Virus record (IMG/VR): IMGVR_UViG_3300006100_001445 | Source of the DNA: an uncultured virus (IMG/VR IMGVR_UViG_3300006100_001445) | Lineage: Duplodnaviria; Heunggongvirae; Uroviricota; Caudoviricetes | Length of the DNA stretch: 64,000 nucleotides | Direction: 5' to 3' (one strand) | Part shown: positions 1-64,000 of the stretch, piece after piece | How positions within the stretch are numbered: the stretch's first letter is position 1 | Layout: every line of letters begins with the position of its first letter | Position numbers and translations under genes: made by a program | The notes under the pieces: generated by a model | Database searches by the model: none | The model's input: the letters and a program-made list of their open reading frames with translations, nothing else | What the model was told of the DNA's origin: nothing

Positions 1-21
1 TGTTGTTCGGATAGTAGCTGT

Positions 22-477
22 TTATATCTCATTTTGATCTTGCTGTTTTTGTCTTTTTCTTATAGCACTCCATTTGCCTGGATTTACTACATCAACATCA
101 CCATGTTGTGCTGTATCTACGTCGTGTTGCTGAAATATCTGGCTTTGAATATCACCGGGCAAAGCTATGTTGTAACTATTTTGATCAGTGTAATTTGGTT
201 GTATCGGATGGTTATATGGTTGTTTTTTTGCGTTTATAGCATCTATCTTTTTTTGTTGATAGTGGCTAAATTGTCTTATGATTCTGTCGGTAACATTTTG
301 ATAATCGTTTATACCAAGACCTTTATAATTGAACTTACCTATACGTTTGCCGCCATAGGTAACCGAAATAACTTTTGTGGCTGGATCAAAGTTAAAAGTA
401 AAACCACCGCTAGAATATTTTCGTGGAATATTTCCTGGGATTAATTTTCTTGGTTGTTGGAAATCACTAAATCGCAT
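22..477 (-). CDS. hypothetical phage protein, possible head-internal protein
   Basis: 151 aa ORF; N-terminus MRFSDF fits the recurring M-[KR]-x-x-[ED]-hydrophobic start; TAAATA upstream. Confidence 0.6.
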   Translation of the reverse strand: MRFSDFQQPRKLIPGNIPRKYSSGGFTFNFDPATKVISVTYGGKRIGKFNYKGLGINDYQNVTDRIIRQFSHYQQKKIDAINAKKQPYNHPIQPNYTDQNSYNIALPGDIQSQIFQQHDVDTAQHGDVDVVNPGKWSAIRKRQKQQDQNEI

Positions 478-488
478 TATGCACTCAT

Positions 489-515
489 AAAAATAGGGTA
501 AGTTGCCTTACCCTA
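489..515 (-). terminator. intrinsic terminator-like hairpin
   Basis: TAGGGTAAG-gcaa-CTTACCCTA followed by TTTTT on the minus strand. Confidence 0.65.
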
Positions 516-537
516 GTATTTATCAATGGTTAGTTGA

Positions 538-1371
538 TTAGTCTGTAGAAGCGTTAGCGCCACACTTGGCACGTTTTGCATTGGTCAATGCACCAAAGTC
601 CACTGGCCATTCTTTGCCGGGCTGTAGTTCAACACCGCCTTGTGGCAATGCAAACTTAACACCTGCGTCCTGCATAATTGTAGCAACAGGAACACGGAAC
701 TTGGTCAAATCGTTGCCCAAGTTAGGATATGGTGCTGTGTGTGGAAAACCCCAGCCTGCATATTCTTTGGTTTGATTGTTGATAACAATTTTGTAGAAAC
801 CGTGTGGTACAACTACACCTTTACCAATGGTTTTATCGCCAGGACCATACAAACCGCCCGCAATAACTGTGTAGCTCTGATTTCTCTGGACTGACCATCC
901 GCGGACAGAAGTCTCCAACAATTTCCAAATTCCGCGATTTAAAGAACCGGCTTGTGGTGACATATTTGTCATTAAAAAACTTTCGTACTCAACTTGCGGA
1001 TCCCAACTTAAGTCGCCGTCTGGTGCCATATGACCTTTGTCGTAACCGGTACCAGCATAGTCAGCTGGGGTAGCACCGTTAGGTACAAATTGGTTGGCAG
1101 CAAATGCGTTGGTACGTGCCACACAGCCTAGTGCGTTCTGTGGCAGTAGCTCATACATCACATAGTTAGGTAACTTGGCAGCTGCATCGTAACCTACCAA
1201 ATATGCCTGTTGGCATAAGGGTTGTAGCTGACGTGCTGACTGTGGAAAACCGTAAGGTGCGTGTACTTGACAGTTTTGTACCGGGAATGGCTGACGCTGT
1301 GTCCAAGCACTGGCTGTTGTTGCTGTTAAGCCTGCAACAGCAAAAGTTAAAATTGCTAATAGTTTTTTCAT
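538..1371 (-). CDS. secreted DNA/RNA non-specific endonuclease (NucA/EndoG family)
   Basis: Signal peptide; GYDKGHMAP and TNMSPQAGSLNRGIWK motifs. Confidence 0.9.
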   Translation of the reverse strand: MKKLLAILTFAVAGLTATTASAWTQRQPFPVQNCQVHAPYGFPQSARQLQPLCQQAYLVGYDAAAKLPNYVMYELLPQNALGCVARTNAFAANQFVPNGATPADYAGTGYDKGHMAPDGDLSWDPQVEYESFLMTNMSPQAGSLNRGIWKLLETSVRGWSVQRNQSYTVIAGGLYGPGDKTIGKGVVVPHGFYKIVINNQTKEYAGWGFPHTAPYPNLGNDLTKFRVPVATIMQDAGVKFALPQGGVELQPGKEWPVDFGALTNAKRAKCGANASTD

Positions 1372-1382
1372 AGTTGAAAATC

Positions 1383-1406
1383 TCCTTGTGTATTATTTAA
1401 CAAGGA
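1383..1406 (-). promoter_or_regulatory. late promoter TAAATA in the loop of an RBS-sequestering hairpin
   Basis: TCCTTGT-TAAATAatac-ACAAGGA(G); the 3' arm carries the SD of the nuclease gene. Confidence 0.65.
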
Positions 1407-1413
1407 TCAGCTG

Positions 1414-1968
1414 TTAGCCGTAAATTTCTTGATACATCCAGGTGTAGTTTTGCAACCAAGTATGGAATATGTTGCGTTGCTGAATGCCCATTTCTTTGAC
1501 CACTGTGGTCCAGCTGGCAGGATCCAAATCAATTTGCACTTCGCTATCACCGTACATACTGCGGGGTTTTAACCCGTGTTTTTGGCACAAGTGTTGAATT
1601 GGCTTGTTCCATCCCAGGCAATGCATAAACAGTTCTCGGTAACCACGATTACGTGCCCAAATCAAGGCCTGCTCCAACATGATGTTGGCAATGCCTTGGC
1701 CACGATATTCGGGTGCAACTATAACACCAAATTCTACCTGTTTGCCACTGACAGCAATGTGTAAGGTGCCGACCCATTTTTTGCGATTTCGTGCCACTAG
1801 AATATAGTGATTGTTGGATGAGGAGCTGATACGATCTATTAGACTGTCAATGATGTTGTCGTTGCTGGCTGTACCAAAATACAACTCTTTGGTTTCGTCA
1901 TTCTGACTTTTTAGCCAATCACCATATTTGTTGAATTTAGTGCAAGGTAAAAATTCAGTGATGATCAT
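1414..1968 (-). CDS. GNAT family acetyltransferase
   Basis: EFGVIVAPEYRGQGIA acetyl-CoA motif; start moved to ATG 1968 (MIITEF), 1 nt after the upstream micro-ORF stop. Confidence 0.85.
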   Translation of the reverse strand: MIITEFLPCTKFNKYGDWLKSQNDETKELYFGTASNDNIIDSLIDRISSSSNNHYILVARNRKKWVGTLHIAVSGKQVEFGVIVAPEYRGQGIANIMLEQALIWARNRGYRELFMHCLGWNKPIQHLCQKHGLKPRSMYGDSEVQIDLDPASWTTVVKEMGIQQRNIFHTWLQNYTWMYQEIYG

Positions 1969-1969
1969 T

Positions 1970-2065
1970 TTAGTACCAGTAGTGACCTTGTTTGATGGCT
2001 GCCGCACGAACTTCTTGTACCAAACGAATTGCTTCGTATATCTCTGCTAGAAGTTTACGCATCAT
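1970..2065 (-). CDS. 31-aa microprotein MMRKLLAEIYEAIRLVQEVRAAAIKQGHYWY
   Basis: GGAGG SD, ATGA overlap with the upstream ORF; not in the ORF track. Confidence 0.65.
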   Translation of the reverse strand: MMRKLLAEIYEAIRLVQEVRAAAIKQGHYWY

Positions 2066-2151
2066 AGGCCTCCTAGATAGGAGTCGTGACGGCAAGTTTT
2101 ACCTGCGTACTTGTTTAGGAATTCGGCGATTTTTGAAATTAGCAATAGCAT
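2062..2151 (-). CDS. 29-aa microprotein MLLLISKIAEFLNKYAGKTCRHDSYLGGL
   Basis: TAATG coupling to the upstream ORF and ATGA coupling to the downstream ORF. Confidence 0.55.
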   Translation of the reverse strand: MLLLISKIAEFLNKYAGKTCRHDSYLGGL

Positions 2152-2315
2152 TATACGGTTCTCCCGCAGATGCCACGGCTCAAGTATTGAACAGTCAGGC
2201 GCTCAACATCGGCTACGTTTTGTGGATTCTTGCTGGTAATGTAAGAATCTAGATCAGAGCTTACTGATCCTGTGAAGTTAAAAAACTGGATAAGTTTTTG
2301 TATAATTGTTGTCAT
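2151..2315 (-). CDS. 54-aa small protein, DUF3563-like
   Basis: AAAGGA SD; LDSYITSKNPQNVADVERL resembles the DUF3563 pattern (by eye). Confidence 0.65.
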   Translation of the reverse strand: MTTIIQKLIQFFNFTGSVSSDLDSYITSKNPQNVADVERLTVQYLSRGICGRTV

Positions 2316-2363
2316 TGTGTGACTTCCTTTCGAGTATAATCATTAGTGTTTGTACTATTAGTG

Positions 2364-2395
2364 ATTATACTGATATTTATCACGCAATGCAACAA
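2364..2395 (-). promoter_or_regulatory. sigma70 promoter with PhaR-like box over -35 and TAAATA in the spacer
   Basis: TTG-TTGCAT-tgcgtgaTAAATAtcag-TATAAT, 17-nt spacer. Confidence 0.6.
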
Positions 2396-2420
2396 ATTAT
2401 ATTAAACTTTTGTGACCGTT

Positions 2421-3011
2421 TTACCGTTTTGTGATGATCCGGTCTACCAAACCGTATGCTACTGCTTCTTCGGCATTCATAAAGAAGTCTCGTTCCATAT
2501 CGGCTGCAAATTCGTCGTAGGTTTTGCCTGCAGAGTTGTGCTTGACATAAATTTCGGTCAAGTAATGTTTCATTTTCAAGATTTCTTGTGCTTGGATCTG
2601 AATATCGGTTGCTTGTCCACGAGCCCCGCCCGACGGTTGGTGAATCATATGACGAGCGTGTGGCAGTATGAATCGTTTGCCTGCAGCTCCGGCTGTACTC
2701 AGTAGACTGCCCATACTGCAAGCCTGCCCCATCACAATGGTGCTGACATCAGGCTTGATAAACTGTAGTGTATCGTATATCGCCATACCTGCTGTAACGC
2801 TACCACCGGGGCTATTAATGTAGAATAGGATGTCTGCATCGGGATTTTCGCTTTCTAAAAATAACAACTGTGCTACCAGTAGACTAGAAGTGTGCTCGTT
2901 TACTTCGGTATCCAGCATCACAATGCGGTCTTTTAACAGTCGTGAGTATATGTCGTATGAACGTTCGCCATTGGCGGTTTTTTCGAGAACAATAGGTACT
3001 AGATTAGGCAT
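2421..3011 (-). CDS. clpP: ATP-dependent Clp protease proteolytic subunit
   Basis: [28 protein letters not shown] (catalytic Ser), MIHQPSGG. Confidence 0.97.
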
Positions 3012-3039
3012 AATTCCTCTTTGATTGGTTATTTGTAGT

Positions 3040-3068
3040 AGTGTACTAGATTTGTGTTAAGATGTCAA
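3040..3068 (-). promoter_or_regulatory. sigma70 promoter for clpP
   Basis: TTGACA-N17-TACACT. Confidence 0.6.
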
Positions 3069-3553
3069 CACTTGCGGAAATCTTGGTGTTTGAACCAACG
3101 CTTTTGTCCGTACCATTGTTTCAGGTGTAGGCCATAGTAATCAAAGCGTTCACGCCACATAAAGAAGTCTGGGCCGTGAGCGCCGCTGCGTTTGTTCATT
3201 TTACCGCCGTGATATTCAAAGCGGTGTATGTCCCATTGGTACTGGTGCACCATTTCGTGGGCCAGAGTTTGTATAAACCACTGTGGGCAAAACCATTTGT
3301 CCATAATCTTAATAGTACAATAACTACCGGTATCGTCGTAGTCATCTTCCCACTGACAAAATCCCCAGGTTTGGCGTCGACTGCCCTGTGTAATTACCGG
3401 CTTGCGTAATCGGTTGTCAAACAGGTATCGATTGCAGATATTATATACGTAGTTTATATCTTCGTAGCTAGGACGGAACTGTAGCCTACGTTGATACGTA
3501 ATGCCCGGAAGTGGAGCTTCCATAATTGCTCTAATGGGATTTGGTCTTGCCAT
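3065..3553 (-). CDS. SprT-like zinc metalloprotease
   Basis: TLAHEMVHQYQW (HExxH) and HGPDF; N-x-x-LF motif. Confidence 0.85.
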   Translation of the reverse strand: MARPNPIRAIMEAPLPGITYQRRLQFRPSYEDINYVYNICNRYLFDNRLRKPVITQGSRRQTWGFCQWEDDYDDTGSYCTIKIMDKWFCPQWFIQTLAHEMVHQYQWDIHRFEYHGGKMNKRSGAHGPDFFMWRERFDYYGLHLKQWYGQKRWFKHQDFRKC

Positions 3554-3556
3554 AGA

Positions 3557-3600
3557 AATGCCCTCGCTAAGGTATTTATAATATACCCTAGGAGAGCATT
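3557..3600 (-). promoter_or_regulatory. late promoter TATAAATA within a long RBS-occluding hairpin
   Basis: AATGCTCTCCTAGGGTAT-at-TATAAATACCTTAGCGAGGGCATT then tct-ATG. Confidence 0.65.
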
Positions 3601-3628
3601 ATTACTACTTTATTACATCATTAACGGC

Positions 3629-4363
3629 TTAGTTATTGATTGTAACTTGTCCTACCACAGCACCGGGCTTTTTAAGGGCTTCTTCGCGACGTGCTTTGTA
3701 CTCAGCGTTTTCTACTGGCATTAGGTTAAGAGTACCACTGGTACCGTCGGGACGAACTACACTGACTTCGGGACCTTTTTGTACAGCGACCGGAGCAACT
3801 TCGCTTTCACCAACCGGCTTGTTGCCGGTAATTTCATCCAGTTCGCGGAATGCTTCTTTGCTGTTACGCATTGTTTCTTTGCTGGACTTCATCACATTGG
3901 CACCGCCCATTGGTAGTGCAACTAGCACATAGGTACGAATACGATTGCCTTCGGCCACGTGTTTCATCTCTACAGTTTCTACACCGGTAATGTCAATGTC
4001 TGCACAGATGCTACGGATAGCTGTTTCGCTCTGTTCAGTGCTGGTAGTTCCGTTGTCACTCATAAACACTTTGGTCTGGCTACGAACCTTGCCGCCAGCG
4101 GCTGTACAAATTTTGCTGTAGGCAATAGTTTTAGCTTTGAGATCTGCCATACCGAAGTCACCTGAGGTAGCTGTACCATTTTCATACACAGCATTTGCAC
4201 TCTTAGGCAACTTGCTCATCCACTCCGGCGCTTCACTAATAGCCGACTTCATATTGCTAGCAGTCTGCGGATTAGCATAAGCATCGTTTTTTGAGTATTG
4301 ACCGGTTGTACCACAGGCACTCAATAAACCTGCTACTGCTACTACGATTGCTAACTTCTTCAT
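3629..4363 (-). CDS. lipoprotein (LPP20-like)
   Basis: Lipobox LSAC after a hydrophobic leader; APEWM motif. Confidence 0.7.
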   Translation of the reverse strand: MKKLAIVVAVAGLLSACGTTGQYSKNDAYANPQTASNMKSAISEAPEWMSKLPKSANAVYENGTATSGDFGMADLKAKTIAYSKICTAAGGKVRSQTKVFMSDNGTTSTEQSETAIRSICADIDITGVETVEMKHVAEGNRIRTYVLVALPMGGANVMKSSKETMRNSKEAFRELDEITGNKPVGESEVAPVAVQKGPEVSVVRPDGTSGTLNLMPVENAEYKARREEALKKPGAVVGQVTINN

Positions 4364-4412
4364 ATTACACCTCTTGTGGTTGAATTACAATAACTACAGT
4401 TTAACATTATGG

Positions 4413-4976
4413 CTAAAATTTGTCAATCACTCGCCATTTCGAATTGGGTGATCCATCAGCCTGACAAACTACACCTTGGTACACTATCAGGTTACGATCC
4501 CTGGGATCACGTTCCTGGAACAGGCGACATTTGGTTCGCTTGTACCAAAAATACCTGCGCTCTTGTGGATTACTGTGCAGGTCCGTTTCACTTTCCCATA
4601 CAGTTTCACCAATGTGTACTGGACGTACTCGAATTTCGGGCAAGTCACTGCATACCATTTGCATATCTGCACTGACCGATTTGGGTTCAATTTCACTCAA
4701 TACCCGACCTTGTCCTATGTCCATTGCACGAGTGCAACTTTCTGATTCAGTACGGCCCACAGCCGATCCTTCTGCTGTGTGCCAGTCGCCGCCAATGTTC
4801 ACACGATATCTAACTGTGCATTTGAATCCACCAGCATCTGGTGTTGCCAGTCGTTGTACGTCAGTTGGGCCGGCTTCAACTGTCTGTCTGGTCATACGAA
4901 TGGTAGATCTTGTATAACAGTCTGCTAGGGCTGTAGAACTTACCAAAACCAACCCAACAATCAAGGCACGTTTCAC
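4413..4976 (-). CDS. secreted Cys-rich hypothetical protein
   Basis: Signal peptide ending ALA; several Cys. Confidence 0.7.
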   Translation of the reverse strand: MKRALIVGLVLVSSTALADCYTRSTIRMTRQTVEAGPTDVQRLATPDAGGFKCTVRYRVNIGGDWHTAEGSAVGRTESESCTRAMDIGQGRVLSEIEPKSVSADMQMVCSDLPEIRVRPVHIGETVWESETDLHSNPQERRYFWYKRTKCRLFQERDPRDRNLIVYQGVVCQADGSPNSKWRVIDKF

Positions 4977-5260
4977 GATTTGTACCTGTCAGGGTTACTG
5001 CAACCTATACGCAGGCTCCAGATCATTGATCGTACAGTAGCGTTATACTTGCGATCCGCATCTGCAAGCTGTTCGGGTTCGGCGTTTGACAAGCCCTTCA
5101 TACGCAACTGCTCTTCAAGAAAATTCACGTGCCGGTCTATCCTGGCACAATCTTGATTGGTTACCTTGACTGCATCCAATTGCTCGTAGGTAGCCGATCG
5201 ATATGGGTTGTTTGCACAACCTACCAACGACAGCACAACGATGGCAACTGAATATTTCAT
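4973..5260 (-). CDS. small lipoprotein
   Basis: Lipobox LVGC. Confidence 0.7.
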   Translation of the reverse strand: MKYSVAIVVLSLVGCANNPYRSATYEQLDAVKVTNQDCARIDRHVNFLEEQLRMKGLSNAEPEQLADADRKYNATVRSMIWSLRIGCSNPDRYKS

Positions 5261-5493
5261 TACTTTTCGGCAATCGCAATAAGTCTAGCAAGATGGTAGT
5301 TGATAATTTTTTGTTTGATAGTATCAACCACATTGAGATATGGCCATTCCACAATGAACGGACAGCCCTTGGCCCATTTGCTTTCGGTTACAAAATTTTG
5401 ATATATTTTCAAATCTTCAGCACTGGCAGGATTGAATTCTCTTTTGGGCCAAAAACAATTACTAACAAGAAACTTTTTCTTATTTTCTTCCAT
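5260..5493 (-). CDS. hypothetical protein
   Basis: 77 aa, AAGGT SD, coupled to the next gene; WAKGCPF..EWPY motif. Confidence 0.65.
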   Translation of the reverse strand: MEENKKKFLVSNCFWPKREFNPASAEDLKIYQNFVTESKWAKGCPFIVEWPYLNVVDTIKQKIINYHLARLIAIAEK

Positions 5494-5550
5494 ACGGTCA
5501 CCTTTTATAAAATTAAAGACACTACACTATAACATTTTAACATATTCTAG

Positions 5551-6081
5551 TCAAATCAGTTCCACCGTGCTACCTCGGGCACGATTGTAAAACACGTGAT
5601 TACCAATTTGGCCTGCTTCGTGTGCCGGGTCAACCCAATGCGGATCTCGAATATAGATCGCGTGGTAAAACAAACTTTTTGTCAATCCACGAATACGGTG
5701 TCCTGCCAAGACTTTACGAGCAATATCTTCAGATTCGGCCCATAACCGACTATCTGGACGTGGTAATTTTCGAGCCATTGTCCACGAAAACTGTTTACGA
5801 GCATACACCACTTTACAAATACTGTCGCCCCAATAGCCTGTTTTAAGTCGGTTGATAGTGACTTGGGCTACTGCAAACTTTCCCAATTGGGATTCTACGC
5901 CGGCCTCATAGTAAATATTCCGAGTAAGACACTCTACATCCGTTTTGGTATATTTGATATGCTCTTTGACCTGAATCACGTCGTCAATCTTTTCTTCTAG
6001 AATGTCCATACGAACTTCTTGACGAACAAGCAGAACGGCAAGTAGACTACAGCCAATTATGGCCAGCATACGATTTGACAT
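5551..6081 (-). CDS. SleB-like cell wall hydrolase (Hydrolase_2)
   Basis: CLTRNIYYEA, AVAQVTINR, ICKVVY..QFSW, IGNHVFY; N-terminal TM; start at MSNRML. Confidence 0.92.
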   Translation of the reverse strand: MSNRMLAIIGCSLLAVLLVRQEVRMDILEEKIDDVIQVKEHIKYTKTDVECLTRNIYYEAGVESQLGKFAVAQVTINRLKTGYWGDSICKVVYARKQFSWTMARKLPRPDSRLWAESEDIARKVLAGHRIRGLTKSLFYHAIYIRDPHWVDPAHEAGQIGNHVFYNRARGSTVELI

Positions 6082-6082
6082 A

Positions 6083-6412
6083 TTAAGCCTTTGGAATACG
6101 ATAAGTGACACCTTGTGGGCTAGAGGCTTTTTTGTAACCCAATGCTTCGTACTCGGCTTCAAGGTACTGTAAGTTTTCACGATTTTTTACATACGCACGA
6201 TCCACTTTAACTGCAATAAATTTTTTGCGATAGTTGATGTGAATAGCACGAGCATAGTAAACCAACTCTAATGCAAGAGCCATACGATCTGCGGCAATTT
6301 TTTGCTGTTCTGAATAATGCGAAGATTCAACAATGTTACGCATACGAGCATCACGTGCCGCGGCATACGCATACGATCCTGCTGATTTAGTTTCCAAATC
6401 TGTTTGATTCAT
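6083..6412 (-). CDS. hypothetical early protein
   Basis: 109 aa; AAGGAG SD; directly downstream of the repeated early promoter. Confidence 0.7.
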   Translation of the reverse strand: MNQTDLETKSAGSYAYAAARDARMRNIVESSHYSEQQKIAADRMALALELVYYARAIHINYRKKFIAVKVDRAYVKNRENLQYLEAEYEALGYKKASSPQGVTYRIPKA

Positions 6413-6440
6413 TCCGGCTCCTTTTATGTACTGTAGAGCT

Positions 6441-6471
6441 AGTATAGCATTTTGGCAATTTTGGGTCTACC
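6441..6471 (-). promoter_or_regulatory. repeated phage early promoter, copy 1
   Basis: TAGACC-caaaattgccaaaaTGc-TATACT; 20-mer identical to the copies at 41.95 and 42.25 kb. Confidence 0.8.
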
Positions 6472-6485
6472 GAAATTGCGGCCGT

Positions 6486-6511
6486 AAAAAAGCCCCATAT
6501 TTTGGGGCTTT
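6486..6511 (-). terminator. intrinsic terminator of the phasin-like gene
   Basis: AAAGCCCCA-aaata-TGGGGCTTTTTT. Confidence 0.75.
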
Positions 6512-6535
6512 GGAGTGTGGCTTTTTTACAACAGA

Positions 6536-6754
6536 TTACTTAGTTGTGAAGAACTTGGTGTAATCAACGGTCTTAACAGTTTCAACCACTTGTTTAGCCA
6601 ATTCTAAGTTTGTTTCGTACACAGTCTTAGTAAAGTCTGCATATGAGTCCACTAGAGTTTCTAGGTTAGCACGGATGGCTTTGTCTTCAACGTATGTCAA
6701 AGGTGTCTTTGTTGCTGTTACTGCCTGGTCTACTACTGATTTGAAATTAAACAT
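6536..6754 (-). CDS. phasin-like small amphipathic protein
   Basis: 72 aa, Ala/Thr/Val-rich amphipathic helix; own promoter with TGC-rich box and own terminator; family call is inference. Confidence 0.55.
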   Translation of the reverse strand: MFNFKSVVDQAVTATKTPLTYVEDKAIRANLETLVDSYADFTKTVYETNLELAKQVVETVKTVDYTKFFTTK

Positions 6755-6761
6755 TTTATTT

Positions 6762-6812
6762 TTCCTTTATTAAGCGAATGTTTTACAAGACCCAAACTAT
6801 TCGGCATCTTGC
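6762..6812 (-). promoter_or_regulatory. ROSE-like structured 5' leader
   Basis: Hairpin GCAAGA-TG-CCGAA-TAG-TTTGG-G-TCTTGT, then TTCGCTT-aata-AAGGAA (bulged G opposite SD). Confidence 0.55.
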
Positions 6813-6831
6813 TTACTGCTACTATTTTCAT

Positions 6832-6863
6832 AGTATAACATTATTTACCTTGCGGTGCAACAA
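6832..6863 (-). promoter_or_regulatory. sigma70 promoter with PhaR-like box over -35 and TAAATA in the spacer
   Basis: TTG-TTGCAC-cgcaaggTAAATAatgt-TATACT, 17-nt spacer. Confidence 0.6.
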
Positions 6864-6929
6864 TTTAATAATTTTATTTGTCCATTTAGCTCACTAAATA
6901 ATACTATCTATTCGAATAGGAGATTTAAA

Positions 6930-7175
6930 ATGGATTTTACAACAATCGTAGGAATTGTATTAATTTTAGCTATCGCTTATACTCTATTTAGAGCATTCAG
7001 CAAAAAAGAAACTGTTGTTGAAGCTGTTAAAGAAGAAGTTGCTGAAGTCAAAGCTGAAGAAGTCAAGGTAGTAGCTGAAGCAAAACCAAAAAAAGCTCCA
7101 GCCGCTAAGAAAGCTCCTGCTGCAAAAAAGACTCCAGCTAAAAAAGCATCCACACGCAAACCAAAATCTGAGTAA
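6930..7175 (+). CDS. membrane-anchored protein with histone H1-like Lys/Ala/Pro tail
   Basis: AGGAG SD; N-terminal TM; KKAPAAKKAPAAKKTPAKKA. Confidence 0.75.
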   Translation: MDFTTIVGIVLILAIAYTLFRAFSKKETVVEAVKEEVAEVKAEEVKVVAEAKPKKAPAAKKAPAAKKTPAKKASTRKPKSE

Positions 7176-7181
7176 TATTCA

Positions 7182-8270
7182 ATGACATCGCAAGATATTG
7201 GCATTTACATATCTGACGAGTCAAATAGGTTTTTTCATCATCACATTAGACGATCTGTTGGCCCGGGCCAACAGTGGTCTTACTATCGAACTCCATCTGA
7301 TTTAATAAGTCGCAATCACTCTAGAAAAGTTGCTTGTTTGCAAATACCGTATCCGTACGACGACATCATTGAACAACAAATTGACCAGCTGTACGATCAC
7401 GTGGATGCAATCCTGATACTTGGTAGCGAACTTCATATTGTCACTGTTGATTTTATAAGAAAATTTGATCGTCCCAAAATTGAATATTTTATCTGTGGTC
7501 GATTGAATCCACCGTTGCAACACAGTAAAACTCATCTGTTCCTTGAGTGGTTTATGACCACTACACATTTTTACAAAAACATAAGGCCCGAAACACTAGA
7601 CGTACTTCAACCGTATAATACAAAACCTTATGTGTTTGATGCTCTACTAGGACGCAAAAAATTGCACAGAGACAGATCCTACGATTTTATAAAAACAAAA
7701 GGTCTGGCAGACAAAGGTATAGTGACATATATGAATGACATCAATACCACCTTTACAGCAGAAAATTCAAATCAGTGGTTATGGGAAGATGAAGGATTAT
7801 CTGGGCAAGATCAAGTGCAATGGACTGTTGACCCGGTCAACTATTACGGTTATACCATGAGCCTGAGTCAGGTTATTCCGTTGACTGTATACAATCAGAC
7901 CGCATACAGTCTAGTGTGCGAAACCAATTGCGACCAAGACTATGTGTTCTTTACAGAAAAAACAGTCAAGCCAATCTTGGCACGTAGACCATTTATACTG
8001 GTGGCCAATAGATACAGCCTGGCGTTTTTGCGTGAGTTGGGATTTAGAACTTTTGACGGTATCATTGACGAAAGCTATGATGCAGTTGAAGGAATATACA
8101 ATCGTCAATTGACTGCATTGGCACAGTTGAAAGCCTTGTGTGATCAAGATCAGGAAAAAATATTAAACCAATGCAGAGAAATCGTAGATCACAACTTTGA
8201 TTTGATGTACAACACTGATTGGTACGACCGATTCAAGCAGCCATTTGTGGCAGCACTGACTGGTCGTTAG
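7182..8270 (+). CDS. glycosyltransferase-like protein (paralog family 1)
   Basis: YSLVCET..FFTEKTVKPILARRPF..LRELGFRTF..IDESYD shared with 12732 and 54704 ORFs. Confidence 0.6.
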   Translation: MTSQDIGIYISDESNRFFHHHIRRSVGPGQQWSYYRTPSDLISRNHSRKVACLQIPYPYDDIIEQQIDQLYDHVDAILILGSELHIVTVDFIRKFDRPKIEYFICGRLNPPLQHSKTHLFLEWFMTTTHFYKNIRPETLDVLQPYNTKPYVFDALLGRKKLHRDRSYDFIKTKGLADKGIVTYMNDINTTFTAENSNQWLWEDEGLSGQDQVQWTVDPVNYYGYTMSLSQVIPLTVYNQTAYSLVCETNCDQDYVFFTEKTVKPILARRPFILVANRYSLAFLRELGFRTFDGIIDESYDAVEGIYNRQLTALAQLKALCDQDQEKILNQCREIVDHNFDLMYNTDWYDRFKQPFVAALTGR

Positions 8271-9355
8271 TCAACAAATCCAAAATTGGCCCACTTGGCG
8301 CCACCTAGACTTACCCAACCCAACGGACCTCCCAGTGTGGGATTCGAATTAAACACCACAGTACCCTTGGGTTCATCAACAGCCGGCGGAAGATCACTGC
8401 TGTAAATTGATGTGCGACCAATGTTTAATCTTTTTACAGTTGTGGACCCATCTGGCAATACTGTAATGTTACGCTGTCCGTTGCTGTCGATTACCAACTG
8501 TTGCCCAGTGCGTGGCACACTGATAGTGGCAGTATTCTTTTCTAATTTACCAAGACCAATTTCAATTTCTTGATCCCAAATATCCAAAGCCTGTGTGGGC
8601 TGTAGTGTATTGATACCAACACGTTTGCTGGCCGCATACAAGGTATCGTCCAATAGTGTTTCGCCCGAGACTTGTAGTTCTTTTAATACTCCCAACTTTT
8701 GTAAATTGCTCACAGTAATGTCACTGCTCAGTGTGTTACCTGTGATTACTTCTCGGCCATTGACAGTGATCTTGGTAAGGTCCAAGCCGTTTTGAGTAAT
8801 TTGTTGAAATACCAGTGTGGAATATCTGTTGAACAGCGTTTGGTCCAGTCCGGTTAATACATTGTTTGCAACAGAATTAACAATGCTCACATACATAGGA
8901 CTAGATTCAGGCACACGACCGTTAACAATTAGGTCACCCTCGATTGTGGTTGAACCTTCGATAGTGGCCGCGCCTTTGACTGTGAGATCCTTGGTCAACA
9001 GGTTGTTTTCAACCACAGTGACATCGTCAAGTATGGTCAGCTGGCAAGCGGTAGCTTTGTCATCGATACCGGTACTGCCAAAGTTGGCAATGATGCCGCC
9101 GGCAACTTGGCTACCAGATATACGTAGATTGGCCGACTGTACTGACTCAGCCGGGATTGACTCGGCTGGAAATTCAAATTGTTCGTTGGCCAGTGACCCA
9201 GCAAACATTTGATTGAAGTATGTTTGTAACGGAATCGTACGCACCAAGGCAGAAACCTGTTCACGCACAATGCTTTCAACTTGGCTTTGTATGTTTGTGT
9301 TTACTTCTGCAATTATGTTTTCTACGATTTGTTTGAGTTGTTTATCTATGTCCAT
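8267..9355 (-). CDS. putative virion/fibre protein
   Basis: Beta-rich repeats, RVGINT motif, C-terminal GWVSLGGAKWANFG. Confidence 0.55.
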   Translation of the reverse strand: MDIDKQLKQIVENIIAEVNTNIQSQVESIVREQVSALVRTIPLQTYFNQMFAGSLANEQFEFPAESIPAESVQSANLRISGSQVAGGIIANFGSTGIDDKATACQLTILDDVTVVENNLLTKDLTVKGAATIEGSTTIEGDLIVNGRVPESSPMYVSIVNSVANNVLTGLDQTLFNRYSTLVFQQITQNGLDLTKITVNGREVITGNTLSSDITVSNLQKLGVLKELQVSGETLLDDTLYAASKRVGINTLQPTQALDIWDQEIEIGLGKLEKNTATISVPRTGQQLVIDSNGQRNITVLPDGSTTVKRLNIGRTSIYSSDLPPAVDEPKGTVVFNSNPTLGGPLGWVSLGGAKWANFGFVD

Positions 9356-10089
9356 TATTCGAATTGTATGCTAACCACGTGCTCGTAGTTCTTTTTGATT
9401 AAACTCTTGTACATCAAGTTTTTATGTACGAGGAAATTCACTGCTCCTGCGTCCATACTAAATTTTGCCAGCTGTTTGAAGAACATTGTGCGTCTTTGGA
9501 ATATACCATAAGATGCAAATTTGCTAGTTGGTTCATCTACTTCATAAACCATTGTGTCAAACAAGGTACGATCTTTCATATCCCAACTGTGATTTTCTAC
9601 GAACATTTTGGTATTTGAACCATTTCGTAACACCACCGGTTGACTGAATTCGCGATCTTTAAAATCCATATTTTTATAATCGCGTATTGTACTTATCACA
9701 AACGCTGTGGCCAGACTACAAATTTTAGCAATAGCGTCTTGTTGATCTTGGTCACTACCCGCAAATGTAAAATACTCGTCCATTGCAATAACACACTCAA
9801 AAGACTTGCGATAATCCGACAAATGCGCCGGATCAATATGGGTAAATTTTATACCGCGACTTTTAAGGTAATCCTGTGCGGCATCACTGATTTCTGTGAC
9901 CGCCAGGGTTTTGGCCTTGCAACTCAATATGGCTGGATTGAATCCTATAAATAATACCGAGGTCGGTTCAAGATTTTCAACGCGATAAACTCCGTCAAGA
10001 ATTTCTTGCTTACGTGCAACAACGTCGTCAATCTTGGGATTGAATGTCAAAGCCGAGAGAATAGTATCGGTATAGTTTGTAAATGTCAT
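9355..10089 (-). CDS. methyltransferase-fold-like protein
   Basis: SVLFIG..FECVIAMDEYFT pattern; start MTFTNY just after TAAATA. Confidence 0.45.
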   Translation of the reverse strand: MTFTNYTDTILSALTFNPKIDDVVARKQEILDGVYRVENLEPTSVLFIGFNPAILSCKAKTLAVTEISDAAQDYLKSRGIKFTHIDPAHLSDYRKSFECVIAMDEYFTFAGSDQDQQDAIAKICSLATAFVISTIRDYKNMDFKDREFSQPVVLRNGSNTKMFVENHSWDMKDRTLFDTMVYEVDEPTSKFASYGIFQRRTMFFKQLAKFSMDAGAVNFLVHKNLMYKSLIKKNYEHVVSIQFE

Positions 10090-10103
10090 AGTGCAAGTAT
10101 TTA

Positions 10104-11018
10104 TTACAAACCGCGTAATAAATCTAGTGTAACACAATGAAATCCACCGCCTAGTGTACGACTGTGACGCAATTCCAGGGGTACGACTGTAAAATGCCAG
10201 TTCTCTAATGTTTTAATCAGCTTGGGTTGGTTCTTATCTACAATAACAGTATTGGGATCAACTACTAACATATTCATAGCGATCCATTTGCTGGCATAGG
10301 GATATTGATAAAAGTCCTGTGCTACCACATCCTTGACATATATCTTGTTCCAACCATCAAATACTCGGGGGCAAGTTGCTTCAGTAACACGTGATGCATT
10401 CAGCATGACCAAGCCTTCGCGCAATGGTACAATAGTGCTGTCAATATGTACACCTGCATAAAAATTGCACAGTTCAATGTTTACATCGGGAAACTGTTTG
10501 CACAGCCATTCATATGCTGCTCGATTGCCGCTGGCACTTTCTAAGAACAACATACTGTCACCTAGCCGTGCCACGTTGGCTGCATCCAATACCAATCCTT
10601 GATCTCTGGGCATTGATATGATATTTTGTGTGTGATTCGTCACACAATCCAGAGCAAATATTTCTTGATCTCTGCAAGGATACATCATTGCACAGTCTAT
10701 CACTGTGTTGCCGTATACCAACAGCCGGTCCCTGGGACAATAGTTGTACATACCACCAGTCAGTCGATAATTTCTATTGCTGGGTCTGTGTACTTCTACA
10801 CCTAGACTAACTAGAGTTTTTGCTAGTATATCAAGATCCTGATTAGACTCATCAACAATGTGCTTGGGTACCGGACCTGAAGGTACCGGTGTTTCTTTCC
10901 ACAAGGTCTTTTCTGACTCTAGAGCAAATACTGGATCGTCACTGGGCCAGTTTGCATAATTGGCTGACCCAACCACTATGGATCGAAGGGTGTCCCACTC
11001 GTTGTAACTGCTGATCAT
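10104..11018 (-). CDS. amidinotransferase (glycine/inosamine-phosphate amidinotransferase family)
   Basis: SYNEWDTL, NYCPRD, DAAN, HIDST, GGGFHCVTLD (catalytic Asp/His/Cys). Confidence 0.92.
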   Translation of the reverse strand: MISSYNEWDTLRSIVVGSANYANWPSDDPVFALESEKTLWKETPVPSGPVPKHIVDESNQDLDILAKTLVSLGVEVHRPSNRNYRLTGGMYNYCPRDRLLVYGNTVIDCAMMYPCRDQEIFALDCVTNHTQNIISMPRDQGLVLDAANVARLGDSMLFLESASGNRAAYEWLCKQFPDVNIELCNFYAGVHIDSTIVPLREGLVMLNASRVTEATCPRVFDGWNKIYVKDVVAQDFYQYPYASKWIAMNMLVVDPNTVIVDKNQPKLIKTLENWHFTVVPLELRHSRTLGGGFHCVTLDLLRGL

Positions 11019-11533
11019 AAGTGCCCTGTAATTTGAAGTGTATATCGCGGAGTTGAACCCACGTTGGCTGCCATATGGCTGGTATCGTACTGCCATTCTA
11101 CTGTGGCTCCGGCAGACCAATTCACAAAAGGTACGTCTAGGTATTCGGCATAATGCCCTGGTTGCCAATCTTCCAAAAACACAATGGCGCGGCGTATAGT
11201 TTCTTCTCGACCTTGCAAGCCAAACAGCTCAACATATTTTACATATAGATCACTATGTGTGGGCAACACAGTACCCGGGCCCATACGATAGTAACTGGTA
11301 CCAATGTCTTTCCAACCCAGCGTTTCATATATTTCTACAAACTTGTTGTTCCAACTAGGTTGTGTGCCACGCATATCACACATATCTCCAGTGAACTTGG
11401 GAGGAAAACCCAATTCAATCCAGTGACGTGCATTGGCATTGTCGTTGAAAGGTTCGTTGACATAGTTTAAGTTTTTAAACTCGTCGTCCCAGAACCGTTC
11501 AATGTGATATTTAATTAGCACGGGTGTTGCCAT
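11015..11533 (-). CDS. 2OG-Fe(II) dioxygenase / Asp-beta-hydroxylase-like
   Basis: LPTHSD ... HMAANVGSTPRYTLQI (HxD..H..R). Confidence 0.75.
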   Translation of the reverse strand: MATPVLIKYHIERFWDDEFKNLNYVNEPFNDNANARHWIELGFPPKFTGDMCDMRGTQPSWNNKFVEIYETLGWKDIGTSYYRMGPGTVLPTHSDLYVKYVELFGLQGREETIRRAIVFLEDWQPGHYAEYLDVPFVNWSAGATVEWQYDTSHMAANVGSTPRYTLQITGHL

Positions 11534-12728
11534 AATGTATAACTCGAAGATTACCGTTCTGTGGATACCGGCGCCAAGGATCAATAACGATACTGCCCTG
11601 GTCAAAAATGCAATAGGTAGGTTGATTTTCAGTAACTCCAGCATAGCCATAGGTCACCTGTTGATTGTGTGCCAACAAGATGCAACCTTTAACAACCGAC
11701 GGATTTGAAGGTTCAGTCAAGGGATCAATGTAGACCGGATCAATGCCCATCTCTTTTAAATAGTAACCTACCAACAGACTGTAACTGCCTTCAAGATATT
11801 CTACACCCGGTTTGTATGCTTTACCGTGAATGTACACTGGCAGTCCTTCGCAATGGTCATAGATAAAACGTGCCATATTTTTTGCCTGTTGTTCACGTGC
11901 TTTCATGATGGTGTCAAAAATATCGTAACCAATGTCCAGCGTTTCTGCTAGGTAACGCAAGGCAATGTTGTCGCGTGGATGGCAAGGTCCTGCGTCGCCC
12001 ATACCTGCTGTCATATACTTGGGTCCCATGATACGCATAGTACTGTTGGCCAATGCCGCAGTGACCACGTCCACGTTGATGTTGCCTTGTTTGATAGCCA
12101 CGTCTTGTATCATATTGACCAGGCCAATCTTGGCACTAATGAATGTGTTGTAAAACACTTTGATACATTCTACTTCGTCCCAGGTACCAACTACGTAACG
12201 TGGGTCGTTCTCCATTATTGTTTTATAGAAGTCAATCAGCTCTCTAGCATCGCCAGTTTCGCTACCGTCTTCGGTACCAATCATAACCATCTCGGGGTTG
12301 ACCATGTCCCATTCAACTGATCCCATAGCAATAAGGTAAGGATTGTAAATGAAACGTGCATTGGTAATGTTGTTCCTCAGTTCGCGCCGTGTAGTGCCGG
12401 GAAGAACTGTTGAGATAAGGACTACTAATTGTTCGGGTTTGGCATATTGATTGACATCTGCCAACACTTGATTTACGATTGTGTAATCAAAATCTTTGTT
12501 GCGTAAATGAGTAATAGGTTGATCGCCGCCGTAAATAGGATCGTGCGGTGTTTGTACCGCAATAAAGATGAGATCTTTACCGGTTACCGCTTCTTCAAGA
12601 TTGGTTGCAATCTTAATTTTGTCGCTAGTGCGTGGATAAATATCATAACCAGTTACTGTGTGCTTGCTGGCCATTACTTCGGCACAAGCCATACCCAATT
12701 TACCAATACCAATAAACCCTACATTCAT
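11511..12728 (-). CDS. ugd: UDP-glucose/GDP-mannose 6-dehydrogenase
   Basis: GIGKLG Rossmann motif, AVQTP, STVLPG, KVFYN, GDAGPCHPRD. Confidence 0.9.
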   Translation of the reverse strand: MNVGFIGIGKLGMACAEVMASKHTVTGYDIYPRTSDKIKIATNLEEAVTGKDLIFIAVQTPHDPIYGGDQPITHLRNKDFDYTIVNQVLADVNQYAKPEQLVVLISTVLPGTTRRELRNNITNARFIYNPYLIAMGSVEWDMVNPEMVMIGTEDGSETGDARELIDFYKTIMENDPRYVVGTWDEVECIKVFYNTFISAKIGLVNMIQDVAIKQGNINVDVVTAALANSTMRIMGPKYMTAGMGDAGPCHPRDNIALRYLAETLDIGYDIFDTIMKAREQQAKNMARFIYDHCEGLPVYIHGKAYKPGVEYLEGSYSLLVGYYLKEMGIDPVYIDPLTEPSNPSVVKGCILLAHNQQVTYGYAGVTENQPTYCIFDQGSIVIDPWRRYPQNGNLRVIHYGNTRAN

Positions 12729-12731
12729 TCG

Positions 12732-13955
12732 ATGTTCTCCTTAGACAGATTCTATAACATTCTTCACAGCAACTTAATTTCTCAATTTAGAAATGGGCGT
12801 AGTGTGTATTTTTACCCATTTGGCACTTACCAAAATACCGTATTCTTAAGCGACTCTGTTGATACCAGCGAAAATCAAAAACCCTTTGTTTGGAATCATC
12901 ACTGGCAAGCTGATAAAACGTTTTTTCATTGTTACTTTTTTGATCAAGAACCCTTCTATGATTATACCACCACAGAAGTAAAAAAGTCTATACTCACACT
13001 GGATCGAGAAATGTCAAGACCTACTCAGATCAACCTGTTGGCAACCAGTGAAAGATCCGGTGTTGTTTTGGACTATGCAAAACAAAACAAGTTCTATAAT
13101 TGGTATTATTTCTTTCACGGATTTGCCACGTTAGATTGGTATAGAGATTTTCAGTATGTAAACTCAGATTCTTTTAATCGATATTCTAAAGTATTTATAT
13201 GCTACAATCACTTGACGTCAAATTTACGTTCATATCGACTGCATTTGGTTTCAAACTTGATAGATCAAGATTTGTTACAGCACGGGCGTGTCAGTCTGTT
13301 TCACACCGGTTGGCAGGAAACCATACAAGATGCCGAAAACCCATTGGATAATCGTGCAAGGGTAAAAATATACAATGCCCTTAAAGATATCAAAGATCCC
13401 CTGATTATAGATACTGTCAATCCCAATGGCGCTCTCAGTGCCAATGTTAACCTGGATGAGTTGACCAGTGCGCTGTGGCACATAGTGACAGAAACCATTT
13501 ACTACGATCCCAAGCTACACCTGACAGAAAAGATCTTTAAACCTATCGTGAGTCGGCGTCCGTTTATACTGGCAGCAGCTCCAGGTAACTTGGCCTATTT
13601 AAAGAGCTACGGGTTTCGTACATTTGATCAGTGGATAGACGAAAGCTACGACGAGGAGCCAGATCATTATATACGCATAGAAAATATCACAGAACAAATC
13701 AAACGCTTGTGTGCATTGACGCCAGAGGAATTAAAAACAATGCATATAGAAATGCAAGAAACGCTGGAATACAATTTCCATCACTTTTACGGCCGTTTTA
13801 AAGACACGATTGTTGACGAATTGGTTGATAATTTTGCTAATATATTGGATCAAATCAACGTTGGCCGTACACCCAATAACCACAGCCGCCATCATCAACG
13901 ATTTGAACTGTCCCCAGAATATTTGCTAGAGGTAAAATCCCGACTCAAGCAATAA
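12732..13955 (+). CDS. glycosyltransferase-like protein (paralog family 1)
   Basis: WHIVTET..HLTEKIFKPIVSRRPF..LKSYGFRTF..IDESYD; start placed at MFSLDR. Confidence 0.6.
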   Translation: MFSLDRFYNILHSNLISQFRNGRSVYFYPFGTYQNTVFLSDSVDTSENQKPFVWNHHWQADKTFFHCYFFDQEPFYDYTTTEVKKSILTLDREMSRPTQINLLATSERSGVVLDYAKQNKFYNWYYFFHGFATLDWYRDFQYVNSDSFNRYSKVFICYNHLTSNLRSYRLHLVSNLIDQDLLQHGRVSLFHTGWQETIQDAENPLDNRARVKIYNALKDIKDPLIIDTVNPNGALSANVNLDELTSALWHIVTETIYYDPKLHLTEKIFKPIVSRRPFILAAAPGNLAYLKSYGFRTFDQWIDESYDEEPDHYIRIENITEQIKRLCALTPEELKTMHIEMQETLEYNFHHFYGRFKDTIVDELVDNFANILDQINVGRTPNNHSRHHQRFELSPEYLLEVKSRLKQ

Positions 13956-14006
13956 ATACTTGTACATTAAGAACAGTATCAAGCTGTCGTGTATCAAGGA
14001 GCAGGT

Positions 14007-14288
14007 ATGGGAGAAATATTCAAGATCATTGGAGAACTGGGGCTTCCGGTAGTGGCAGCATTGGCCGGCGGATACTTTGTATTCTTGACGATCAAGCTAT
14101 TGTTAGGCGGTGTGCTCAGCAGCGTTAAAGGTATGGCTGGTATTATTACTGCTTTAGATAATAGAGTAAAAACAATGAATCACGACGTGATTCGCATTGA
14201 TACTGTGGTGAGCAATGCGTTGGGCCTGCGCCCAGATGTGGATCGTATCAGTAGAGCCGACGGCAAAACAGATGCCCGGAGAGATTGA
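14007..14288 (+). CDS. small TM + coiled-coil protein
   Basis: AAGGAG SD, TAAATA upstream; paralog of 15150..15467. Confidence 0.75.
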   Translation: MGEIFKIIGELGLPVVAALAGGYFVFLTIKLLLGGVLSSVKGMAGIITALDNRVKTMNHDVIRIDTVVSNALGLRPDVDRISRADGKTDARRD

Positions 14289-14476
14289 TGATACACTACG
14301 ATTATATCTGGGACCTATACCCCAACTATCTTAAACTAGACGAAGAGTTGCCAGTAGATAAACTAGGCTGGCACGAAGGCGATCTGTTTCAACTTGTAAC
14401 AACCGACAGTGGCGCACGACTACTTAAAAAAGTGGACCCATTGGAAAAATTCACAAGAGGATACAGCAATGAGTAA
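14285..14476 (+). CDS. AbrB/MazE-like small protein
   Basis: KLGWHEGDLF motif. Confidence 0.5.
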   Translation: MMIHYDYIWDLYPNYLKLDEELPVDKLGWHEGDLFQLVTTDSGARLLKKVDPLEKFTRGYSNE

Positions 14477-14594
14477 CTTAAAATGGAACCCGGGAGATCA
14501 TCCATTGGACCAACAACTGTGGACTGACAAAGATTTGATCAAATGGATGACATTTGCATTTATAACAGGATTAATCATAGGATACATATTATGA
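14469..14594 (+). CDS. 41-aa membrane microprotein
   Basis: GAGG SD, C-terminal TM, overlaps neighbours. Confidence 0.55.
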   Translation: MSNLKWNPGDHPLDQQLWTDKDLIKWMTFAFITGLIIGYIL

Positions 14595-15148
14595 GTCTAT
14601 TAGACAGCGCATTAAATTTAATCAGCAAGGGTCGTAAAGAACCCCTGACAGGCTCACGTAGCGAACGTGAAGCCAAGATCAAAGACAAAGCCGGTATGGT
14701 CATCAACGTGTTTGCAGCATTGTTGGCATTCAACACAGTTATTGGCGGCGGTTTAAGTAGTACTGTTATGAACAATACTATCAAAGCCAATGACCTGTGG
14801 AATTTTTATCAAGCTAAAAGTATCAAACAAACACAGTACGAATTGGCTGCGCAACAGTCCAAAGATCCTGTGTTGGCCAAACAATGGGCCGACAAAGCTG
14901 CCAGCTACGAAGAAGGTACCGAAGGCAAGAAAGCATTATACACAGAGGCAAAGAGATTAGAAGCCGAACGTGATTTGGCTAAAAAGAAATCACCTTGGAT
15001 CGGATATGCATCAACAGCATATCAACTGGCAATCGTATTGTTGTCTGCAAGTATTCTAGCAGTACGTATGGAACTGTTTTGGGCCAGCTTCTTGGTTGCC
15101 GGAATGGGATTGTTGCTGATGAGCCAGGGCCTCTGGTTGTGGATGTAA
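14591..15148 (+). CDS. DUF4337-like membrane protein
   Basis: ANDLWNFYQAKSIKQ motif; TM, coiled-coil, then two TMs. Confidence 0.75.
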   Translation: MSLLDSALNLISKGRKEPLTGSRSEREAKIKDKAGMVINVFAALLAFNTVIGGGLSSTVMNNTIKANDLWNFYQAKSIKQTQYELAAQQSKDPVLAKQWADKAASYEEGTEGKKALYTEAKRLEAERDLAKKKSPWIGYASTAYQLAIVLLSASILAVRMELFWASFLVAGMGLLLMSQGLWLWM

Positions 15149-15149
15149 T

Positions 15150-15467
15150 ATGGGCGATATAGCAGAACTGATCAACAAGTATGGCTTTCCCATTATCATG
15201 GCAGTGGGAATGGGCTACATTATTCATTATGTGTGGCATTGGGCCACTACCGAAGTCAAGCCTGTTATTTCGGATGCCAACACAGTTCTTATTGCTCTTA
15301 TTGATCGTATCCGTATGTTGGACAATGATCTAATTAGATTAAATCAAAAAGTAAACACAGTATTACACCTACGTGGTAAAACTATTGAACACGAACGTGT
15401 AGAAGCAGAAAAATCTATTAACAAAAAATCCGAAGATGATCAAATAGCATCAGGCGGAAACGACTAA
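15150..15467 (+). CDS. small TM + coiled-coil protein
   Basis: YGFPIIMAVGMGY..LIALIDRIRMLDNDLIRL; paralog of 14007..14288. Confidence 0.75.
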   Translation: MGDIAELINKYGFPIIMAVGMGYIIHYVWHWATTEVKPVISDANTVLIALIDRIRMLDNDLIRLNQKVNTVLHLRGKTIEHERVEAEKSINKKSEDDQIASGGND

Positions 15468-15469
15468 CA

Positions 15470-16189
15470 ATGACATTAATATTATACATCCTGGTGATGA
15501 CTCACATCACCATAGCCTGCGTTACACTTTATTTACATCGTAGCCAAGCACATCGATCAGTCACGTTTGATACACGTGTACAACACTTTATGCGATTCTG
15601 GTTGTGGCTTACCACTGGTATGGTTACCAAGCAATGGGTAGCAACACATCGTAAACATCATCGTTATACAGATGGAGAAGGTGATCCGCATAGTCCTCAC
15701 GTGTACGGCATTTGGCAAATATTCTTGGGTGGTGCGTTTTATTATGCCGATGCAGCACGGGATCAAGAAATGGTCGACACCTATGGAGCCGGCACACCCA
15801 ACGACTGGATGGAACGCAATGTGTATACTAGATTTAACTTTGTGGGTATTGTGTTGATGTTCTTTATCAACTGTGCCGTATGGGGCTGGGCCTGGGGTTG
15901 GTTGCCTTGGTTATGGCAAATGGTTTGGATTCCATTATGGGCAGCTGGTGTAATCAACGGCTTTGGTCACTGGTGGGGTTATCGTAATACCAGGACCAAC
16001 GATTACTCAACTAATATTGTGCCTTGGGCGTTCTTTATTGGTGGAGAAGAATTACACAACAATCATCACGCAGATCCGGCCAGTGCCAAATTAAGTATGA
16101 AACCTTGGGAATGGGATTTGGGTTGGACTTATATACAACTACTTAGACGTTGCGGGCTTGCAAAGGTTCGCGCTCTTGATGCCGTTTAA
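15470..16189 (+). CDS. membrane fatty acid (delta-9, DesA-type) desaturase
   Basis: His boxes HRSQAH, HRKHH, HNNHH; DPHSP, GHWWGYRN. Confidence 0.95.
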   Translation: MTLILYILVMTHITIACVTLYLHRSQAHRSVTFDTRVQHFMRFWLWLTTGMVTKQWVATHRKHHRYTDGEGDPHSPHVYGIWQIFLGGAFYYADAARDQEMVDTYGAGTPNDWMERNVYTRFNFVGIVLMFFINCAVWGWAWGWLPWLWQMVWIPLWAAGVINGFGHWWGYRNTRTNDYSTNIVPWAFFIGGEELHNNHHADPASAKLSMKPWEWDLGWTYIQLLRRCGLAKVRALDAV

Positions 16190-16292
16190 ACTATAAACAC
16201 TGACCCACTGATCAACTTCACTACCAAGCTCGGGCAATCTGTACGGTAAAAAATACAACTGCAACATCCACCATACATAGTTATCAATACCG

Positions 16293-18308
16293 CTATTTAC
16301 TAGTAGCGTGATATACTCCGTCCCAGCTGGCGGGACAACCTTCTTCCAATCGTGCGGCCATTGCATCATAGTACTTTTCCATTCTAGGGTTGGCTTTTAC
16401 ACACCCTGGTATCAATGCTAATGCTTTTTTCCATTCGCCGGCGTAATACAATTTTAAGAAATCTTCGTGCTCTTTAGTACTCTGTTCCGGAGTATATATA
16501 TTTAATCCAATTGTTTTGCCTTTGACTGCTATGCAATCAAGTTCCATTACAGGTATTTCATTGCGTACCAGTTCTGCGGTGCGTGGGCCAATGATCAATA
16601 ATACTCCATATGCTTTGGTCTGTCCTTCTAGTCGCGCAGCAGTACTGACTGAGTCGCCCAACACGTCATAACCAAATTTGGTTTTGGCACCAATGTTACC
16701 AATCAAGGTCTCACCGGTGTTGACTCCAGCACCCATACCCACCGGTGGGCGTCCTTTGGCCACCAACTCCACGTTAAATTCTTCGATAGCTCGAATCATG
16801 TCCAATGCTGTGAGTACCGCGGTATGTGCGTGGTTGACGTCATCTAACGGGGCGCCGTGTACGTGCAAGCTGGCATCACCGATAAACTTGATCAGTGTAC
16901 CATTGTTCTTTAATACTGGTACACTCAAGGCTGTCATATAGTCATTCATGATCTGTGTTAGGCCTTCCACGTCATCGCCAAAACTTTCGCCTAGTGTAGT
17001 AAAGCCACGCAGGTCAGTCATGACAATTGAAAGCTCTTTGCGTTCACCGCCCAATTTAATCAGTGATGGATCCTTTTGTAATCGTTCTACTATGGTAGGA
17101 TTAACATAACTACCAAATTGCTTTTTGATTTGTTGTTTCTGTAGGAATTCGCTTACAAACTTAACACCGTAAGCATGAAGGAGAACAACAACAAGACCGC
17201 CAATAAGGGCAGTAACGTCAGTAAGCCAAAGATAATTCGTGTAAAAATACTGAGATAAAGGAAGCAAAACACCAATAGTGACAACACCAGTAACGAGTCC
17301 AACATATACCCACCTTGTTAAAAAAAGTAACGCTATGCCCAATACTACCAAGGCTAAAAGTTCGCCGCCGTCGGCCCAGTCAGGTCTGGTAATAGCCGGT
17401 CTGTCTCGATTGGCAATCACTGTACCCAGTACACTTGCTTGTAAATCTTGTGGCAACATTTCACCACGACTAGTAGCAACAGGATTAGCAAGACCTTGGG
17501 CACTCACACCCACAATGACTATGTTGCCTTCAAAATCCTGAGGCAAGTCTGTTAAACTGTAATGCTCTGGAACTAGACTCCAGTCAATCCAGATGCGACT
17601 CAAGCTGTCTGTGGTCACAGGACCAAACTTGGGAATACGCATTTTCTCAACGCCATTTTCATTTACTTTGATCTGTACTGTGGAGTCAGCACCGGCCACA
17701 CGTAAGGTCTCCATTGCTAAACTTGGATACAGTTTGCCATTGTAAGCAACTACCAAGGGCATACGACGTACAACACCATCCACTTCAGGGAGTGTATTGG
17801 TAACGCCAACACCAGCGGCCGCTGATTCCACCGCAGGTATATTGGCAATCAGTCCAGGATAAGTTACAAAGGTATCCAAGCCGTACGGGCCAATAACTAC
17901 AGATCCTGGAGCTCTAGGAGTGTTACGAGTTTGTGTACTACCTATGCTGGGTAGTACTGTTGGGAATTGTTTAAGTGCGGCTATATAATCCGCATCTCGA
18001 CCAAGGCGGTCACGATCAGGAGTGAGAATATTAAATACAACAAGGCCCGCATTGCGACGGTACAAATCACTAATAATTTTTCCATATATGTCTCTTGAAA
18101 AAGGAAATTGCCCGTATCGTTCCAGGGCTTTTTCATCAATATTTACCACGTCCACACCAATGGTTTCAGCTGGCCGACTTGTTACCAAAGTATCAAAGTA
18201 ACGTAGTCTTACGCTTTCAACAAATGTAGGGTCAGCTGCACGTACAGCAACAACTAGAGCTAGAGTTAGTAGAGCAGTCCAGGGACTGACAAGTATTTTT
18301 TTGAGCAT
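16293..18308 (-). CDS. CHASE2-domain class III adenylate/guanylate cyclase
   Basis: IDEKAL..GQFPFSR and DGVVRR (CHASE2), three TMs, TDLRGFT, KFIGDA, YDVLGDSVSTAARLEG. Confidence 0.93.
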   Translation of the reverse strand: MLKKILVSPWTALLTLALVVAVRAADPTFVESVRLRYFDTLVTSRPAETIGVDVVNIDEKALERYGQFPFSRDIYGKIISDLYRRNAGLVVFNILTPDRDRLGRDADYIAALKQFPTVLPSIGSTQTRNTPRAPGSVVIGPYGLDTFVTYPGLIANIPAVESAAAGVGVTNTLPEVDGVVRRMPLVVAYNGKLYPSLAMETLRVAGADSTVQIKVNENGVEKMRIPKFGPVTTDSLSRIWIDWSLVPEHYSLTDLPQDFEGNIVIVGVSAQGLANPVATSRGEMLPQDLQASVLGTVIANRDRPAITRPDWADGGELLALVVLGIALLFLTRWVYVGLVTGVVTIGVLLPLSQYFYTNYLWLTDVTALIGGLVVVLLHAYGVKFVSEFLQKQQIKKQFGSYVNPTIVERLQKDPSLIKLGGERKELSIVMTDLRGFTTLGESFGDDVEGLTQIMNDYMTALSVPVLKNNGTLIKFIGDASLHVHGAPLDDVNHAHTAVLTALDMIRAIEEFNVELVAKGRPPVGMGAGVNTGETLIGNIGAKTKFGYDVLGDSVSTAARLEGQTKAYGVLLIIGPRTAELVRNEIPVMELDCIAVKGKTIGLNIYTPEQSTKEHEDFLKLYYAGEWKKALALIPGCVKANPRMEKYYDAMAARLEEGCPASWDGVYHATSK

Positions 18309-18318
18309 CAAGTATTTA

Positions 18319-20049
18319 TTATGAGGTCAACAGGCCATCTAATAGAAGTCCTTGTGTGCCAGTTGGATCTCCTGGAACTGATGTGATTTGTGTCCATGTG
18401 GCTCCGTCGGGACTGTACCAATAAGACGAAACATATGGATTTATGGTGGTACTGGCTGCAATAAATTCTGTTCCGGTCCATACCAGTTTATTCCAATAGA
18501 ATTGACCCGAAAATACGCCAGAATGTTGTGTCCAGTTTACACCGTCGGTGCTGGTGTAACTGAAAGTCTGAAGAGTATTTAGTACCACAAACACTCCGTT
18601 TCCGTAAGCCCATAGTACGTTATCGTAGTAGAGAATACCAGGAGTTGAGTAGGTATTGCTGGTCCATGATGACATATTATTGGTTGAAGTTGCTACCATC
18701 AAGTTTCCACTTGTGCTCGGCGTGTGATCAATTGCATACCACTTGTTCAATGATGGTACATATACCGGTGTTGTTGAAAAATTGGTCGGTCTTACTGGGC
18801 CTTGTGTCCAAGTTATTCCATCTGTACTGCTGTATCCATTGGAACCAAACGGAGCAAGAGCCACAAAAATATTATTACCAAATCCACCGCCGACGTAGTA
18901 GTTGCTAGGCAACGGGTTAATACTGGTCCACGTGCTTCCATTATTGGTACTGTAGGCTACTTGTGTAGATTGTGCATTAGGACCGCCTGCAACTGCTACC
19001 CAGGTTCCGTTACCGTATGCAAGACCGCTCCAACGAATGTTAGCAGGGTTGGGACTAAATTGTGGCAATCTGGTGACCTGGTTCCAGGTAATACCGTCAC
19101 TGGTAGTCAATGCATTTCCAGCGGTGTTGGTTGTGCCACCTTGTCCGTACCCGTCCGCCACCATTAACACGTTGCCTGAAGATGCACAATATCCAGCAGT
19201 TATTGTTGACTGTGGTACAGTGGTACTTGACACTATGCTAGTGTATGGATCAACAGAATAGGCTCCAAACGATGCTGGGGCACTGCTGTACGCAAAGAAT
19301 ACTACTCGATTTCCACCGCGGCCAGGAGTTGTGCTTGTATCGTTGACGGTGATGGTTGATGTTGTGGCTACTACTGTACCACTAGTACTACCAGTACGGA
19401 TTTGTACTGTAAAGGTTTCTGCTCCTTCTGTCAAGTTGTCAGCTGTGGGTGTTACACTAAATGATCCTGAGTTACTTGTAATGGAGAAACTTCCACTATT
19501 GGTACCAAAGTCAGCAGTACTTGTTGTGCCGTTATTAATGGTCCAGTAGTATGTGCCATCTGTGATATTTGATCCTGTGACATTAATGGTTAAGCTACTG
19601 CCTTCGTTGACATTGTTTGCAGTAGGAGTTGCAGTATAGCTTGGAGCAGGTGTTGTGCTTGTATCATTGACTGTGACAGAAGTACTGGTAGCGACTACTG
19701 TACCAGAAGTACTACCTGTGAGAACAGATACAGTAAAGGTTTCTGCTCCTTCTGTCAAGTTGTCAGCTGTGGGTGTTACTGTAAATGAACCTGAGTTGCC
19801 AGTAATAGTAAACAAACCAGAGTTAGTTCCAAAGTCTGCGGTACTGGTGGTTACGTTATTGATAGCCCAGTAGTATGTGCCATCTGTGATGTTGGTACCA
19901 GATACTGTGAATGTTAGACCGCTGCCTTCGTTGATGCTACCAGCACCGGGTGTTACGCTATAGGTTGGTGTAGGGGAAGAAGAAATTGTACCGCCCCCTA
20001 GGCTGATGCCGCTACCAATTGTTATGCCGCCACCAATAGTTATTGCCAT
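18319..20049 (-). CDS. virion fibre/decoration protein with two Calx-beta-like repeats and a BNR-type propeller
   Basis: MAITIGGGITIG start; DNLTEGAETF twice; repeated S-T-D-G-x-x-W motifs. Confidence 0.7.
   Translation of the reverse strand: MAITIGGGITIGSGISLGGGTISSSPTPTYSVTPGAGSINEGSGLTFTVSGTNITDGTYYWAINNVTTSTADFGTNSGLFTITGNSGSFTVTPTADNLTEGAETFTVSVLTGSTSGTVVATSTSVTVNDTSTTPAPSYTATPTANNVNEGSSLTINVTGSNITDGTYYWTINNGTTSTADFGTNSGSFSITSNSGSFSVTPTADNLTEGAETFTVQIRTGSTSGTVVATTSTITVNDTSTTPGRGGNRVVFFAYSSAPASFGAYSVDPYTSIVSSTTVPQSTITAGYCASSGNVLMVADGYGQGGTTNTAGNALTTSDGITWNQVTRLPQFSPNPANIRWSGLAYGNGTWVAVAGGPNAQSTQVAYSTNNGSTWTSINPLPSNYYVGGGFGNNIFVALAPFGSNGYSSTDGITWTQGPVRPTNFSTTPVYVPSLNKWYAIDHTPSTSGNLMVATSTNNMSSWTSNTYSTPGILYYDNVLWAYGNGVFVVLNTLQTFSYTSTDGVNWTQHSGVFSGQFYWNKLVWTGTEFIAASTTINPYVSSYWYSPDGATWTQITSVPGDPTGTQGLLLDGLLTS
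19326..19965 (-). repeat. intragenic tandem duplication, period about 324 nt
   Basis: taaaggtttctgctccttctgtcaagttgtcagctgtgggtgttac at 19410 and 19734. Confidence 0.85.
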
Positions 20050-20069
20050 TTTAAAGTCCTATTTACATT

Positions 20070-21068
20070 TTAATATTTATCCGCTTCTACTAGATTTTCA
20101 CGGAATATACGCCAACATTCTTCCCAAGTCCACTGTTGACTAGACTGTTTGACCACGTTTCGATCTAGGGTCAAGCATTCGCGTACAGCCTCTTCCAGGT
20201 CCCACGACATATAACCATTTACACCCTGTTCGATAATGTCTACAGGACCTTGTACAGGAAAAGCCGCCACTGGACAACCTTGTGCCATTGCTTCAATAAT
20301 AACCAGGCCAAAAGTATCTGCTTGGCTAGGGAATACAAAAACGTCTGCTTGATGATAATAGTCCACTAATTCTTGTCCAGACTTGTAGCCAACAAAATGA
20401 GCTTCGGGCAACAACTGTCTAGCACGACTCATATATGGTCCATCACCCACAATGACCAGGTTGTACTGGTCACTGTCCAACTCCACCAGGCTGGCTAGAC
20501 CTTTTTCGCTACTGACACGGCCCACATTGAGCAACAACGGGCGTGTACGTTCACAACGCTCCCGGCTAGGCTCAATGTCTCTGCGGACTCCGCGTGTCCA
20601 TACGACCATACGTTCAAATCCGTGCTGTGCCAAATCCTGTTGAATAGTGCGAGTAGTAACCAGCACACGATGACTGTTCTTGTGAAACCAACGCAGGTAC
20701 CAATAAGTTATGCTCTTGGGCACACGGTACATGGTCTTTAAGAACTCGGGGAAATCAGTATGATAACTAGTATTATAAGGAATATGATTGCGCTCACACC
20801 ACCACCTTGCAAATAGGCCTACAGGCCCTTCTGTAGCGATGTGTATAAAATCCGGACATATCGCTTTAATTTTTTTACTGATGCCGTGCGGCCAACAGAG
20901 ACGAACTTCAGGATAGCCAGGGCAAGCAAAATTAGGGAACTGCCCGGGATCACAATAAACAACACGATACCCATCACGGCCAGCGTGATCTTCCAGGTTT
21001 TTGAAAGTTGTGACCACACCATTGATTTGATCCTTTAGGTTGTCGGTTATTACCAATATAGTTTTCAT
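20070..21068 (-). CDS. GT4 glycosyltransferase, Agt-like (glycolipid synthase)
   Basis: QINGVVTT, YPEVRL, HIATEGPVG, YHTDFPE, VGRVSSEK, DTFGLVIIEAMAQGCPV. Confidence 0.85.
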   Translation of the reverse strand: MKTILVITDNLKDQINGVVTTFKNLEDHAGRDGYRVVYCDPGQFPNFACPGYPEVRLCWPHGISKKIKAICPDFIHIATEGPVGLFARWWCERNHIPYNTSYHTDFPEFLKTMYRVPKSITYWYLRWFHKNSHRVLVTTRTIQQDLAQHGFERMVVWTRGVRRDIEPSRERCERTRPLLLNVGRVSSEKGLASLVELDSDQYNLVIVGDGPYMSRARQLLPEAHFVGYKSGQELVDYYHQADVFVFPSQADTFGLVIIEAMAQGCPVAAFPVQGPVDIIEQGVNGYMSWDLEEAVRECLTLDRNVVKQSSQQWTWEECWRIFRENLVEADKY

Positions 21069-21946
21069 TGAATTTTTAGTCTAATATATTCTGTGATGGC
21101 ATCAGCTACATTGACATCGCAGTATCGTTCAAATCCACGAAAACCTGGATTGCTATTTACTTCGCATACTCTGAAACTGTCGCCATCAAACAACAAATCA
21201 ATACCGGCAACTTCTAGTCCCAACAGTCTGGCAGCTTCTCTAGATATGTAATCAATTTCGTCTGACACAGGGAATGGCTCACCGTGGCCACCTTGGCTGA
21301 TGTTGGCACGAAAATCATCATTGCTGATTCTGCGCATAGCGCCAATCACACGTCCGCCAACTACCAACACACGTAGGTCTTCGCCAACTCGGTCAGCCAT
21401 GTATTCTTGTACAATAAGAGTTTGACGATTGCCCAAGGTAACTGCCATATTCATCAAGGCTGTGAAATGTTTGCGTTTTTTGCAGAGATATACGCCATTG
21501 CCTTGACTGCCCGACACTACCTTAACCACACAGGGCCAGCCTATTTCTCGTTCAATCAATTCTTCATCCACCGGCCACTTGAACATCAAAGTTTTGGGAA
21601 TACGAATACCGTTGTTGGCCAAAATCTGGCAAGTACGCAATTTGTCTCGGGCATTTTCAATTGCTGTGGGACTGTTGATAACTGGAATTCCGGCCTGTTC
21701 AAATTCTCGCATAATGGCCAGGTTAAAATTGTTTTCGCCACTGGTGCCACGCAGTATTACAAATTTGGGCCACTCAAAATCTTGACCATTCAATTTGACG
21801 CTGTGTTCTATTTCGTGAGTCACTACCAGATCAAAGTCTTTTGGATGCTTGACAGTTGTTTTGATTTTTTTATCGGCAAAACTTTCTTCCAGGCGGCGGC
21901 GTTCGTAGGCTTTTTTTGTTTGTTTAGTTAGAAGTAATACTGTCAT
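21065..21946 (-). CDS. rimK: RimK-family ATP-grasp ligase
   Basis: ARDKLRT, VVKVVSGSQGNGV, DLRVLVVG, DFRANISQGG, EVNSNPGF. Confidence 0.88.
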   Translation of the reverse strand: MTVLLLTKQTKKAYERRRLEESFADKKIKTTVKHPKDFDLVVTHEIEHSVKLNGQDFEWPKFVILRGTSGENNFNLAIMREFEQAGIPVINSPTAIENARDKLRTCQILANNGIRIPKTLMFKWPVDEELIEREIGWPCVVKVVSGSQGNGVYLCKKRKHFTALMNMAVTLGNRQTLIVQEYMADRVGEDLRVLVVGGRVIGAMRRISNDDFRANISQGGHGEPFPVSDEIDYISREAARLLGLEVAGIDLLFDGDSFRVCEVNSNPGFRGFERYCDVNVADAITEYIRLKIQ

Positions 21947-22691
21947 GAGCTTGTGTCCAGGTTATGATTTCCCATTGCCCGTCGTGATGTTCGACCAAGG
22001 CTGTCATTGATTCCACCCAATCGCCATCGTTCATATATGTGACTCCGTCAATGTCTTTGATTTCTGCGTGATGTATATGCCCACATATTACACCATCGAA
22101 GCCACGTTTTTTACAGTATGTTGCTAGATTCCGTTCAAATTGAAAAATGAAATCTACACTACTTTTTACTTTGTGTTTGAGAAATTTTGACAGGGACCAG
22201 TAGCCAAATCCTAGACGATGACGAATCCAGTTGTAGCTAGAGTTCAAGTTTAGCACAAAGTCATACATCTTGTCACCCAAAAAGGCTAACCAAGGCGCCA
22301 ATTTGGTAATACCGTCAAACAGATCACCGTGAGTAACCAGATAACGTTTGCCATCGGCTCCCACGTGTTCGCATTGATTTACAATTTCTACTCGTCCAAA
22401 ACCCATACCATATGGTATCAGTGGACGAAGAAACTCGTCGTGGTTACCAGCTACGTATACAACTCGTGTGTTACGTTTAGCGTGGCCCAAGATTCGTCTG
22501 ACAGCATTGGTGTGACTCTGTCGCCAGCGCCACTTGTTTTGTTGAATTTTCCAAGCATCAATTATATCGCCCACTAGATAAAGTGTTTCGCAGGTGTTGT
22601 GTTTGAGAAAGTTGTTGAGTTCCTCGGCCTTGCAATCTCTGGTGCCAAAGTGTACATCGGAAATAAAAATTGAGCGATAAGTACGATTCAT
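21924..22691 (-). CDS. PlcP/LpxH2-like metallophosphoesterase (phospholipase C)
   Basis: FISDVHFG, LYLVGDIID, GNHDE, HGDLFD, CGHIH, YMNDGDWVESMTALVE. Confidence 0.88.
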   Translation of the reverse strand: MNRTYRSIFISDVHFGTRDCKAEELNNFLKHNTCETLYLVGDIIDAWKIQQNKWRWRQSHTNAVRRILGHAKRNTRVVYVAGNHDEFLRPLIPYGMGFGRVEIVNQCEHVGADGKRYLVTHGDLFDGITKLAPWLAFLGDKMYDFVLNLNSSYNWIRHRLGFGYWSLSKFLKHKVKSSVDFIFQFERNLATYCKKRGFDGVICGHIHHAEIKDIDGVTYMNDGDWVESMTALVEHHDGQWEIITWTQAHDSITSN

Positions 22692-22736
22692 AATCGTATT
22701 TACCGCCCAATCGGTAGTTGATGTATTACAGTATAA

Positions 22737-22895
22737 TTAAATCTGTACTACTGTCCATTTTGGTGTAAATGGTTTGCCTTCGGCCTTGTGTTTCAAGATT
22801 TTGGCGAACTCTTTTTTGCGAAGTTCAAACTGTTTCTCGGCATCGTGGTCAACACAAGCCTGATACACTTGAGAAATTAATTTCCGTTGTTTCAT
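22737..22895 (-). CDS. 52-aa basic small protein
   Basis: [21 protein letters not shown]...KWTVVQI; not in the ORF track. Confidence 0.65.
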
Positions 22896-22915
22896 AGCTT
22901 ATCTCCCTTTCGGTT

Positions 22916-22934
22916 ACTGTAATAAAACTGTAAC
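22916..22934. promoter_or_regulatory. Pho-box-like direct repeat overlapping the -10 of a minus-strand promoter
   Basis: CTGTAAT-AAAA-CTGTAAC; promoter TTGACA-N17-TACAGT on the minus strand. Confidence 0.5.
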
Positions 22935-22970
22935 ATAGTATTTAGCTGTTGTCAACCAGAAAATTGTGAC

Positions 22971-22994
22971 AAAGAAAAAGGACCTTTCGGTCCC
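22971..22994 (-). terminator. intrinsic terminator ending the curli-like operon
   Basis: GGGACC-GAAA-GGTCC-TTTTTCTTT. Confidence 0.8.
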
Positions 22995-23043
22995 TTAGCG
23001 TGGATTACGGATTCCCACGACACCTTATCTTGTGCCCGCACAC

Positions 23044-23223
23044 TTATTTAGCTTTACGCAACTGTTCTTTTTGACGACGTATTTCTGCCATTTCGGCTTC
23101 GTACTTGACCCGAGCTTCTTGTGTACTGCGTTCGTATGGTCTTTCAACAAATCTGTGCATTGCATACGCAACAGCAAGACCAAATAAGCCGCCGGCAATT
23201 TGAGCCAGTAATTCAATAAACAT
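23044..23223 (-). CDS. 59-aa TM + coiled-coil protein
   Basis: GAGGAGG SD; MFIELLAQIAGGLFGLAVAYAMHRF...; not in the ORF track. Confidence 0.7.
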   Translation of the reverse strand: MFIELLAQIAGGLFGLAVAYAMHRFVERPYERSTQEARVKYEAEMAEIRRQKEQLRKAK

Positions 23224-23404
23224 AAGGTACCTCCTCTAAAAATGGATATTTGATCATAATAAAATCTCGATATTCTGTTGGCACATAAAATTCTACCACA
23301 TATCTTTGTATTTCAAAATATCCGCCGCATTCATGCACATACAAACTTACATCATCTAAATTATCTTCGTAGTATCGATATTTGTTTACGGTAAATGATA
23401 TCAC
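23213..23404 (-). CDS. hypothetical small protein
   Basis: 63 aa, GTG start after AAGG, fills the operon gap. Confidence 0.5.
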   Translation of the reverse strand: MISFTVNKYRYYEDNLDDVSLYVHECGGYFEIQRYVVEFYVPTEYRDFIMIKYPFLEEVPYVY

Positions 23405-23405
23405 G

Positions 23406-24878
23406 TTAGTTTCCTTGACGTACGGTTACTGTACCACAGGTGGTGGCGCAGGTTTGTGTTACCGAATAGTTTTGCCCACCTGTTTGTGTCAGGTTCACCG
23501 ACGCCGGTGCTCCTGCATTTATTAAAGTTATTGATGCGTTATTAGATCCGCCACTACCGGCGTTTGATTGTGTTACCACAGCAGAGTTACCATTGCCTGA
23601 AGCATTGATGTTGACGTAGCCAGCACTGGTTCCTGTTTGTGTTGTGGTTATGTTGTTGCTGTTGCCCGATACTGTGGCAAACAATTGATTTCTGGCGTTG
23701 CCGGTTTGTGTAATGCCCACGGTGTTTAAGTTGCCTATTATGGCCACGCTGGAAAATTGCCCGGCGCCAGTGGCAGTATTTTCCTGAACTACTGTCAAGT
23801 TATTGCCTGTGCCATTCACATAGTCAAACTGATAGTGTCCGCCAGTATCCAAGCCAGTTGAATTACCGTTACTATCTGTGCCTTGATTTAGGTTAAGAGT
23901 ATTGTTGCCACCCACCGCGGCCAAATCAATTAGGTTGTTGTTTGATTGTTGTCGTACAGTAATGTGATTACCGCCGCCGGTGATGGGCGCGGCCGTGGTG
24001 TAGCCTGGTCCGTTTGCAGTACTTGTTGCTCCGTCAATACGGTTTCCGGCACCTTTTTGTGTAATATTAATGGTGTCGCCTGTGCCAGTTTGATTTATAT
24101 AAATGCTGTTGTCGCCCAGGCCAGGCATTCTTGAGGCCACTGCGTTGACCATCTGTTGTTGTGTGCCAGTGATGGTTGAAGATCCACCTGTGTCAGTTGT
24201 ACTGATCAGTGTAGCGGCGCCATTGTTGGCAGTGGTTTGTGAGCCATCGCTGTAGTAGGTAATGGTCACAGGTTGGTTGTAGGTAGATGTCACAGATCCC
24301 GAAGTTGATGTAGTTGTAACGGTTCCACCGCCATACCCTGTAACACTGGGCCCCCAATAACTGGCACTGGTAGCCAGCATTGACGTAGGTACTATTTGCC
24401 AACTACCGTTGGTATACCACCAAAATTGTACCATGGCACCGCCACCGTTTTCATAATACCAAATATCCGCTGGTACTATTTGTCCTGCTGTGAGATATAT
24501 ACTGCCCGATCTAAATGTAGGTCCTTGTTCGCACCAACAGGCAGTCACTACAGTATTGTTGATAGTTAACTGATTGCCGTCGTCGCTGGTAATGCCAAAA
24601 TAATAAGTTCCTGTAGTTGGTGCTTGCAAGTAGCCTTGAAAGTGTATGATAACTCCATCATACAGTCTGCTATCTAAAACTAAACCGCCGCCCCAGTCAT
24701 AATTGATTGACGTAGTTACACCTGTAGTATCTACAGTTCTATTACTTGTACTAGGACTGGCGCCACCAGCATAATAGGTAGTGTAGTTCCAGCCAGCTAC
24801 CCCGGCAGCGTGAGCTCGATTGCACTGACCAAGTCCGGCAAGTAAAACAGCAACAAATAGGTAGGCAACAAATTTCAT
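23406..24878 (-). CDS. secreted PA14-domain + curlin-repeat protein
   Basis: Signal peptide; INYDWGGG, TSDDG, WYYENGGG (PA14); C-terminal Q-x-G-x-x-N repeats. Confidence 0.82.
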   Translation of the reverse strand: MKFVAYLFVAVLLAGLGQCNRAHAAGVAGWNYTTYYAGGASPSTSNRTVDTTGVTTSINYDWGGGLVLDSRLYDGVIIHFQGYLQAPTTGTYYFGITSDDGNQLTINNTVVTACWCEQGPTFRSGSIYLTAGQIVPADIWYYENGGGAMVQFWWYTNGSWQIVPTSMLATSASYWGPSVTGYGGGTVTTTSTSGSVTSTYNQPVTITYYSDGSQTTANNGAATLISTTDTGGSSTITGTQQQMVNAVASRMPGLGDNSIYINQTGTGDTINITQKGAGNRIDGATSTANGPGYTTAAPITGGGNHITVRQQSNNNLIDLAAVGGNNTLNLNQGTDSNGNSTGLDTGGHYQFDYVNGTGNNLTVVQENTATGAGQFSSVAIIGNLNTVGITQTGNARNQLFATVSGNSNNITTTQTGTSAGYVNINASGNGNSAVVTQSNAGSGGSNNASITLINAGAPASVNLTQTGGQNYSVTQTCATTCGTVTVRQGN

Positions 24879-24879
24879 A

Positions 24880-26037
24880 TCAGTTCTGCTTTATGTTTAT
24901 GTAAGTATTGCCACCAGCGTTGATACGATTTTTAATAGCCACATTTTCACTTTGTGTCTGTGTAACTGTTGAATTCTGTACGTGCGGTGTGGTAACGCAG
25001 CTGGTGTTGTTGCCAGAGTCTGTACGACATAGTGTAACACTGATAGGATCAACCGTGGCTACCACACCAGTTTCTTTTTTATAATCAGGCAACAAACTGT
25101 TTGTTTTTGGTGCCAACAGGTTTCCAAACTCTGCAGCCAACTGATCGTTCAACAAGGTCAACACATTGGCCAAGAAGTCTTGATCCAAAAAGTTACGTTC
25201 TAATGCATTGCTCAAGTAGGTTGCGTTCTGTGCGGCCAGCACACTACCTAAGTCAACACCCTGCAAGAAGTTTTGACTCAAGGCTGTTACGGCTTGTTGT
25301 TTTTCTTCTTCTCTTTGTTTGATTGCGTTTTTGATTTCTTGTGGCGGTGCCAAGATCAAAATGTTGCTGATACCATCTTCGTTTAAGCGTAGTACGGCAG
25401 GTTTTGTGGGGGCTATGTTTCTAGCTGTAACTTTGGTACCTTGGAATGGTTGATCCAGTGTAACGGTACCGGCATCATTGATAACATCAATACGACCAGT
25501 CTTACATAGTCTTTCTATTTCGTCTGGTAGTAGATCTTTTCTTGGACACGATGGTAATAAAATTACAGTTGATTCACCCAGTTCGTCCACAGTAGCAGTA
25601 AAATCAGTACCGCGAACAGCAATGGTAGCAGTAGGAGTGTTGATAGCCACCTTATTAGGATTGTTATGAGCAATCGCCCCCGAGGCGTAGCGAACTGTTC
25701 CGCTGGCCATGTTGAGAGCCAGCTTGCCAGCATCTTTATTTTTTGGGTCGTAAACAAATTCGTCAATGACCAGTTTTGAATTTTCATTTACCTGTACCTT
25801 GGTTTCATCGGCAAATACTATACCGACCTTACCCTTTGTTGTGTTTATTGCGTCGGCCATTTCTACTGGAGTGCCCTTGGTTCCAGTTAACGTGGATTTT
25901 GCCCGTTGAATCTGTGCCGGAGTGTTCACCTGTTCCGTTATGGTCCCGATTCCGGCTACGCAATTCGTGGAGATACTGGCAAAGGCGGCGCATAGTACCA
26001 CTGTCCATATCAGTCTCCCTTTATAAACCAGCTGCAT
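24880..26037 (-). CDS. FecR-domain protein
   Basis: FADETKVQVNENSKLVID..GTVRY..TPTATIAVRGTDF. Confidence 0.88.
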   Translation of the reverse strand: MQLVYKGRLIWTVVLCAAFASISTNCVAGIGTITEQVNTPAQIQRAKSTLTGTKGTPVEMADAINTTKGKVGIVFADETKVQVNENSKLVIDEFVYDPKNKDAGKLALNMASGTVRYASGAIAHNNPNKVAINTPTATIAVRGTDFTATVDELGESTVILLPSCPRKDLLPDEIERLCKTGRIDVINDAGTVTLDQPFQGTKVTARNIAPTKPAVLRLNEDGISNILILAPPQEIKNAIKQREEEKQQAVTALSQNFLQGVDLGSVLAAQNATYLSNALERNFLDQDFLANVLTLLNDQLAAEFGNLLAPKTNSLLPDYKKETGVVATVDPISVTLCRTDSGNNTSCVTTPHVQNSTVTQTQSENVAIKNRINAGGNTYINIKQN

Positions 26038-26180
26038 TTTTGTAACTCTTTCATTATTTGATCAGCAGTCGTTCCATTGACACGAGCTGCCATTTCTACA
26101 AAATCTATCCAGCGGTTGGCATAATCTGTCATGCCTTGTTGCCACTGTTGATACATAATCTCTAAAAAACGTCTATCCAT
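26010..26180 (-). CDS. 56-aa hypothetical protein
   Basis: ATG 1 nt after the curlin stop; MDRRFLE... Confidence 0.55.
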   Translation of the reverse strand: MDRRFLEIMYQQWQQGMTDYANRWIDFVEMAARVNGTTADQIMKELQKCSWFIKGD

Positions 26181-26181
26181 A

Positions 26182-27108
26182 TTAACGTGTTTGGTGTACA
26201 GTCCAAGAGTTGTTGCTACCATTTGTTTGTATATTGGTCACGTTGTTGCCACCAGTGGCTGTTTGTGTAATACCAAATGTGTTGCTACCACCAGTTACGC
26301 CCAGGATTAAGGTGTTGTCATAGTTACCCGATTGCGTCACGGTGTAACTGTTACCGTTACCAACTGCGGCACCACTCACAGTAAGACCTGTGGCATTGTA
26401 TCCACCAATAGTGATATTGTTACCATTGGTACCACCGTCCTGATTCAAATTATAAGTGTTGTTAGCACCTACACTTTGTACGTTGACTTGTGTACCTGTT
26501 ACCACTTGAGTGTTTACACCTTGATTCAAAGTCAAGCTGTTGTTGGCACCACCAGTCATTGAGATCTGATCGTTAGTACCAGATCCTTTTACAGTGGCCA
26601 CTACCGAGTTACTTGCACCGCCCGAGGTTGTTGCTGTAAAGTTATTGTTTGAACCTAGTAGGTTAACATTCAAGTTGGCAGTATTACCTGTTTGATTAAC
26701 AGTGATATTGTTGCTTTGGCTGGCACCTGTAGTACCTGCGTTATTACTGTTAATAATGGCAGTGGCATTGTCACCGGTCACATTATAGGTAAAATTATTG
26801 CCTGATCCCGACCCAGTATTTTGACCCGAGTTGGCTGTGCCTGTCTGAAGCCCCAACTGCAAAGTATTGCCACTACCAACTTGGCTCACATTCACAGTAT
26901 TGTTGTTACCGGTAATGATTGCGGGTGTAGTTGTTCCCGTGCCGGTACCTTGAATTCCTTCAACCACGTTACTGGCTCCATTCTGGGTCATGTTAATAGT
27001 TGAATTGCTACCTGATTGATTGATGTAGATACTGTCGTCGGCAGCATAAACACCTGTACATACAAGACCTAGCACTACTGTTATTATTTTAGCTAGTCTA
27101 TATTTCAT
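26182..27108 (-). CDS. curlin-repeat (CsgA/CsgB-like) protein
   Basis: Signal peptide; many N/G/Q/T-rich repeats such as IYINQSGSNS, VSQVGSGN, VTQSGNYDN. Confidence 0.85.
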   Translation of the reverse strand: MKYRLAKIITVVLGLVCTGVYAADDSIYINQSGSNSTINMTQNGASNVVEGIQGTGTGTTTPAIITGNNNTVNVSQVGSGNTLQLGLQTGTANSGQNTGSGSGNNFTYNVTGDNATAIINSNNAGTTGASQSNNITVNQTGNTANLNVNLLGSNNNFTATTSGGASNSVVATVKGSGTNDQISMTGGANNSLTLNQGVNTQVVTGTQVNVQSVGANNTYNLNQDGGTNGNNITIGGYNATGLTVSGAAVGNGNSYTVTQSGNYDNTLILGVTGGSNTFGITQTATGGNNVTNIQTNGSNNSWTVHQTR

Positions 27109-27151
27109 TTTGTTCTTTCCTTGGCCCTTGGCCCTTGTCCTGCGACTCCTA

Positions 27152-28441
27152 CTACTTCGCCGGTATTACTCCTTCTTTTGCTGCTTGGTCTGCCGGAACA
27201 TCTTCTTTCTTTGATGGGCCCAACGGAATTGCAGGTTCCGTGACCGGGTTAGTCGATGGTCGTGGCGACAATACTTCTTCTTTAATTTGTGTAGATTTAA
27301 CGTAACCCCGTTTACCGTCGGGTGTGGTTATTTCTACAACATCATTAAACTCTGTTGGCACTACTGTTACTACTGTATTTTTGGGATAGGTATGGTATAG
27401 GCCATAACTGGGTCCGTTCAAATTTGATTTGTTTGTATATACTCGGGTAGAGTCTATCAAACTGTTCTTTTTTTCAACTTGCACTACAGGTTGAACTGGT
27501 GTTGCAACAGCCGGCACTGGTGTGGGTGTCAATGTTGGCTGTGGTTTGTCTTTGGTAAAGTCGTACCAGGCCCGTTCAGGTGTCAATGGATATCTGTATT
27601 CCCATACACCTTTACGTTCGCCTTCTTTGATCAATTCTACCACAGCACTTTCCACAGCGGCTTTGAGTGCTATGGTTGTGGCTTCGTTGATGGTAATGCC
27701 AGATTCAAATTGGAATATACCGGCTATGGCACTTTGACTGCCAGTGTTGGGTGCACCTATCTGTTTGACCAGGTCGCTTATGCTTCCACCTGGATCTACA
27801 CTCTTAAATATGGCGATTGAGTCTGCGGTTGAGTAAACTGTTTTTGTCACAGCAATGGTAGCAAGTATCTTGCCGGTGTTTACCGACACAGCACGTAAGC
27901 TAATTGTAATTACATCTTTTGAATACTGTGTGGTAGGCCCAATACCCAAGAAGTTGTAGCCCACACCGCCGGACTCTAGGCCTGAATCGTAGCCAATGAT
28001 ACCACCTTCAATGATGATACCGGCAAACTGTAATGGCATCAGTTTCTGTGCATTGGCACCTTCATAGGCCTGACGCATCTGTGTAATGATCAAGCGTTCC
28101 TTGGTCAAGGCATCTATGTTGCCACGTTCTACAACATCAAACCAAGTACCGTGTCCTACGTCTTGTAAGGCACGTATCAATAGTGCATCACCACCTTGTG
28201 TGACTGCTGTACTGAAACTGGCCACACCTGGGGTTGCTTTACGCTGTCCGGTCTTGTCGCTAAAGTTGTAGACTGCTACAGTTAGGCGTCCTTTGGCAGG
28301 AGGCGGAACTGAGTCAAGTTCTTTGATCATTTCCTGTTTCATCAACTTGGGTTTTTCTTCCAAGATACCCACTTTCTGGCTAACGGCACAACCAGACAGG
28401 GCTAAAATGAGAGCGGATAAAATTAAGATTCGTTTCATCAA
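27152..28441 (-). CDS. csgG: CsgG/HfaB family curli secretion lipoprotein with Pro-rich linker and SH3-like tail
   Basis: Lipobox LSGC; VAVYNFSDKTGQRK, FSTAVTQG, WFDVVER, LTKERLII, EGGIIGYD. Confidence 0.93.
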   Translation of the reverse strand: MMKRILILSALILALSGCAVSQKVGILEEKPKLMKQEMIKELDSVPPPAKGRLTVAVYNFSDKTGQRKATPGVASFSTAVTQGGDALLIRALQDVGHGTWFDVVERGNIDALTKERLIITQMRQAYEGANAQKLMPLQFAGIIIEGGIIGYDSGLESGGVGYNFLGIGPTTQYSKDVITISLRAVSVNTGKILATIAVTKTVYSTADSIAIFKSVDPGGSISDLVKQIGAPNTGSQSAIAGIFQFESGITINEATTIALKAAVESAVVELIKEGERKGVWEYRYPLTPERAWYDFTKDKPQPTLTPTPVPAVATPVQPVVQVEKKNSLIDSTRVYTNKSNLNGPSYGLYHTYPKNTVVTVVPTEFNDVVEITTPDGKRGYVKSTQIKEEVLSPRPSTNPVTEPAIPLGPSKKEDVPADQAAKEGVIPAK

Positions 28442-28914
28442 TTGCCACCCGGAGTAAATTGTCCCATCGGAACGTTGATAGTTGTAGTATTCATACCATC
28501 AAACACGTGCAACTGTATTCCTTGTCCGCCACCGGGCAAGATTACCTGTCCCCAAGATATTTGTCCAGCACCAAAAGCTATCTGCCCGGGCTGTACTTGT
28601 CCCGGTGTGCTGAACATACTGGTGGCCACGTTCTGACTGATTTGTGCGTAGATTCGTGACTCTAAGTTGGTTAAAAATTGTTGCAAGGGAGTGTTTTGTG
28701 CGGCAGCGGCAGCAGCATCTGCAGCAGCCTTGATTGATGCAGCCACTGCCTGTTGTCGTGTGTATTGTTCGTTTTCCAAGCCCAATTGGAAGGCACCGTA
28801 TCCAGACCCGTTTAGGCTTGGGCTTTTGAAACTGTAGTCGTTAATAGGGGTCGCCACTGCTGAAAATGCGGTTGCGGTTAGAAAAGCTGTGATAGCTTGT
28901 TTGATAAAACGCAT
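28438..28914 (-). CDS. csgF: CsgF-like curli assembly protein
   Basis: Signal peptide; YSFKSPSLNGSGY..LENEQ..FLTNLESRIYAQIS; adjacent to csgG. Confidence 0.8.
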   Translation of the reverse strand: MRFIKQAITAFLTATAFSAVATPINDYSFKSPSLNGSGYGAFQLGLENEQYTRQQAVAASIKAAADAAAAAAQNTPLQQFLTNLESRIYAQISQNVATSMFSTPGQVQPGQIAFGAGQISWGQVILPGGGQGIQLHVFDGMNTTTINVPMGQFTPGGN

Positions 28915-28916
28915 TG

Positions 28917-29002
28917 CTCCTACTCCCTTATTATTATTTTTATTATAGGGTTATTATGGTCTAGGTGCCATAATGCTTATTAGTATTTAACTAAAGTAGG
29001 AG
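28917..29002 (-). promoter_or_regulatory. late promoter and anti-SD leader of the curli-like operon
   Basis: CTCCTACT upstream of TAAATA is complementary to AGTAGGAG (SD) before the csgF ATG. Confidence 0.6.
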
Positions 29003-29022
29003 GAATGATTATCTGGGTGTAA

Positions 29023-30171
29023 TTATCGTTTGAACTCGGGGAGATTTGTGTTTTGACTCACTAGATACAACGGGCTATTGAACAGATTTAACCCCACTAT
29101 CATATTGTTTGAGCCTTTGGGTGCAGTAGGTACATCATTTAATCTTGCAATATACTGATCATCAATGTTGTCAAAGTATTGATCTGTAAGCCACTTCCAG
29201 CTGTGGTAGTAGGTAGGACTATATTGATAAGTCCACGCATCACTTTGCCAAACACGTGAGCCAAATTGTTTTTTAACTTGGAATGTGTCAATGCTGTATC
29301 TAGGATAGCATACTTGCTGATAGATTGTGCGCCAATCGTCTATCATTAGTTTTAGTTTTTCAGGATTGATCCGTTGTTGTTCTACTAAAAAATCTTTAAT
29401 ACAATGAGATTGTAGCACTGGTATTAGTGGAGCGTCAACCGACCAGTAAAAAAATTCCATTTTTCTGTTTGGGTTGTTGTCCCCGCCATTGCTTTGATCA
29501 GTAAAGAACGCATACAGATTATTGTTCTTGGACATCAAATGTATTTTTTCACTGCCACTGATCAATCCAATAGAGCGATGATGTCGTACTTGTTCCAGTT
29601 CTGATTCTGTACTGCGACTGTACTTGAAAAAGTTTGCCAAGAACTGCCAACCGTTGGTCTTCATAAAATCAGCTTCGGTCAGCTCTTGGTGAAAACACTC
29701 GCTAAAATCGTCTACTGTAATTTTTGTATCAGGACAATGTTTTTCTACGTACTTCAGAACTGGGTGTACAGCAAATTCATATTCACTGCCCATATTGATT
29801 TGATCTCTATTGGTACCGACTTTGACAAACTTGCGTTCAGCTCTGGGCCAGCGTGTGACTATTTCGTCGATGTGTATTCCATTGATCAAGAAAGCTTCCA
29901 GCATTGCCCACGAATCCATACCACCACTGAACAACAAAATTATGTAGTCGTATCGGTCACGTATTTGTTGTGCTCGTTCTCTATAGAGATCGTCCAATGT
30001 ACCAGCCGGTCTTGAACTCCAGTCTATCTTGCCGTACACATCTTCGTGAAAGTGCCACTCGGCTGACTGTTTGTTTTTGGTGGCGTTGTACAGCGCCTCT
30101 GTTTTGTTTATGTAATACTGATCGCCGACCTTGTAGTAACCATAAACAGAATTAAGAATTGACGGATTCAT
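29023..30171 (-). CDS. PP-loop (adenine nucleotide alpha-hydrolase) family protein
   Basis: LLFSGGMDS motif. Confidence 0.7.
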   Translation of the reverse strand: MNPSILNSVYGYYKVGDQYYINKTEALYNATKNKQSAEWHFHEDVYGKIDWSSRPAGTLDDLYRERAQQIRDRYDYIILLFSGGMDSWAMLEAFLINGIHIDEIVTRWPRAERKFVKVGTNRDQINMGSEYEFAVHPVLKYVEKHCPDTKITVDDFSECFHQELTEADFMKTNGWQFLANFFKYSRSTESELEQVRHHRSIGLISGSEKIHLMSKNNNLYAFFTDQSNGGDNNPNRKMEFFYWSVDAPLIPVLQSHCIKDFLVEQQRINPEKLKLMIDDWRTIYQQVCYPRYSIDTFQVKKQFGSRVWQSDAWTYQYSPTYYHSWKWLTDQYFDNIDDQYIARLNDVPTAPKGSNNMIVGLNLFNSPLYLVSQNTNLPEFKR

Positions 30172-30481
30172 TTTTGATGTTTGTGATTTTTTTTGTTAAT
30201 TCTTCGTAAAAAGAATCTAGCTCACCACCAAATTTGCCGGTTAGATGCGGAATGATGTCCTCGCACAAGCGCAGGTCTTTGGCTTTCCAGGCCTCTATCA
30301 ATTTTGCGTGTAGATCTTTCAACGCCGGCAAAGATGCCAATCCGTCAAGACCAATTTTTTCTGGGGGTACAATGCACCAGGCTCGTAGCATTTCCCCGTT
30401 GACTGCGAATGATTCCAATTCCAACACAGTATGAACGCCACGTAATTTTTCAACTGCTTCAGGATGCCACACTATTTGCAT
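30152..30481 (-). CDS. hypothetical protein resembling the C-terminal region of the CHASE2 cyclase
   Basis: TVLELESFAVNG vs PVMELDCIAVKG; LDSFYEEL vs MEKYYDAM. Confidence 0.6.
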   Translation of the reverse strand: MQIVWHPEAVEKLRGVHTVLELESFAVNGEMLRAWCIVPPEKIGLDGLASLPALKDLHAKLIEAWKAKDLRLCEDIIPHLTGKFGGELDSFYEELTKKITNIKNESVNS

Positions 30482-31013
30482 AAGTTCTTTTCTCTAACTT
30501 TAAACTGCGATATATTTCTTGTACGCCTTGTGCTTGGCTAATGCAATCTTCTAGAGCATTGTGCAAGCCGGCCTTGTTCTTTTCTCTTGGATCGCCGTGT
30601 ACACCAAACAAGGTACGACTATCACGGATCTGCCAGAACTGCCACGGAGTGGGCCAGCCCTGTTGACGATAGATATTTTCTAGGATAACAATGTCAAACG
30701 CAGGACCTTGACACCAGATGTTTTCCACACCCACTAGAAATTTATTCAACTGTCGGTACATTGATTCTAGGCTAACCCGATCGCGTTCGCTGAATGCTTC
30801 GTCATACACATCACTACTTTGAGTACTCCACCATCGTAGTGTGTCCTCTTGTACCTCTCTGCCCAGAGCCAGCTGTTCGTCAACATCAATGCGGAAGTAT
30901 AGGCTGGCACCAAAACTGTCCACAACGTATGGGTCAAACTTGACGGCACCCAAGGTGAGAATGGCACAGTCGGGTCTGGTTCCTAGAGATTCTAAATCGA
31001 GCATTACGTCCAT
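30459..31013 (-). CDS. DEDDh 3'-5' exonuclease (DexA-like)
   Basis: MLDLESLG, FDIVILE, RDSRT, HNALED. Confidence 0.9.
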   Translation of the reverse strand: MDVMLDLESLGTRPDCAILTLGAVKFDPYVVDSFGASLYFRIDVDEQLALGREVQEDTLRWWSTQSSDVYDEAFSERDRVSLESMYRQLNKFLVGVENIWCQGPAFDIVILENIYRQQGWPTPWQFWQIRDSRTLFGVHGDPREKNKAGLHNALEDCISQAQGVQEIYRSLKLEKRTYANSVAS

Positions 31014-31049
31014 AATGCTATTATACTGTATTGTTGATTAAAAGTCGAC

Positions 31050-31262
31050 TTATTCGGCAAGTTTGCCCACTTGACGTGTGTTCCATAAACGTTCGTGAGT
31101 AAAATACCAGATGGAATTTACTATAAACAAGATTCCGGCAATTTTACCCGAACCGCCTAGGCTACCGGTAACCATATAGCTTACGCCAAAAGTCAAAACA
31201 CTAGTGGTAAGACGCCAGGTTATGGCTTTGAATAGACTGCGATAGTTGGTTTCTTTAAACAT
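31050..31262 (-). CDS. DUF2061-like membrane protein
   Basis: RSLFKAITWR ... YFTHERLWN. Confidence 0.75.
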   Translation of the reverse strand: MFKETNYRSLFKAITWRLTTSVLTFGVSYMVTGSLGGSGKIAGILFIVNSIWYFTHERLWNTRQVGKLAE

Positions 31263-31738
31263 TATTTTCCTTTTAGGAGCTTCATTGATTCTGCTTCAAC
31301 TACACGTGTACGTAACCCTGAACTGGAGAACGAATGATCACGACGATTAAAGATTGGTCGAATACCACGTACAAATCCTTCTTGCTCGCCGGTGTATGCT
31401 TTGTTTTCGTATTCAACACCTAGTACACGAACATCAATAGGCAGAATTAAGAGCAAGTCGATCAAATCCTGTTCAGTTTGATAAACTACCACTTCGTCTA
31501 CATAACGACAAGCAGCCAATTGGATTTGGCGTTCCACAATGCTCTGTACCGGTTTATTCTTGGTATCGGGACGATCAATAGTGGGATCTGTTTGCAAGCC
31601 AGCAATCAAGTAATCGCAATGATTCTTTGCTTCGGCCAGCATAGCAATATGTCCTGCGTGTAGCATATCAAAGGTACTAAAGGTAATACCAATGCGCTTG
31701 CCTTCGGCCTTGAGCTTTTTAACGTGGTTGAAAATCAT
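31262..31738 (-). CDS. cytidylyltransferase (TagD-like)
   Basis: TFDMLHAGH, ERQIQL..CRYVDEV, HSFSSS. Confidence 0.9.
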   Translation of the reverse strand: MIFNHVKKLKAEGKRIGITFSTFDMLHAGHIAMLAEAKNHCDYLIAGLQTDPTIDRPDTKNKPVQSIVERQIQLAACRYVDEVVVYQTEQDLIDLLLILPIDVRVLGVEYENKAYTGEQEGFVRGIRPIFNRRDHSFSSSGLRTRVVEAESMKLLKGK

Positions 31739-32067
31739 ACGTCTTGTTCAATTTTGACTTGTAAAGGGAATCCGTTGTTGCGAGCCAGCATGGTAACTTC
31801 AATGCCTTTTTGTTCGGCCATTTCATACGGCAATACCGCTACCACAGCCGATCCTTCCTCGTGTACTTGCATCGTCAATGCTTCAGCGGCACCTTGGTCA
31901 TAATTGAATATTACCTTGAGTGTTTCAACTACAAACTCTTGTGTAGTTGTTTCATCATTGATATAGATAACACGGAATTGTGGTGGTTCCTGTATGTTGA
32001 GTTTGGGCTCAATACGTGGACGTATTTCTATGTGTGTTTTGGTTTTTGACATTAAAGTTTCGCTCAT
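31735..32067 (-). CDS. clpS: Clp protease adaptor
   Basis: VIYINDETTTQEFVV, VHEEGSAVV, AEQK, FPLQV. Confidence 0.93.
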   Translation of the reverse strand: MSETLMSKTKTHIEIRPRIEPKLNIQEPPQFRVIYINDETTTQEFVVETLKVIFNYDQGAAEALTMQVHEEGSAVVAVLPYEMAEQKGIEVTMLARNNGFPLQVKIEQDV

Positions 32068-32073
32068 ATTAAA

Positions 32074-32106
32074 AATAAAGGGAAAGAAGTACCTTTCCCT
32101 TTATTA
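32074..32106. terminator. 13-bp hairpin, terminator-like
   Basis: AATAAAGGGAAAG-aagtac-CTTTCCCTTTATT. Confidence 0.7.
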
Positions 32107-32120
32107 TACAGCCTTACAGC

Positions 32121-32573
32121 TTATTTTGCAAATGTAATGGCAATTTTTTTAGGCTTGTCTTCTTCTGGAACCACTTGTTCCAAAGCAATGGCCAAAATAC
32201 CATTCTTAACTGTGGCACCACGTACTTCAATGTGTTCGGCCAATGGGAAGGTACGAGTAAAGTTTCTAGCACTGATACCTTTGTGCAAGTACTCAACTTC
32301 GGTTTCACGTTTGGCTTGTTCGCCTCGTACAGTTAAGACGTTGTCTTTTAATTCAACATCAATTTCATCTTCAGCAAAACCAGCAACGGCCACTTCGATA
32401 ACATAGTGAGTGTCATCCAGCTTGACCACATTGTGTGGCGGGTAGTTGTCGCTTTTGCTGTTGGCAAAATTGCGATTCAGCTGTTCAAATAAACTGTCAA
32501 AGCCAATGGTCTGGCGATGAATCTGGTTTACGAATGCAGGTAAATCAAGGGTGTGGATTTGTAATTGTGTCAT
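32121..32573 (-). CDS. small heat shock protein (IbpA/Hsp20)
   Basis: IGFDSLF, NYPPHN, AVAGF, YLHKGISARNF, NGILAIAL. Confidence 0.95.
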   Translation of the reverse strand: MTQLQIHTLDLPAFVNQIHRQTIGFDSLFEQLNRNFANSKSDNYPPHNVVKLDDTHYVIEVAVAGFAEDEIDVELKDNVLTVRGEQAKRETEVEYLHKGISARNFTRTFPLAEHIEVRGATVKNGILAIALEQVVPEEDKPKKIAITFAK

Positions 32574-32578
32574 ATTTT

Positions 32579-32632
32579 TCTCCTTTTAAGCAAGTTAATG
32601 ACTAAATGTGTAGCCCGACTATCGGCACTACA
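32579..32632 (-). promoter_or_regulatory. ROSE-like RNA thermometer leader of hsp20
   Basis: TGTAG-TG-CCGA-TAG-TCGG-G-CTACA hairpin, then CTTGCTT-aa-AAGGAG. Confidence 0.6.
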
Positions 32633-32663
32633 AATATATTTATACACGAATTTTCAATTTAAA

Positions 32664-33323
32664 TCAATTATTTGAAATCCAATTGTGCAACGCATTGGCT
32701 ATTTTTTCGTGTCCCATTTGATTTGGGTGAGAAATGTTGGGAGTAAAATACGGATTGTTTTTTAAAGCACATCCGTGCCGATCCATTTCCAAATTCAACA
32801 GTTCTTGGCAAGTGGTGTGGTAGATTCTAGCACGATCAACTTCGGGCCAGAATGTGTTGTTTTGCCAACCCGGCAAGTAGTAATCTTGTATGTTGTACTG
32901 CCGACAAAGACTCTGCAATACCAGCAAGGTGACGTTGGCTTGATAATCAGCTGATTCGTCGGAATAAAAATACTTGTAGTACAGGTCATTCATTTTTGTT
33001 AATTCGTCGGCAACTGGATCGGGAGGAAAAATACCGCGCGGATTAAATGCTTGATCTACCTGTTGATGATACACAAAAGATCGTTCTTTGGCTGTGAGGA
33101 AAAATACTGCACAATAGCGATTGGCAGGATTGTGATTTTCTTTGAGAAACTTGCGTAGTTGAATTACCAATTGTGGCAAACTGGTGCCAGGACGAGCATA
33201 ATTGCTATAAGTAGATCCACGGTGTTTGGCCAATACTGCAATGTATGGAAACTCTCGTGAGAGATCCAATTCATCACCGTAGGCCCAGCTATCGCCAAAG
33301 CCCAGATAGATTATAGGATTCAT
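32664..33323 (-). CDS. SGNH/GDSL hydrolase-like protein
   Basis: FGDSWAYG ... HPNQMGH. Confidence 0.75.
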   Translation of the reverse strand: MNPIIYLGFGDSWAYGDELDLSREFPYIAVLAKHRGSTYSNYARPGTSLPQLVIQLRKFLKENHNPANRYCAVFFLTAKERSFVYHQQVDQAFNPRGIFPPDPVADELTKMNDLYYKYFYSDESADYQANVTLLVLQSLCRQYNIQDYYLPGWQNNTFWPEVDRARIYHTTCQELLNLEMDRHGCALKNNPYFTPNISHPNQMGHEKIANALHNWISNN

Positions 33324-33574
33324 TAGTACAGTTTTTTGGGTAGGCTTTCGGAAGCTAATTTTTTGCGCCAGCGGTTCTTGGCCGCTGCTTTAGCTTTCTT
33401 ACGTGCTGTGGTGGGTTTTTCGTAGGTTTCGCGTTCTTTTAATTCACGTAGTAGGCCTGATTCCAATACCTTCTTCTTGAATTTACGCATAGCCTTTTCC
33501 ACGTTACCGTCGATGCCGACTGTAACTGTGTTACCTTTACACACAACTGCTGAGCCTTTTTGATAATATGCCAT
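33323..33574 (-). CDS. rpsU: 30S ribosomal protein bS21
   Basis: VEKAMRKFKKKV..GLLRELKERETYEKPTTARK. Confidence 0.92.
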   Translation of the reverse strand: MAYYQKGSAVVCKGNTVTVGIDGNVEKAMRKFKKKVLESGLLRELKERETYEKPTTARKKAKAAAKNRWRKKLASESLPKKLY

Positions 33575-33578
33575 AAGT

Positions 33579-33815
33579 TTATTTATTGAAGTAATCTTCG
33601 GGGTTGGTTAATTTTGCATCTATTACTACATCTGCTTTACGTGCTACCAAGTCAAACCACTCGGGTTGATTCATTTCTTGTCGGTAAAAATACACATTGT
33701 ACGCTTGTCCACGGTGTTCTATCAAGGTGGCCAATATCTTGATCTGTTCTTCAGGAGCGTCGATGATCAATACTGTTTCCACGTAGTCAGGTGGTGTTAC
33801 AAAATTGCTATGCAT
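33579..33815 (-). CDS. hypothetical protein
   Basis: 78 aa, operonic. Confidence 0.65.
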   Translation of the reverse strand: MHSNFVTPPDYVETVLIIDAPEEQIKILATLIEHRGQAYNVYFYRQEMNQPEWFDLVARKADVVIDAKLTNPEDYFNK

Positions 33816-35478
33816 TCTTTTCCAAATATTGTCGAATTTGTTCGCGTTCTACATCAGTCAATGAATCGGGATCATAACGTCCAGCATCAATTTCGGCAAT
33901 CAAGTGCTGTATATACAGATCATCATAAGCATACACGTCTGTTTGATCTTTGTCAACCTCTATCCACTTGCTGCCATTGAATTTGAACAAACGATTTGGT
34001 AAGTAATCGGTTCTCAAGTAGATGTCGCCCTTTGCGGGATTGGCTGGGTATTCGTTGCCAAATCCGGTATTGCTGGCTTTGGCCGAATCAAGTTGATTGT
34101 CTGCTTGTATTCCCACTGCCAACAGTTTACTCATATCAACTCCACGATTGGCGCCGGGTCGTGCTTCAGGTACTTCGGGTGGTTCTGGATCTTCGGGTGG
34201 TGCTTTTGCTTCTACCACATCAACTCCATCTTCGTTTGGCGCATAGTCGGGATTGATTTCACCATCAGCAGTTAAATATCCAACTTCTTTCAACTGTTGT
34301 ACCACTTGATCTGCGTCTTCTTGTGTGGCCGGAGTCCAAGTTGTTTCTAAATTTGCAGGCAATCGCTCAGTGGCAACAGGTTGCACATAGCTGGCTGTCA
34401 TTGGCATACTGGGTGCCAACCCACGCCCGCGGAACGGAGTTTCTTCTTTGATACTTTCCAGTTCGGGCAGTTCAGTTTCAGCGTGTTCGGCATACTCGGC
34501 CAGCATAGCATTAATCTGATCAAGTTGTTCATCTGTTAACGGAAGTGACTGGCGCTCGTAGTGTGGTTCCTGTGGTTCAAAACTGGGACCGGTCTGGACC
34601 CACTCGCCATTGGGCATACGCACACCTTCGTAATTTGGAGTGTCATCATTGACCAGTACTAGTTTTTCTTCTTGTTCAGATTCTTCTCCCTGGTCAGGTT
34701 CTTGCTCAACTGTTGGCGCAGGATTGCGTTGCCAAGCAAATGTCATTTGACTGGCCAACAACATAATAACTGCCAGCGGATCAAATACTATAACAATCAT
34801 TATGATGATCCAGGTCACTGCCTTTTCCAACATTGATGCGTCGGGTGCAGTACCGTAAATAAATGCGGCAATATACTTGATAGGACCTACTTCAGCTTCG
34901 ACTTTACGATTCTCAGCACGTATAGGAGCAGCTTCATCATTGAGTTGACTAATGACTCTTTGATTGGCTTCAATATCTTTGGCCAAGGCCGCACGATCAC
35001 GCTTTTGGCTATTGCGAATAGCGTTGGATTTGTCAGCCCCTTTTTCATCACTGCTACGGCTCATTACCTGATCAACTGCGGCATCCATTTGCTGTAGCTG
35101 TTTGCGATCAGCTTCGATGTTGTCACGTGCTGTTTTGATTTTTTCATCAAAAATAGCCAGTTTGGCGCCTACATCACCCGACACCAAATTTTGATCGTTG
35201 TGTGCTTTGCTCAAGAAGCCAAAGATACCCATACTTGTGATCAGCATCAATACTGTAACGGCCACGCACATATAGATACGCATCAGCATTGGAACACGGC
35301 TCCAATGCTGTTTGATCCAGGTAGCACATACCAACTTGGCCACTTCCAAACTCACACCCATGATCATAATGGGCACCGCTGCGGCAGAGAAGATGGCAGT
35401 TAAACCCACCACGCTGTAGTAGATTGCGACCGAGCTAATGGTCAAGCCCGTCAGTAACAATAGGTAAGCAAGTATCAT
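33808..35478 (-). CDS. multi-TM coiled-coil protein with acidic C-terminal region
   Basis: Three N-terminal TMs, coiled-coil, EAEVGPIKYIA, VFDPLAV, GDIYLRTDYLPNRLF. Confidence 0.8.
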   Translation of the reverse strand: MILAYLLLLTGLTISSVAIYYSVVGLTAIFSAAAVPIMIMGVSLEVAKLVCATWIKQHWSRVPMLMRIYMCVAVTVLMLITSMGIFGFLSKAHNDQNLVSGDVGAKLAIFDEKIKTARDNIEADRKQLQQMDAAVDQVMSRSSDEKGADKSNAIRNSQKRDRAALAKDIEANQRVISQLNDEAAPIRAENRKVEAEVGPIKYIAAFIYGTAPDASMLEKAVTWIIIMIVIVFDPLAVIMLLASQMTFAWQRNPAPTVEQEPDQGEESEQEEKLVLVNDDTPNYEGVRMPNGEWVQTGPSFEPQEPHYERQSLPLTDEQLDQINAMLAEYAEHAETELPELESIKEETPFRGRGLAPSMPMTASYVQPVATERLPANLETTWTPATQEDADQVVQQLKEVGYLTADGEINPDYAPNEDGVDVVEAKAPPEDPEPPEVPEARPGANRGVDMSKLLAVGIQADNQLDSAKASNTGFGNEYPANPAKGDIYLRTDYLPNRLFKFNGSKWIEVDKDQTDVYAYDDLYIQHLIAEIDAGRYDPDSLTDVEREQIRQYLEKNA

Positions 35479-35505
35479 AGTTAGTATTTACCAGTAGAAG
35501 ATACT

Positions 35506-35537
35506 GTAACTATACACTAAAACACATTTGCCGTCAA
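35506..35537 (-). promoter_or_regulatory. sigma70 promoter upstream of the 35478 gene (plus TAAATA nearer the ATG)
   Basis: TTGACG-N17-TATAGT. Confidence 0.55.
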
Positions 35538-35696
35538 CTGATATTTGGTATCAAATTGATATCAAAAATCCACATATCCACAAATTCCGGTTTGACATAC
35601 TCAAACGGTATCCAGCATTGCCTGGATCAGTCGCGGCAAAAGTAGTACTAGTACTTCAGTTATGCAAGATCGCTAACTAAATGTTTACTTCTGTGT
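35527..35696 (-). other. non-coding element: candidate structured RNA and/or decayed C1-peptidase remnant
   Basis: About 15-bp closing stem with inner hairpins; also reads QCWIPFEYV..DMWIFDI in a broken frame. Confidence 0.35.
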
Positions 35697-35702
35697 ATTA
35701 AC

Positions 35703-35749
35703 AATATAAATTATAAGTGTTGTAAAGTCAACTACAGTTTTATTACAGT
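35703..35749 (-). promoter_or_regulatory. sigma70 promoter with Pho-box-like repeat abutting -35
   Basis: ACTGTAATAAAACTGTAG-TTGACT-N17-TATATT. Confidence 0.5.
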
Positions 35750-35827
35750 CTATATGTCTACGTAAAAAATTTAGCCATAAAAAAATGCCAGCTCTAGCAT
35801 TTTTATTAAATCAATGACTTATGTCTG

Positions 35828-36058
35828 TTACTGGCCAACTACGGCAACAGCGGGCGCTATACCACCCAATTGGCGAATCACTGCTAGTTCGTCTGGCTGT
35901 TCCGCATCGGATTGGGTATCACAGGCACAAGGTGTTGCTCGGCAGGTGTCACAAGGTTGATTGGCAGAGGTAAACGGACTGGCTGTGCCAATGTGTGATT
36001 CAGATTCGGCCTTTTCCAATGCGTCAGCTACTGATCTCAAGATGTCGGCAATTTTCAT
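35828..36058 (-). CDS. small hypothetical protein with Cys cluster
   Basis: MKIADIL start; CDTCRATPCAC. Confidence 0.65.
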   Translation of the reverse strand: MKIADILRSVADALEKAESESHIGTASPFTSANQPCDTCRATPCACDTQSDAEQPDELAVIRQLGGIAPAVAVVGQ

Positions 36059-36059
36059 A

Positions 36060-36260
36060 TTATTTCCAAGGGCGACCCAGTATTAGGCCTCCGGTATGTG
36101 TGCCGGCCACTGCGGTATTGCCCGAATAGGTACTGGGTAATTCGGTTGTGTCTAAAGTACTCGGGCGTCCAGTTGCGGCACGTTTGGTTGCGGCTGCGGC
36201 CAATTTGGCAGCCTGACGTGCTTGTTTTGTAGATAAGTGACTGATACCATTCTGTGACAT
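36060..36260 (-). CDS. small virion-associated protein
   Basis: MSQNGISHL...GLILGRPWK, operonic. Confidence 0.65.
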   Translation of the reverse strand: MSQNGISHLSTKQARQAAKLAAAATKRAATGRPSTLDTTELPSTYSGNTAVAGTHTGGLILGRPWK

Positions 36261-36261
36261 A

Positions 36262-36582
36262 TTAGAATCCTGCGTTGGTCAAACGTTGAGCAATTTGATC
36301 CAGTGCCGATGAAATGGTATAAACATTGCTGGTCCAGTTTGCGCTGTTGGCCATGGTATAACTGGTCTGTGTGTTTACATAAGCAATGCTGGCCGCGCCC
36401 AACACATCGTTTACAGTCAACAACACATTGCCGCCACGACCGGCTACACTGACCACTGGTAAATTTTCAGAACCACTGGCAATGTTGGCAAAATTTGTGT
36501 TGATTTTGCTAAAAGCATCGCGTAGGGGATCACCGGTTTGATCGTTTGCTGTGGTGCCAATATTAACTGCGCTAAAAGTCAT
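36262..36582 (-). CDS. baseplate/fibre-associated structural protein
   Basis: NIGTTANDQTGDPLRDAFSKINTNF (T4 gp9/gp10-type N-terminus); VVSVAGRGGNVLL. Confidence 0.8.
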   Translation of the reverse strand: MTFSAVNIGTTANDQTGDPLRDAFSKINTNFANIASGSENLPVVSVAGRGGNVLLTVNDVLGAASIAYVNTQTSYTMANSANWTSNVYTISSALDQIAQRLTNAGF

Positions 36583-36612
36583 TGTAGTTTACCTTGTATC
36601 TAGTATTTATGG

Positions 36613-37857
36613 TCAGTGTGTCTGTTGCCAACCATTAACAGTTTTGGCCCATACAGTCTGAATTTGGGTCCAGGTAACCGAGTCTGTTTTGACCCAGGTA
36701 TTGGCCACTGTACTCCAGGTGCTGTCGGCTGTTTTGATCTTGGGCTTTTGCGGTGCAAACATACCTGCAAGTGCCGATCCTTCAATACGCCCTAGTCCCA
36801 CTACTGGATCCCATCCCACAGTTGATCGATATCCAGTGTCAATCCAACCTGTATCATTGCCCGACGCAAAATCATAAAATGCACCTGGGTTGTTATAAAA
36901 CAAGGGATTTAGTTGCGGCAGTCTGGCGCCATTTGCGGCCTGTGTTCTTGCCATTACTCCGGCCATTACAGGAGCAGCTGCACTGGTGCCGCCCACTTGC
37001 TGTATTGCACCGGCCAGATACAAGTCGTAAGCGTTCATTGGTGCGGATATGTCTGGTGTGCCACGATTAAGCAAAGGTAGTGTGCGTGATGGTGTGCCGG
37101 GTACGTTTGAATATGAAGTGTATGTTAACCCTTGTTGCCACGCTGGCGCTGCAAAAATACTGCTTACTCCACCACCACTGGTTTGACTAACAGTTTCTGA
37201 CTGTATTGCACCCGATGGATACAGCAGTAGATTGGTTCCGCCAACAGCAACAACATTAGGACTGCCTGCTGGGTACTGTATTGATAGCCCAGTTCCGTAT
37301 GTGGCTTCAGATCCCAAGTCTCCTGTGGCAACAAATATTGTGGTGCCTTGAGCAACTGCTCTTGCAAAAATTGGTTCGAACATCCAACGGAAAACACCTT
37401 CTAAAAATCCATATTCAGCCAATCCCCAACTGACCGTGATAACATCACAGTTGTCGGTTACTGCTCGATCAAGTACTCTTGCAAAACCACTAATGGTGTT
37501 TTGTCCAATGTAGATTGTGATATCGGCCTCAGGGGCCACAGCCGCCGCACAATAAAGATCCAAAGTATTTTCAATACTTCCATTACCACCATCAAAATTA
37601 TTTACAGCTCCATCAATCAATACTGTGTGAATGTTGGCACTGGTAACAGTTGGATATAATCCTAAATCTGTCATTGACTGATCAAAATCTGAGGCTAGCC
37701 AACCGCCACCTAAACTGACAATACCAATCTTTACCCCGGCTCCGGTACCAGCCGGTACACCATATGCATTGACTACCGCAGTGGGTGTGAGTCCAGAATC
37801 ACCGAGACGTACTGCACTGGGATCTTGACCTACATAGGATATATAATTAGAAATCAT
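36613..37857 (-). CDS. S53 (sedolisin/kumamolisin) serine peptidase with fibre-like C-terminal tail
   Basis: ENTLD, SWG, TGDLG, VVAVGGT, PDISA, GGTSAAAP, GWDPVVGLG; TGATG coupling. Confidence 0.88.
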   Translation of the reverse strand: MISNYISYVGQDPSAVRLGDSGLTPTAVVNAYGVPAGTGAGVKIGIVSLGGGWLASDFDQSMTDLGLYPTVTSANIHTVLIDGAVNNFDGGNGSIENTLDLYCAAAVAPEADITIYIGQNTISGFARVLDRAVTDNCDVITVSWGLAEYGFLEGVFRWMFEPIFARAVAQGTTIFVATGDLGSEATYGTGLSIQYPAGSPNVVAVGGTNLLLYPSGAIQSETVSQTSGGGVSSIFAAPAWQQGLTYTSYSNVPGTPSRTLPLLNRGTPDISAPMNAYDLYLAGAIQQVGGTSAAAPVMAGVMARTQAANGARLPQLNPLFYNNPGAFYDFASGNDTGWIDTGYRSTVGWDPVVGLGRIEGSALAGMFAPQKPKIKTADSTWSTVANTWVKTDSVTWTQIQTVWAKTVNGWQQTH

Positions 37858-38894
37858 CAGATTGTTTGATACCAAATATCGCCAACATTTCCATCTGTGG
37901 GCCCAGGTGCTTGGTTGCTCACGTGAATTGTGCGATTGTTGTTATTTGCCAACAGGGCCACATTGCTGTTGATAGAAGCTATGGCTGTGGCCTGTGTAGC
38001 TGCATTGGAAAATAGAGTGGCTATGTTTGCAGCAAACGCTGTGACATTTGCTGATAGGTTTGAATTGGTGACCGACAGTTGGCCAGTAAGGTTACTAATT
38101 TCAGTTGATAAAGAAGCCAGTGTAGTGTTAACAGAATTCTGTGTGTTGGCCAAGTTTGTTGTTTGAGATTGTAGAGTGGATACATTGCTGACTGTGGCAG
38201 ACAATGTAGAGTTGGCTGCTGTTTGGTATGCAGTCAAGTTCCCAGCTACTGCGGCAATCTGTGTAGACTGAGTAGCGGCATTGGCAAATAGTGCAGAAAC
38301 GTTTGATACCAATTGTCCAACGCTGGTGTTGACTGAATCTAGGCTAGTATACACCGATCCAATTTGTACATTAGAATATGTAGCAAAAGAATTTAAATTG
38401 TTAGTAGTGCTGTTGATGGATGTTTGTTGTGCGGCAGCGTTGGCCGACCATGCCGCTGTTACTGCGGCTATGTTTGATTGTATCCAGCTGGATACCTGTG
38501 CGGTGTTGCCAGACACATTACCGGATGGTAATGAGTTGACTGTATTTCTTAAAGTTTGAATTGCTGCGTTGGCGGCTGTAAAACCGGAATTGACATTTGC
38601 AACTAGACCAGTCAATGCGCTGATAGTAGCAAAAGTAGAATTTACATACGCATTACTGGTTGATCCAGGCACATCTGATAATAGTATTGTTAAATCACCA
38701 GTACTCAAATTAACCGGGCGGCCATTGACCAGTCTAACAGTACCCGGGATAAATCCAGCACCATTGGCAATCACATTAAAATTGTTGTTGATTGTGTTGA
38801 CTAGGGGTGTCAATGCAGCCCAGGCCGTTGTTCCGCTAAAAGGAATAGGTACTGGGGGTAGTGTGATTTTTACGTTGGAGCTCAGTGCGGACAT
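37857..38894 (-). CDS. coiled-coil fibre protein
   Basis: Repeats L-x-x-N-A-A-x-Q; C-terminal APGPTDGNVGDIWYQ. Confidence 0.75.
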   Translation of the reverse strand: MSALSSNVKITLPPVPIPFSGTTAWAALTPLVNTINNNFNVIANGAGFIPGTVRLVNGRPVNLSTGDLTILLSDVPGSTSNAYVNSTFATISALTGLVANVNSGFTAANAAIQTLRNTVNSLPSGNVSGNTAQVSSWIQSNIAAVTAAWSANAAAQQTSINSTTNNLNSFATYSNVQIGSVYTSLDSVNTSVGQLVSNVSALFANAATQSTQIAAVAGNLTAYQTAANSTLSATVSNVSTLQSQTTNLANTQNSVNTTLASLSTEISNLTGQLSVTNSNLSANVTAFAANIATLFSNAATQATAIASINSNVALLANNNNRTIHVSNQAPGPTDGNVGDIWYQTI

Positions 38895-38932
38895 TGTTTT
38901 TACCTTTATTTGAGTATTTATGGTAAAAACAA
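38894..38932 (-). promoter_or_regulatory. late promoter in the loop of an 11-bp hairpin covering the RBS
   Basis: TTGTTTTTACC-aTAAATActcaaataaa-GGTAAAAACAA(TG). Confidence 0.7.
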
Positions 38933-38945
38933 AACGAAAGCAGGG

Positions 38946-39290
38946 TTAGCGTTTGCCGTGTTTCTTGTTGTAAATGCTCCAGGCTGTGGCAAATGCTTTA
39001 GCTGGTTCGCCGGGGTATTCTTTCTTTAACTTCAAGACCATATCTTCCATTCCCGGGGGAGCTTTTTCTGTTACTGTATCTTCTTGGTGTAGACTTTTTA
39101 ACGTCTTGGCCAATACTGCCTGTTTTTTAATCCGTGGATTGGTACTGTGTGTGGCTTTTTCTAGCTTACCAGCTGGAATAGGTTGGTCTGCAGGAACGTG
39201 TAAACTACGGTGCAGGCCACCCTTGTGCTTGATGGCTTTTTGAATCCACTTTTCTTCATTGACGGGATTGATAAATTCGGTTGATCGCAT
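38946..39290 (-). CDS. basic small protein, possible head-internal protein
   Basis: MRSTEFI start; WIQKAIKHKGGLH; AFATAW. Confidence 0.7.
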   Translation of the reverse strand: MRSTEFINPVNEEKWIQKAIKHKGGLHRSLHVPADQPIPAGKLEKATHSTNPRIKKQAVLAKTLKSLHQEDTVTEKAPPGMEDMVLKLKKEYPGEPAKAFATAWSIYNKKHGKR

Positions 39291-39327
39291 AAAAATATTT
39301 ATGCACCGGGTATTGGTAATACAAGTA

Positions 39328-40359
39328 CTATCGTACTAGTCCCAGTTCAACTGCTCGATTGTACACCTGTTCGCTGGCAAGATTTTTGCCTTTGCTTTCG
39401 CATTGTATGTCAAAGTTTTCCCAAAATGTCAATGCCCAGTCAGTCACAGGTTGATTCCAGTAGAAGTCACTGTGTGCCCTCAGTTTTTGTTTCTTGTAAC
39501 CCGATTCCAACAAATGTGCCATTTCAGGTTGAGCAGCATTGTTGTGTCCAACCAGCACATCCTCTCTTGATACCGAATAGTGCAAGGCTGGTCTAACGCC
39601 GCGCCAGGATTCGATCAAGCGTAGAACTCGATCGTCGGTGAGCTGAATGTACTCTCCTGTACGGATCCAGTGATGGTGTATGTCAAGCACAAGAGCGCAG
39701 TCGCGGACCAGTTCAAGGCTGGCGTCAACTCCCCACGACATTTCGTCGTTTTCGATGGTAATACAATTTCGCGCTTCGGGAGAAAGCCGTTGGAGGGCAG
39801 AGCGAATACCGGCGGGACCGCGCTTACCTGAGATGTGGACATTGATCTTGAAATCCTGAAAGGTTTTTCCGTAACCCATCCACCTGGCCATATCAGCATG
39901 ATATTCAAACTCCTCTATACTTCTATTTACTATTTCTTCAGCTTCACTGGCCAACACACAGAACTGTCCGGGATGGAAGCTGAGTCTAACGTCTAGACGT
40001 CTTGCAGTTTCGCCAATGGGTGCAAAGATGCGTTCAAGATGATTTTGTATCTCCCTGCGTTGCCACCAGGCCTTCCAGTCCTTCTCGGTATAGCCCTGTA
40101 GCATTTCCGAACCCAAGCGAACCATACGGCGTTCAGGCGGCAAGGTAGCCACACGTTCAATCAGTCTTACAGCGGCCGCCGCATTGTGATTCATGATATC
40201 CCACTGACGCTGTTCAGCTTCGGCAGGATGCTCACGCAACCAACGCATTGTGGTTGAGCGACCATTGAGATCGCGGTCAACGGCATTGACTTTCATACCA
40301 CCACATTCTGAAGGGTCATTTAACCACTTGCAACAAAAACCTATGCGTTTAATGGACAC
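39328..40359 (-). CDS. uvsE: UV damage endonuclease
   Basis: RIGFCCK, RLSFHPGQF, INVHISG, IENDE, LDIHHHW, AHSD; GTG start after GAGG. Confidence 0.93.
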   Translation of the reverse strand: MSIKRIGFCCKWLNDPSECGGMKVNAVDRDLNGRSTTMRWLREHPAEAEQRQWDIMNHNAAAAVRLIERVATLPPERRMVRLGSEMLQGYTEKDWKAWWQRREIQNHLERIFAPIGETARRLDVRLSFHPGQFCVLASEAEEIVNRSIEEFEYHADMARWMGYGKTFQDFKINVHISGKRGPAGIRSALQRLSPEARNCITIENDEMSWGVDASLELVRDCALVLDIHHHWIRTGEYIQLTDDRVLRLIESWRGVRPALHYSVSREDVLVGHNNAAQPEMAHLLESGYKKQKLRAHSDFYWNQPVTDWALTFWENFDIQCESKGKNLASEQVYNRAVELGLVR

Positions 40360-40612
40360 TATATTCCTCAAATTCGTAGTATACACTACCACGTGCTTCG
40401 GCGTCAATGATTGCCTGTTCAAACTCGGCATCGTGGTTTTCTGGCACACCTAACATCCGTGCCCGTTCGTTCAGCTCAAGTTGGTAAGCATCTAACAGCT
40501 CTTGTGCATAATCCAAATCGTCTTGGGTTACTTCCTGACTCCACTCTTCTAATGCTTCGGGTGTGGCCTTAAGCAAAAATTCTAGATTGGCTCTATCGTG
40601 ATCGTTCATCAT
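40349..40612 (-). CDS. acidic hypothetical protein
   Basis: 87 aa, operonic. Confidence 0.7.
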   Translation of the reverse strand: MMNDHDRANLEFLLKATPEALEEWSQEVTQDDLDYAQELLDAYQLELNERARMLGVPENHDAEFEQAIIDAEARGSVYYEFEEYSVH

Positions 40613-40791
40613 TTCAAACTCCTGACGTGATTGATAATTTGGTTGGCTTCGGGAAAACCTTGAGATTCTTTTACGGCCACTGTGGCTTCGATCATATCAG
40701 CCTGTATTTCGTGCAGGCCTGATACAAAAGTTCCAATCTGATCTCGAGTAAGAGTGTAACGCAATACACTAATTCTTTTATTTTCTTCCAT
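40609..40791 (-). CDS. hypothetical protein
   Basis: GGAG SD before MEENKR. Confidence 0.6.
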   Translation of the reverse strand: MEENKRISVLRYTLTRDQIGTFVSGLHEIQADMIEATVAVKESQGFPEANQIINHVRSLK

Positions 40792-41047
40792 TGCTGTCTT
40801 TCTCCTCCATAAACTCAAATATATTTCTGTGTGCTTCTCTGTATACCTCTTCCGAAACAGGTTTGCCATCTTCGATGTACCAGGTCTTGCCATCTTCATC
40901 TTTTACAGTATACACATAGTCTGCTTCACTGTCGCCTGGGCAGAAGTTGTCTTGGCAATACAAATACCCGCTCACCGAGTGCAAACCAAAATACACTACA
41001 GCAACCATCAAGAGCACATTGAGACGATACATATTAGCCTTGAACAA
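40778..41047 (-). CDS. small membrane/secreted protein
   Basis: N-terminal hydrophobic segment. Confidence 0.6.
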   Translation of the reverse strand: MFKANMYRLNVLLMVAVVYFGLHSVSGYLYCQDNFCPGDSEADYVYTVKDEDGKTWYIEDGKPVSEEVYREAHRNIFEFMEEKDSNGRK

Positions 41048-41243
41048 ATACTTCTACAGTTTGAACATACTCAACAAACTTGTCATACGGCACAAGCTCA
41101 TAAGGACTGGTTGAGTAAAATGCTTCAGGCATCTTGACTCTGACACCGTTCTTGTAGCACTCGTGGTAAGTCTTGATGTTGTCTTCTTCAACATCGTCCC
41201 AAGGGCAATATTCATAACCCAAATAACTGTATAAAGCATTCAT
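41034..41243 (-). CDS. hypothetical protein
   Basis: 69 aa, ATGA coupling. Confidence 0.6.
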   Translation of the reverse strand: MNALYSYLGYEYCPWDDVEEDNIKTYHECYKNGVRVKMPEAFYSTSPYELVPYDKFVEYVQTVEVFVQG

Positions 41244-41488
41244 ACCAAGTCCTTAAAATAAACATTAAAAGCACGAGCATTCTGTTTAAGTGTGCTACGA
41301 TTCCGACAATGTGGGCCACGATATACTATACGAAAACGATAACCCAACTGTTTCAAACTGTGGCGTAAGGATTCTAACTGACTGATCGGAATCATACGCA
41401 ATTCGGGATTGGCCTGTACAGTCATATAAACATCACTGAAGCCAGCAATGAATGATTCAGTACGGAGTTCTTTAGGCACATACGGCAT
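41240..41488 (-). CDS. hypothetical protein
   Basis: 82 aa; FRIVYRGP motif. Confidence 0.6.
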   Translation of the reverse strand: MPYVPKELRTESFIAGFSDVYMTVQANPELRMIPISQLESLRHSLKQLGYRFRIVYRGPHCRNRSTLKQNARAFNVYFKDLV

Positions 41489-41489
41489 A

Positions 41490-41918
41490 TCAGTTGGCCT
41501 CGTAAGCGGCTTTGAGCTTCTTCATAAACTCAGCACGGATCTTGGCAGCCTGTTTGGGTGTCAACTCAATTTCAGGATATACCTGACTTTTGACTGAAGT
41601 CTTGACCACGGCATTTTTAGCTACCACGGTGCGTGTCTTTTTGACCGCTTTGGGTTTAGCGAACGGGTTTTCGTCTCGGATCAAACTGGTAAGCAGGCCT
41701 GTGGCTTCAGGGGTGTTATACTTGGGGTACGAAACAGCCAAGTTAGTGAGCACATACTTAGCGGCATCATTTTTGCTCATTGGGTTAGGCAAGATTGCCA
41801 TTGAGATGTCTGTATCACCCAGTTTAGCCAACTGTTGGGCACGGCTAATTTCGTTAGCAGTACGGAACTTTAAAACACCATTCATACGGCTAAAACCTGC
41901 AAATTGAACTGTACTCAT
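41490..41918 (-). CDS. hypothetical early protein
   Basis: AAGGAG SD after early promoter; KFRTAN..LAKLGDTDI..LPNPMSK. Confidence 0.7.
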   Translation of the reverse strand: MSTVQFAGFSRMNGVLKFRTANEISRAQQLAKLGDTDISMAILPNPMSKNDAAKYVLTNLAVSYPKYNTPEATGLLTSLIRDENPFAKPKAVKKTRTVVAKNAVVKTSVKSQVYPEIELTPKQAAKIRAEFMKKLKAAYEAN

Positions 41919-41947
41919 CGCTACTCCTTGTTAATTACTATACAAGT

Positions 41948-41978
41948 ATTATAGCATTTTGGCAATTTTTGGACAACC
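41948..41978 (-). promoter_or_regulatory. repeated early promoter, copy 2
   Basis: TTGTCC-aaaaattgccaaaaTGc-TATAAT. Confidence 0.8.
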
Positions 41979-42016
41979 AAAATACCAGGAATTTTAAGTG
42001 TTGTAAGTTGTTGATT

Positions 42017-42244
42017 TTAAAGGAGTTTTACAGCCAGACCCGCTGTGTATATGGCTAAAAGCCCGGCATTTACAGTGATCATAGCTCGATCCCGTATCAA
42101 AACTGCCCAGATCAGGAAGGTTGCACTACCCAAATTCAGGGTTATGGCACTTAGTGGGTAGATATTAAGACTAGCGAATACTGCACCTGCTAGGGTGATG
42201 GCAGTAGCTGTCCATTTGATGCGTGTTGCTATAACTGTATTCAT
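42017..42244 (-). CDS. small three-TM membrane protein
   Basis: 75 aa hydrophobic; ATG 5 nt after TATAAT. Confidence 0.75.
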   Translation of the reverse strand: MNTVIATRIKWTATAITLAGAVFASLNIYPLSAITLNLGSATFLIWAVLIRDRAMITVNAGLLAIYTAGLAVKLL

Positions 42245-42249
42245 ACTGC

Positions 42250-42279
42250 ATTATAGCATTTTGGCAATTTTTGGTCTAG
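42250..42279 (-). promoter_or_regulatory. repeated early promoter, copy 3
   Basis: TAGACC-aaaaattgccaaaaTGc-TATAAT. Confidence 0.8.
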
Positions 42280-42497
42280 TGCAGGGTGTCGTTATCTAGC
42301 TGTTCAGCATCACGAATGCCAAACATTTTAAAGATTTTTTGAACATTTTTGGGTTGTTTAAAGGGTATGCTGTCAGGTAAAAATACCGACTTTAATTCAC
42401 CGTCTGGTCCAAGTATGAAACCGTAATCTTCGTCACTGATTTCTGTGTCATATATGTCGCCCATTTCTAATTCTTGATCTTGAGATACTTTGCTCAT
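42276..42497 (-). CDS. acidic hypothetical protein
   Basis: DYGFILGPDGELKSVFLP; GGAG SD. Confidence 0.65.
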   Translation of the reverse strand: MSKVSQDQELEMGDIYDTEISDEDYGFILGPDGELKSVFLPDSIPFKQPKNVQKIFKMFGIRDAEQLDNDTLH

Positions 42498-43101
42498 TGT
42501 TTGGCTCCAGTCGTTTAAGATATTTATTGGCGTGTTTTTTTAATTGTGTTAGCACTTTTGGATCGTGTTTAAAATGTCGGCGATACAGTCGATATGCGTG
42601 TGTTCGTTCCATTGGACGATTGTACACTATCATTTCGCTTGCAACATTAAAACTGTAGGCCAACAATTCGTCTTCGCAACCTAAATAGTCTTGCATTGTT
42701 TCTGTGTAACGCAAAGTGGTTCGTGCTCGGTAACCGCGTCCGTGTCGATAACCGCGGCGGCGACAGTAATACTGATGCAGATATTCGTGTGTTATTACAT
42801 CAGCGATGTGAAATCCCATGGTATCCCAATCGGTACCATCAATGTAACAGATTTTTTTACGAGTGGGAAAAGTCAAGGTAATATAAATGCAAGGATCTTG
42901 TTGTTCGTCGTCGGCTGGACGATATTCGCCTTTGATCCAAAAATTACCTGGTTCCACACGACTGTCGCGCTCGGTATTGAATACCAATTGGGGGTCACAA
43001 AACTGCATACGAATCAAATGTGTTAGTCCCTTGGGCGTGTATTGTTTACCACTGTGTCTCTCAGCGATACTTTGTAAACGCTCAAGGGCTTCAAAGAACA
43101 T
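42448..43101 (-). CDS. HExxH putative metallopeptidase
   Basis: ITHEYLHQYY ... YLGCEDELLAY. Confidence 0.7.
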   Translation of the reverse strand: MFFEALERLQSIAERHSGKQYTPKGLTHLIRMQFCDPQLVFNTERDSRVEPGNFWIKGEYRPADDEQQDPCIYITLTFPTRKKICYIDGTDWDTMGFHIADVITHEYLHQYYCRRRGYRHGRGYRARTTLRYTETMQDYLGCEDELLAYSFNVASEMIVYNRPMERTHAYRLYRRHFKHDPKVLTQLKKHANKYLKRLEPNNEQSISRSRIRNGRHI

Positions 43102-43778
43102 TATGATTTCTGATAGTCAGCGTAAAAGAAATGTCCACCTATACGGGCCACATAGTGTTTCTGACGTGCCCAGGGTGGTCTTACTCCGGCGGCGTGGAAA
43201 TACAATGCGTCACTGTATTTGTCCTGCCAGTCTGCATAGTTGCCTCGCAACAATGCTGTGGCTACTCGTTGACTTTCTGCCCAGCGTTCGTCAGCTTCTT
43301 TGGGTTTGCGAACAAACATACATTTCCAACTGAACTGGCATACAGGTACTTGATCCATTTTGATTTCAGTTATTGTTCTTGGTTCAGGACGACCAAACCA
43401 ACCGGTATTTACTACTTCGGTTTTTTTGACTGTGCGTTCACGAACCACAACGGTGCGTTGACCGACCACTGAGCAAATGGAGTTACCAAAACGACCATCG
43501 CGGACGCGGTTAATGGTAACCATGGCCACTGCTACTTTGCCTTCTTCGGGTTCGCCGCCAGCTTCATAGTAGATATTGTGCGCAAGGCAGTCTATGTCCT
43601 TGCTGGTGACTGTGATGTCTACTATGGGTGTCATAATAGCATCTACCAAGGTATCCAAGCGACTTTGCGCCTGTGTTGTTACTGCGTTAAAAAAACTCTG
43701 TTGTACTTCTTCTGCTTGACCGGGTGCCATTACGGTCAGGGCTAATATTGCTACGATAGTTGAAACAATCGTTCTCAT
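43101..43778 (-). CDS. SleB-like cell wall hydrolase (second copy)
   Basis: CLAHNIYYEAGGE, AVAMVTINR, CQFSW, IGGHFFY; signal peptide. Confidence 0.92.
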   Translation of the reverse strand: MRTIVSTIVAILALTVMAPGQAEEVQQSFFNAVTTQAQSRLDTLVDAIMTPIVDITVTSKDIDCLAHNIYYEAGGEPEEGKVAVAMVTINRVRDGRFGNSICSVVGQRTVVVRERTVKKTEVVNTGWFGRPEPRTITEIKMDQVPVCQFSWKCMFVRKPKEADERWAESQRVATALLRGNYADWQDKYSDALYFHAAGVRPPWARQKHYVARIGGHFFYADYQKS

Positions 43779-43914
43779 ACTGTCCTCCTTTGGTTGTACA
43801 TTCTTTTTAAGGAATGTAAGATATTTACGGCCATATCTCAGTAGTTATAATACTACATAAGTCTTAACAAGTCAAGGTAAGTAGTGTTTCTTGGAGAAAT
43901 TGGCCGTTATAACC

Positions 43915-45714
43915 CTACTTATTTTGGGATAAGTATGTAGTTAATGGTACGTTTTGCTTGGCAGCATTTGAAATGGCAGAATTAGGATCGGCATTGTTGT
44001 TAAGGACAATTCCTCGTGATCCCAACAATTGAGTATTGATAGTTTCTGCCACAGTCGCACGTAAGGTATCACCGGCAGCATCGTTGGTAATTAAATTGGC
44101 AAAAAATTGATAAGTTTCCAGTCGGTCTCGATCTGCCGCTGTGCTGTAAAAATTCTGTGCAAAGCTGTTTAGTGCTGTAACAGTACCACTGTAGTCTACT
44201 CCAGCAGCTTTGAGTGCGGCAATTTCTGTTTGTACATTGGCCCACATTGTGTTATAGGCTGTTTGGCAAAGAGTCAAATTGGCACTGGCAGGAATAGCGT
44301 TCAATGCAGATGTTACTGATGCTACGTTGGCCACCACTGTGTTGGCATTGCCGGCAGCAGAGTTTGCCATAAATTGATTGACACAGACAACCAAGTTGCT
44401 CATAGCAGATGTAACTGCCGGAGTAACCACTGTGTTATAGTAGTTGTTCAATGTAGTTAAATTGGTAACATAACTGCCGCCGCCGACTGCTCCTAACATA
44501 TCGCTGATAATGAGATTTTGAAATGGGCCAGATCCTTTGATGCCGTTGGTCAATACTGATACATTGTTTAACAGTGGAGTGGTGCTGGTAGTTGAAGTAT
44601 TGCTCAGCGCAGGTACCACAACACTGGATAAAAACGCTGAGAGATCGGCCCAGGATTTAAAATTGCCTTGTCCTATTTTGTTGTGTACCAGCTGACCAAA
44701 TGTGGCAAAAGTGTTGGCACCAAGGCTGTTTAATATTGGCAGGACGTTGGCAGGAACCACCCGAGTGATATCTAAAAAGTCATTGAGATTGCGTATTGCA
44801 GCAGTATTGCCAGTAAAGTTAGTGGCTGATATAATAGCTGATAAATCACTACCGGTGACATTGGCATAAATGTTTTGTACTACTGCTGGGCTACTACCAG
44901 TCACTACTGTAGTTGTGGTCACAGTGGCCAAACTTGGCAAATCAACTTGCCCAATCAGGCTTCTCGATGTGGTTGAAGAAGCCACTTGACTTGTGGTAGT
45001 AGTAGATGAGGGAATAGTGGTCAGATCTGACACATCCAATCCCACGCTGGTCAATTGATCGGAAAGATTACCATACGTGCCAAGTTTTTGACTGAGTAAA
45101 TTTTTTCCAAACACATAGGTGTCGCCGGCTGTGGCAATGTTTTTGATATCATACATTGTGCCCCACCCACTGACAGCAGTAGCGATCGTTGGGCCAACAT
45201 TGCCAATTCCGCCGGTTGCCAAATCGCCCGGCCCCGTAAATCCAATTCCAGAGTCGGCATAAGTTTTTCCACCAAGCATAAATGCACTGGCCACCACATC
45301 AAAACTTGAAATGGTATATGCAGCCACAGTGGTGTACACATTGGCAAATGTGGCCAGGCCACCTGAGAATGGACCAGTTGCTTGATTGCTTATAGTAGTG
45401 CTGAATCTTGGTTTGTAATTACCGGCGATGTTGCCGTACACCAACGGCCTGTTTGTGATATAAACCAATGTGTCGGTTGGACAAAGATCCAATATCCAAC
45501 GATTGGCACTTGATCCACCTATTGTGCTCAATACTGGCATTAGGTTAGCGGCCGCATTGGCATCGGTTTGTATGTAGGCAAAAAGATTTGCCAATTGCAC
45601 AATGGGGGTGTGTGCTTGAAATGCAGAAATCTGCGCAATCAGATTGGCGTTGGGAGCCAACCCTTGGCCTGAAAGGATAGTACTAGCGGCGTTGAGAGCG
45701 AGTGCGGTTGCCAT
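43915..45714 (-). CDS. putative baseplate/tail structural protein
   Basis: 599 aa, low charge, Ala/Thr/Ser-rich, directly after the PAAR gene. Confidence 0.55.
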   Translation of the reverse strand: MATALALNAASTILSGQGLAPNANLIAQISAFQAHTPIVQLANLFAYIQTDANAAANLMPVLSTIGGSSANRWILDLCPTDTLVYITNRPLVYGNIAGNYKPRFSTTISNQATGPFSGGLATFANVYTTVAAYTISSFDVVASAFMLGGKTYADSGIGFTGPGDLATGGIGNVGPTIATAVSGWGTMYDIKNIATAGDTYVFGKNLLSQKLGTYGNLSDQLTSVGLDVSDLTTIPSSTTTTSQVASSTTSRSLIGQVDLPSLATVTTTTVVTGSSPAVVQNIYANVTGSDLSAIISATNFTGNTAAIRNLNDFLDITRVVPANVLPILNSLGANTFATFGQLVHNKIGQGNFKSWADLSAFLSSVVVPALSNTSTTSTTPLLNNVSVLTNGIKGSGPFQNLIISDMLGAVGGGSYVTNLTTLNNYYNTVVTPAVTSAMSNLVVCVNQFMANSAAGNANTVVANVASVTSALNAIPASANLTLCQTAYNTMWANVQTEIAALKAAGVDYSGTVTALNSFAQNFYSTAADRDRLETYQFFANLITNDAAGDTLRATVAETINTQLLGSRGIVLNNNADPNSAISNAAKQNVPLTTYLSQNK

Positions 45715-45716
45715 GG

Positions 45717-46001
45717 TTACCCAATGTTAACATCTGGACTACCGCTGGCAACTTTGTGTCCGCATTGAAATGGGTCGCCTACACGTGCGGCTGCTTTACC
45801 ACCAAAGAAAACTGTGCTACTGCCCGACACAATGGGATTGGGCACGTGGGGTCTGTGTGGTCGACCATATGGTGCGTGATCTCTATCCATACTGCCTACC
45901 ACTGCCGCTGGTTTGCCGTTGATCAACACGGAATCAACACACTCACTGGTAATTGCACCATCGCTGGTGTCTGGGTCACCTTTTCTTGCGGCTGCTGGCA
46001 T
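45717..46001 (-). CDS. PAAR-repeat spike tip protein
   Basis: MPAAARKGD, INGKPAAVVG, GKAAARVGD, CGH..GSPDV. Confidence 0.93.
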   Translation of the reverse strand: MPAAARKGDPDTSDGAITSECVDSVLINGKPAAVVGSMDRDHAPYGRPHRPHVPNPIVSGSSTVFFGGKAAARVGDPFQCGHKVASGSPDVNIG

Positions 46002-46309
46002 TAGGTAATTATTCCTTTTGACGCTGGTTCAATACCTGTGGTAGTGCGGATATAGTGATTTTCAATATCTTTGATTACAGGACCGTGCATAAGAATATGC
46101 TCGTTTTTCAGCGTTACATTAGTATTTATATCCGCAGAAATCAGGCTTTGCATCAGGCCTAGACCTTGTGGGCTTGGAATAACAGTACAAGGACGACTGA
46201 CTACAAATCCAGCTGATCCTTCACTTACAAGTTTGGCAATGATTTCATCACCAGTGACGATTTTGAAGCAAACGATGTCGCCTGCTTCATATCCTTTATT
46301 GATTAACAT
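46001..46309 (-). CDS. Sm-like domain phage protein
   Basis: GDIVCFKIVTGDEIIAKL; YIRTTTGI. Confidence 0.6.
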   Translation of the reverse strand: MLINKGYEAGDIVCFKIVTGDEIIAKLVSEGSAGFVVSRPCTVIPSPQGLGLMQSLISADINTNVTLKNEHILMHGPVIKDIENHYIRTTTGIEPASKGIIT

Positions 46310-46312
46310 TTA

Positions 46313-46558
46313 CTATCCTTTTAGTTGATTGAAAAACTCTTCTGACTGCTTTTTAAGACCTTGAAATCCGCCTTCTACTAACAACTTGCCGTCCTGGTAG
46401 ATTTGTGGAACTGTACGATGACCTTCACTTAAAACAAACTCACGTGCTTCGGGTGTTTCATCAATTTTGATTTCTTCGAATGCAATGCCTTTTAATTTTA
46501 ACAACGATTTTGCTTGATCGCAAAATGGGCAATGATTTTTTGAATATACTGTGATCAT
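46313..46558 (-). CDS. glutaredoxin
   Basis: CPFC, RTVPQIY, GGF. Confidence 0.95.
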   Translation of the reverse strand: MITVYSKNHCPFCDQAKSLLKLKGIAFEEIKIDETPEAREFVLSEGHRTVPQIYQDGKLLVEGGFQGLKKQSEEFFNQLKG

Positions 46559-47685
46559 TATAAACTAAATCCTTTAAATGTGTCTTTGTCGACATCTTGT
46601 TTTGTACCACCAATTACATAGGTGGTAATTTCTGTTTCTTGCGGTGCTACCTGTACTTCAGCACCAGCAATCCATTTGGCTGTCCAAGGTAACGGATTAC
46701 TTGAGCCTGGCTTCATACCACAGTCGAGTCCCACTGCTGTCATACGTTTGCAGGTCAACCAATCCACATACTGGCTCAACAACACTTCATTGAGACCAAT
46801 CATTGATCCATCTTTGAACAGGTACCGGGCCCAGCTTTTTTCTTGTGCAGCAGCTGCCAGAAACATTTGCTCACACTCGGCCTTGGTTTCAATTTTTAAC
46901 AATGCATAGTCTGGGTCATCTGTAGGCAATAATTTTAACAGGGTTTGCGTGGACCCCAAGTGTACGTTTTCGTCCCGGGCTATAAGTTTAATTATCTTGG
47001 CATTGCCTTCCATCTTTTTTAATTCCGCAAATGCCCAACTGCAAGCAAAACTAACATAAAAACGAATACCTTCTAATGCGTTGACTGAGTTTAATGCCAA
47101 CCACAATTTCTTTTTAAGTTGATACATATCCACAACAATCTTTTTACCATTGACTGTATGCTCGCCCAAACCCAACATACGATACCAATTGCCATATTCA
47201 ATCAGATCATCATAGTATTTGCTGATGTCTTGAGCACAGGCCACAATTTCGTCCAGCTCCAACAGCTCGTCAAAGATTTCGCTGGGATTGGCATACACGT
47301 TGCGGATAATGTGTGTATAACTACGACTGTGAATAGTTTCGTTAAATGCCCAAGTTTCAATCCAAGTTTCCAATTCAGGAATAGTGGCCAATGGAAGAAA
47401 GGCCAAATTTGGACTGCGACCTTGCACACTATCCAACAGGATCTGACGCTTCAGGTTGCTGGTAAAAATATGTTGTTCAAAGTCGGTTAGTTCTTTGAAG
47501 TCTTTGGCATCACGCATAACGTCAATTTCTTCTGGACGCCAAAAGAACCCCAGTTGCTTGTCAGTCAATTTGTCAAACTGACGATACTTCAATACGTCGT
47601 AACGCTGTACCGCCGGTGTGCCGTTGGTGTCAAGGAAAGCCAATGATTTGGTGTGATCCGTTTTTCTTATATTAAATACGCTCAT
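46558..47685 (-). CDS. nrdB: class Ia ribonucleotide reductase beta subunit
   Basis: FFWRPEE, QILLDSVQGR, ETIHSRSY, LEGIRFYVSF, DENVH, VAPQETE. Confidence 0.97.
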   Translation of the reverse strand: MSVFNIRKTDHTKSLAFLDTNGTPAVQRYDVLKYRQFDKLTDKQLGFFWRPEEIDVMRDAKDFKELTDFEQHIFTSNLKRQILLDSVQGRSPNLAFLPLATIPELETWIETWAFNETIHSRSYTHIIRNVYANPSEIFDELLELDEIVACAQDISKYYDDLIEYGNWYRMLGLGEHTVNGKKIVVDMYQLKKKLWLALNSVNALEGIRFYVSFACSWAFAELKKMEGNAKIIKLIARDENVHLGSTQTLLKLLPTDDPDYALLKIETKAECEQMFLAAAAQEKSWARYLFKDGSMIGLNEVLLSQYVDWLTCKRMTAVGLDCGMKPGSSNPLPWTAKWIAGAEVQVAPQETEITTYVIGGTKQDVDKDTFKGFSL

Positions 47686-48491
47686 TGTTGTTTTTCCTTT
47701 ATATAATTGTATAATTCATCAGCAATCAACTGGTGTGCTTTTACTGTTGGATGTGCTGTGGCACGATCTAACCATCCTGATTGCTGTAGCTCTCTAATGT
47801 TACTGCTGATAATTTGATTGGCAGTTGGTCGCAACAGATTTAAAAAAGGCATTTTTGACTGTTTAATATATATCTGATTTTTGCGACATAATAAACTAAC
47901 CAGATCATTTTCTGAATCTGCTGGTAAATAAAAATTTTTGTCTTGGATATTGTGTATTTTTAAATCTTTTGCTGAATACCCTTGAAAACTGTTTACAAAC
48001 AAGTGATCAATGTTCAACGATGTCAAGTACCCATCTAAAAGCAAAATTTTGTTGCCAAGTTTTTCTAACTCGTGTTCTTGATTCCAAAAATGGCCAAAAT
48101 AATATTTGAGTTCTTTTTCTATGCCAGGTTTGTGATTGATTCTACCATAGGCATTGTCTTCAACTGAACTCAATGTACTGCTGTAAGTTTCCCAACGATA
48201 GATACTTGATAAGCCCCATAACACAAACATACGATCGTATTTGTCTCTGTTGGAGTCAACAAAAGACATTAGTTTTCGCAATTGGTTGTCGTTGCTGGCG
48301 CCGTTTTGTGCAATAAAATGCACAGTATCTAAACCAAGTTGTTGTTGTAGTAGTCCAGCAAAGCTGTTTTTGTTGCGGAACTCAGGATCAACTGTGTGAT
48401 TGTAGTCAAAGTCAGTCGCAGCGGGGTCACAGTCCATGAAGGCACCGGCTACCCAACTACATCCTACAGCAACTAATACACTAGGTTTCAT
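47682..48491 (-). CDS. SGNH hydrolase-like protein between nrdA and nrdB
   Basis: GCSWVAG, GASN, HPTVKAH. Confidence 0.75.
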   Translation of the reverse strand: MKPSVLVAVGCSWVAGAFMDCDPAATDFDYNHTVDPEFRNKNSFAGLLQQQLGLDTVHFIAQNGASNDNQLRKLMSFVDSNRDKYDRMFVLWGLSSIYRWETYSSTLSSVEDNAYGRINHKPGIEKELKYYFGHFWNQEHELEKLGNKILLLDGYLTSLNIDHLFVNSFQGYSAKDLKIHNIQDKNFYLPADSENDLVSLLCRKNQIYIKQSKMPFLNLLRPTANQIISSNIRELQQSGWLDRATAHPTVKAHQLIADELYNYIKEKQQ

Positions 48492-48492
48492 A

Positions 48493-50790
48493 TTAAATCA
48501 CACAGCTATCGCAATCTGCATCATCAGTTGGTGTTTGTTCTACCTGTTGTTGACTTAATTTATCAATGTCAATTTCGCCTTGACCATCATTGGTATTGAA
48601 ATAATACAACTGTTTACCGCCATACTTGTAAAACTGTATTACGTCTTTGAGCATTTCGCTCATTGGAATTTTTTCGTCATCGTAAAAGCGTGGATTGTAG
48701 GATGTGTTTACACTAATACCTTGATCAATGTATTTTTGTAGTACTGCACACAGTTTTAAATAACCTTCGGGACTACGTTGATCCCATAACAATTCATACT
48801 TGTTTTTTAATTTGCGGAACTCGGGTACCACTTGTTTCAGTACACCGTGTTTGCTTTGTTTAACTGACACATAACTACGTGGGGGCTCAATGCCGTTTGT
48901 TGCATTGCTAATTTGAGCACTTGTCTCTGCAGGCATTAGAGCCATTAGGGTAGCATTACGCTGACCAGTAGCTTGTGTTTGAGTACGTAGTTCGTTCCAG
49001 GGCATACGCTCTTGGTGTGGTACCAATTCGTCAATTTCGCGTTTGCGTGTGTCAATAGGAAGAATACCTGCCGACGACTTTAAATCTTTCCAACGACCGC
49101 AGGCACCTTGTTCAACGGCGAGATCAGCTGAAGCTTTTAATAGGTAGTAACTCCAGGCTTCAGCATACTCATCAACCAAGGCCAATGCAGCAGGATCTGA
49201 ATAACTGACATCGTTCTTGGCCAAGAAATAGGCAAAGTTAATAATACCAACTCCTAGTGGACGGAACTCTTCAGTGGCAAGTTCCGCCGCACGTACAGGA
49301 TAATTCTGATAACTCAATAATGCATCTAAACCACGTACTGCCAGTTCACACGGTTTCTGGAAGTCATTTGGGCTTTTTACATTGCCCCAATTGATTGCGC
49401 TCAAGGTACAGAGTGCAATCCTACCATCCTCGTCGTTGACATCCTTTAGTGGAACTGTTGGTAAATCAATTTCACAACAAAGGTTTGACATCTTTACGGG
49501 TGCTACATTTTCATCAAAAGGACTGTGAGTGTTTGCGTGATCTACATTCTGCAAATAGATACGTCCAGTATCTTTGCGTTCCTGCATAAAACGTGTAAAC
49601 AGATCAGCAGCCTTAAAGGTCTTCTTGCGTAACTTGGTGTTACGTTCTGCTCGTTCGTACAACTCTTTGAAGCGTTCTTGGTTATTGAAAAACGCATCAT
49701 ACATTTCAGGTACATCATGAGGACTAAAGCAAGTGATATCCCCGCCTGAAATTAATCGTTCATACATCAATTTGTTAAACTGTACACCATAGTCCATATG
49801 ACGTACACGGTTATCTTCTGTGCCTTTGTTGTTCTTTAGCACAATAAGGTCTTCAATTTCCAAATGCCAGATAGGATAGTATAAGGTGGCGGCACCATTA
49901 CGCACACCACCTTGACTACAACTACGTGTGGCACTTTGGAACAATTTGTAAAAAGGTACAACACCAGTATGATAAGCATCGCCGGATCTGATCGGGCTAC
50001 CTAATGCACGGATACGTCCGGCACCAATTCCAATACCGGCTTTCTGACTAACATACTTGACAATGCTGCTGCTGGTAGCATTGATACTGTCCAGGCTGTC
50101 GTCGGCTTCAATCAGTACACAACTGGAGAACTGTTTCTGTGGAGTGCGTACACCAGCCATAACAGGAGTGGGAAGACTAATGTCTCCAAGACTGATTGCA
50201 TCATAATAATCCTTTACCCAACGTAAGCGTGTGTCTGCAGGGTACGATTGAAATAGAGTGGCCGCTATCAGCATATAGGCCATTTGCGGTGTTTCAAATA
50301 TTTCACCGGTTACGCGATTTTGTACCAAGTACTTGCCACGCCATTGTTCCATGGCCACATAGGTAAAATTCTCATCGCGTTTGTGATCTAGGTACGTGTC
50401 TAGAGTGATCCACTCTTGTTCAGAATAGGCTTCCAATAGACCACGATCATAAAATCCACTTTCCACGTTGCGTTTGACCAATTCCAGCAGTGAGCAAGGA
50501 TTATAATCGTTATAAATTTGTTTACGCAGGTGATAGTTGATCAATCGACCTGCTACGTATTGGTAGTTGGGAGTTTCTTCTGAGATCAAATCTGCAGCAC
50601 TTTTGATCAAGGTTTCTTGAATGTCGGCTGTTCGAATGCCGTTGTAAAATTGTATGTGACTTTTAATTTCTACTTCGCTGGCGCTGACACCTGTAATGCC
50701 TTGTGTTGCCCAAAATACCACTTTGTGTAATTTTTCTAAATCGAGGTCTTCTGTGTGACCTTCCCGCTTTGTAACTTTGATTGATGTCAT
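48493..50790 (-). CDS. nrdA: class Ia ribonucleotide reductase alpha subunit
   Basis: ATP cone; FSSCVL, SNLCCEI, MPAETS, LYYFN, C-terminal CDSC. Confidence 0.98.
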   Translation of the reverse strand: MTSIKVTKREGHTEDLDLEKLHKVVFWATQGITGVSASEVEIKSHIQFYNGIRTADIQETLIKSAADLISEETPNYQYVAGRLINYHLRKQIYNDYNPCSLLELVKRNVESGFYDRGLLEAYSEQEWITLDTYLDHKRDENFTYVAMEQWRGKYLVQNRVTGEIFETPQMAYMLIAATLFQSYPADTRLRWVKDYYDAISLGDISLPTPVMAGVRTPQKQFSSCVLIEADDSLDSINATSSSIVKYVSQKAGIGIGAGRIRALGSPIRSGDAYHTGVVPFYKLFQSATRSCSQGGVRNGAATLYYPIWHLEIEDLIVLKNNKGTEDNRVRHMDYGVQFNKLMYERLISGGDITCFSPHDVPEMYDAFFNNQERFKELYERAERNTKLRKKTFKAADLFTRFMQERKDTGRIYLQNVDHANTHSPFDENVAPVKMSNLCCEIDLPTVPLKDVNDEDGRIALCTLSAINWGNVKSPNDFQKPCELAVRGLDALLSYQNYPVRAAELATEEFRPLGVGIINFAYFLAKNDVSYSDPAALALVDEYAEAWSYYLLKASADLAVEQGACGRWKDLKSSAGILPIDTRKREIDELVPHQERMPWNELRTQTQATGQRNATLMALMPAETSAQISNATNGIEPPRSYVSVKQSKHGVLKQVVPEFRKLKNKYELLWDQRSPEGYLKLCAVLQKYIDQGISVNTSYNPRFYDDEKIPMSEMLKDVIQFYKYGGKQLYYFNTNDGQGEIDIDKLSQQQVEQTPTDDADCDSCVI

Positions 50791-50799
50791 TGATTTCTC

Positions 50800-51249
50800 T
50801 TAATATTGTTCTAGTTTTAACTGTACTGCTGTAATTGTTTTTTTTAACTGCAACGTTTGTTCGACTTGTTTGATATTTACTATATCTCCGTCAATCATAT
50901 TCAGGATATATTTTCCTTGATTGAACCAAGCTAAATTAAACTCATATAAATTTTGTGGGTTTTCGTACACTCTAATTTCTATGTCCAGTTCCATTCTATG
51001 CTTGGTTAATAGCATAGTATAAACTATTCCCAGGCATTTTGCAAGGTCACAATAGACATTTTCGTCAACCAATTCCCAGGGTGTGGGCCAGGTATCAATG
51101 GATTCTGGATCCAAATGATAAGGCACAAATGGTGCGCGGGCCCAGTACTCAGCAGTACGAGCCAGTGCTTGGTCTAATGTTAACGAATCTAACGTGGATC
51201 GAAAGTCACGCCAGGACCTCAACCGGTCCTCGGCTTTTAGTTGAAACAT
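50800..51249 (-). CDS. hypothetical protein
   Basis: 149 aa; WPTPWELV motif. Confidence 0.7.
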   Translation of the reverse strand: MFQLKAEDRLRSWRDFRSTLDSLTLDQALARTAEYWARAPFVPYHLDPESIDTWPTPWELVDENVYCDLAKCLGIVYTMLLTKHRMELDIEIRVYENPQNLYEFNLAWFNQGKYILNMIDGDIVNIKQVEQTLQLKKTITAVQLKLEQY

Positions 51250-51252
51250 TGT

Positions 51253-52590
51253 TTAGGAAAAGTTTTTAATATTAAAATTTATGACAGCTGCGCCACTGGC
51301 AAAACAGGTAAGGTTTCCACCAGTTGCAACATACAGATTGGCTGACAAGAAGTTTGTGGTAGATTCGGAGTATTCATCTGTAAAATAAATTGTTCCAGTG
51401 TTGCCAATGGTATACTTGATAGTACCAAATCTATAGTCGGTATTGTTGGTTAACTGATAATCAACCACTCCCGATGATGTCAATGTGGTAACAGTTGTCA
51501 CTGCATTACCAGACAAGGATACATTTCCACCAGGCCCATAAACTGCGCTACCCATATGGATACCTGGAGTTCCGGCTGTGGCGTGATCGCCGATGCTGTA
51601 ATTGTTGCCGTATAATCTGGTGAATGGAGCCACGGAATTGAATTCGTTGCCTACACTAACAAAACCGGACAAGTTAGCATCAGTTACCACAGCCGTTCCT
51701 GATTGACCAGAGAACGTGCTATTTTTGACATTGATATTGGTACTGGTGGCAACAACAGCACGTATGCCATTGACTGCGCCGGTAAACACACAGCGATTGA
51801 ATGTGACTGCATTGCAAGGATTTTTAGAACTGGCCAATTCCACCAAGTGTTCAACAGTTGCATCACCATTGAAGACCACTTCATCAAAAGATATATTTGT
51901 GGCGCTGTCAATGCTTGCAACTGGATCAACGGTGTTGGCAGTTTTTGTTATGGTCAATCTACTGACGCTGATGTTGGATGGCAGTACTGCACCACCAGTG
52001 CCAAGACCAGCACCAGTGTTGTATTTGTTGTCGGCTGTGACAAATACTGTGCCATTGATACTAGACAGTATAGTATTGTTTTTTCCATCTCCAACAATGG
52101 TACAGTTGGGCGGAACCTTGATAGGCGATGAAACAACATATTTGCCAGCTGGAATCCGTATAGTTCTACGTACTGTTGGTACCGGAACGTTTAGGTCAGA
52201 AACATAAATTTGTTGTATTGCACGTTGAATAGCATTGGTATCGTCGGTAATGCCGTTGCCGGTAGCACCAAAATCTCGTACACTGACTGTTTCATCCAGC
52301 TTGGCTTGTAAACTTCTCAGTACTGGACTGAGTTGTGTTGGCCCAGTAAGACTGGTGTAACCGGCATCAGTACCTTTGAACGTATAGGTGTTGACAAATT
52401 CTAAGAAATTACTTTGGCTGGTCAAAATCTCAGTAACGCCTTCAACTGAAGCTCCTTCCGACAAAGTGCCGTTACCGATATATAAACGACGGGTGTCAAT
52501 GCTCCAACCTAGCTCTGCGCTAGCCAATTGTGGAAGATCTTGCTGTAGACCTCTGCGATGTTGAATTCTACTGATTTGAACAATAGCCAT
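51253..52590 (-). CDS. virion fibre protein with pectate-lyase-like beta-helix
   Basis: ISRIQHRRG..AELGWSIDTRRLYIGNG; SVRDFGATGNGITDDTNAIQRAI. Confidence 0.8.
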   Translation of the reverse strand: MAIVQISRIQHRRGLQQDLPQLASAELGWSIDTRRLYIGNGTLSEGASVEGVTEILTSQSNFLEFVNTYTFKGTDAGYTSLTGPTQLSPVLRSLQAKLDETVSVRDFGATGNGITDDTNAIQRAIQQIYVSDLNVPVPTVRRTIRIPAGKYVVSSPIKVPPNCTIVGDGKNNTILSSINGTVFVTADNKYNTGAGLGTGGAVLPSNISVSRLTITKTANTVDPVASIDSATNISFDEVVFNGDATVEHLVELASSKNPCNAVTFNRCVFTGAVNGIRAVVATSTNINVKNSTFSGQSGTAVVTDANLSGFVSVGNEFNSVAPFTRLYGNNYSIGDHATAGTPGIHMGSAVYGPGGNVSLSGNAVTTVTTLTSSGVVDYQLTNNTDYRFGTIKYTIGNTGTIYFTDEYSESTTNFLSANLYVATGGNLTCFASGAAVINFNIKNFS

Positions 52591-52620
52591 ATTACTGTAA
52601 CCTTAATGATAATAATGTAT

Positions 52621-53331
52621 TTATGCAGTAAGGTAGTACAGCTCTACACGTTTGTTCCACTCGTCACAATAATGATCAAATTCGGCGCCTTCCAACACAA
52701 ACTCTTGGTAAACAGGAGTGTCGTAAGAGCCATCTTCCAGCTGTTTAGGCTGTTGACACATAAGGATTACGCCTTTTTTGATGTCGGTTCCGTGCATATT
52801 GTTGTGTGCCTGTGCATAGGCCGCCAACTGTACAAAATAGTCGGTGATATATTCGCGTTTTTTTAATTTGTTGGTTTGTTTGTAGTCCATTATAGCCGGC
52901 TTGTTGTCGTGTACTCCCACCGAATCTGTGGTGCCAGCATATAACCCACTATAATAAACCGGTACTTCAACTCCCCATACTTCATTGACTTTGACAAATC
53001 CTTCCAAGATAACCTGTGCAGCCATGAACCACGAAGGCTGTGCAAACGGGTTAGTTGGAAACTCTTTCATTTCACCAGTTTTAACATAGTGCTCCAAGTA
53101 GCTGTGCATACGTGTTCCACGATTGGCAGCTTCGGTGGTGATCTGCTGTGCTCTAGCTTCCCCGACACTTTTTTTCCAATTAGCCAGTGCGGCTTTGGAT
53201 TCTGCACTTTTGGTCCGGTCCAGGATTGTTGTAACGCTGGGAACTTTGCTGCCGTCTGGTAAACAATAATGTCGTTTGCCGTTGATTGTTTCTCTGTCAC
53301 AAGGTGTATAGTCAAATTTTGGTTTAAGCAT
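52621..53331 (-). CDS. PD-(D/E)XK (Cas4-like) exonuclease
   Basis: PSVTTIL, RGTRMH, YAGTTD, DYKQT, QLAAYA. Confidence 0.88.
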   Translation of the reverse strand: MLKPKFDYTPCDRETINGKRHYCLPDGSKVPSVTTILDRTKSAESKAALANWKKSVGEARAQQITTEAANRGTRMHSYLEHYVKTGEMKEFPTNPFAQPSWFMAAQVILEGFVKVNEVWGVEVPVYYSGLYAGTTDSVGVHDNKPAIMDYKQTNKLKKREYITDYFVQLAAYAQAHNNMHGTDIKKGVILMCQQPKQLEDGSYDTPVYQEFVLEGAEFDHYCDEWNKRVELYYLTA

Positions 53332-53378
53332 AAGGTTAATTATAACATCTTCCGTTTTAATAAGCAATAAATATTTTA

Positions 53379-54128
53379 ATGAAAATTCTAACAAGCGGGT
53401 GCAGTTTTACACAATGCCCCGAATATCCAGGTGGTCCAAATTTATGTTGGCCAAGACAGTTGGCAGAACTGGAACCCACGTGGACCATAAACAATCTTGG
53501 CGAAGCTGGTGCCGGCAATCAATACATTTGCGACGGTGTAATACGACACATATTGACAAATCCACGTATACAATATGATTGTGTAGCTGTCATGTGGTCT
53601 GGTGTCAGTAGACTAGATTATTTAACTGGGTTGGAGGACCCGGCCTGGGAAAAGTTGTTTGACAGTTACGGATTTTATCGCAGGTTACCCGGTAATCAAT
53701 TGGGCTATATATTTTCAGGTGGCGAGATGGGAACTTGGTTTAAAAATCAAGTGGCCGAAACCATGTTTAGAGAAATGTACAAAGTCAGCACTCCGTTGAG
53801 TTTGGCCACCATCAACGTAATGGAAATGATCAAACTGCGTGGATTTCTTGAAAGCCGACATATCAAATATAAATTTATGAGTTACATAAACTATTGGGGA
53901 ACCGAAAACAATCTCAGTCGCAACGGTGACTTTGGTATAGGGCAATTTCCCGACATAGTTCAGTTGTTGCAAGATATGGACTGGAGTCGGTGGATTTTTA
54001 CCAATGATCAACGAGATGGCATTTACGAAATGGCCGTGACCAACAAAGACTTACAAGCAGATCAATTTCATCCGGCTGTTGCAACACAAAAGGCCTGGGC
54101 TGAATTGGTTAGAAAATCTTTAGACTGA
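53379..54128 (+). CDS. SGNH hydrolase-like protein
   Basis: GCSFT, GAGN, VMWSG..R, DQFHP. Confidence 0.75.
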   Translation: MKILTSGCSFTQCPEYPGGPNLCWPRQLAELEPTWTINNLGEAGAGNQYICDGVIRHILTNPRIQYDCVAVMWSGVSRLDYLTGLEDPAWEKLFDSYGFYRRLPGNQLGYIFSGGEMGTWFKNQVAETMFREMYKVSTPLSLATINVMEMIKLRGFLESRHIKYKFMSYINYWGTENNLSRNGDFGIGQFPDIVQLLQDMDWSRWIFTNDQRDGIYEMAVTNKDLQADQFHPAVATQKAWAELVRKSLD

Positions 54129-54714
54129 TATGAAACAGGTAAGAATATCTATCCTGTGTGCTGTTGTTGTAACCTTCGTGCCAGGTGTTGTGTAAGTTGG
54201 CATTGATCCAACCGCGCTCAAACTTGCTGCTGGATTCCCAGTAACGTTCTTTGGTTGTGTTGTCTCTGTAGAAAAATGTACGTTGGTCAGGATTGTCTTC
54301 GGCGCCAAACATTATCATTCCGGTGCTAATTAGACTTCTTGAATCCACGTGTCTACGACATATAAAGCCCGGACGATCCAGTACAAACATACCGCCCGAC
54401 ACAGTGATACGTTTCATATCGTCGGGATCAATGCTCCAGTAAGAATAGATTTCCCCTTCGTACAATTGATCAATCACTTGATTTTTAACCTCAGGGCTTC
54501 GGAGATAATTCAATATTGTTTTTAAACACGGGCTGGTTGGCTCCGGTCCCATTTCTAATCGGTTAGGCTGAACCGACTGCTGTGCCAAATTCCAATCAAG
54601 CGCAACCAATTCACTGTGTACTTGCTCTTGTGTGTAACCGGTATCCAAATGCACGTCCCAGGTCAGTGGATCTTTGAATAGATTACGATGTACCGGATTT
54701 ATATTAAGTTGCAT
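54109..54714 (-). CDS. 2OG-Fe(II) oxygenase-like protein
   Basis: RHVD ... TWHEG ... DRY. Confidence 0.65.
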   Translation of the reverse strand: MQLNINPVHRNLFKDPLTWDVHLDTGYTQEQVHSELVALDWNLAQQSVQPNRLEMGPEPTSPCLKTILNYLRSPEVKNQVIDQLYEGEIYSYWSIDPDDMKRITVSGGMFVLDRPGFICRRHVDSRSLISTGMIMFGAEDNPDQRTFFYRDNTTKERYWESSSKFERGWINANLHNTWHEGYNNSTQDRYSYLFHISLKIF

Positions 54715-55789
54715 TGTTGATCAATTTGGTAATTTGATTGGCAGCATACACAGTCCAATCAGTTTTCATAATCAAATTGAAATTGTGTTCCAACACATCT
54801 TGTATGCGGTTGTACACTTCAGTTTGGTCCATTGCACACAATCGCTTGACCTGCTCAAATGCCTGTGTGTAACGTTCTGTGTCGTTCTTGATCAAATCGT
54901 AACTTTCGTCAATGACCGAATCAAAGGTTCGAAATCCCAAACTGTGCAGATTGGCCAAAAATTTATATCCGGTAAAGGCCACAAATAATCTTCTAGCAAT
55001 CATGGGTTTGGCTGTTTTTTCGCTGTAGAAGCTTAGGGTATTGTCGTGGTCCGTTTCGGCAATAACGCTGTAGGCTGTGTCGTTAAACACAGAGATTGGA
55101 ATCACTCTACTCAGTCCAGTGTGTACACCGTAGTAGCGCACAGGACCAGCTGTACCTGGCTCTTGCTTGCCGACCACTTCAACACCAGGTTCCCAAATAA
55201 AATAATCGCGGGCATAGAAACTGTTGTCGTCCCATTTGCCACCATAGGTTATAATAAATTTATCTTCTAATTTGTTAGACTTGACCGAGTCGGCAACAAA
55301 AGTTCTGTGTGGTTTGGGACTGCCCAGTAATGCATCAAAGTATTTGGGTTTGGGTAACGTATAAGAAATTTGATTCAACTGTGCCGGTAACTTTTTATAC
55401 AACAACGTGGTTGTTTTGAACCAGTCTCCCCAAAAAACAATATGGCCATTCATGTCAGGAGCATCGTTGACTTGCCCGGGCACAACCCAATACACATTGT
55501 TGTGATGACATTGGTCCCACATATCCCAATGGTAATGATGCAATTCACTTTCAAAACTAAACACCAATTGGCTGATAGCACTGAGTTTGTTTACTTTGTC
55601 TTCAAATCCTTGATATGCTGTACAATTTATATCTTCGTTGCAATGTAGGCGTTGCATAGTAAATGCTATTTTTACTGGATCTGCACTGGCCGCATATTCG
55701 TCAAAACTGTGACACAAGGTGTACGAAGGCAACTGTAACTGTGGTAACCAATCCTGATCAATAATTTGACTATCGCTGAAAACTATCAT
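54704..55789 (-). CDS. glycosyltransferase-like protein (paralog family 1)
   Basis: YSVIAET..YSEKTAKPMIARRLF..LGFRTF..IDESYD. Confidence 0.6.
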   Translation of the reverse strand: MIVFSDSQIIDQDWLPQLQLPSYTLCHSFDEYAASADPVKIAFTMQRLHCNEDINCTAYQGFEDKVNKLSAISQLVFSFESELHHYHWDMWDQCHHNNVYWVVPGQVNDAPDMNGHIVFWGDWFKTTTLLYKKLPAQLNQISYTLPKPKYFDALLGSPKPHRTFVADSVKSNKLEDKFIITYGGKWDDNSFYARDYFIWEPGVEVVGKQEPGTAGPVRYYGVHTGLSRVIPISVFNDTAYSVIAETDHDNTLSFYSEKTAKPMIARRLFVAFTGYKFLANLHSLGFRTFDSVIDESYDLIKNDTERYTQAFEQVKRLCAMDQTEVYNRIQDVLEHNFNLIMKTDWTVYAANQITKLINNAT

Positions 55790-56112
55790 ACTCTAAAACT
55801 TTCACCACAACCGCAACGATCTCGTTCATTGGGATTGATAAATTCAAATCCTTCGTTGAGCCCTTGGCGTACATAATCTATTGTCATACCGTCTAGATAT
55901 ACGGTGTCTTTGAGATCCACTAGAACAACAAAATCAGGTTGAGCATAATTGATAATGCCTTCTTCTCCTTCGTATTTGTCTACATATTCCAGTGTATAGG
56001 CCATACCCGAACATCCGGTGGTTCGTACGCCCACACGAATTCCAACGCCCGAGCCGCGTTTTGACAAATTGGCTTGAATTTTTTTACGTGCTGTGTCGGT
56101 TACGGTAATCAT
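55786..56112 (-). CDS. iscA: Fe-S cluster carrier
   Basis: TTGCSGMAY, NPNERDRCGCGESF. Confidence 0.95.
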   Translation of the reverse strand: MITVTDTARKKIQANLSKRGSGVGIRVGVRTTGCSGMAYTLEYVDKYEGEEGIINYAQPDFVVLVDLKDTVYLDGMTIDYVRQGLNEGFEFINPNERDRCGCGESFRV

Positions 56113-56464
56113 TTACAGCCGCCTTGATTGCATCTTCGGCCAAGATTGAGCAGTGGATTTTGACTGGCGGAAGTGCGAGTTCTTCTGCGATTTGAGAATT
56201 TTTAATTTCCATTGCGGCATCGAGTGTTTTGCCTTTAACCCATTCTGTAACCAGCGAGCTACTTGCAATCGCGCTACCGCACCCATACGTCTTGAACTTA
56301 GCGTCTTGAATAATCCCATCTACCACCTTTATTTGAAGTTTCATTACATCACCACAGGCCGGTGCACCGACCATACCGGTACCCACGTTGGTATCGTCTT
56401 TGGCAAACGAACCCACGTTGCGCGGATTTTCATAGTGGTCAATTACTTTGTCACTGTAGGCCAT
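56084..56464 (-). CDS. iscU: Fe-S cluster scaffold
   Basis: DHYENPRNVG, GAPACGD, YGCGSAIASSS, LPPVKIHCS. Confidence 0.97.
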   Translation of the reverse strand: MAYSDKVIDHYENPRNVGSFAKDDTNVGTGMVGAPACGDVMKLQIKVVDGIIQDAKFKTYGCGSAIASSSLVTEWVKGKTLDAAMEIKNSQIAEELALPPVKIHCSILAEDAIKAAVNDYRNRHST

Positions 56465-56465
56465 A

Positions 56466-56627
56466 TTATTTTCCTGTTGGGGACTTGGGTGGCTGTGGTG
56501 GTTTGGGTGCCTGTGGTGCTGGCGCCGGTGCAACTGGTTTTTTAAAGCTGTCTACCAACTGTTGTAAACCGGCAGCTTGAACAGAGCCGGCTGTTAATAA
56601 TACAAAAATAAAATATATCTTTTTCAT
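56466..56627 (-). CDS. 53-aa secreted Pro-rich peptide
   Basis: MKKIYFIFVLLTAGSVQA signal peptide, PAPAPQAPKPPQPP; TGATG coupling; not in the track. Confidence 0.6.
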   Translation of the reverse strand: MKKIYFIFVLLTAGSVQAAGLQQLVDSFKKPVAPAPAPQAPKPPQPPKSPTGK

Positions 56628-56932
56628 CAGTTAGGTACCAATACTGTTTTATAACAATTACACGTGCCGTCTAGCAAGGCTTCCCAATGGTATCCAGCCG
56701 GTGCTGGGTATACTGGTTGTGCTGGTGGATAAGTCTGCTGTATGTAAACTGGTTGCTGTTGAATAATCACTGGAGGACGTGTGGCTTCGTACACAATCAA
56801 TCCGCCTACCACAGCCGGTGCTACCCAACCATAACCAGGATGATAGTAATAGCGGCCACCACCGTGATGCCAGTATTCGGCGTGTGCCAATGTGGAACAC
56901 ATCAACAGTATCAACAAAACGAGTTTTTTCAT
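56627..56932 (-). CDS. secreted Gly/Tyr/Pro-rich protein
   Basis: Signal peptide AHA; WVAPAVVGG; C-terminal CNC. Confidence 0.7.
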   Translation of the reverse strand: MKKLVLLILLMCSTLAHAEYWHHGGGRYYYHPGYGWVAPAVVGGLIVYEATRPPVIIQQQPVYIQQTYPPAQPVYPAPAGYHWEALLDGTCNCYKTVLVPN

Positions 56933-57005
56933 GATAGACTCCTTTACACTAGTAAACTAGTATACAGTATTTACACCTTTTTGGTCAACAAATTTGGTAG
57001 GCTTA

Positions 57006-57431
57006 TTACTTAGAAGCGGCACGATTGGCCATTTTGGAAACAATTTTGCTGGGATCACCGGCTGGGGCGCCTTGGGCACCAAGTGGATCTTCTGGGTCAA
57101 CTGTGTTTTCTGGCAAAGACAAATAGATATATTTGGAGCCAGATTTGTCATCATCTTTGATGTCTTTGATTAGACTTTTTACAGTATCGTTATGATCGTG
57201 TGCAGCTTCCAAGGCAGCATAATTAAATGCTTCGTTGCCGGGTATATCGCGTACACGATCGATTACTGTATCAACTTTGACACGTGGAGTTACTGCACCG
57301 CTGGTTTGCGCTTCATTGCGAAGCCATTCAAGTGTTGTGATTAAAGCTGAATCACCGCGGCTATCAGCTTCGTCCTCAATTACTTCGTCTACTATGTCTA
57401 GAGACTCAAGAACAATTTCACGAATTTTCAT
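57006..57431 (-). CDS. acidic protein, possible head protein
   Basis: MKIREIVLE start. Confidence 0.65.
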   Translation of the reverse strand: MKIREIVLESLDIVDEVIEDEADSRGDSALITTLEWLRNEAQTSGAVTPRVKVDTVIDRVRDIPGNEAFNYAALEAAHDHNDTVKSLIKDIKDDDKSGSKYIYLSLPENTVDPEDPLGAQGAPAGDPSKIVSKMANRAASK

Positions 57432-58138
57432 TAACGACGCTCGCGGCCTAATTCTTCTTCACCACCAACTGCGGCATCAGTAGCATCAAACCCATCAGCG
57501 CCATCAGCATCTAAATCGCTTTCTGGTTCTGGACCAAGATCAGCACCGGCGTCTGCAGGAGCACCTGCATCTAATCCAGTGTCACCGCCCATGCCCATAT
57601 CCATTGGCTGTTCAACTTGTTCGCCGGCTAGGCCACGAACTGCTGTGTCAGCTTGGTCACGACCTGTGCTGACTGCTTGGTATAAACTTGTTAGTAAAGG
57701 AGCCATTGCACCTTTGAATTGTTCTGCTTGCTCGCTGCCGATTTGGTCACGAATTGTATCTACCAGGGCTGGCATCTGTTCGTTTTGCATCTTGGATACT
57801 TTTTCCAACATATCTTGCACAGAGTCAACCATATCTTTGGCAGCCAATACTGCTTCGCTCTTGCCCATTTCACTTTCAAACAAACCTTGTTCGCTAGTTA
57901 GCCATTTGTTCAGGCCTTCTTTGACCAACATAAGTTCTATGTACTTTGGATTCTTTTCAGCGGTGTGTGCGCCAAAAGAACGTTTGATTGATTGAATGTT
58001 TTCACCCAGTGCTTTGGCCAAACGCTGTGCCTTGGCATAAGTTAAATTGTCATAGTCAATAGAAAAACCAAAGCGGCTTTCCATAACTTTGTTAATTTTT
58101 TGTGGTGTTACTTCGGTACGCATTTCAGAGAGTCTCAT
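57431..58138 (-). CDS. prohead core/scaffold-like protein
   Basis: MRLSEM start, helical body, acidic tail ending LGRERR. Confidence 0.55.
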   Translation of the reverse strand: MRLSEMRTEVTPQKINKVMESRFGFSIDYDNLTYAKAQRLAKALGENIQSIKRSFGAHTAEKNPKYIELMLVKEGLNKWLTSEQGLFESEMGKSEAVLAAKDMVDSVQDMLEKVSKMQNEQMPALVDTIRDQIGSEQAEQFKGAMAPLLTSLYQAVSTGRDQADTAVRGLAGEQVEQPMDMGMGGDTGLDAGAPADAGADLGPEPESDLDADGADGFDATDAAVGGEEELGRERR

Positions 58139-58143
58139 TTTGT

Positions 58144-58677
58144 TTATTCCCAAACTTTGTAGTATTTAGCTATATTATGTATTTTTGTCATCCTGTCCCG
58201 AGCAAGATTTAGCCGAGTTTCAGCCATTTCTAACCTGGGAAGACGGGTATCTACTGTTACATAATCTTGTTGTTTTTTTGCCTTTTCAATAATATTACGT
58301 AAACATAACATATCTGTATAACATTTATTTATTATTCTATCAACTGACAGTATTTCATCTGCCCTGGCATACTGTTGTTTGGTCAAGTAAATAGCGTACA
58401 AAATTGCTGAAATTTTGCTTTCAAAACGGTGCACCAGTTCTCTATTGACATCAAATAAGTCGCAAGTTTTGTTGGGATTTACAGTGAGTCTATACAGTCC
58501 CACTAGATATCCGTCTTTGACTTGCACACAAACTGGACGTGGTTCATTGCTTTGTATACGGCCTAACTCGCGAGAAGTCCAATGTTTGATATAATCTGCA
58601 GCAACGTTGGTTATTTCCTTCGGGACCGAAGTACGAGGTTTTTTAGCGTATTTTTTTTGAGTATGTGATCTTGCCAT
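58144..58677 (-). CDS. hypothetical protein
   Basis: 177 aa, operonic. Confidence 0.7.
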   Translation of the reverse strand: MARSHTQKKYAKKPRTSVPKEITNVAADYIKHWTSRELGRIQSNEPRPVCVQVKDGYLVGLYRLTVNPNKTCDLFDVNRELVHRFESKISAILYAIYLTKQQYARADEILSVDRIINKCYTDMLCLRNIIEKAKKQQDYVTVDTRLPRLEMAETRLNLARDRMTKIHNIAKYYKVWE

Positions 58678-58852
58678 TTTCATTACGACGAAGTAATATA
58701 TCTTGCGTCGTTAGTTGATTTGCTATAAGCTGTTCTCTTTCATTTAGAGAGTTTTTTAATATGCTGGGTTCGTGTTGAAAACGTCCCAATAAATCAGCTT
58801 GTTCATTATTTAAGGCAATTTGTACTTGGTTAATTAATTCTACGATTTTCAT
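58643..58852 (-). CDS. small hypothetical protein
   Basis: MKIVEL start; LNEREQLIANQL. Confidence 0.65.
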   Translation of the reverse strand: MKIVELINQVQIALNNEQADLLGRFQHEPSILKNSLNEREQLIANQLTTQDILLRRNENGKITYSKKIR

Positions 58853-59109
58853 TTTGATACGAGGTGTACCACTAAACCAAAAACACCAGCTAGTAGTGCT
58901 ACAAAAATAGCAGTACCAATTGTGATAAGAGTTTTGTTACTGTCGCTACCGACACGGCCAATGGAATCCTTGATGTCAACAATATGGGCTTCTAATTTGT
59001 CCATACGACCATCAAGATGTATTAATTTTGTCTCCAAAGCAGAGTATCGCTCCGCGCAAAGTTCTACGTGGGCTTCTAGACTCTTCTTTTCGATGTCAGT
59101 TGTAGACAT
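58849..59109 (-). CDS. coiled-coil + C-terminal TM protein (holin/XhlA-like architecture)
   Basis: SLEAHVELCAERY, coiled-coil, terminal TM. Confidence 0.65.
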   Translation of the reverse strand: MSTTDIEKKSLEAHVELCAERYSALETKLIHLDGRMDKLEAHIVDIKDSIGRVGSDSNKTLITIGTAIFVALLAGVFGLVVHLVSK

Positions 59110-59204
59110 AGTTCCTCGCTTTTTTCATGTTAAGCGATGCGTTGATTTGCCTGTGTGTGCCGTGATATGAGCCTTAATAGTTGCCTTATAGCATCTATTA
59201 GTAT

Positions 59205-59642
59205 TTATGCTACGGGATTGATTTGCCTAAAGTATATGTTTTTTATAGTGCCATATGGATAAAATATCGGCAACATAAATCGAGCAGTTTCGGCAAGTCC
59301 GGTAATGATAGGTACCTGCTCAAAATCCTGTTGCAATCCACCTATAGGTTTGCCTGGAAGGTCGTATACTCCGTTGCCTTCTACAGCCCACTGCCAGGTC
59401 CATACCTGCTGTATGCCTTCATAGAAATCACCAAAGCTCAGTCGATCCAATTCAATTTCTACCACAGTAGGCAGTTGTATATGTTGTGGTTGAGTACGCA
59501 GGCTCATACATTGTATGACTGTTTCCCAGTTGCGCTGTTGATGTCGTTCTACTGCGTCAGGATCTGAGCTGCGGACCACACCGGTAGCAGTGATGTCTAC
59601 TAGACTGTAGCCTTGAAAAAAATACAAATTAGATTCTGACAT
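59205..59642 (-). CDS. hypothetical late protein
   Basis: YSLVDITATG, QQRNWET..LRTQP; ATG 8 nt after TAAATA. Confidence 0.7.
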   Translation of the reverse strand: MSESNLYFFQGYSLVDITATGVVRSSDPDAVERHQQRNWETVIQCMSLRTQPQHIQLPTVVEIELDRLSFGDFYEGIQQVWTWQWAVEGNGVYDLPGKPIGGLQQDFEQVPIITGLAETARFMLPIFYPYGTIKNIYFRQINPVA

Positions 59643-59664
59643 AGTGCTAGTATTTATCGGCCAC

Positions 59665-59692
59665 AAAAAAAGCAATCATAAAGATTGCTTTC
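59665..59692 (-). terminator. intrinsic terminator
   Basis: AAAGCAATC-tttat-GATTGCTTTTTTT. Confidence 0.75.
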
Positions 59693-59712
59693 TTCGTTAT
59701 AGTTAAAAACTA

Positions 59713-60069
59713 TTAAGCAAACTTGATGCCACCTGCGCTTGATACAACAGCGTTAGCTGAAATTGTACGTACACGAGTTTGTTTAGTTGCATCGTTAGAA
59801 CCAGTAGCTTCTAAAAGAACGCTTAACTGAGTTGAGCTAACTTGATATGCTGTGATAGTAGAATCGATAGCGATTTGCTTTAGAATTGATTCAACGATAC
59901 CACCAGTAGCTGAGTCAGCTGCTGATAATGTGCCGATAGAAGTAATCTTTAAGCCGATTGGGTTCTTTGTTAAACCTAAACCGATAACTGTATCTAGTGT
60001 ACCATCATATGTTGCGTCAACGTTGTTAACGCCATTTGCATCACCTGCATAACGTGTCTGAATTGCCAT
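59713..60069 (-). CDS. putative abundant virion structural protein
   Basis: TAAATA, AAGGAG SD and own terminator; biased codons (GCT/ACT/GTT). Confidence 0.65.
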   Translation of the reverse strand: MAIQTRYAGDANGVNNVDATYDGTLDTVIGLGLTKNPIGLKITSIGTLSAADSATGGIVESILKQIAIDSTITAYQVSSTQLSVLLEATGSNDATKQTRVRTISANAVVSSAGGIKFA

Positions 60070-60144
60070 TTTAAATCTCCTTAATATGTGTGGTCTCAAT
60101 GGACCTATAATTATTTATGCTTTCGAACAAAAAACGGGTTGTTA

Positions 60145-61236
60145 TTAACGGGCAAATAATGCCTGGCTAAACACAGTTCTTTGTACCAATTTTACTGGGC
60201 CTTCTGGGGTACTGAATACAAATCCTTCGCCAGCTGGCTGTCCGTTTACATATTGCCCAATACCTTGTACCTGGCGTTCCAGTTGCTCGGTTAAATTGAC
60301 TTTGAACGCATAAACCGCGTTCCAAATCGCAAAAACTGCGGCCACACCGTTGATGTGCTGATACAGGTATCCGTCTTGGTTTTCACCCAACAAAAACTTG
60401 CGTAATTTTTGAGTAACATTAGCAGATTGTAACCAATCTGATAATTCTTCGTGCGTTTGCCCAGTAATCTTTTTGTTTGCATACTGTTTCAACGCAGCAC
60501 GTGCTTTGTCATCTAGGCCGGCCAAAAAGCTGTCGGCCACTGTGCTGTACTTCTTTAAGGTGCTCACTGCGGCTTTGTGCAAACGCACAGGATCATCCAA
60601 TGTAAATTTGATATTGGCACTGGGCGTCAAAATTGCTGTGGGTGCATTAAAGTCAAGCCCTTGCCCGTTCCAAGGTTGTGGTCTAGCGTGTTCGTCGGCC
60701 AGATAAGTGTGTACCACAATACCGCCTTGGCGTCCGGCTATCTGTTGACCTAGACTGCTTTTTACTGGAATATGATATTCAACCACATTGGGTTTGAACA
60801 CAAACTGGCCTTTGACTGGTCGAAGTGGTGCACTCCATAGCAGATCGCCCCAGAAGTATCCAGGTACATTGCCCACCGCTTGATCTAGACCAGGCCAAAT
60901 GTTGGCAATGCGTTGATACAAATCGTTACGATTCTTGCCGCGCTCTTGATCGTAACGTACCCAATCTTCAGGGCTGGTAACTCGACCGTGCGGCTTGTCA
61001 AACATATACTTGTCCATCACAGTCAACTGACCGTCGGCATTACGACCAAATACCAAGGCAGGAAATCCATCCCACTTGATTGTCAGGCTGCCAGGATCTT
61101 TGATTACAGATTCCATTGCACCTACCATACGTTCAGCGACTGCTGTGCCATCAAATATGGCATCTTCAGGATGTGGAGTACGTGCTGGTGCTGCTTTGAC
61201 TTCTAGCAGGACCTCATTGATAAAATTTAATTCCAT
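60145..61236 (-). CDS. DUF6267-like phage protein (nucleotidyltransferase/ligase-like motifs)
   Basis: HPED, TIKWDGFPALVFG, WGDLL, GEGFV, KLVQR..FS. Confidence 0.7.
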   Translation of the reverse strand: MELNFINEVLLEVKAAPARTPHPEDAIFDGTAVAERMVGAMESVIKDPGSLTIKWDGFPALVFGRNADGQLTVMDKYMFDKPHGRVTSPEDWVRYDQERGKNRNDLYQRIANIWPGLDQAVGNVPGYFWGDLLWSAPLRPVKGQFVFKPNVVEYHIPVKSSLGQQIAGRQGGIVVHTYLADEHARPQPWNGQGLDFNAPTAILTPSANIKFTLDDPVRLHKAAVSTLKKYSTVADSFLAGLDDKARAALKQYANKKITGQTHEELSDWLQSANVTQKLRKFLLGENQDGYLYQHINGVAAVFAIWNAVYAFKVNLTEQLERQVQGIGQYVNGQPAGEGFVFSTPEGPVKLVQRTVFSQALFAR

Positions 61237-61237
61237 T

Positions 61238-62371
61238 TTACTTTCGCAATTTGTTTTCTAAGATTGCAGCTGGATCAAAACTTTCACTGAAACCAGCGGC
61301 CTTGTCTAACATAGCTTGGAATGACTGGTGTGGAGTTTTAGTACCACCTAGGTGTACCCATTGGCCATTGTCATCAAGGCCAAACTCTCTGTTTTTGTAT
61401 TTTACAATAATAGGTTCTTGCTGTACAATTTCCATACCAGGTACCATATCGTGTTTGATATCTTTTTCATCGTGTGCATCAGGAGCCGGAGCTGCAGTTG
61501 CCGGTGCAGCTGTTGTAGCGGCCGGCGCAGGTTGTGCCGCTGGTTGTGTTGCAGGTGCAAATGGTTTACCTGTTGCAGGATCAATAATAGTTGACTGTGT
61601 TGCAGCAGGTGCCGCGGCAGTTTTGGTAGCAGGTGCCGCTGTCTTGGGTTTGTTGGCACGGTCTGCCATATAGGTACTATAGACCTGTGTAACATAATTT
61701 TGCACGTCGTTTTTGTTGCCAGGTCTTACCTTGCTGACATCTATGTTGCCAACATCAAGTCCAGGATATCTCTTACCGGCCCACGCCTGCAGTTCTTTTT
61801 GGAATGTGGCAGGATCTTTTAAGTTGGTAACAGCACCACGTTGTGCTAAAAATTTGTTTGCTGCATTGGTTTCTAATTCTAGATTCAATCCACCGGCCTG
61901 TTTTGCTTGATCAATTGCTTGACGAGTGTTGCGTGCCTGTTGATATCCTTTGACCGCACCTTGGATACCTTTGGACAATGCACCTCCCAAGTTCTTTAGG
62001 CCTTGCTTGGCTTTTTGTGCAGGTGTGTTGGCCTGATTGGCAGCCACTGCCGCTTGTTGTTTTTGCTGAATATTTTGATCAAGTTGATCTTGATATGCTG
62101 TATCAATTGGAGCAGCTGGGGCAGGTTGTGCAGCGGGAGTTGCAGGAGTGGGATTTGGGATGCCAGTCGGAACATTGTACTTTGCTGTTGTTCCGGGATT
62201 GGTAGCATAAGCACCAGGTTTCTGACTGTAATCAGGCTTTGCTGGTGCAGCTGGTTTGCGACCAGTCCACTGTGTTTGATTATCGTCGGCCGGTGGGTTG
62301 GCTGGCGCAGCAGGATTTGGAGTACCAGTATTAGTGTTAAGTGCTTCTACAATAACTTCATTAATTTTCAC
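61238..62371 (-). CDS. Pro/Ala/Gln-rich protein, possible head-internal protein
   Basis: MKINEVIVE start; low-complexity linkers. Confidence 0.7.
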   Translation of the reverse strand: MKINEVIVEALNTNTGTPNPAAPANPPADDNQTQWTGRKPAAPAKPDYSQKPGAYATNPGTTAKYNVPTGIPNPTPATPAAQPAPAAPIDTAYQDQLDQNIQQKQQAAVAANQANTPAQKAKQGLKNLGGALSKGIQGAVKGYQQARNTRQAIDQAKQAGGLNLELETNAANKFLAQRGAVTNLKDPATFQKELQAWAGKRYPGLDVGNIDVSKVRPGNKNDVQNYVTQVYSTYMADRANKPKTAAPATKTAAAPAATQSTIIDPATGKPFAPATQPAAQPAPAATTAAPATAAPAPDAHDEKDIKHDMVPGMEIVQQEPIIVKYKNREFGLDDNGQWVHLGGTKTPHQSFQAMLDKAAGFSESFDPAAILENKLRK

Positions 62372-62609
62372 GTTTCATTCTCCGTACACCACGCTTGAAT
62401 TTTTCTGGCTCTTGATTACGGATTGAATTAATTAATCTACGTTCCAACTCCCCCGCTTGTTCAGCGTCGTAATTTTCACGTATGTAGTTGATTAGATTGA
62501 TAGCACCCTGAATAACGTGGGTGGCACGGCTTTCCACAAGATTCTCACGATCTTTGTGTACTATTAGGTTATCTAATTCATCAAGAATACTACGGGCCCG
62601 CTTTTGCAA
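62361..62609 (-). CDS. conserved small phage protein
   Basis: TTG start after GGAG; RSILDEL..LERRLINSIR..KFKRG. Confidence 0.7.
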   Translation of the reverse strand: MQKRARSILDELDNLIVHKDRENLVESRATHVIQGAINLINYIRENYDAEQAGELERRLINSIRNQEPEKFKRGVRRMKREN

Positions 62610-62644
62610 GATTTCAGCTCCAGTTTAGTATTATTTATTGAAGT

Positions 62645-64000
62645 TCACTCGGATTTAGATTTAAGACCGGCCAGCATCTGCTTTAATTTGATGCTTTCTA
62701 CACTACTGCCCGGAGTAGGACCGGCGTTTTCCAAGTCAAATCCTTCTCGTGCCTGCGGTTTGGCCCAGGGTTTGGCATCAGTCACTGTGCTGCCGGTTTT
62801 GATTTGATTTAAAATATTGGCCGCCGGTTTTGATCCACCTGAACTTGTTTGTCCTTCTTCTCCCGGGTCAGTGATACGCATGGTTTCAATATTGTACTCT
62901 AGATCAATCTTTTGTCCCACACCTGTTGAGCTACGTGACTTCATACACTGGATTTGATAACGCCCACGTTCTTTCATTGCACGGCTGGTAAAGATACCAA
63001 ACACGTTGTCCGCAGTATTGATCTTTGAAATACCACCAGCAATATGGCTATGGTCAAATTCAATTTCTTCTACTGCACTACGATTCAACTGACTCGCTGT
63101 AACTAACAGCACACCCAGCTCTTGCGACAAGTTACGCAGTTCTTCTGCCACATACTTGTCTTTGATAAACTGATCGTTGGGATTGACTTTTACACTCACT
63201 GGCATTACCAAGTCCAAGTAGTCAACCATGACAAAGTCTACCTTGTTGTTGGTTTGTATTTGATATTCTTTGATAAAGCTACGAATATCATTCACGTTGC
63301 TTTGTGCTGGTAGTGCTTTGATTCTATACTTGCCAGCTTTTTTACCCACCATCTTGACTTTGAGTTCTGTAGTATCAATGTCTTTGCGAATGTCTTTGGT
63401 GCCCATACTGGTCAACATAGCATCAGTACGCAAGGCCACCAGTTCTTCACTAAGTTCTAAACTTACATAAACACCCGAGAGTCCTTGCTGTATCCAACTC
63501 AATGCAATGTTCATCATGACCAAACTTTTGCCCGATCCCGATCCGCCAGCAAAGATATTGAGCTCGCCGCGGCTGAATCCGCCGTACAAAATCTTGTCCA
63601 TGGTTGGCCAACCGGTTGACACTTGTCCGCCCGAATTGAAGTAACGGTCAATACGTGTTTTGGGATCATCGAAATAGTCAGTGCCTAGGTCTTTGGTCAA
63701 TGAGATTTGTACTGCATCCTTGATCAGTTTCTCCACAGGATCGTAGTCACCTTCTTCCAGCAAATCCGCGGCTTTGAGAATAGCACGGCTGAGTTCTTCT
63801 TTTCTGCTGAAACCTTCAAACTCCTGCATAAACCATTCTTGATGTCCATCAATGGCATTGGGAATTGGCTTCAAGTCTATACCAGTAACTGCCCGAATCT
63901 GTTCATAGGTTGGCAAAGTTTTATGCTCTGCGCTGTGTTGCTGTATAAACTTGGCCGCATCTCTCAGTGTACGATCAAAGTTTTCTGGATTGTAAATGTT
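62645..64000 (-). CDS. replicative DNA helicase (DnaB/gp41-like), 5' end outside the window
   Basis: FAGGSGSGKS Walker A, SLELSE, VDYLD, TASQLNR, KSR; frame open to the window edge. Confidence 0.95.
   Translation of the reverse strand, partial: NIYNPENFDRTLRDAAKFIQQHSAEHKTLPTYEQIRAVTGIDLKPIPNAIDGHQEWFMQEFEGFSRKEELSRAILKAADLLEEGDYDPVEKLIKDAVQISLTKDLGTDYFDDPKTRIDRYFNSGGQVSTGWPTMDKILYGGFSRGELNIFAGGSGSGKSLVMMNIALSWIQQGLSGVYVSLELSEELVALRTDAMLTSMGTKDIRKDIDTTELKVKMVGKKAGKYRIKALPAQSNVNDIRSFIKEYQIQTNNKVDFVMVDYLDLVMPVSVKVNPNDQFIKDKYVAEELRNLSQELGVLLVTASQLNRSAVEEIEFDHSHIAGGISKINTADNVFGIFTSRAMKERGRYQIQCMKSRSSTGVGQKIDLEYNIETMRITDPGEEGQTSSGGSKPAANILNQIKTGSTVTDAKPWAKPQAREGFDLENAGPTPGSSVESIKLKQMLAGLKSKSE

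Follow-up and report, generated by a model that had tools for sequence, protein, structure and literature searches.

Can a phage promoter carry the operator of a bacterial regulator of PHA storage, and if so, which protein would bind it there? The question is raised by two sites in a large freshwater phage (157,933-bp record), both of which lie in the window, i.e., the whole stretch of 64,000 nucleotides that was analyzed. A sequence-only reading had described them as minus-strand promoters of identical geometry, and direct reading of both sites confirms this. Site 1 (minus strand, 2395-2364) is TTGTTGCATTGCGTGATAAATATCAGTATAAT and site 2 (minus strand, 6863-6832) is TTGTTGCACCGCAAGGTAAATAATGTTATACT; common to both is a layout of a 13-nt box, 3 nt, TAAATA, 4 nt, and TATAAT or TATACT. 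Their elements are as follows.

2379..2395, minus strand: PhaR-type box of site 1 (TTGTTGCATTGCGTGAT), a predicted operator recognized by sequence match
2364..2392, minus strand: predicted promoter of site 1, with a -35-like TTGCAT (2392-2387), TAAATA (2379-2374), and the -10 hexamer TATAAT (2369-2364)
6847..6863, minus strand: PhaR-type box of site 2 (TTGTTGCACCGCAAGGT), a predicted operator recognized by sequence match
6832..6860, minus strand: predicted promoter of site 2, with a -35-like TTGCAC (6860-6855), TAAATA (6847-6842), and the -10 hexamer TATACT (6837-6832)

The two sites are identical at only 22 of 32 positions, and the identities coincide with the named elements. When up to 3 mismatches are allowed, the composite pattern TTGCANNGCNNNNTAAATANNNNTATAMT retrieves sites 1 and 2 only (0.06 expected; none of 100 shuffles gave two), and the full 157,933-bp record has no other copy of the composite geometry. 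TTGTTGCATTGC occurs exactly a third time, at 48897 on the plus strand; there it lies antisense within the ribonucleotide reductase gene without TAAATA or a -10 hexamer after it, and was counted as chance. In both sites, TTGCAY is placed 17 nt ahead of the -10 hexamer (TTGCAT-17-TATAAT and TTGCAC-17-TATACT), within the 16-18 nt spacing of the sigma70 type. Neither is listed by a consensus promoter scanner because the -35 agrees with TTGACA at only 3 of 6 positions; the scan as such is uninformative (35 sites versus 33.4 expected). The box spans TTGCAY and stops at TAAATA, and thus overlaps the -35/-10 region of these sequence-inferred promoters.

The TAAATA element belongs to a wider set in this genome. 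T4-type late promoters read TATAAATA, and (A)TAAATA likewise stands 5-90 nt before many genes of this phage; the difference is that sites 1 and 2 read GATAAATA and GGTAAATA. PHROGs reveal no T4 core structural genes in the phage. ATAAATA occurs in 47 copies, and for 29 genes a copy lies no more than 100 nt upstream in the sense orientation.

How closely does the box resemble a PhaR operator? In Herbaspirillum, DNase I footprinting shows protection of the PhbF motif TG[N]TGC[N]3GCAA (PMC3206438), which site 2 matches exactly and site 1 with 2 mismatches. For the Ralstonia PhaR motif, the 17-mer YTKNTGCRNYGCANMAR, up to 3 mismatches are tolerated (PMC12849132); each site has 3, all at position 13 or in the right flank. 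Compared with YTKNTGCRNYGCA, site 2 fits at 13 of the 13 leading positions and has 3 mismatches in the right flank. The core palindrome TGC-R-N-Y-GCA, known in S. meliloti as the EMSA-validated YGCRNYGCR with AT-rich arms (PMC12542648), is found as TGCACCGCA in site 2 and as TGCATTGCG in site 1, which fits this alphaproteobacterial form with G instead of A as its final base.

The phage boxes also match an independently derived weight matrix. This matrix was built from 45 boxes (consensus TTTTGTTGCAATGCAACAAAA) upstream of 29 Burkholderiales phasin (Phasin_2) genes; the selection regex fixed its core, and the data shaped the flanks alone. YGCRNYGCR lies within 300 nt upstream in 28 of these 29 genes, at a density of 5.98 per kb against 1.00 per kb in the rest of the loci. 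In the phage genome (G000), site 2 ranks first (13.7 bits) and site 1 second (13.0 bits) of 157,913 positions, only 6 of which reach at least 10 bits. Both are weak by bacterial standards: such scores rank with the three lowest in the training set of 45 boxes (median 20.7 bits), and only the left half-site is good. In two complete jumbo relatives, the promoter of the gene behind site 2, encoding a 72-aa protein, likewise ranks first (21.1 bits in G002 and 19.8 bits in G004), with the promoter of the GNAT operon behind site 1 ranking second and third, respectively. The sequence-only reading of the shared box as PhaR-type is thus supported. Three other candidates were set aside. A box-like sequence upstream of Hsp20 (7.9 bits) is missing from G003 and G004 and was put down to chance; TTGCACTTGCATTTAAATA, found 25 nt ahead of a gene beyond the window, is part of coding sequence and gives no matrix hit; and TTGCRNYGCR, 3-4 times commoner than its reversed control in G000-G005, is intragenic in nearly all copies and was not counted as marking further regulon members.

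The same motif forms the PhaR/PhbF/AniA operators at the phaP and phaR promoters of Burkholderiales and Alphaproteobacteria. As in those bacteria, the phage boxes have AT-rich flanks, lie over or beside the -35/-10 elements, and have the gene of a small helical protein as a target. Unlike the bacterial operators, they sit in a genome without phaR and are combined with a phage-type TAAATA. There is one box per phage promoter, whereas within 200 nt the 29 bacterial loci show one box (14 loci), at least two (14 loci), or none (1 locus). Moreover, the 72-aa product is not a Pfam phasin, and binding of the phage boxes by PhaR is a prediction.

Conservation of the motif upstream of homologues had been set beforehand as the test on which the idea could fail. 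The box is kept in 13 of 17 distinct promoters of 72-aa homologues, 74-94 nt ahead of the start codon, including relatives that are 30-50% identical. Of the 11 distinct close loci, 8 have a best upstream score of at least 13 bits; of the 6 distant ones (30-50% identity), 5 have one of at least 19.8 bits. The distant homologues were found with single-protein queries (P0127 yielded none and P0141 one partial locus, which was left out). Boxes of relatives reach 19.8-22.6 bits, a range typical of bacterial boxes. The remaining four promoters (L002, L009, L011, and L218) have their half-sites one base wider apart and score below 3 bits. The GNAT-promoter boxes of relatives are weaker, with 5 of 12 distinct loci below 11 bits. 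As the geometry of the five relatives differs, TTGCRNYGCN{1,8}TAAATA gives no hits in their genomes. In L004-type relatives the box has shifted into the spacer of a separate -35/-10 pair, and is therefore kept independently of any -35 role. These relatives also bear on the earlier proposal that a repressor on the box would block both sigma70 and late transcription: it follows from the geometry of sites 1 and 2 and is not general, as the TAAATA of L004-type promoters lies downstream of the box.

Which PhaR could act here? The PhaR domain (PF07879) is absent from the phage and five relatives, two of which are 100% complete, and therefore any PhaR would be the host's. The domain is present in all five Burkholderiales-order genomes examined (G006-G009 and G035). 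The main hint to the host is the phage tmRNA, which scores 137.8 bits on beta_tmRNA (RF01850) and suggests a betaproteobacterium; a phage tmRNA need not match the type of its host, as is described for the Melnitz phage (PMC9004378). The phage ClpP is as close to spirochaete proteins as to those of Burkholderiales, and a true beta_tmRNA occurs in only one sampled genome, whose GC content is about 61% versus 43% in the phage.

The genes and leader elements behind the two sites are the following.

2151..2315, minus strand: small ORF 1 (54 aa), first gene after site 1
1970..2065, minus strand: small ORF 2 (31 aa), with an AGGAGG ribosome-binding site and a stop that abuts the GNAT start
1414..1968, minus strand: GNAT acetyltransferase (184 aa from the ATG at 1968; Pfam Acetyltransf_1, E 4.2e-13)
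6785..6812, minus strand: leader hairpin in which a variable outer stem is followed by one unpaired base, the inner stem CCGAA/UUUGG, and a loop of 3 nt
6536..6754, minus strand: ORF for a conserved 72-aa helical protein (the "phasin-like" gene) with 230 homologues
6930..7175, plus strand: divergent 81-aa gene with an N-terminal hydrophobic helix and a Lys/Ala/Pro tail (PAAKKA twice, PAKKA once)

Small ORF 1, which heads the GNAT operon, starts 49 nt after the end of site 1. Its protein has no Pfam or PHROG family and is conserved in 5 of 13 GNAT loci of relatives, and the GNAT start codon was picked by comparison with relatives. When GenBank phages were searched for DNA nearly identical to 1400-7200, a 44-nt hit was all that came back.

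The 72-aa ORF starts 78 nt after the end of site 2. Homologues of its product occur in metagenomes, some on contigs of up to ~380 kb, and tblastn against phages gave no match. The label "phasin-like" from the earlier reading holds only as a lead. AlphaFold predicts helices at 4-16 and 21-61 (pLDDT 80.6), so that the protein is small and mostly helical, a non-specific trait. Weak signals below threshold favor the label: 3 of 44 family representatives give 15.6-16.7 bits with Phasin_2 (cut-off 24.9), and in the ESM Atlas the nearest clusters that bear a name are those of Phasin_2 (0.85-0.86), PHB_acc (0.83), and PHA_synth_III_E (0.79), none of which reaches 0.9, a level that the tool itself rates as no more than a lead. 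On the other hand, the protein has no Pfam match at E<=10, and the genome has no match to Phasin_2 (PF09361). Hhalign against the 29 Burkholderiales phasins gives a probability of 2.2% (E 0.022), or 6.1% (E 0.0061) with a wider family alignment, with columns 29-58 aligned to 28-57. Foldseek against the PDB found nothing at E<=0.001, and a profile search of PDB sequences nothing significant.

The leader hairpin (MFE -10.6 kcal/mol, z -3.63) matches no Rfam family, and its fold is kept in relatives with differing outer-stem sequences. Site 2 shares one 175-nt intergenic region with the 81-aa gene, and a divergent Lys/Ala/Pro-rich ORF is found in 11 of 16 relatives' loci. Histone-like Lys/Ala/Pro tails are described for the granule-associated proteins PhaM and PhaF (review PMC9049629). 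The phage protein resembles these in its tail with PAKKA and PAAKKA and has a hydrophobic N-terminus; no sequence family links them, and the likeness is one of composition, such tails being common low-complexity sequence. Lake-water RNA contigs from four libraries of four studies align, at 90-97% identity, only to 6523-6802 and 6992-7148. The same stretch had served to find the runs, transcription starts cannot be read from contigs, and such libraries may contain DNA; the cover, or its absence over 1300-6500, says nothing on promoter use.

What, then, would these sites do? The box itself is observed, as are its resemblance to the PhaR operators of bacteria, its conservation, and where it lies; on these grounds we lean slightly toward composite promoters with a PhaR-type operator, repressed by host PhaR until PHB titrates it away. 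Each would combine a sigma70-like -35/-10 pair, a TAAATA inside the 17-nt spacer, and the operator overlying the -35 region. As phage and relatives encode no PhaR, the likeliest binder would be host PhaR (alias PhbF or AniA), which occupies phasin promoters until PHB granules draw the repressor off. In a granule-free host, PhaR on about -38 to -22 would keep both promoters shut. In a PHB-loaded host both would fire, site 2 yielding the conserved 72-aa helical protein and site 1 the operon of two small ORFs and GNAT.

The box could instead serve some other regulator, phage-encoded or from the host, that prefers TTGC-N3-GCAA and has nothing to do with PHA. We regard this as unlikely, even if PhaR is not alone in using short TGC/GCA palindromes, a known function is lacking for most of the ~240 phage ORFs, and the N4-spaced variants in 4 of 17 promoters suit a PhaR dimer poorly. 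Against it, the likeness extends into the learned flanks of the phasin-promoter boxes (T at -7, G at -6, and T at -4), the relatives' scores fall in the typical bacterial range, and the only family-level leads for the 72-aa protein are all PHA-granule proteins.

Less probable still is that no regulator is involved and the shared 13-mer is promoter architecture, i.e., a -35, a UP-like AT-rich flank, and an upstream extension of the phage's TAAATA promoter. TTGCAY does stand exactly 17 nt ahead of a good -10, other promoter-like sites of this genome often have GCA immediately ahead of TAAATA, and several GNAT loci that miss TATAAT still have TTGC ~9 nt before TAAATA. However, some 29 other ATAAATA promoter-like sites lack the box and have no TTGC upstream; TTGC-N9-TAAATA occurs four times in the genome, and only sites 1 and 2 are intergenic. 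The L004-type promoters, with a box apart from the -35 hexamer, also speak against it, as does the palindromic right half (YGCAAC), conserved in relatives though needed by no promoter element. An inert relic, left when gene and promoter were captured long ago from a bacterial phasin locus, would account for the weak phasin-like signals and the resemblance to a bacterial phasin promoter. It is the most improbable of these alternatives: the box keeps a fixed distance down to 30% protein identity where neighboring bases have diverged, and a second, unrelated operon also has it.

Control by host PhaR would have a counterpart in cyanophages, where pstS and phoA are under host PhoB and NtcA sites occur in promoters. 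In both cases, a site for a host transcription factor in phage promoters would make expression track host nutrition. Unlike in cyanophages, the proposed signal is a storage polymer whose granules would physically titrate a repressor, and the boxed genes are not recognizable metabolic enzymes of the pathway concerned. We found no report of PhaR-type or PHA-responsive control in phages in the literature searched.

A bolder reading, which we consider possible though doubtful, is that freshwater jumbo phages of a widespread lineage share a conserved module that draws on the PHB sensor of their host and fires only in granule-loaded cells, with products that act on the granules (carbonosomes). Such a module would comprise the PhaR operator, the dual promoter, the covarying leader hairpin, the mini-phasin-like 72-aa protein, the divergent gene with its PAKKA-type tail, and the second PhaR-boxed operon with GNAT. 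Its products might, for example, mobilize stored carbon for phage production or displace host granule proteins.

Environmental bacteria have major reserves of carbon and energy in PHB and PHA, and sensing or exploitation of these polymers by phages has hardly been explored. Should these promoters be controlled by host PhaR, a lytic phage would be reading a storage-polymer signal through a granule-titrated repressor, and a very common, unannotated family of phage proteins would gain a function-first handle.

The two promoters, one ahead of the GNAT operon (site 1) and one ahead of a 72-aa gene (site 2), indeed have the layout that the sequence-only reading had claimed for them. Read from the sequence, each consists of a 13-nt box, 3 nt, TAAATA, 4 nt, and TATAAT or TATACT, with a spacing of 17 nt from TTGCAY to the -10 hexamer. 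When all elements were searched together with up to three mismatches, sites 1 and 2 were the only two matches in the window (0.06 expected; 0 of 100 shuffles reached two), and no additional copy of the composite pattern was found across the entire 157,933-bp phage record. The observation of two sites sharing one geometry is confirmed. Since the sites are identical at only 22 of 32 positions, and these identities coincide with the named elements, they did not arise by recent duplication. The exact 12-mer has a third copy, at 48897 (plus strand), which was rejected; it lies antisense within the ribonucleotide reductase gene, without promoter elements downstream. The sites and their neighbours are the following:

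2395-2364, minus strand: site 1, TTGTTGCATTGCGTGATAAATATCAGTATAAT
6863-6832, minus strand: site 2, TTGTTGCACCGCAAGGTAAATAATGTTATACT
3011-2421, minus strand: ClpP, upstream neighbour of site 1
2315-2151, minus strand: 54-aa ORF, the first after site 1
2065-1970, minus strand: 31-aa ORF with an AGGAGG ribosome-binding site
1968-1414, minus strand: GNAT acetyltransferase, downstream of the 31-aa ORF
6754-6536, minus strand: 72-aa ORF, downstream of site 2
6930-7175, plus strand: 81-aa gene, divergent from the 72-aa gene

Published accounts describe several operators of the PHB-responsive repressor PhaR. PhbF, a PhaR homologue of the Burkholderiales species Herbaspirillum seropedicae, acts as a repressor of phaP1 and phbF fusions, and its motif, TG[N]TGC[N]3GCAA, lies inside a 24-bp DNase I footprint (PMC3206438). 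In Ralstonia eutropha the palindrome is YTKNTGCRNYGCANMAR, with up to three mismatches accepted, and the PhaR sites adjoin the -35 and -10 (PMC12849132). The AniA/PhaR motif of S. meliloti reads WNWD2NYGCRNYGCRNH2WNW, mutation of which abolishes EMSA shifts, and the same paper cites CTGCNNNGCAG for R. sphaeroides (PMC12542648). Site 2 matches the PhbF motif exactly (TGTTGCACCGCAA) and site 1 does so with two mismatches, while the 17-mer Ralstonia palindrome shows three mismatches in each site, all on the right-hand side.

A weight matrix was built from bacterial phasin promoters. Many Burkholderiales, and spirochaetes too, are among the sources of the nearest bacterial relatives of the phage ClpP (60-65% identity), and one Burkholderiales genome from this set was the centre for further genome sampling. 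Phasin_2 is present in 39 of the 61 sampled genomes of that GTDB order, a tally including G036, which is flagged unpublished. After leaving out the G036 locus (L190), 29 of the 30 phasin loci returned were used; in 28 of these 29, YGCRNYGCR is present in the 300 nt ahead of the phasin gene, and its density is 5.98 per kb upstream of phasin genes versus 1.00 per kb elsewhere in the same loci. The symmetrised 21-nt matrix, derived from 45 boxes within 200 nt of the start (52 within 300 nt), has the consensus TTTTGTTGCAATGCAACAAAA, of which the core is imposed by the selection regex and the flanks (T at -7, G at -6, T at -4) are learned from the data. Among the 157,913 positions of the phage record, site 2 ranks first (13.7 bits) and site 1 second (13.0 bits). 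The 72-aa promoter also ranks first in the complete jumbo genomes of two relatives, G002 (356,865 bp; 21.1 bits) and G004 (344,244 bp; 19.8 bits), where the ClpP-GNAT intergenic promoter comes second (14.9 bits) and the GNAT promoter third (14.5 bits), respectively; in the relative G003 it ranks fifth (13.2 bits), below four coding-sequence matches. Positions scoring at least 10 bits number 6 in the record, 9 in G002, 16 in G003, and 10 in G004. At the level of sequence, the PhaR-type identity of the box is well supported.

The expectation that the box be conserved upstream of homologues was borne out in most 72-aa loci. With 160 nt upstream scanned among close relatives, 8 of the 11 distinct sequences (the window plus 10 loci, with the duplicates L003, L007, L008, and L014 removed) have a best score of at least 13 bits; among distant relatives (30-50% identity), five of six loci reach at least 19.8 bits. 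The distance from box to ATG is always 74-94 nt. In four phage loci (L002, L009, L011, and L218) an extra base separates the half-sites and the score stays under 3 bits; this extra-base variant (e.g., TGCGGTCGCA and TGCAACCGCA) recurs in unrelated lineages. For the GNAT operon, 700 nt of upstream DNA were scanned in each of 12 distinct sequences, and the best 21-mer is always the one that abuts (A)TAAATA; it scores at least 11 bits in seven and 2.3-8.9 bits in five.

The neighbouring element has a wider distribution. ATAAATA occurs 47 times on both strands of the record, and 29 genes are preceded by a sense copy no more than 100 nt away, usually as GCATAAATAC some 20 nt ahead of the start codon (e.g., window 38895-38935 and 52591-52640). 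We read it as the phage's own putative promoter type, which we take to be similar to the T4 late promoter. TTGC-N9-TAAATA has four occurrences in the genome, intergenic only at sites 1 and 2, and the remaining ATAAATA sites are without TTGC upstream. The proposal that a bound repressor would block both promoter types fits the geometry at sites 1 and 2, where the box covers the -35 and ends at TAAATA, but does not extend to L004-type relatives. In these, a separate GGTTGCAT and TATAAT flank the box, which occupies their spacer, and TAAATA follows further downstream. The box is thus kept as a box and not as a -35 hexamer, and a bound repressor would not generally block the TAAATA promoter at the same time.

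The 72-aa product, previously called phasin-like, fails the family test: it has no Pfam match at E<=10, and Phasin_2 has no match anywhere in the record. It has 230 homologues at E<=0.01, the best 120 of which are 72-100% identical and carry no Pfam domain, and a profile search of 1.84 billion representatives returned no more than 45 clusters, of which 43 contain proteins of 63-108 aa. Aligned with hhalign to the 29 phasins, the family reaches a probability of 2.2% (E 0.022), or 6.1% (E 0.0061; columns 29-58 on 28-57) with a wider family alignment, and 3 of 44 family representatives match Phasin_2 (E 0.009-0.019). Of the nearest clusters in the ESM Atlas, those with a named family belong solely to Phasin_2 (0.85-0.86), PHB_acc (0.83), and PHA_synth_III_E (0.79); each value lies below 0.9, the level that the tool terms lead only. 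The predicted structure (pLDDT 80.6) is a short helix plus a long one. Because the family test failed and the other signals, which agree with one another, are weak, we use "phasin-like" as a hypothesis only.

In the divergent 81-aa protein, the N-terminal helix is hydrophobic and the Lys/Ala/Pro tail (PAAKKA twice, PAKKA once) recalls the nucleoid-binding tails of the granule proteins PhaM/PhaF; of 16 relatives' loci, 11 have a Lys/Ala/Pro-rich divergent ORF. The 72-aa gene and Hsp20 have a hairpin module in common in their 5' leaders, in which the outer stem varies and is followed by one unpaired base, the inner stem CCGA/UCGG, and a loop of 3 nt (window 6785-6812 and 32606-32632, both minus strand; L042:17720-17752; L077:6235-6267; leaders in L213-L219), followed downstream by a GCTTAAT..AAGGAG translation start region. 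All eight sequences tested give the same fold despite differing outer-stem sequence (z -1.6 to -5.1), and the hairpin covaries; it matches no Rfam family.

The window corresponds to the reverse complement of 27943-91942 of one linear virus record with a CheckV completeness of 43%. As relatives carrying the studied genes have lengths of up to 344-357 kb and a completeness rating of 100%, the record is a jumbo-phage fragment. PHROG scans of 241 crude ORF calls, most of them without a family, identified GroES/GroEL, Hsp20, ClpP, ClpS-like, ClpA/B-like, ribosomal protein S21, PhoH, ribonucleotide reductase, and replication genes; seven tRNAs are also encoded. The protein-quality-control set is unusual, comprising GroES/GroEL, Hsp20, ClpP, a ClpS-like adaptor, a ClpA/B-like ATPase, tmRNA, and ribosomal protein S21 (window coordinates include 32121-32573, 33323-33574, 31735-32067, and 2421-3011).

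The PhaR DNA-binding domain (PF07879) was not found in the record or in its relatives G001-G005. It is present in all four Burkholderiales genomes reached via ClpP and in G035, a further genome of that order, and absent from the Haliscomenobacter genome. A 62.5-kb contig from that Haliscomenobacter MAG (NZ_JBBAKG010000036.1) encodes a ClpP 82% identical to that of the phage, compared with 60-65% for bacterial matches, and probably belongs to a relative of this phage that was misbinned. The two-piece phage tmRNA (tag ANDSQFALAA; L030:9274-9668, i.e., genome 99274-99668, outside the window) scores 137.8 bits against beta_tmRNA RF01850, for which the gathering score is 84. Of the 61 sampled genomes (G036 included), only G035 is above this cut-off; its tag is ANDERFALAA, and it carries a PhaR gene as well as two phasin genes with boxes. 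The tmRNA form points weakly to a betaproteobacterial host, and only weakly since the tmRNA of phage Melnitz resembles that of another class than its host's (PMC9004378) and since GC differs (about 61% in the G035 loci versus 43% in the phage).

Taking the -10 hexamer as -12 to -7, the box of 17 bp extends from about -38 to -22, overlying the -35 hexamer and ending where TAAATA starts. A PhaR dimer on the box would be expected to exclude RNA polymerase, as described for phaP1 (PMC12849132). In bacteria, binding by PhaR, its titration by PHB granules, and the ensuing derepression are established (PMC12849132, PMC12542648), and the same chain of events may apply to the phage promoters. Among the titles listed by full-text literature searches, nothing relevant linked phages to phasin, PhaR, PHA/PHB granules, or phasin as an auxiliary metabolic gene, and two seeming matches turned out to be "phasing". 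Weighing this analysis as a whole, we find it plausible, and lean slightly toward the view, that the phage senses PHB through the box. Its promoters would then be a variant of phage promoters wired to a host regulator.
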